Assembly (NCBI RefSeq): GCF_003334765.1
Contig: NZ_QOWT01000127.1
Length of the DNA: 386 nt
DNA from: Escherichia coli
GTDB lineage: Bacteria > Pseudomonadota > Gammaproteobacteria > Enterobacterales > Enterobacteriaceae
Direction: 5' to 3' (one strand)
Part shown: positions 1 through 386 of the stretch, one piece after another
Layout of the letters: each line of letters starts with the position of its first letter
How positions within the stretch are numbered: the first letter of the stretch is position 1
The notes under the pieces: model-generated
The model's database searches: none
What the model saw: only the letters and a program-made list of their open reading frames with translations
Told to the model about the DNA's origin: nothing
Position numbers and translations under genes: made by a program

Positions 1-386
1 TATGCCGAATCGCTGAAAAAATTTCGTCATCCAGGGAACAAGATTGGCTGCATTGTGATGAACGCCAATCCCTTTACACAGGGTCACCGTTATCTGATTC
101 AACAGGCTGCGGCACAGTGCGACTGGCTGCATCTGTTTTTAGTTAAAGAAGATTCTTCACGCTTCCCCTATGAAGACCGGCTGGATCTGGTATTAAAAGG
201 CACCGCCGATATTCCACATCTGACTGTGCATCGCGGCTCCGAATACATCATCTCCCGTGCCACGTTCCCCTGCTACTTCATTAAAGAACAGAGCGTCATC
301 AACCATTGCTACACCGAAATTGATCTGAAGATTTTCCGTCAGTACCTCGCTCCCGCGCTGGGTGTAACTCACCGCTTTGTCGGTAC
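1..386 (+). CDS. citC: [Citrate (pro-3S)-lyase] ligase (citrate lyase synthetase), internal fragment; partial at both ends, frame 1, last complete codon 382-384
   Basis: Seen in sequence: frame 1 has no stop codon over 128 codons, whereas + frames 2 and 3 contain multiple TGA/TAA/TAG (e.g. 14-16, 56-58, 95-97, 140-142, 144-146, 171-173, 282-284). The reverse strand has stops in every frame, with the longest open stretch about 64 codons. The translation (…KIGCIVMNANPFTQGHRYLIQQAAAQCDWLHLFLVKEDSSRFPYEDRLDLVLKGTADIPHLTVHRGSEYIISRATFPCYFIKEQSVINHCYTEIDLKIFRQYLAPALGVTHRFVGT) matches my recollection of E. coli CitC over essentially its whole length, including the T-x-G-H motif and the conserved GVTHRFVGTEP region. 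Codon usage is typical of Enterobacteriaceae. The identification rests on recalled homology, not a database search. Confidence 0.86.
76..87 (+). other. citC: T-x-G-H nucleotide-binding signature (T-Q-G-H; codons aca cag ggt cac) of the cytidylyltransferase-like / citrate-lyase-ligase C-terminal domain
   Basis: Seen in sequence: codons 76-87 encode TQGH, directly preceded by a hydrophobic stretch then N-A-N-P-F (GCIVMNANPF). Established knowledge: the (H/T)xGH motif following a hydrophobic beta-strand is the ATP-binding signature of the nucleotidyltransferase alpha/beta phosphodiesterase superfamily, to which the CitC C-terminal domain belongs. Confidence 0.7.

Follow-up and report, generated by a model that had tools for sequence, protein, structure and literature searches.

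The window, i.e., the whole stretch of 386 nt of E. coli DNA analysed here, turned out to be an internal coding fragment of citC, the gene for citrate lyase ligase (Table 1). The original prediction had described a single frame open over the entire stretch, and frame +1 indeed revealed no stop codon across positions 1-386 (128 aa), each of the other five frames being interrupted. The translation, which had been taken for citrate lyase ligase, matched the Pfam model Citrate_ly_lig (PF08218), proposed beforehand as a check, strongly over window residues 15-128 (E 1.4e-56, 191.5 bits, model positions 1-114 of 182). With TIGR00124 (cit_ly_ligase), profile positions 127-254 of 335 were aligned with 247.5 bits, which is just below the curated equivalog cutoff of 262.1 bits because only 128 of the 335 profile positions are covered by the 128-aa fragment; the full-length CitC of the island-borne gene that holds the window (see below) scored 588.4 bits. 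BLASTP aligned the translation with residues 133-260 of a resident E. coli CitC, with 126 of 128 aa identical and close to the range of about 130-260 that had been forecast; UniProt entry P77390 presumably represents the resident protein. Strong matches were therefore obtained both to CitC and to the ligase domain, and no other family came out best. In regard to its position, the window comprises codons 132-259 and two bases of codon 260 of the island CitC (351 aa), the same span being residues 133-260 in the resident CitC (352 aa). Identical DNA carries the RefSeq annotation citC, with 100% identity to the annotated gene in 13 genomes.

Table 1. Features located in the 386-nt window
Feature	Position	Strand	Basis
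citC ([citrate (pro-3S)-lyase] ligase), internal coding fragment	1..386	+	frame +1; PF08218, TIGR00124, identity
Nucleotidyltransferase (cytidylyltransferase-like) core of the ligase domain	43..216	+	window residues 15-72
T-Q-G-H, a T/H-x-G-H nucleotide-binding signature	76..87	+	window residues 26-29
Minimum conversion tract in the Santai island (resident-type alleles)	78..309	+	four-way comparison

The nucleotidyltransferase core was recognised by TIGR00125 (cyt_tran_rel) over window residues 15-72 with 43 bits (cutoff 27.7), and PF01467 matched the window weakly (E 0.078). The T/H-x-G-H motif serves nucleotide binding, a general property of this nucleotidyltransferase fold. In an alignment of seven CitC sequences (A2), which took in sequences from Enterobacter, Citrobacter, Salmonella, and Klebsiella, T26, G28, and H29 were invariant and the x position varied (Q, N, K, L). 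This position is one of two at which the window translation differs from the resident CitC, with Q in the window and N or K in the residents; both substitutions (Q for N/K and H for R) sit in variable columns. All 65 columns that were invariant among the seven sequences from five genera, including T-x-G-H and ISRATFP, are kept in the window. By every feature tested, and as far as can be judged from sequence, the window belongs to the CitC family, and there is nothing new about it as a sequence, it being an ordinary, RefSeq-annotated portion of a gene that is well understood. With ATP, CitC adenylates acetate and passes it on to the thiol of the phosphoribosyl-dephospho-CoA prosthetic group on the acyl carrier subunit CitD, and this acetylation renders citrate lyase active (EC 6.2.1.22). 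Given its 98.6% identity to the resident E. coli CitC, the island CitC would likewise be expected to carry out the ATP-dependent acetylation of deacetyl-citrate lyase.

A further element inside citC, such as an antisense gene, a small RNA, or a regulatory repeat, might be suspected from three features, namely an antisense ORF of 59 aa at 193-372, a direct repeat of 12 nt with copies at 42-53 and 121-132, and an Rfam match to sR4 at 246-303 on the minus strand. The ORF is the longest one in antisense orientation and comes from a purely mechanical list, whereas the substitution pattern fits frame +1: among the 11 codons that differ from a resident copy, 9 are synonymous and 2 non-synonymous in this frame, which indicates that frame +1 is the selected one. 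The repeat consists of two short copies only and is probably due to chance; neither tandem nor inverted repeats were found in the 386 nt. As for sR4, an archaeal snoRNA family and the only match in the Rfam scan of the window, its 15 bits fell far below the gathering score of 50 (E 0.47). Promoter-like and terminator-like sites were absent from the window as well, so that an embedded element is effectively refuted and the original description of the window as wholly intragenic, with no second gene and no repeat structure, held up.

The island-borne citC and its operon

Megablast of the window against 5,426 complete E. coli genomes gave a match in 5,422 of them. In 13 genomes the identity was at least 99%, and all of these matches were 100% identical. 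The remaining matches, i.e., the resident copies, were 95-99% identical, the best among the matches listed reaching 96.9%. Each of the 13 genomes with an exact match has two citC places, and all 13 exact matches lie about 300 nt downstream of a match to the junction between an MFS transporter gene and citC in the same record. A query spanning the amidohydrolase-MFS-citC junction was found in 32 of the 5,426 genomes (about 0.6%), each with a second citC elsewhere. Since the exact matches are all located in the cluster that bears this junction, the window represents the island-type allele of an accessory citC. The prediction had implicitly equated the window with the canonical citC of K-12, and in this respect it has to be corrected, the exact sequence being seen only in a second, island-borne citC of a different operon.

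That the window is nevertheless an ordinary resident citC (dpiBA-citCDEFXG-citT) of E. coli or a close Escherichia lineage, for which the island context would be irrelevant, appears quite improbable. The window is 95-99% identical to the resident gene in essentially every E. coli genome, the island cit block must once have copied such a resident allele, and an unsampled lineage could carry a resident citC with exactly this allele. However, no resident copy reached 99% in any of the 5,426 complete genomes, 13 out of 13 exact matches were the island copy, and a 32-mer specific for the island was present in 0 of 100,044 species-representative genomes. A plasmid origin was considered too and rejected; only eight records labelled as plasmids matched, with 95.6-96.4% identity and none with 100%, and several of them are megabase-sized, chromosome-length records filed as plasmids. 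Altogether, the window very likely is a fragment of a functional citC from the island-borne paralogue.

The canonical locus consists of divergent dpiA-dpiB, citCDEFXG, and citT. In strains 746 and Santai, whose records were examined in full, the surroundings of the island citC were different, with neither a divergent dpiB-dpiA upstream of citC nor citT downstream of citG. Instead, genes for a GntR-family regulator, an amidohydrolase, and an MFS transporter precede citC, and acnB follows citG. The order in strain 746 is ISEc38, the divergently oriented regulator gene, the amidohydrolase gene (265 aa), the MFS transporter gene (449 aa), citC-D-E-F-X-G, acnB, and IS66 remnants, so that citC is the third gene of an operon of roughly 10 kb (amidohydrolase-MFS-citCDEFXG-acnB), which is flanked by ISEc38 and IS66 in both strains. 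In every record with the exact window that was examined, citC-D-E-F-X-G were contiguous. Compared with the resident locus, the island thus shares the order of citC and the following citD-E-F-X-G, and its CitC agrees with the resident CitC (dpiBA / citCDEFXG-citT) in family, domain architecture, length (351 versus 352 aa), and 98.6% of its sequence. In contrast, locus and regulation differ: the resident locus has the DpiAB two-component system upstream and citT downstream where the IS-flanked island carries GntR, amidohydrolase, and MFS genes upstream and a second acnB downstream, and the island cluster is confined to 32 of the 5,426 genomes.

Gaps between the genes from amidohydrolase to acnB range from a 26-nt overlap to 31 nt, and a single transcript, which would fit such short distances, seems probable. 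The 122-bp region between the GntR and amidohydrolase genes (L001 9302-9423) contains GTTGCATAGTCAAC. A near-palindrome, GTTG(C/T)ATA(G/T)TCAAC, was near-invariant in all eight GntR-amidohydrolase intergenic regions compared (the first eight of the related loci described below) and is followed by a second copy or half-site. It looks like a putative operator for a regulator of the GntR/HutC type, and the island operon would accordingly be regulated by its own GntR/HutC-family protein. In a consensus scan of the GntR-amidohydrolase intergenic region no clear promoter was detected, and over the operon consensus promoter and terminator scans gave no more matches than in shuffled sequence, with no excess of terminators.

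It could be argued that the island citC is just a redundant duplicate, decaying or no longer used, and that the window stems from a gene relic of intact appearance. A complete resident cit operon is present in the host anyway, IS elements and pseudogenes abound on the island, and in Enterobacter the downstream acnB has shrunk to a remnant of 147 nt. On the other hand, the frame is open, the full-length CitC with its 588 bits clearly exceeds the TIGR00124 cutoff of 262, and the invariant residues of the family that fall into the window are all kept. Furthermore, all ten genes from GntR to acnB are annotated as intact in both 746 and Santai, and the operon architecture is conserved in Enterobacter, K. 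oxytoca, E. fergusonii, Citrobacter amalonaticus, and Salmonella salamae. Comparison of island and resident genes revealed dN/dS values of 0.09 for the window, 0.08 for citC, 0 for citE, 0.008 for citF, 0.27 for citX, and 0.075 for citG, citD being identical. These low values are consistent with purifying selection on the island cit genes, and they are supportive rather than decisive because part of the signal reflects the history of the donor lineage before the copy was made, which applies to the 0.08-0.09 of citC and the window as well. Taken together, a decaying duplicate is very unlikely, and a citC kept in working order is the reading we prefer.

Homology to the resident genes and probable gene conversion

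At the DNA level, homology between the island operon and the canonical locus is confined to a single cit block of 5,207 bp, which is gap-free and 97.7% identical, begins at nt 7 of citC, and ends 19 nt upstream of the stop codon of citG. Homology to the resident genes is missing in the first 6 nt of the island citC and in the last 19 nt of its citG. In a similar manner, the island acnB is 96.9% identical to the resident one, its product differing in 8 of 865 aa (99.1% protein identity), and there is no homology upstream of the start codon. Towards the ends of both blocks the identity drops, to 96.0% and 93.5% in the cit block and to 95.3% and 92.4% in acnB. On the protein level, CitD and CitE are 100%, CitF 99.8%, CitC 98.6%, CitX 97.3%, and CitG 96.9% identical to their resident counterparts.

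The ends themselves, namely the tail of CitG, the N-terminus of CitC, and the start of AcnB, are of foreign type and resemble the Enterobacter-type operon. Thus, the C-terminus of CitG reads ...IVTWFLASLTGR in the island, ...IVTWFLTALTRVPVYVK in the Enterobacter operon, and ...ILTWFLAQI in the resident protein, and AcnB starts with MLK in the island and in the Enterobacter remnant as opposed to MLE in the resident.

A comparison of the two islands revealed 3 differences between 746 and Santai in about 5.9 kb of island-specific DNA and 48 in the cit block. We compared the island and resident sequences in a four-way manner, taking as discriminating those sites that separate the 746 island from Santai's resident copy. 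In the Santai island, 13 consecutive discriminating sites at L001 12078-12309, i.e., the tract given in Table 1, were resident-type, and at 2 of them the allele is peculiar to the resident copy of Santai itself. The window and the resident copy of GF4-3 differ at 12 nucleotides (positions 78, 79, 81, 127, 144, 192, 218, 258, 261, 270, 300, and 309), all of which fall into this same stretch. The donor of the tract was not exactly the present resident copy of Santai, as the tract contains one mismatch and another 19 sites are private, which indicates that part of the mosaic stems from other resident-type donors, presumably of earlier hosts, or from other recombination.

Gene-exact copies of about 97% identity with foreign-type ends, together with the resident-type tract in Santai, speak for gene conversion between the copies. 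These observations point to recurrent gene conversion by which the cit genes and acnB of the island are kept nearly identical to the resident ones. According to the simplest scenario, a foreign operon of Enterobacter, Citrobacter, or Salmonella type would have entered an Escherichia lineage; resident genes would then have overwritten the cit and acnB coding regions of the island up to where homology stops, and shorter conversions would have continued afterwards. The window would then show the sequence that has escaped replacement by the resident alleles of today. A search for the donor, using an exact 32-mer with island-specific bases, gave no hit in 100,044 species-representative genomes and identified no donor lineage. 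An origin by new assembly of the operon from duplicated E. coli genes, with no conversion involved, is less likely, since the operons of Enterobacter, Citrobacter, and Salmonella agree with the island in gene order and in the termini of citC, citG, and acnB.

Related operons and a possible pathway

The original prediction had also stated that any previously undescribed system would have to be sought in the flanking sequence, and it is there that we found a conserved and apparently uncharacterised operon. The amidohydrolase encoded by its first gene has no close relative in E. coli outside the island. The nearest homologues, 57-76% identical, come from Enterobacter, Citrobacter amalonaticus, K. 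oxytoca, Salmonella enterica subsp. salamae, and E. fergusonii. In Enterobacter sp. (L005, L006), GntR is followed by amidohydrolase-MFS-citCDEFXG and the above-mentioned remnant, which derives from the 5' end of acnB. C. amalonaticus (L015) harbors GntR, then amidohydrolase-CitMHS-citCDEFXG-AcnB-oadGA..., and S. salamae (L017) is organized in the same way apart from citX, which lies outside the operon. In K. oxytoca (L007, L008), the order is aconitase-PrpF-aconitase-Iso_dh-AcnB, GntR, and then amidohydrolase-CitMHS-citCDEFG-oadGAB. E. fergusonii (L012) possesses GntR and amidohydrolase-CitMHS near a second lactonase-CitMHS-aconitase-PrpF-aconitase cluster, and the presence of PrpF and extra aconitases in these last two neighbourhoods suggests a wider region for tricarboxylate utilisation. 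A minimal version was seen on two metagenomic contigs (L009, L016), with GntR and then amidohydrolase-MFS beside acnB with yacL-type neighbours. Overall, the transporter is of the anion-symporter-like MFS type in some genera and CitMHS in others.

A more distant homologue in Paraburkholderia (L011, about 52% identical) is accompanied by an MFS transporter and a LysR regulator only, with neither aconitase nor citrate lyase, which counts against the pathway idea outlined below.

In regard to its own sequence, the amidohydrolase revealed the PF04909 fold (E 1e-43). Its best match in NCBIfam was 4-sulfomuconolactone hydrolase with 137 bits, which is far below the cutoff of 500, and the match to LigI reached 89 bits. 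The closest PDB entries were putative PDC hydrolases and LigI; among them, 2ffi and 4i6k are structural-genomics entries that are named only 'putative' or 'family protein'. Alignment to LigI (4d8l) showed that the N-terminal HxH (H6 and H8 of the query) and the DH and DWPH motifs are kept. The HxH motif, a His, and an Asp are the catalytic residues of LigI. Based on these sequence comparisons, the enzyme can be placed in the LigI / 4-sulfomuconolactone-hydrolase (cog3618) clade of Amidohydro_2, and its assignment as a putative lactonase holds at the level of superfamily and clade only. Amidohydro_2 also includes decarboxylases and hydratases.

LigI, a 2-pyrone-4,6-dicarboxylate lactonase, and 4-sulfomuconolactone hydrolase are the nearest characterised relatives of this first gene of the operon, which itself lies outside the window. 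LigI is known from the context of genes for aromatic degradation. In contrast, the neighbourhood of the amidohydrolase consists of aconitase and citrate lyase, and genes for aromatic degradation were found in none of the nine neighbourhoods sampled.

Since CitD and CitE of the island are identical to the resident proteins and CitF nearly so, the substrate of the lyase presumably is citrate itself, and with AcnB also being close to its housekeeping counterpart, the substrates of these enzymes should be citrate and the substrates of aconitase. What is particular to the operon is the transporter and the amidohydrolase. A specialised lyase for an analogue of citrate, such as hydroxycitrate or an intermediate of the PDC pathway, is unlikely for the same identities (100% for CitD and CitE, 99.8% for CitF, 99.1% for AcnB).

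One may picture a pathway in which the transporter and the LigI-like amidohydrolase would import a precursor and open it, the most plausible precursor being the lactone of a tricarboxylic acid, e.g., isocitrate lactone. AcnB would then isomerise the opened product to citrate, and citrate lyase, switched on by the island CitC, would cleave citrate to oxaloacetate and acetate. If a lactone were opened to isocitrate, this would account both for AcnB being the partner met with most constantly and for the citrate lyase that follows, with or without oxaloacetate decarboxylase. The order of these steps, like the co-transcription of the genes, is inferred. We lean slightly towards the broader idea that a precursor is converted to a tricarboxylate of the TCA cycle and then cleaved by citrate lyase; isocitrate lactone as the actual substrate of the operon is a tentative proposal and less likely than not. 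A literature search by keyword and by the five RefSeq protein accessions of the operon retrieved no paper on the operon, its substrate, or an isocitrate-lactone hydrolase.

Loci for citrate fermentation have been surveyed before and were divided into locus I (citAB / citCDEFXGT) and locus II (citS-oadGAB-citAB / citC2D2E2F2X2G2), and the survey mentions neither an aconitase nor an amidohydrolase (PMC2735749). The resident dpiBA / citCDEFXG-citT locus of E. coli corresponds to locus I, of which the window forms no part. Locus II of Klebsiella pneumoniae and Salmonella LT2 is, like the island cluster, an extra or alternative citrate lyase cluster whose presence varies and which is regarded as horizontally mobile (PMC2735749). 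It has oadGAB, and the relatives of the island operon in Citrobacter, S. salamae, and K. oxytoca also carry oadGAB. In contrast, locus II is controlled by CitAB and imports citrate by CitS, whereas operons of the island type have GntR, begin with the LigI-like amidohydrolase and MFS or CitMHS, and are linked to AcnB. It is conceivable, though we would put the chance somewhat below even, that these operons constitute an undescribed third type of citrate-lyase cluster in Enterobacterales. Such a cluster would be regulated by GntR via the putative operator GTTG(C/T)ATA(G/T)TCAAC, and its LigI-like lactonase and dedicated transporter would feed a tricarboxylate lactone derived from plants or diet to a private AcnB and citrate lyase, the E. 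coli copies being continually overwritten by gene conversion.

The window itself is of little consequence; what is worth recording, namely the operon and its concerted evolution, lies outside of it. In E. coli, this allele marks a rare accessory operon for citrate lyase and aconitase, and the case shows that 386 bases may allow an 'ordinary gene' to be named correctly while its status as a paralogue goes unnoticed. The locus is also a clear natural case of housekeeping genes and an operon on an island evolving in concert; allele-based typing can be misled by this, and the two copies of citC could be mixed up in read mapping. As the operon is common to pathogens and commensals of several genera of the Enterobacterales, it may define a nutrient niche.

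Surroundings of the island operon and its citC gene

In the E. coli strains 746 (L001) and Santai (L004), the operon is embedded in a mosaic island. Its gene content includes Hha/YmoA, YagK/YfjJ, and zinc-ribbon genes as well as mobile elements, namely ISEc31, ISEc38, IS66, and Mu-transposase remnants. Four further genes, agaR, malX, and those for a class II fructose-bisphosphate aldolase and a UxaA-family hydrolase, are present as additional or degraded copies. Based on the map position in strain 746, the island may be located at a tRNA island site, possibly pheV.

The N-terminal part of the island CitC revealed a weak N-acetyltransferase match (ArsN2, 29 bits, E 6.5e-7), which is consistent with a GNAT-like N-terminal domain of CitC proteins; the matching residues lie outside the window. 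Within the window, a 12-nt direct repeat was found in the coding sequence, probably by chance, since it is short and present in two copies only. Several citC-matching "plasmid" records had lengths of 0.7–4.9 Mb and are thus whole or partial chromosomes that PLSDB or RefSeq lists as plasmids.

Coordinates of features in the window, the island operon, and related loci
Feature	Location	Remarks
Mosaic island around operon	L001 1-8200 and 19700-24386; L004 likewise	gene content
12-nt direct repeat within coding sequence	window 42-53 and 121-132	GATTGGCTGCAT / GACTGGCTGCAT
ArsN2 match in island CitC	L001 11608-12663 (gene)	residues 18-112
Region without called gene between MFS gene and citD	L005 12176-13248	Enterobacter sp. 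CP135594
Module without citrate lyase, acnB adjoining	L009 3-5682; L016 9079-16251	two metagenomic contigs
Larger tricarboxylate-type clusters adjoining module	L007/L008 1-8966; L012 14448-20795	K. oxytoca; E. fergusonii
Second acnB of island, gene-exact	L001 16865-19462	strain 746; compared with resident L018 1500-4097
acnB 5'-end remnant, 147 nt	L006 9093-9239	Enterobacter contig; directly after citG
Resident-type tract in Santai island copy	L001 12078-12309	further mosaic sites to about 14708

The GntR-amidohydrolase module and its predicted operator

Alignment of the region between the GntR and amidohydrolase genes of strain 746 (L001 9302-9423) with its equivalents in Enterobacter (L006), the metagenomic contigs L009 and L016, C. 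amalonaticus (L015), S. salamae (L017), K. oxytoca (L008), and E. fergusonii (L012) revealed a near-invariant near-palindrome, GTTG(C/T)ATA(G/T)TCAAC, in all eight loci, representing at least six genera; behind it lies another copy or a half-site. Judged from its sequence, the near-palindrome is probably the operator of the GntR regulator.

The genes adjoining the module differ. On the two metagenomic contigs, the GntR-amidohydrolase-MFS module lacks citrate lyase genes and directly adjoins acnB, which lies upstream of the module in one case and downstream in the other, each time with yacL-type (UPF0231) neighbours like those of the resident E. coli acnB region. The K. oxytoca and E. fergusonii clusters harbor two more aconitase-family genes, an Iso_dh-family dehydrogenase, and PrpF, of the aconitate-isomerase family. 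In the E. fergusonii cluster, these are joined by another lactonase (PF10282), which has a CitMHS transporter of its own, and by a LysR regulator. The seemingly missing citC of Enterobacter L005 is a gene-calling gap rather than a pseudogene: over the uncalled stretch, the DNA shows 100% identity with the citC that is called in L006.

acnB of the island and probable gene conversion between cit operons

The island acnB of strain 746 showed 96.9% identity to the resident gene (8 of 865 amino acids differing), dropping at the 5' and 3' gene ends, and its start is foreign-type (ATG TTA AAA; resident GTG CTA GAA). The remnant behind the Enterobacter citG, 88% identical to the island acnB, identifies acnB as part of the ancestral operon, lost in this Enterobacter.

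Comparison of L004 with L001 and the loci L014 and L002 revealed that island-type and resident-type alleles are mixed in the cit block of the island copies. While the island-specific flanks of strains 746 and Santai are nearly alike, with three differences in about 5.9 kb, 48 were detected in the 5.2 kb cit block. This mosaic between near-identical flanks points to gene conversion, by which sequence would pass between the paralogous cit operons, and the alleles also point to some donors other than the resident copy of the present host.

Follow-up and report, generated by a model that had tools for sequence, protein, structure and literature searches.

The 386-nt window, that is, the whole stretch of Escherichia coli DNA analyzed here, is occupied by a single open reading frame (ORF), which is open in frame +1 over all 386 nucleotides and encodes an internal fragment of CitC, the [citrate (pro-3S)-lyase] ligase (EC 6.2.1.22; Table 1). 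The fragment matches the NCBIfam model TIGR00124 (1.7e-73, 247.5 bits) and the Pfam Citrate_ly_lig domain (PF08218; 1.4e-56), with model positions 1-114 aligned to amino acids 15-128 of the window, and it also scores above the cutoff of TIGR00125, the cytidylyl/adenylyltransferase domain model (43 bits; cutoff 27.7). The window is a 100% match to the citC gene of an insertion sequence (IS)-flanked island in E. coli strain 746. The full-length product of this island gene covers profile positions 2-335 of the 335 positions of the TIGR00124 equivalog model, at 588.4 bits against a cutoff of 262.1.

Table 1. Features of the 386-nt window (coordinates are window positions; residue numbers are those of the island CitC)
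Feature	Position	Strand	Details
citC ([citrate (pro-3S)-lyase] ligase), internal fragment, island (second) copy	1..386	+	codons 132-259 of the 351-aa WP_000481771.1
Inter-domain linker helix, C-terminal part, residues 132-139	1..24	+	AlphaFold2 (AF2) secondary structure
Strand beta1, IGCIVM, residues 146-151, leading into the motif loop	43..60	+	AF2 model
Citrate_ly_lig (PF08218) domain, first 114 of 182 positions; PPAT-like Rossmann-type nucleotidyltransferase domain	43..384	+	Pfam, Foldseek
Invariant block N-A-N-P-F-T-x-G-H, residues 152-160; phosphate-binding loop and start of helix alphaA	61..87	+	33-sequence alignment, PPAT TxGH alignment
(T/H)xGH signature, T157-Q158-G159-H160	76..87	+	ACA CAG GGT CAC, frame +1
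x-position codon CAG, Gln158	79..81	+	AAT (Asn) in K-12 and the native copies examined; AAG (Lys) in 3CM native
Recombination patch, 232 bp, 14 substitutions relative to the TNGH-type island copy	78..309	+	10 synonymous codons, 2 replacements (N158Q, R204H)
Codon CAT, His204 (second amino acid change of the patch, non-conserved position)	217..219	+	CGC (Arg) in native and other island copies examined

The original prediction read nucleotides 76-87 as a TQGH tetrapeptide and took it for the T-x-G-H nucleotide-binding motif near the start of the ligase domain. Both the reading and the assignment are confirmed: the Pfam domain begins 11 residues upstream of the motif, and the predicted fold resembles that of phosphopantetheine adenylyltransferases (PPAT). 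In a phmmer search, the best sequence matches of the window among solved structures were PPATs, and the window sequence 'npfTqGH' paired column-for-column with 'dPiTyGH' of PPAT. An alignment of 33 CitC sequences from Enterobacterales and Lactobacillaceae showed that N152-A-N-P-F-T157, G159, and H160 are invariant in all 33, so that only position 158 varies within this block. The motif thus aligns within both the CitC and the PPAT families, the gene is in frame and intact, and TQGH is a genuine (T/H)xGH signature of CitC rather than a chance match of four residues. As in the other nucleotidyltransferase alpha/beta phosphodiesterases (PPAT, NMNAT, and cytidylyltransferases), the signature directly follows strand beta1, and the island citC is encoded together with the genes for the lyase subunits (citD, citE, and citF) and for the synthesis of the prosthetic group (citX and citG). 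The motif, the enzyme, and the protein accession have all been annotated before, and glutamine at a position that is free to vary is a trivial change.

An AlphaFold2 model built from the 33-sequence alignment (mean pLDDT 85.8, pTM 0.81) consists of an N-terminal alpha/beta domain extending to approximately residue 123, a linker helix (residues 128-139), and a Rossmann-like alpha/beta domain. When this model was compared with the PDB using Foldseek, the top matches were all PPATs (probability 1.00, target TM 0.70-0.82, 13-18% identity); neither Foldseek nor phmmer retrieved a CitC structure from the PDB copy searched. In the model, beta1 is followed by a loop (residues 152-157) and by helix alphaA, which starts at residue 158, and this places T157-Q158-G159-H160 at the predicted beta1-to-alphaA junction, the canonical site of (T/H)xGH. 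In the full-length protein, the ligase domain comprises residues 146-332 according to Pfam. A second conserved stretch, I303-S-A-S-R-V-R309, in which A305, V308, and R309 are invariant in the 33-sequence alignment, lies outside the window; it probably corresponds to the ISxTxxR signature that binds the ATP phosphates. The suggestion that the window spans the junction between an acetyltransferase-like region and the ligase domain does not hold. The matches of CitC to GNAT-type Pfam domains are weak and confined to residues 36-113, wholly upstream of the window (for example, Acetyltransf_1, E=0.013, residues 36-109), and the match to the NCBIfam model ArsN2 (6.5e-07) is far below the cutoff of that model. 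The GNAT-like domain occupies approximately residues 1-123, whereas the first residue of the window, 132, is already within the linker helix; the window therefore contains no sequence of this domain and covers the linker plus the initial two-thirds of the ligase domain.

The reaction catalyzed by CitC proceeds via acetyl-AMP. By analogy with PPAT, the backbone of the motif loop and His160 would hold the alpha-phosphate of ATP and stabilize the transition state, and acetate would be adenylated to acetyl-AMP during this contact; the acetyl group would then pass to CitD, onto the thiol of its phosphoribosyl-dephospho-CoA prosthetic group. In PPAT, the final histidine of TxGH contacts the ATP alpha-phosphate and is thought to stabilize a pentacovalent transition state, and the mutation of this histidine to alanine abolishes activity (PMC12784347). 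CitC acetylates the thiol of the citrate lyase prosthetic group (PMC10798043), and homology together with this literature assigns to the island protein a predicted role in the ATP-dependent acetylation of deacetyl (SH) citrate lyase. PPAT (CoaD) and the C-terminal domain of CitC share the fold, the location of TxGH, and the attack on the ATP alpha-phosphate (PMC12784347), but the group that is adenylated is a phosphate in PPAT and a carboxylate (acetate) in CitC, which goes on to acylate a thiol and contains the extra N-terminal GNAT-like domain.

The citC gene is nearly ubiquitous in E. coli (5,422 of the 5,426 complete genomes), but a match to the window at 99% identity or higher was found in only 13 of the 5,426, in each case at 100%, with the next best match at 96.9%. 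All 13 genomes carry citC in two places. In strain 746, the exact match does not lie between dpiB and citT, as it would at the canonical locus, but between a major facilitator superfamily (MFS) transporter gene and citD, with acnB following citG. The order of genes in this island is a divergently transcribed GntR regulator, an amidohydrolase, the MFS transporter, citC-D-E-F-X-G, and a second acnB, and the island is flanked by IS elements and lies beside a type II secretion system (T2SS)/kps capsule region. The canonical dpiBA-citCDEFXG-citT locus of the same genome is located 2.66 Mb away and encodes the K-12 protein (WP_000467705.1) with TNGH. The TQGH sequence accordingly represents a paralog of the canonical gene and is no allele of it, and its earlier description as an allelic variant was misleading: the variant belongs to a second citC on an accessory island in a strain whose native copy retains TNGH. 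The junction of the amidohydrolase, MFS, and citC genes that is characteristic of the island was detected in 32 of the 5,426 complete genomes.

A gap-free alignment of the island and native cit clusters, 97.7% identical over 5,207 bp, extends from the third codon of citC to a point about 19 nt short of the citG stop codon; their flanks are unrelated. The K-12 CitC belongs to the same family as the island CitC and shares its two-domain layout, its NANPFTxGH and ISASRVR motifs, and the citDEFXG genes that follow; the two proteins are 98% identical (97% at the DNA level). They differ in that the K-12 protein has asparagine at x and arginine at its residue 205, whereas the island protein has glutamine and histidine, and in the N-terminus, which is MFGNDIFTR in K-12 and MF-NHIFTQ in the island protein. 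The neighborhoods differ as well, with dpiBA upstream and citT downstream of the K-12 cluster, in contrast to the MFS, amidohydrolase, and GntR genes upstream and acnB downstream in the island. The island encodes the same CitD and CitE proteins as K-12. Between the island and native copies, citE differs by 15 nucleotides and no amino acids, and citF by 34 nucleotides and 2 amino acids; given this predominance of synonymous substitutions, the island copy of citCDEFXG looks functional. In a search for the original donor in other genera, the island N-terminus, MFNHIFTQ, was found in none of the 120 CitC cluster representatives.

Across the CitC family, the residue at the x position is highly variable, as had been anticipated. 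The K-12-type gene reads ACG AAT GGT CAC, that is, TNGH, so that K-12 does have a different residue at x, as the original prediction had suspected, this residue being asparagine. Among the 120 CitC cluster representatives, x is N in 36, R in 36, L in 30, and H in 10 (including Salmonella enterica), followed by K, E, Y, S, and C, and is glutamine in none; in the 33-sequence alignment, position 158 is L, N, R, Q, H, K, E, Y, S, or C. Thus, at least ten residue types occur at x across CitC, and N, K, and Q occur within E. coli. The native citC of E. coli 3CM (WP_000467695.1; locus L031, 17928-18986) contains AAG at x (TKGH), and therefore the position is polymorphic at the canonical locus too. 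Two homologs that lack the motif, P0011 and P0096, were dismissed as sequence artefacts, the former appearing G-to-A damaged and the latter frameshifted. P0011, a 352-aa sequence from a Logan assembly with pervasive E-to-K, D-to-N, and G-to-S changes and TNSH in place of TNGH, looks damaged or hypermutated and unlike a genuine variant.

To sample the glutamine variant more broadly, 100,044 species-representative genomes were scanned with a degenerate pattern coding for NPFTQGHR. Citrobacter sp. R56 and five Lactobacillaceae turned out to have a TQGH citC. In the Citrobacter and in four of the Lactobacillaceae (Furfurilactobacillus milii, Schleiferilactobacillus perolens, Levilactobacillus enshiensis, and Paucilactobacillus kaifaensis), all with the exact NPFTQGHR, the gene is full-length and adjacent to citDEF(XG); in the fifth, it is truncated by the contig end. 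Four further pattern matches, on Bacteroidota and Chromatiales contigs, showed no similarity to CitC and were set aside. At the DNA level, the Citrobacter gene is only 80% identical to the window and the lactobacillar genes are not alignable, which makes these independent occurrences of glutamine and not sources of the E. coli sequence. The x position is thus effectively unconstrained, and intact cit clusters have acquired glutamine there independently several times.

Within the window, only two residues distinguish the island protein from K-12 CitC and the DNA is 96-97% identical to ordinary E. coli citC, so that a simple point variant (N to Q) of the chromosomal gene might seem a sufficient explanation. 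We consider it highly improbable. Every genome with the exact sequence has two citC genes, and the sequence maps to the island copy, strain 746 has a TNGH native gene, and the change from AAT to CAG takes two substitutions that fall within a significant cluster of 14. This cluster became apparent in the comparison of the strain 746 island with that of Santai, which differ at 51 positions over 11.2 kb, 14 of these within 232 nt (scan statistic, 0 of 200,000 permutations). The 14 substitutions (12 transitions and 2 transversions) change 12 codons, 10 of them synonymously; the two replacements are AAT to CAG (N158Q), which consists of two base changes accompanied by an adjacent synonymous change, and CGC to CAT (R204H). 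The outer limits of the tract are citC nucleotides 426 and 889, for a length of 232-460 bp, such that the window frames it almost exactly. A dense, mostly synonymous cluster of this kind points to a short homologous-recombination tract from a diverged, functional citC, as opposed to a point mutation or a mutational burst.

Three of the 19 island copies that do not match the window exactly were read directly, those of Santai and 3CM (both type B) and of strain 10 (type C), and all three contain TNGH and R204. These TNGH-type islands have the same architecture and the same island-specific CitC N-terminus as the TQGH island but lack the 232-bp patch. Santai and 3CM share 99.9% identity with strain 746 over the island segment that runs from the amidohydrolase and MFS genes into the 5' end of citC, and of the 51 differences between Santai and 746 in the 11.2 kb, all but 3 lie within citC-citG. 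One short homologous-recombination tract would thus have brought glutamine 158, R204H, and some ten synonymous changes into the 13-genome island subgroup, and the donor would have been a functional citC diverged by about 5-6%. Elsewhere in the island, citE (L001, 13018-13597) shows 21 mismatches in 580 nt between the TQGH- and TNGH-type islands, and as the CitE proteins are identical, all of these are synonymous; this cluster is probably another recombination tract.

Rarity of the allele is the sole reason to suspect a sequencing or assembly artefact or a decaying pseudogene, and the probability of either is practically nil, given that 13 complete genomes, each assembled independently, have the same 386 nt, with the motif region present also in a metagenome contig, that the intact ORF reaches 588 bits with the CitC equivalog model, and that most substitutions across the cluster are synonymous.

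None of the genome, metagenome, and plasmid collections searched yielded the donor of the patch. Among the species representatives of Escherichia in the 100,044-genome scan, none contains the NPFTQGHR-coding pattern, and Citrobacter sp. R56 was rejected as a donor, at 79.9% DNA identity compared with the approximately 94% needed. The sole match of an exact 27-mer scan of metagenome contigs was another copy of the same island, and the plasmid collection yielded no TQGH allele, its matches being native-type alleles on very large records.

As to the direction of the exchange, TNGH is common to island types B and C and to every native allele examined, and on parsimony, we favor import of the patch into the 13-genome subgroup as the likely course of events. 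The converse history, in which the patch is an unconverted remnant of the original divergent citC of the island and the TNGH islands have been overwritten by gene conversion from native alleles, draws on several features of the cit block. Fixed sites that set the island copies apart are confined to the two extremities of the 5.2-kb block (L001, 11614-16820, compared with L003, L006, L027-L029, and L031), and polymorphisms of its interior recur in various native alleles. In island types A and B, citF-citX is almost identical to a native allele of the B2 type, and the island acnB is 3.2% diverged from that of K-12, near the 5-6% of the patch. Exchange between the island and native operons clearly occurs, as these shared polymorphisms indicate, and the TNGH islands might be converted ones. 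Nevertheless, with the TQGH type nested beside type B, at least two independent conversions would be needed in place of one import, and we regard the remnant history as rather unlikely. The TNGH island copy of 3CM also differs from the native citC of its own genome at window positions 15, 33, and 81 and so was not copied from that allele, a comparison that in itself says little about direction. The sites that are fixed in all island copies and absent from native ones are citC nucleotides 10-27 and 153 and positions within the final ~20 nt of the alignment. The divergence between island types A and C is 2.0% in the cit block and only 0.6% across the amidohydrolase-MFS-citC 5' segment. Taken as a whole, the pattern suggests recurrent gene conversion between the island and native cit operons.

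The probable effect of the two replacements on the enzyme is judged here from natural variation. Gln158 is the first residue of alphaA, a position under no detectable constraint, and the difference between TQGH and TNGH is most likely functionally neutral; the earlier statement that x implies no functional consequence agrees with this expectation. At residue 204, the alignment column is similarly permissive (R14/K9/N8/H1/G1), and R204H would likewise be neutral. It could be argued that Gln158, together with His204, is adaptive and retunes the ligase for a pathway of the island, by a change in nucleotide or acyl specificity or in regulation, considering that both replacements are private to one island subgroup which comes from hosts on several continents and from several sources, and that the x residue adjoins the catalytic histidine. 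Yet other copies of the same island retain N158 and R204, few positions in the family are less conserved than these two, glutamine appears sporadically in unrelated CitC lineages, and the patch otherwise carries synonymous changes, the pattern that hitch-hiking on a recombination tract would produce; we give adaptation only a slim chance. We are, on the other hand, quite confident in the overall explanation, namely, a CitC signature with a neutral x residue, in an island paralog, with the glutamine brought in by a recombination tract.

On the opposite strand, overlap of the motif with the antisense gene nog1 (PMC4683798) was considered and rejected, since nog1 maps to the 5' region of citC, with more than 150 nt separating it from the window downstream. 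From the nog1 study, only the promoter fragment extends into the window (positions 1-205, minus strand), and its primer site (184-205) contains a patch substitution at position 192. The minus strand also contains a 59-aa ORF with a GTG start (window positions 193-372), which is not nog1 and shows no evidence of being a gene.

The island of strain 746 (NZ_CP023353.1, 908984-919870; L001, 8576-19462) thus contains a second intact citCDEFXG and a second acnB but neither dpiBA nor citT. It is part of a larger accessory region (NZ_CP023353.1, 851000-900500; L004) by the T2SS (gspC-M/yghD) and group 2 kps clusters, which also contains Ag43, CbtA/YeeU toxin-antitoxin genes, and many IS remnants, a typical pathogenicity-island neighborhood. 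The left flank of the island in strain 10 is different, being a sugar ABC transporter cluster, and hence the cit module moves between contexts.

The upstream module of the island consists of a HutC/UTRA-type GntR regulator, a lactonase-like hydrolase of the Amidohydro_2 family, for which the best NCBIfam match is 4-sulfomuconolactone hydrolase at 8e-40, far below the cutoff, and an anion-type MFS transporter. The same GntR-Amidohydro_2-MFS module, without cit genes, was found in Hafnia paralvei (L022, 5623-11341) and in a metagenome contig of Intestinirhabdus alba (L020, 8324-11350), with MFS proteins 86-89% identical to that of the island. In Hafnia, the module lies directly beside the housekeeping acnB, after aceEF-lpd, an arrangement that hints at a functional link between the module and aconitase. 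The cit and acnB genes of the island are of the Escherichia type (97.7% and 96.8% nucleotide identity to K-12, respectively), and, with the module found elsewhere without cit genes, the island appears to be a chimera. Judging from its gene content, it may be a composite operon for some lactone or tricarboxylate substrate. A search for a description of the island or of such a pathway found nothing relevant in the literature collection covered. A more elaborate scenario, which we offer tentatively and consider doubtful in its entirety, is that of an undescribed composite island in which a foreign module was fused to duplicated Escherichia-type citCDEFXG and acnB, and a lactone or tricarboxylate would be converted by aconitase to citrate, to be fermented via citrate lyase; the TQGH patch would then stem from recombination with an unsampled Escherichia-like lineage that has the same pathway.

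These findings indicate that what looks like a single-residue allele in a short window can mark a paralogous accessory copy and a recombination tract, and that in citC typing or variant calling, reads from the island copy would mis-map to the native gene. For the family, they provide a natural example of the x position of the CitC (T/H)xGH signature tolerating N, K, and Q within one species. Separately from the motif, the accessory island is a lead in its own right, as a candidate for a new substrate pathway in E. coli.

Follow-up and report, generated by a model that had tools for sequence, protein, structure and literature searches.

Does the histidine codon at positions 217-219 of the stretch of Escherichia coli DNA analysed here (386 nt, the whole of which we call the window) distinguish it from the K-12 reference, and if so, what kind of difference is it? 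A preliminary description, made from the letters of the window, had assigned the stretch to citC, proposed an arginine at this position of the K-12 protein, supposed that a single cgt-to-cat transition separates the two, and expected a strain- or species-level polymorphism without functional note. Our comparisons suggest a different answer: the histidine is real, but it belongs to a second citC that is carried, with an entire citrate-lyase operon, on an accessory island.

The assignment of the gene rests on the following feature.

Window 1-386, plus strand: internal segment of citC ([citrate (pro-3S)-lyase] ligase), from the open frame, annotated citC matches and TIGR00124

Frame +1 is open across all 386 nt of the window (translation YAESLKKF...GTADIPHLTVHRGSEYI...HRFVG), which corresponds to residues 132-259 of a 351-aa island-borne CitC, to residues 133-260 of K-12 CitC and, in K-12 numbering, to nt 397-782 of citC. 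The window matches an annotated citC in 5,422 of 5,426 complete E. coli genomes; its peptide aligns to positions 127-254 of TIGR00124 with 247.5 bits, and the full-length island CitC scores 588.4 bits on this NCBIfam equivalog against a curated cutoff of 262.1. Pfam PF08218 is precomputed for the same protein. With an equivalog score so far over its cutoff and a 100% match to annotated citC in 13 genomes, the earlier assignment to citC holds. The island allele is already catalogued in RefSeq (WP_000481771.1, annotated citC), and the feature as such is ordinary.

Other genetic content was considered for the same letters. The antisense overlapping gene nog1 is embedded in citC (EDL933 732757-733062; Fellner et al. 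2015, PMC4683798). In K-12 numbering it spans citC nt −69 to 236; overlap with nog1 was rejected, as this gene ends about 160 nt upstream of the window. Coding on the minus strand was also rejected: it offers mechanical open reading frames of 24, 31 and 59 aa only, with no support for a gene. The 59-aa antisense frame (window 193-372, minus strand, GTG start) is not nog1 and its expression is unsupported; the histidine codon CAT reads as ATG on the minus strand, in frame in this antisense frame and eight codons before its stop. A search of Rfam at E <= 1 for RNA elements returned a single chance snoRNA match (15 bits against a cutoff of 50), and a search of PLSDB for plasmid carriage of the allele returned eight matches, all native-type (95.6-96.4%). 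Three records of the plasmid collection (NZ_CP141089.1, NZ_CP134663.1 and NZ_OL790696.1; 4.8-4.9 Mb) contain the native cit locus and are evidently misfiled chromosomes.

Two codons of the window specify a residue different from that of K-12, the second of which the preliminary description had not reported.

Window 217-219, plus strand: CAT, His204 in island numbering; CGC, Arg205, in the alignment to K-12 citC
Window 79-81, plus strand: CAG, Gln158 in island numbering; AAT, Asn159, in K-12

Over the segment aligned with the histidine, CitC of K-12 MG1655 (b0618) reads GTADIPRLTVHRGSEYI, in which Arg205 is encoded by CGC. The proposed arginine was therefore correct and the amino-acid difference is real, K-12 having arginine rather than histidine; the supposed route from one codon to the other was not, since CGC and CAT are separated by two adjacent transitions, G218A and C219T. 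The codon CGT, which is one step from CAT, occurs in the outgroups E. albertii, 'E. coli' SCPM-O-B-8794, C. werkmanii, C. sedlakii and Intestinirhabdus, and at the position of the histidine codon an arginine codon (CGN) is present in every sampled genome of Escherichia, Citrobacter, Salmonella and Intestinirhabdus. A 41-nt probe centred on the histidine codon was found in exactly 13 complete genomes, at 14 places; the arginine version of the probe is exact in 5,342 genomes and has one mismatch in 69 more. Sequencing error was rejected as a source of the histidine, because the allele is identical across 13 independent complete genomes.

The histidine codon does not stand alone: alignment of the window to K-12 citC divides it into three parts.

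Window 1-77, plus strand: left flank, 0 of 77 positions different from K-12 citC
Window 78-309, plus strand: divergent tract, 15 differences from K-12 in 232 nt (6.5%)
Window 310-386, plus strand: right flank, 0 of 77 positions different from K-12 citC

The differences in the tract (positions 78, 79, 81, 127, 144, 187, 192, 218, 219, 234, 258, 261, 270, 300 and 309) change 13 codons, 11 of them synonymously, and 15 differences placed at random in the window would fall within so short a span with P = 0.004 (range test). Thirteen of these 15 sites are private to the island allele of the type found in strain 746 and to the native copy of one other strain, 3908. Across the whole gene, the island citC compares with that of K-12 as follows (K-12 numbering of citC).

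nt 1-33: 7 differences in 30 positions, plus a one-codon deletion
nt 34-473: 7 differences in 440 positions
nt 474-705 (the tract): 15 differences in 232 positions
nt 706-1059 (to the gene end): no difference in 354 positions

The tract is two to three times more diverged than the other island-type stretches. Since it lies about 6.5% from every native E. coli citC and its flanks equal K-12, the tract is, as judged from these alignments, a haplotype block older than its surroundings within a mosaic gene.

The distribution of the allele among genomes locates it. Window identity of at least 99% occurs in 13 of 5,426 complete E. coli genomes, and is 100% in every one of them; the next best genome matches at 96.9%, and 5,409 genomes fall between 95 and 99%. 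The window is therefore identical to a rare allele and to no common one. Each of the 13 genomes has two citC places, and the matching copy lies on an island flanked by insertion sequences, in the order GntR-Amidohydro_2-MFS-citCDEFXG-acnB. Strain 746, which we examined directly, illustrates the arrangement: its native locus (dpiBA-citCDEFXG-citT) encodes a CitC identical to that of K-12, with AAT and CGC at the two codons, and the island copy on the same chromosome has CAG and CAT there; the two operons differ at 119 of 5,207 sites, and the native citC differs from the window at 15 of 386 positions. In 11 more of the 13 genomes the other citC copy lacks the histidine 41-mer. Altogether, the exact window has 14 places in complete genomes: 13 on islands and one at the native locus, the latter in strain 3908. 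In a wider assembly collection, the exact island CitC protein was found in 146 blocks and a native-length CitC with both glutamine and histidine in 45.

We consider it probable that the His204 citC belongs to a duplicate citCDEFXG copy on an island flanked by insertion sequences, that this copy is a mosaic produced by exchange, and that its amino-acid changes are near-neutral. The histidine codon would then be a marker of a copy-specific haplotype, most likely a neutral one. The reading given in the preliminary description, a simple point polymorphism of a single native citC at the level of strain or species, is by comparison extremely improbable. It has in its favour that arginine to histidine is a conservative change at a variable site, and that native E. 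coli citC alleles do differ from one another by a few silent SNPs in this region. However, of the 14 places at which the histidine codon was located in complete genomes, 13 belong to an island-borne second citC; strain 746 has an arginine-type native copy beside its island; the codon is two bases from that of K-12 and linked to 13 further differences in 232 nt; and among more than 5,400 genomes no native allele exceeds 96.9% identity to the window, strain 3908 excepted.

The island that carries the second citC is represented here by that of strain 746 (locus L001, to which the coordinates in this and the next paragraph refer unless another sequence is named).

L001 8576-19462: GntR/UTRA regulator, lactonase-like Amidohydro_2 protein, anion-type MFS transporter, citCDEFXG and a second acnB

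The three-gene module upstream of the cit genes occurs in 33 of the 5,426 complete E. coli genomes (~0.6%); 13 of these island genomes carry the exact histidine allele, and about 20 islands lack the histidine context. Remnants of ISEc38, IS66 and IS3 flank the island, in at least two different flanking contexts. In every locus that holds the window, citC is annotated as intact together with citD, citE and citF for the lyase subunits and citX and citG for the prosthetic group. The acnB gene (16865-19462) follows citG after a 25-nt spacer and is, over its whole length, 96.8% identical to K-12 acnB in nucleotides and 99.1% in protein. As the island carries both a second cit operon and a second acnB, two unlinked core loci have been duplicated. 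The ends of the island operon depart from the native ones: CitC begins with MFNHIFTQ, one codon shorter than the native MFGNDIFTR (11608-11640), and CitG has 295 aa compared to 292 aa in the native protein, with eight mismatches in the last 16 aligned bases (16791-16839). No match to these ends was found among sampled Escherichia, and they look, from their sequence, like unconverted or remodelled junctions.

The upstream module has relatives elsewhere. Beyond E. coli, the island MFS transporter is closest to proteins of Intestinirhabdus alba (89%) and Hafnia paralvei (86%); both organisms have the GntR-Amidohydro_2-MFS module (~8300-11350 on their contigs) with no cit genes beside it, and these genera therefore provide no orthologue of the island CitC that would show the ancestral residues. 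In Hafnia paralvei the module directly follows the housekeeping acnB (aceEF-lpd-acnB-module-...-yacL), an adjacency that hints at a functional link with aconitase. For the island amidohydrolase the best match is 4-sulfomuconolactone hydrolase; for the transporter, PgtP and D-galactonate-type carriers come closest, and every one of these matches falls below the family cutoff. It is possible, although we hold this tentatively, that the locus is an undescribed catabolic island in which a foreign module has been joined to Escherichia-derived cit and acnB genes as a candidate route for a tricarboxylate or lactone, the divergent tract being a relic of the donor and conversion continuing. The putative route would consist of uptake of a tricarboxylate or its lactone, ring opening, aconitase and citrate lyase. 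A full-text search for literature describing the island found none.

Compared with K-12 without gaps, the island citCDEFXG has 116 mismatches in 5,207 bases (97.8% identity). These mismatches are dense at both ends of the operon, a run of 470 bases is free of them (P = 0.0016), and homology stops sharply, at one end within a few bases of where citC begins and at the other some 20 bases short of the citG stop. Islands also differ from one another: O157:H16 Santai and strain 10 have islands that follow the 746-type in gene order but carry K-12 bases at 13 of the 15 tract sites, including both amino-acid sites. In strain 10, the island and the strain's own native operon have strain-private SNPs in common at ~1462-3194 and 4747-4773 (operon coordinates), the stretch of the island that separates these native-like tracts retains 11 private SNPs, and both copies encode one and the same CitF accession. 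The reverse arrangement is found in strain 3908, which we picked out by a chimeric query made of the native upstream region and the window: its native citC, in a normal dpiBA/citT context, carries the whole tract and matches the window exactly, and its island has a native-type stretch at 3542-3695.

The apparent conversion tracts come from a small number of assemblies. The mosaic most likely arose by exchange within one cell, through gene conversion or homologous recombination of the island operon with the native one, as far as the aligned copies allow such events to be read. The direction of exchange in each strain is one that we infer, in the case of strain 3908 by parsimony. In the tentative reading of the locus as a catabolic island, the island and native operons would keep overwriting each other, and sequence would move between the accessory and the core genome. 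Gene conversion between duplicated bacterial genes is known, e.g. for tufA/tufB and for rRNA operons. The cit operons resemble these cases in that the two copies have strain-specific identical tracts, with private SNPs in both; they differ from them in that one partner resides on a mobile island and in that the support here is comparative only.

Further sequences with mixed copies were observed among draft and metagenome contigs. In three draft contigs (L101, L103 and L106) the operon interior has island-type bases over ~4.3 kb and is bordered left and right by native sequence; the flanks are 0.5-0.7% and the interior ~1.8% from K-12. In two ENA metagenome contigs (L104 and L105), dpiBA leads into an island-type citG followed by acnB. 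All five may be genuine recombinants, or chimeras made when a two-copy repeat was assembled; short-read assembly or polishing of such a repeat can homogenise or chimerise its copies, even in assemblies labelled “complete”, a caveat that weighs most on L101, L103 and L106.

This raises an alternative for the mosaics as a whole (the native copy of strain 3908, the strain 10 island and the draft contigs), namely that they are artefacts which arose in the assembly or polishing of a 5-kb repeat present in two copies. Identical runs in the two copies reach 713 nt, which exceeds short-read inserts, and in L104 and L105 a native upstream region is followed by the downstream region of the island. We nevertheless regard this explanation as unlikely: the island-copy histidine allele is identical in 13 independent complete genomes; the tracts are contiguous and have sharp ends, and strain 10 keeps its 11 private SNPs in between; and the same pattern appears in L101, an NCBI assembly, and in L106, a Logan assembly of another run. 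The alternative bears, moreover, on the mechanism of exchange alone and leaves the difference between histidine and arginine unaffected.

For the divergent tract two sources come into question: it may be a relic of the donor lineage of the island operon, or a later import. Over the tract, the window differs from K-12 at 15 positions, from Escherichia sp. MOD1-EC7003 at 13, from E1V33 at 16 and from SCPM-O-B-8794 at 17; it is farther from E. whittamii (22) and E. albertii (28), and K-12 itself differs from E. whittamii at 19 of 232. These distances to K-12 and to the Escherichia species place the tract at the depth of a cryptic clade, whereas its surroundings are within-species-like. A scan for the donor, with one genome per species (MOD1-EC7003, SCPM-O-B-8794, E1V33, E. 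whittamii and E. albertii, together with Citrobacter, Salmonella and others), found no donor: all of the scanned genomes have arginine, no tract and no MFS gene upstream, and no sampled Escherichia species is nearer to the tract than E. coli itself. A side observation concerns the nomenclature of one of these genomes: citC of 'Escherichia coli' SCPM-O-B-8794 shares only 91.7% identity with the window, and its distance from K-12 is similar to that of E. whittamii; by this measure the assembly looks like a cryptic-clade genome named as E. coli.

A later import of the tract from an unsampled, divergent Escherichia lineage, followed by its passage between the copies, would account for several of these observations: the tract (6.5%) exceeds the other island-type stretches two- to threefold in divergence and lies at roughly the distance of E. 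whittamii from K-12; the remaining island citC is within-species-like (7/440 and 0/354); and a CitC with both glutamine and histidine is encoded at the native locus in 45 public-assembly blocks. On the other hand, no donor appears among the species representatives; the tract is present in island variants that are 0.3% apart in the neighbouring module and have different flanks, which fits island ancestry; and the unique 5′ and 3′ ends of the island operon indicate that older, unconverted operon sequence is present on the island. We regard a later import as somewhat less likely than not.

What the two amino-acid differences might do can be judged from their places in the protein, one of which falls within a recognised motif.

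Window 70-87, plus strand: P-F-T-Q-G-H, the (T/H)xGH nucleotide-binding signature of the cytidylyl/adenylyltransferase fold, from the motif and from alignment to 'P(V/I)TxGH' of PPAT

Gln158 is the x of this T-x-G-H signature. In 40 CitC sequences N154, P155, F156, T157, G159 and H160 are invariant, and x alone of the motif varies. Column counts were taken over 122 CitC sequences (120 cluster representatives, K-12 and the island protein). At residue 158 they are N38, R36, L30, H10 and K2 plus six singletons; among the cluster representatives the island protein alone has glutamine, and Citrobacter sp. R56 has a glutamine encoded by CAA. At residue 204 they are R49, K39, N18, G13, H2 and T1, the other histidine being in a cluster named Citrobacter farmeri; with arginine or lysine in 88 of 122 sequences, a mild preference for a basic residue is possible at this position. 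Around it, I202, T206, H208, G210 and S211 are invariant or nearly so.

The TIGR00125 domain covers residues 146-203 of the island CitC and ends just before His204. In an AlphaFold2 model of CitC (mean pLDDT 85, pTM 0.81; ~95 over residues 201-210), residue 158 opens helix 158-169, after the signature motif, and residue 204 closes the loop that joins helix 188-198 to strand 205-208. A search for a solved CitC structure found distant PPAT chains only. These CoaD/PPAT proteins of the TIGR00125 fold are the nearest solved structures by sequence (E ~4e-4) and have the P-x-T-x-G-H motif in common with CitC; their segment 'adlPNLrV' aligns to the helix-loop-strand of CitC that holds residue 204, and the position of His204 is occupied in PPAT by asparagine, in a P-N-L/V turn, i.e. 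the position is again not conserved. PPAT is nonetheless distant from CitC, as it lacks the N-terminal acetyltransferase-like domain and acts on a different substrate.

CitC uses ATP to activate acetate, and its acetylation of the prosthetic-group thiol on CitD switches citrate lyase on. From knowledge of the family, the island CitC is predicted to act like any CitC. Between island and K-12, CitD and CitE are identical, CitF differs at two residues and CitX at four. As 11 of the 13 changed codons in the tract are synonymous and CitD and CitE are identical, the pattern of substitutions indicates that the island copy is under purifying selection and is not decaying. The column counts and the model point in the same direction for the individual residues: the changes from arginine to histidine and from asparagine to glutamine are most likely neutral or nearly so. 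The expected lack of functional note is probably right, given the mixture of residues in the histidine column and the presence of arginine in two islands. A full-text search for literature on R205 and N159 found none.

The opposite view, that Gln158 and His204 are adaptive and tune the island CitC in its handling of ATP or acetate or in its interaction with the acyl-carrier partner, appears very unlikely to us. Gln158 does lie inside the nucleotide-binding signature, glutamine and histidine are rare states in their columns, and both non-synonymous changes of the window fall in the sole tract that resisted homogenisation. Yet both columns are highly variable (11 different residues at 158 and 6 at 204); CitD and CitE of the island equal the native proteins, so there is no changed partner to adapt to; the asparagine/arginine version is present in at least two islands (Santai and strain 10), and about 20 of 33 islands are without the histidine context; and only 2 of the 13 changed codons are non-synonymous.

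Near-neutral divergence of a duplicate copy, the reading that we prefer, can be set beside known citrate-lyase loci. K-12 CitC (b0618, EC 6.2.1.22; dpiBA-citCDEFXG-citT) belongs to the same family, has the same citCDEFXG order around it and, within the window, differs from the island protein at two residues only. The surroundings of the operons differ: on the island an MFS gene precedes citC in place of the dpiB-citC control region, and acnB follows in place of citT. In Salmonella and Klebsiella the second cit loci show much greater divergence and are found in linkage with citS and oadGAB. In Klebsiella pneumoniae, a 13-kb citrate-fermentation gene cluster is variably present among strains (PMC2735749). 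The K. pneumoniae cluster and the E. coli island are alike in that a citrate-lyase cluster is present in some strains and absent in others; the E. coli island differs in that it is a second copy, ~98% identical to the resident one, fused to a foreign module and acnB.

The substitution that raised the question matters little: the enzyme is well known, the position varies freely and the change is conservative. Of more interest is what came to light beside it, namely the island and the exchange between copies. The 15-SNP tract, with CAT at 217-219 among its differences, serves as a marker that tells the island copy from the native one. This has a practical side: reads from the island copy, when mapped to a one-copy reference such as K-12, would give a false SNP cluster or recombination signal in citC. 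Of moderate interest is the island itself, a mobile second citrate-lyase operon, ~98% identical to the first, with an acnB and signs of two-way exchange with the core operon.

Two further citC sequences came to notice under unexpected names. The assembly of Terrisporobacter mayombei DSM 6539 includes a 484-nt contig (coverage 0.97) with a CitC fragment 99% identical to that of E. coli, which is almost certainly contamination. The CitC encoded on a contig labelled Chryseobacterium sp. 18061 is of enterobacterial type (76% identity), a sign of a mixed culture or of a mislabelled record.

What the first reader, a model, noticed from the sequence alone, without database searches (positions are those of the whole stretch)
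1..386. Inferred genomic context: citCDEFXG citrate-fermentation operon (not visible in the window)
In E. coli and relatives, citC is the first gene of the citCDEFXG operon (ligase, ACP gamma subunit, beta and alpha lyase subunits, CitX holo-ACP synthase, CitG triphosphoribosyl-dephospho-CoA synthase). It is divergently arranged from the citA/citB (dpiB/dpiA) two-component system and lies near the citT citrate/succinate antiporter gene. If that arrangement holds, sequence 3' of this window continues citC and then enters citD, and sequence 5' leads toward the citC start and the divergent regulatory region. This is context inference only.
Basis: established knowledge. Interest (0 to 1): 0.2.

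Follow-up and report, generated by a model that had tools for sequence, protein, structure and literature searches.

The report
Second, island-borne citrate lyase operon

Summary
The window is an in-frame internal piece (codons 132-259 of 351) of a [citrate (pro-3S)-lyase] ligase gene. That part of the finding holds. The inferred neighbourhood is only half right.

The exact sequence occurs in 13 of 5,426 complete E. coli genomes, always as a second citC. No native citC is more than 96.9% identical. In every context examined the gene sits third in a compact operon: COG3618 lactonase, MFS anion transporter, citCDEFXG, then a second acnB. A divergent GntR/HutC regulator with a conserved palindromic operator lies upstream, and IS elements flank the module. 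There is no dpiBA (citAB) and no citT. The same strains also keep the canonical locus.

The lactonase-transporter-citrate lyase(-AcnB) arrangement recurs in Enterobacter, Citrobacter, Klebsiella oxytoca and Salmonella salamae. Inside E. coli, the island's cit and acnB interiors are mosaics of native alleles with island-specific ends. This indicates repeated gene conversion from the core genes. The window is the one interior tract of this variant that matches no native allele.

Proposed function (inferred, untested): fermentation of a tricarboxylate lactone, most simply isocitrate lactone, via isocitrate, citrate, then oxaloacetate plus acetate. I found no description of this module in the searchable literature.

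The parts
1..386 (+). Internal coding segment (codons 132-259 of 351) of citC2, the [citrate (pro-3S)-lyase] ligase gene of the island-borne lactonase-MFS-citCDEFXG-acnB operon
   Evidence: Open frame +1. TIGR00124 E 1.7e-73. PF08218 E 1.4e-56. 100% identical to L001 15001-15386 inside the annotated citC at 14608-15663.
43..384 (+). Part of the citrate lyase ligase C-terminal (nucleotidyltransferase-type) domain
   Evidence: Pfam PF08218 matches window residues 15-128 to model positions 1-114 of 182. TIGR00125 cytidyltransferase-related domain matches residues 15-72.
76..87 (+). T-Q-G-H, the (T/H)xGH nucleotidyltransferase signature. Native E. coli CitC, island variant 2, and the Enterobacter, K. 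oxytoca and S. salamae module CitCs have T-N-G-H; the C. amalonaticus module CitC has T-L-G-H
   Evidence: Alignment of eight CitC proteins. Private nucleotide sites 78, 79 and 81. The motif's role is established knowledge of the nucleotidyltransferase superfamily and was not tested here.
217..219 (+). His codon (CitC2 residue 204) where native E. coli CitC has Arg. Second amino-acid change private to island variant 1
78..309 (+). Island-type tract: 11 sites (78, 79, 81, 127, 192, 218, 258, 261, 270, 300, 309) that differ from the two native alleles compared at these sites and from island variant 2. These make the window diagnostic of the variant-1 island copy
   Evidence: Only 13 genomes reach 99% identity or more, and all 13 are island copies. 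The nearest of five native alleles differs at 6 + 6 sites in alignment columns 451-750, against 0-3 per 150 nt elsewhere in the interior.

Best explanation
The window lies in citC2, the citrate-lyase ligase gene of an accessory module of about 11.4 kb found in roughly 0.6% of E. coli genomes. The module consists of a divergently transcribed GntR/HutC-family regulator and one tightly packed operon: COG3618 amidohydrolase-type lactonase, MFS organic-anion transporter, citC, citD, citE, citF, citX, citG, acnB.

Shown:
- The gene order, the tight spacing, the IS-flanked island locations, and coexistence with the canonical dpiBA-citCDEFXG-citT locus in the same genome.
- Conservation of the lactonase-transporter-citrate lyase(-AcnB, -oadGAB) arrangement in other Enterobacteriaceae.
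- A conserved palindrome, GTTGnATAnTCAAC, between the regulator and the lactonase.
- The island's cit and acnB genes encode proteins nearly identical to the core enzymes. Their interiors are mosaics of native E. coli alleles, while both ends of each block are island-specific.

Inferred:
- CitC2 does what CitC does. It acetylates the thiol of the phosphoribosyl-dephospho-CoA prosthetic group on the CitD acyl carrier protein, which switches citrate lyase on.
- The operon places citrate lyase and aconitase B under control of a GntR-sensed substrate instead of citrate and CitAB.
- The pathway is: uptake of a tricarboxylate lactone, ring opening by the lactonase, isomerisation by AcnB to citrate, then cleavage to oxaloacetate plus acetate. 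The simplest candidate substrate is isocitrate lactone; I put that specific assignment at about 0.4.
- The near-identity to the core genes results from recurrent gene conversion by the resident cit and acnB loci.
For: Identity and position of the window.

Exact matches are island copies only:
- 13 of 5,426 genomes match at 100%, each with two citC places; the best native match is 96.9%.
- Every exact match lies 394 bp from the GntR-lactonase-MFS block.
- All 24 contigs read that encode the identical CitC2 protein show the same neighbourhood.
- The exact window DNA is present in 7 of the 8 loci retrieved there.

Operon structure: repeated in a different island.

Same genome keeps the canonical locus.

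Protein families:
- Lactonase: PF04909. Best NCBIfam match is 4-sulfomuconolactone hydrolase, below its cut-off. AlphaFold model pLDDT 94.9. Nearest solved structures are 4I6K and 2FFI, then LigI, Atu3138 and 4DLF.
- AcnB: TIGR00117 at 1716 bits against a cut-off of 1287. Full CitC: 588 bits against 262.

Conservation of the module: Enterobacter, K. oxytoca, C. amalonaticus, S. salamae. The regulator-transporter-lactonase trio stands alone in Pseudomonas, Paraburkholderia and Intestinirhabdus. This argues that the product is a central metabolite.

Operator.

Gene conversion:
- The two island variants are 99.2-99.85% identical in GntR, lactonase and MFS, but 97.2-98.2% identical in cit and acnB.
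- Variant 2's window-equivalent segment is at least 99% identical to native citC in 2,692 genomes.
- Segment maps.
- GC content is 45% for the trio against 55.5-55.9% for cit and acnB.

Isocitric lactone is reported in human urine, plasma and gut metabolomes and in plant foods (titles listed).
Against: No expression, growth or enzyme data exist, so the substrate is a deduction from gene content.

The lactonase's nearest solved relatives have no established substrate.

The promoter and terminator scan was uninformative, with fewer sites than in shuffled sequence.

Some genomes carry decayed versions: a deletion in E400634 and a split or shortened MFS call in L032 and L027. Selection is therefore not universal.

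The window's own source genome is unknown. An unsampled lineage could carry this allele at the native locus.

The window tract matches neither native alleles nor other genera's module genes. Its origin is unexplained.
Confidence: 0.8

Rival explanations
1. One reading: the window comes from the canonical E. coli citCDEFXG operon, with citC as first gene, divergent from citA/citB (dpiB/dpiA), and citT downstream.
For: This arrangement is present in every native locus examined. Nearly all E. coli genomes have it (5,422 of 5,426 match citC).
Against: No native citC exceeds 96.9% identity to the window. All 13 exact matches, and all 24 contigs encoding the identical protein, are in the lactonase-MFS-cit-acnB context. 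The window carries 11 sites and 2 amino-acid changes absent from native alleles.
Confidence: 0.03
2. The island cit-acnB genes are a recent segmental duplication of E. coli's own genes pasted next to a foreign lactonase-MFS pair. They are not an old module overwritten by gene conversion.
For: Identity to native genes is 97-99% and GC content is native-like (55.5% against 45% for the trio). CitD and CitE proteins are identical to the native ones.
Against: The same gene order exists in Enterobacter at about 79% nucleotide identity across the whole module, including a 42-codon acnB remnant after citG, and in Citrobacter and Salmonella. The two E. coli variants share nearly identical trio genes and identical block ends, yet carry different native-like interiors: TR01-type against ATCC 11775-type. 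That requires at least one replacement after assembly. Homology starts at the citC start codon and ends a few codons before the citG stop. This is expected for conversion between homologous genes but not for a random duplication junction.
Confidence: 0.12
3. The module is catabolic, but the substrate is not isocitrate lactone. Alternatives include a hydroxycitrate lactone (hibiscus or garcinia acid), 2-pyrone-4,6-dicarboxylate, or another carboxylated lactone or ester that yields citrate, cis-aconitate or isocitrate.
For: The lactonase is annotated by similarity as a putative PDC hydrolase and is closest to enzymes of unknown substrate. In K. oxytoca and E. fergusonii the lactonase lies beside extra aconitase-family genes, PrpF and an Iso_dh-family enzyme, which hints at a wider range of tricarboxylate substrates.
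Against: In E. coli the only downstream enzymes are citrate lyase and AcnB, whose proteins are 97-100% identical to the housekeeping enzymes. The product must therefore be a normal substrate of those enzymes. True LigI is only 25-27% identical. In aerobes the trio stands alone, so no extra steps are needed.
Confidence: 0.35
4. The island copy is functionally redundant or decaying cargo of a pathogenicity-island-like region, with no distinct role.
For: It is IS-flanked. A truncated version exists in E400634. Two assemblies show split or shortened MFS calls. Only about 0.6% of E. coli genomes carry it.
Against: All nine operon genes and the regulator gene are intact in the 32 full-length copies, across two different island settings. 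The arrangement and the operator are conserved across genera. Intergenic spacing is tight: 5 nt between MFS and citC, and 25 nt between citG and acnB.
Confidence: 0.08

Closest known systems
Canonical E. coli citrate-fermentation locus: dpiBA (citAB) | citCDEFXG - citT
   Same: Same six cit genes in the same order. Nucleotide identity is 97.6-98.2% for variant 1, and up to 99.0% for variant 2, across citC-citG. CitD and CitE proteins are identical.
   Different: No two-component regulator and no CitT antiporter. citC is preceded by lactonase and MFS genes and followed by acnB. Regulation is by a divergent GntR/HutC protein. The location is an IS-flanked island rather than the dcuC-rna interval.
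Klebsiella/Salmonella-type citrate fermentation cluster (citS-oadGAB-citAB with citCDEFG); named from established knowledge, not tested here
   Same: Citrate lyase genes are linked to oxaloacetate decarboxylase (oadGAB) in the K. oxytoca, C. amalonaticus and S. salamae versions of the lactonase module.
   Different: In those loci all genes run in one direction behind a lactonase and a CitMHS transporter and sit next to acnB. The E. coli island has no oad genes and uses an MFS transporter. Its CitC is only about 55% identical to theirs.
COG3618 amidohydrolase-superfamily lactone enzymes (LigI, 4-sulfomuconolactone hydrolase, L-fucono-1,5-lactonase, Atu3138)
   Same: PF04909 fold. The HxH motif, a later His, and the Asp of the GSDWPH motif are conserved. 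TM-scores to these enzymes are 0.81-0.84.
   Different: Scores are far below every equivalog cut-off (137 against 500 bits; 24 against 400 bits). Identity to the characterised members is 17-27%. The genomic partners are citrate lyase and aconitase, not aromatic or sugar-acid pathways.
Concerted evolution of duplicated bacterial genes by gene conversion (for example tuf or rRNA operons); established knowledge
   Same: Interior tracts of the paralogue are replaced by the resident copy's allele, while the ends next to non-homologous flanks stay distinct.
   Different: Here the partners are a horizontally mobile island operon and two unlinked core loci (cit and acnB), and the donor allele changes with the host lineage.

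Membership tests
[citrate (pro-3S)-lyase] ligase, CitC (TIGR00124 / PF08218) | Full-length match to the equivalog model above its curated cut-off | tested here: met
   The full CDS containing the window scores 588.4 bits against a cut-off of 262.1. The window alone scores 247.5 bits because it is only 128 of 351 residues.
[citrate (pro-3S)-lyase] ligase, CitC (TIGR00124 / PF08218) | Nucleotidyltransferase (T/H)xGH signature in the C-terminal domain | tested here: met
   TQGH at window nt 76-87. The x position is Q instead of the N found in native E. coli CitC and in three of the four other module CitCs examined.
[citrate (pro-3S)-lyase] ligase, CitC (TIGR00124 / PF08218) | Genomic linkage to citD, citE and citF (the enzyme it activates) | tested here: met
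   citD starts 15 nt after the citC stop, and citE, citF, citX and citG follow.
[citrate (pro-3S)-lyase] ligase, CitC (TIGR00124 / PF08218) | ATP-dependent acetylation of the deacetyl-citrate lyase prosthetic-group thiol | not testable with these tools
   Requires an enzyme assay.
   An MFS gene ends 5 nt upstream of citC2. The divergent regulator is a GntR-family protein two genes further up. dpiBA is present only at the separate native locus.
   acnB follows citG after 25 nt.
   The lactonase (12424-13221) and MFS (13253-14602) genes precede citC (14608) on the same strand, with gaps of 31 and 5 nt. Co-transcription itself was not tested.
COG3618 lactonases of the amidohydrolase superfamily | Amidohydro_2 TIM-barrel fold with conserved HxH, His and Asp active-site residues | tested here: met
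   PF04909 E 1e-43. Invariant D4, H6, H8, H155 and D223 in 30 homologues. Model pLDDT 94.9, with TM 0.96 and 0.93 to 4I6K and 2FFI.
COG3618 lactonases of the amidohydrolase superfamily | Equivalog-level match to a member of known substrate (4-sulfomuconolactone hydrolase, L-fuconolactonase, LigI) | tested here: not met
   136.8 bits against a cut-off of 500; 24 bits against 400. LigI matches at E 4.5e-24 with 25-27% identity.
GntR/HutC-subfamily regulators | N-terminal GntR winged helix plus C-terminal UTRA effector domain, and a palindromic operator of GT...AC type | tested here: met
   PF00392 plus PF07702. Best NCBIfam matches are HutC-type models, all below their cut-offs. The conserved palindrome GTTGnATAnTCAAC is present in 7 loci. 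Binding was not tested.
Aconitate hydratase B (TIGR00117) | Full-length equivalog match above the cut-off | tested here: met
   1716 bits against a cut-off of 1287. There are 7-8 amino-acid differences from native AcnB.

The most novel reading that the evidence does not exclude
The module encodes a previously undescribed fermentation route for isocitrate lactone, or a closely related tricarboxylate lactone present in plant foods, gut contents and urine. Rare, often extraintestinal E. coli lineages carry it on IS-flanked islands. Ongoing gene conversion from the core cit and acnB loci keeps its citrate lyase and aconitase genes up to date, while the lactonase, transporter and GntR switch supply the new specificity and regulation.
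Probability: 0.35. Interest if true: 0.65.

Novelty: new variant of a known kind. Interest (0 to 1): 0.45.

Why it matters
For annotation: a short read or fragment labelled citC cannot be assumed to come from the citAB-controlled citrate-fermentation locus. This allele marks a different operon with different regulation.

For biology, three points.
- The module is a clear natural example of pathway building by re-using core genes. Citrate lyase and aconitase B are duplicated behind a new uptake and ring-opening front end, under a new regulator.
- It offers a testable candidate function for an orphan branch of the COG3618 lactonases, whose crystal structures (2FFI, 4I6K) have had no assigned substrate.
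- The mosaic pattern shows an island operon exchanging sequence with two unlinked core loci. That matters for how accessory-gene phylogenies and pangenome clustering are interpreted.

The carriers include ST38 and ST70 strains and urine isolates. In strain 746 the module sits in a region with a kps capsule cluster, Ag43 and malX, so a niche-nutrient role in gut or urinary colonisation is worth testing.

Tried and rejected
- Literature: eight full-text searches found no description of the module or of an isocitrate-lactone hydrolase. Terms covered isocitrate or isocitric lactone, hibiscus and garcinia acid, hydroxycitrate plus lactonase, citrate lyase plus lactonase plus aconitase, citCDEFXG plus acnB plus genomic island, RefSeq protein accessions, and citrate lyase plus amidohydrolase plus GntR plus acnB. 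One search was badly framed and returned only quorum-quenching and PON1 papers.
- Promoter and terminator consensus scan of the module: fewer hits than in shuffled sequence, so not informative.
- PADLOC scan of the lactonase, MFS and GntR proteins: no defence-system match.
- Plasmid carriage: no plasmid holds the island-type allele. Lactonase homologues on plasmids are all below 60% identical and sit on Burkholderiaceae or Ralstonia megaplasmids.
- Two synteny guesses for native loci missed their targets (L003, L016). The native cit locus of strain 21AR0173 was therefore never compared with its own island copy.
- The genome-collection scan with a single lactonase sequence returned only two loci, so no species-wide co-occurrence statistic could be computed.
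- I tested whether the two amino-acid changes in the window are ancestral module residues. They are not, because no other module CitC has them.
- Short antisense ORFs in the window (24-59 aa) were treated as mechanical by-products of a coding region.

Full report
**1. What the window is.** Frame +1 is open over all 386 bases, and the other two forward frames are full of stops. The ORF list shows only short ORFs on the minus strand, 24 to 59 aa. The 128-residue translation matches the NCBIfam equivalog for [citrate (pro-3S)-lyase] ligase (TIGR00124) at profile positions 127-254 of 335, with E 1.7e-73. It also matches Pfam PF08218, the citrate lyase ligase C-terminal domain, with E 1.4e-56. In the full gene it is codons 132-259 of 351.

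**2. Which citC it is.** I compared the window with 5,426 complete E. coli genomes.
- It is 100% identical in only 13 genomes, and each of those has two citC places.
- In the other 5,409 genomes the best identity is 96.9%.
- In strain 746 the exact match lies in an annotated citC at L001 14608-15663.
- That gene is preceded on the same strand by an amidohydrolase-family gene (12424-13221) and an MFS transporter gene (13253-14602).
- It is followed by citD, citE, citF, citX, citG and then an acnB gene (19865-22462).
- A GntR-family regulator is transcribed divergently (11576-12301).
- An ISEc38 transposase lies upstream and an IS66 remnant downstream.

The coordinates show that all 13 exact matches lie 394 bp from the GntR-amidohydrolase-MFS block. 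Looking up the exact CitC2 protein in public assemblies gave 146 index blocks. All 24 contigs read showed GntR, Amidohydro_2, MFS and CitC-D-E-F-X-G, with AcnB following wherever the retrieved flank or gene calls extended that far, and an ISL3 transposase upstream in most. The exact window DNA is present in 7 of the 8 loci returned.

**3. The canonical locus is elsewhere in the same genome.** Strain 746 also has dpiA, dpiB | citCDEFXG, citT between dcuC and rna.
- citD through citG downstream: correct.
- A citAB divergent region upstream: wrong.
- citT nearby: wrong.
- citC as first gene: wrong.

**4. The non-cit genes.**
- The amidohydrolase is PF04909 (E 1e-43).
- Its best NCBIfam models are 4-sulfomuconolactone hydrolase (137 bits, cut-off 500) and L-fucono-1,5-lactonase (24 bits, cut-off 400). 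It belongs to the lactone-acting COG3618 branch but to no characterised equivalog.
- An AlphaFold model built from 30 homologues is confident, with pLDDT 94.9 and pTM 0.93.
- The model superposes best on two structural-genomics proteins of unknown substrate: 4I6K (TM 0.96) and 2FFI (TM 0.93). Next come LigI, Atu3138 and a Burkholderia multivorans COG3618 amidohydrolase, 4DLF (TM 0.81-0.84). The decarboxylase branch is clearly further away (sequence-level result).
- D4, H6, H8, H155 and D223 are invariant in the family alignment.
- The transporter resembles organic-anion MFS carriers such as the PgtP and D-galactonate transporter subfamilies.
- The regulator has GntR and UTRA domains.
- The acnB copy passes the AcnB equivalog cut-off (1716 bits against 1287).

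**5. The module is conserved beyond E. coli.** Lactonase homologues of 57-76% identity occur in other Enterobacteriaceae. Their neighbourhoods are as follows.

| Organism | Arrangement |
|---|---|
| Enterobacter sp. | GntR(-) \| lactonase-MFS-citCDEFXG, then a 42-codon N-terminal remnant of acnB |
| Citrobacter amalonaticus | GntR(-) \| lactonase-CitMHS transporter-citCDEFXG-acnB-oadGA... |
| Salmonella enterica subsp. salamae | citX(-), GntR(-) \| lactonase-CitMHS-citCDEFG-acnB-oadGA... |
| Klebsiella oxytoca | acnB, GntR(-) \| lactonase-CitMHS-citCDEFG-oadGAB |
| E. fergusonii, Intestinirhabdus alba, Pseudomonas, Paraburkholderia | regulator, transporter and lactonase only |

The GntR-lactonase intergenic region carries a palindrome, GTTGnATAnTCAAC, that is conserved in all seven enteric loci aligned. 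It extends to the 26-bp palindrome AAGTTGCATAGTCAACTATACAACTT in E. coli.

**6. Functional inference.**
- The E. coli island's CitD and CitE proteins are identical to the native ones. CitF is 99.8% identical. CitC, CitX and CitG are 97-99% identical.
- AcnB2 differs from native AcnB at 7-8 of 865 residues.
- These enzymes should therefore keep their normal substrates: citrate for the lyase, and citrate, cis-aconitate and isocitrate for AcnB.
- A lactonase whose product feeds those two enzymes most simply makes isocitrate from isocitrate lactone. AcnB would convert isocitrate to citrate, and citrate lyase would give oxaloacetate plus acetate. The Klebsiella, Citrobacter and Salmonella versions add oxaloacetate decarboxylase.
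- In aerobes the trio stands alone. That fits a product that is already a central metabolite.
- Placing second copies of cit and acnB behind the lactonase puts them under the GntR regulator instead of the citrate- and anaerobiosis-dependent CitAB system. The role of CitAB is established knowledge for the native operon.
- Isocitric lactone is listed in human urine, plasma and gut metabolomics papers and in wine and aloe studies.
- All of this is inference. Nothing here tests substrate, expression or phenotype. I put the specific substrate assignment at about 0.4.

**7. Why the island copy looks so much like the native gene.** Across citC-citG the island aligns without gaps to native loci at 97.6-97.7% identity. 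Homology begins at the citC start codon region and ends a few codons before the citG stop, and the flanks are unrelated. A second island variant, in strain 21AR0173, lies in a different island setting with different IS elements. Per-gene identity between the two variants is as follows.

| Gene | Variant 1 vs variant 2 identity |
|---|---|
| GntR | 99.2% |
| Lactonase | 99.5% |
| MFS | 99.85% |
| citC, citE, citF, citX, citG | 97.3-98.2% |
| acnB | 97.2% |

Segment-by-segment comparison with five native alleles gave this picture.
- Variant 2's interior has 0 differences per 150 nt from O157:H7 TR01-type alleles over most of its length.
- Variant 1's interior has 0-3 differences per 150 nt from its nearest native allele, most often the ATCC 11775-type.
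- The first and last 150 nt of the block are shared by both variants and differ from every native allele: 7-8 and 11-12 differences respectively, against 1-2 between the variants.

Variant 2's window-equivalent segment is at least 99% identical to native citC in 2,692 genomes, and 100% identical to a single-copy native gene. acnB2 shows the same pattern of island-specific ends around a mosaic interior. GC content is 45% in the trio and 55.5-55.9% in cit and acnB. Because the same gene order exists in Enterobacter at about 79% identity, the best reading is an old module whose cit and acnB interiors have repeatedly been overwritten by the resident core genes. A one-off recent duplication is less likely, but recombination-aware phylogenetics has not excluded it.

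**8. What is special about the window itself.** In variant 1 the only interior stretch that matches no native allele is alignment columns 451-750, with 6 + 6 differences to the nearest native. Those columns lie within the window's span. The window has 11 private sites and two private amino-acid changes. One is N to Q at the x position of the TxGH nucleotidyltransferase motif. The other is R to H at residue 204. Neither is shared with module CitCs of other genera. The origin of this tract is unexplained. It could come from an unsampled donor, or it could be a surviving piece of an older island allele.

**9. Distribution and decay.**
- The full GntR-lactonase-MFS block is present in 32 of 5,426 complete E. 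coli genomes.
- Hosts and sources include humans (including urine), dog, gull, mink, poultry, seawater and wastewater.
- In strain 746 the module sits in a large mosaic region with a kps capsule cluster, Ag43, CbtA/YeeU toxin-antitoxin genes and malX.
- Strain E400634 has a deletion that leaves only a truncated citF, citX, citG and acnB2.
- Two assemblies show split or shortened MFS calls.
- No plasmid in PLSDB carries the island-type allele.

**10. Novelty and verdict.** Eight full-text searches found no description of the module. The library is incomplete, so prior description cannot be excluded.
- The gene family is known, and the window is an ordinary member of it.
- The operon is a new variant of the citrate-lyase system: a different front end, a different regulator, an added aconitase, an island location, and concerted evolution with the core genes.
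- Interest is moderate (0.45). The result corrects a plausible but wrong context inference and yields a concrete, testable pathway hypothesis, but the function remains unproven.

Noticed in passing
L007 1-8965 (K. oxytoca); L009 13009-20795 (E. fergusonii): Next to the lactonase module lies a second cluster. It holds two aconitase-family genes (about 645 and 754 aa), a PrpF-family isomerase, an Iso_dh-family dehydrogenase and, in E. fergusonii, a LysR regulator, a PF10282 beta-propeller lactonase and a second CitMHS transporter. It looks like another pathway for tricarboxylates or lactones of unknown substrate.
   Followed up: no
L026 8993-14598 (E. coli E400634): A decayed island. A deletion joins a JAB-domain gene directly to a truncated citF, removing GntR, the lactonase, MFS and citC-citE but keeping citX, citG and acnB2. 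E500002 and B-JRPT-4119 may be similar: they have an island-type acnB2 but are not among the 32 genomes with the lactonase block.
   Followed up: partly
L006 9092-9217; L005 17447-17572 (Enterobacter sp.): A 42-codon N-terminal remnant of acnB (83% amino-acid identity to AcnB2) lies directly after citG. The Enterobacter version of the module therefore once carried acnB and lost it.
   Followed up: yes
L032 4728-5995; L027 4727-5995: In two assemblies the MFS transporter gene is called as a shortened or split ORF (348 + 73 aa, or 422 aa, instead of 449 aa). This may be a frameshift, a start-site miscall or an assembly error.
   Followed up: no
L001 12323-12348; alignment A1 columns 34-48: A 26-bp palindrome, AAGTTGCATAGTCAACTATACAACTT, lies between the GntR and lactonase genes. 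Its core, GTTGnATAnTCAAC, is conserved in seven loci from six genera and is duplicated in the CitMHS-type loci. It is probably the GntR operator.
   Followed up: partly
L001 25606-27017 and L023 (strain 746, record 862-928 kb): The island region also carries a second agaR, fragments of a class II aldolase gene, malX, a MalY/PatB gene, a kps group-2 capsule cluster, Ag43, and CbtA/YeeU toxin-antitoxin genes. This resembles a pathogenicity island. The tRNA insertion site was not identified.
   Followed up: partly
PLSDB records NZ_CP141089.1, NZ_CP134663.1, NZ_OL790696.1: Three records of 4.8-4.9 Mb filed as E. coli plasmids carry native-type citC. They are almost certainly chromosomes mislabelled as plasmids.
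   Followed up: no
L024 12648-13994 (Intestinirhabdus alba): The stand-alone GntR-lactonase-MFS trio is followed by a LuxR-type regulator and an acyl-homoserine-lactone synthase gene. This is probably coincidental, but it does place a lactone-producing system beside a lactonase.
   Followed up: no
window 193-372, minus strand: A 59-aa GTG-started ORF lies antisense to citC. It has no support beyond being open and was treated as a by-product of the coding strand.
   Followed up: no
L015 16924-19521 (S. salamae module acnB): The Salmonella module's AcnB is 94.5% identical in protein to E. coli AcnB2, while its CitC is only about 55% identical to E. coli CitC. The acnB copy in that module may also have been homogenised by its host's core acnB.
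   Followed up: no
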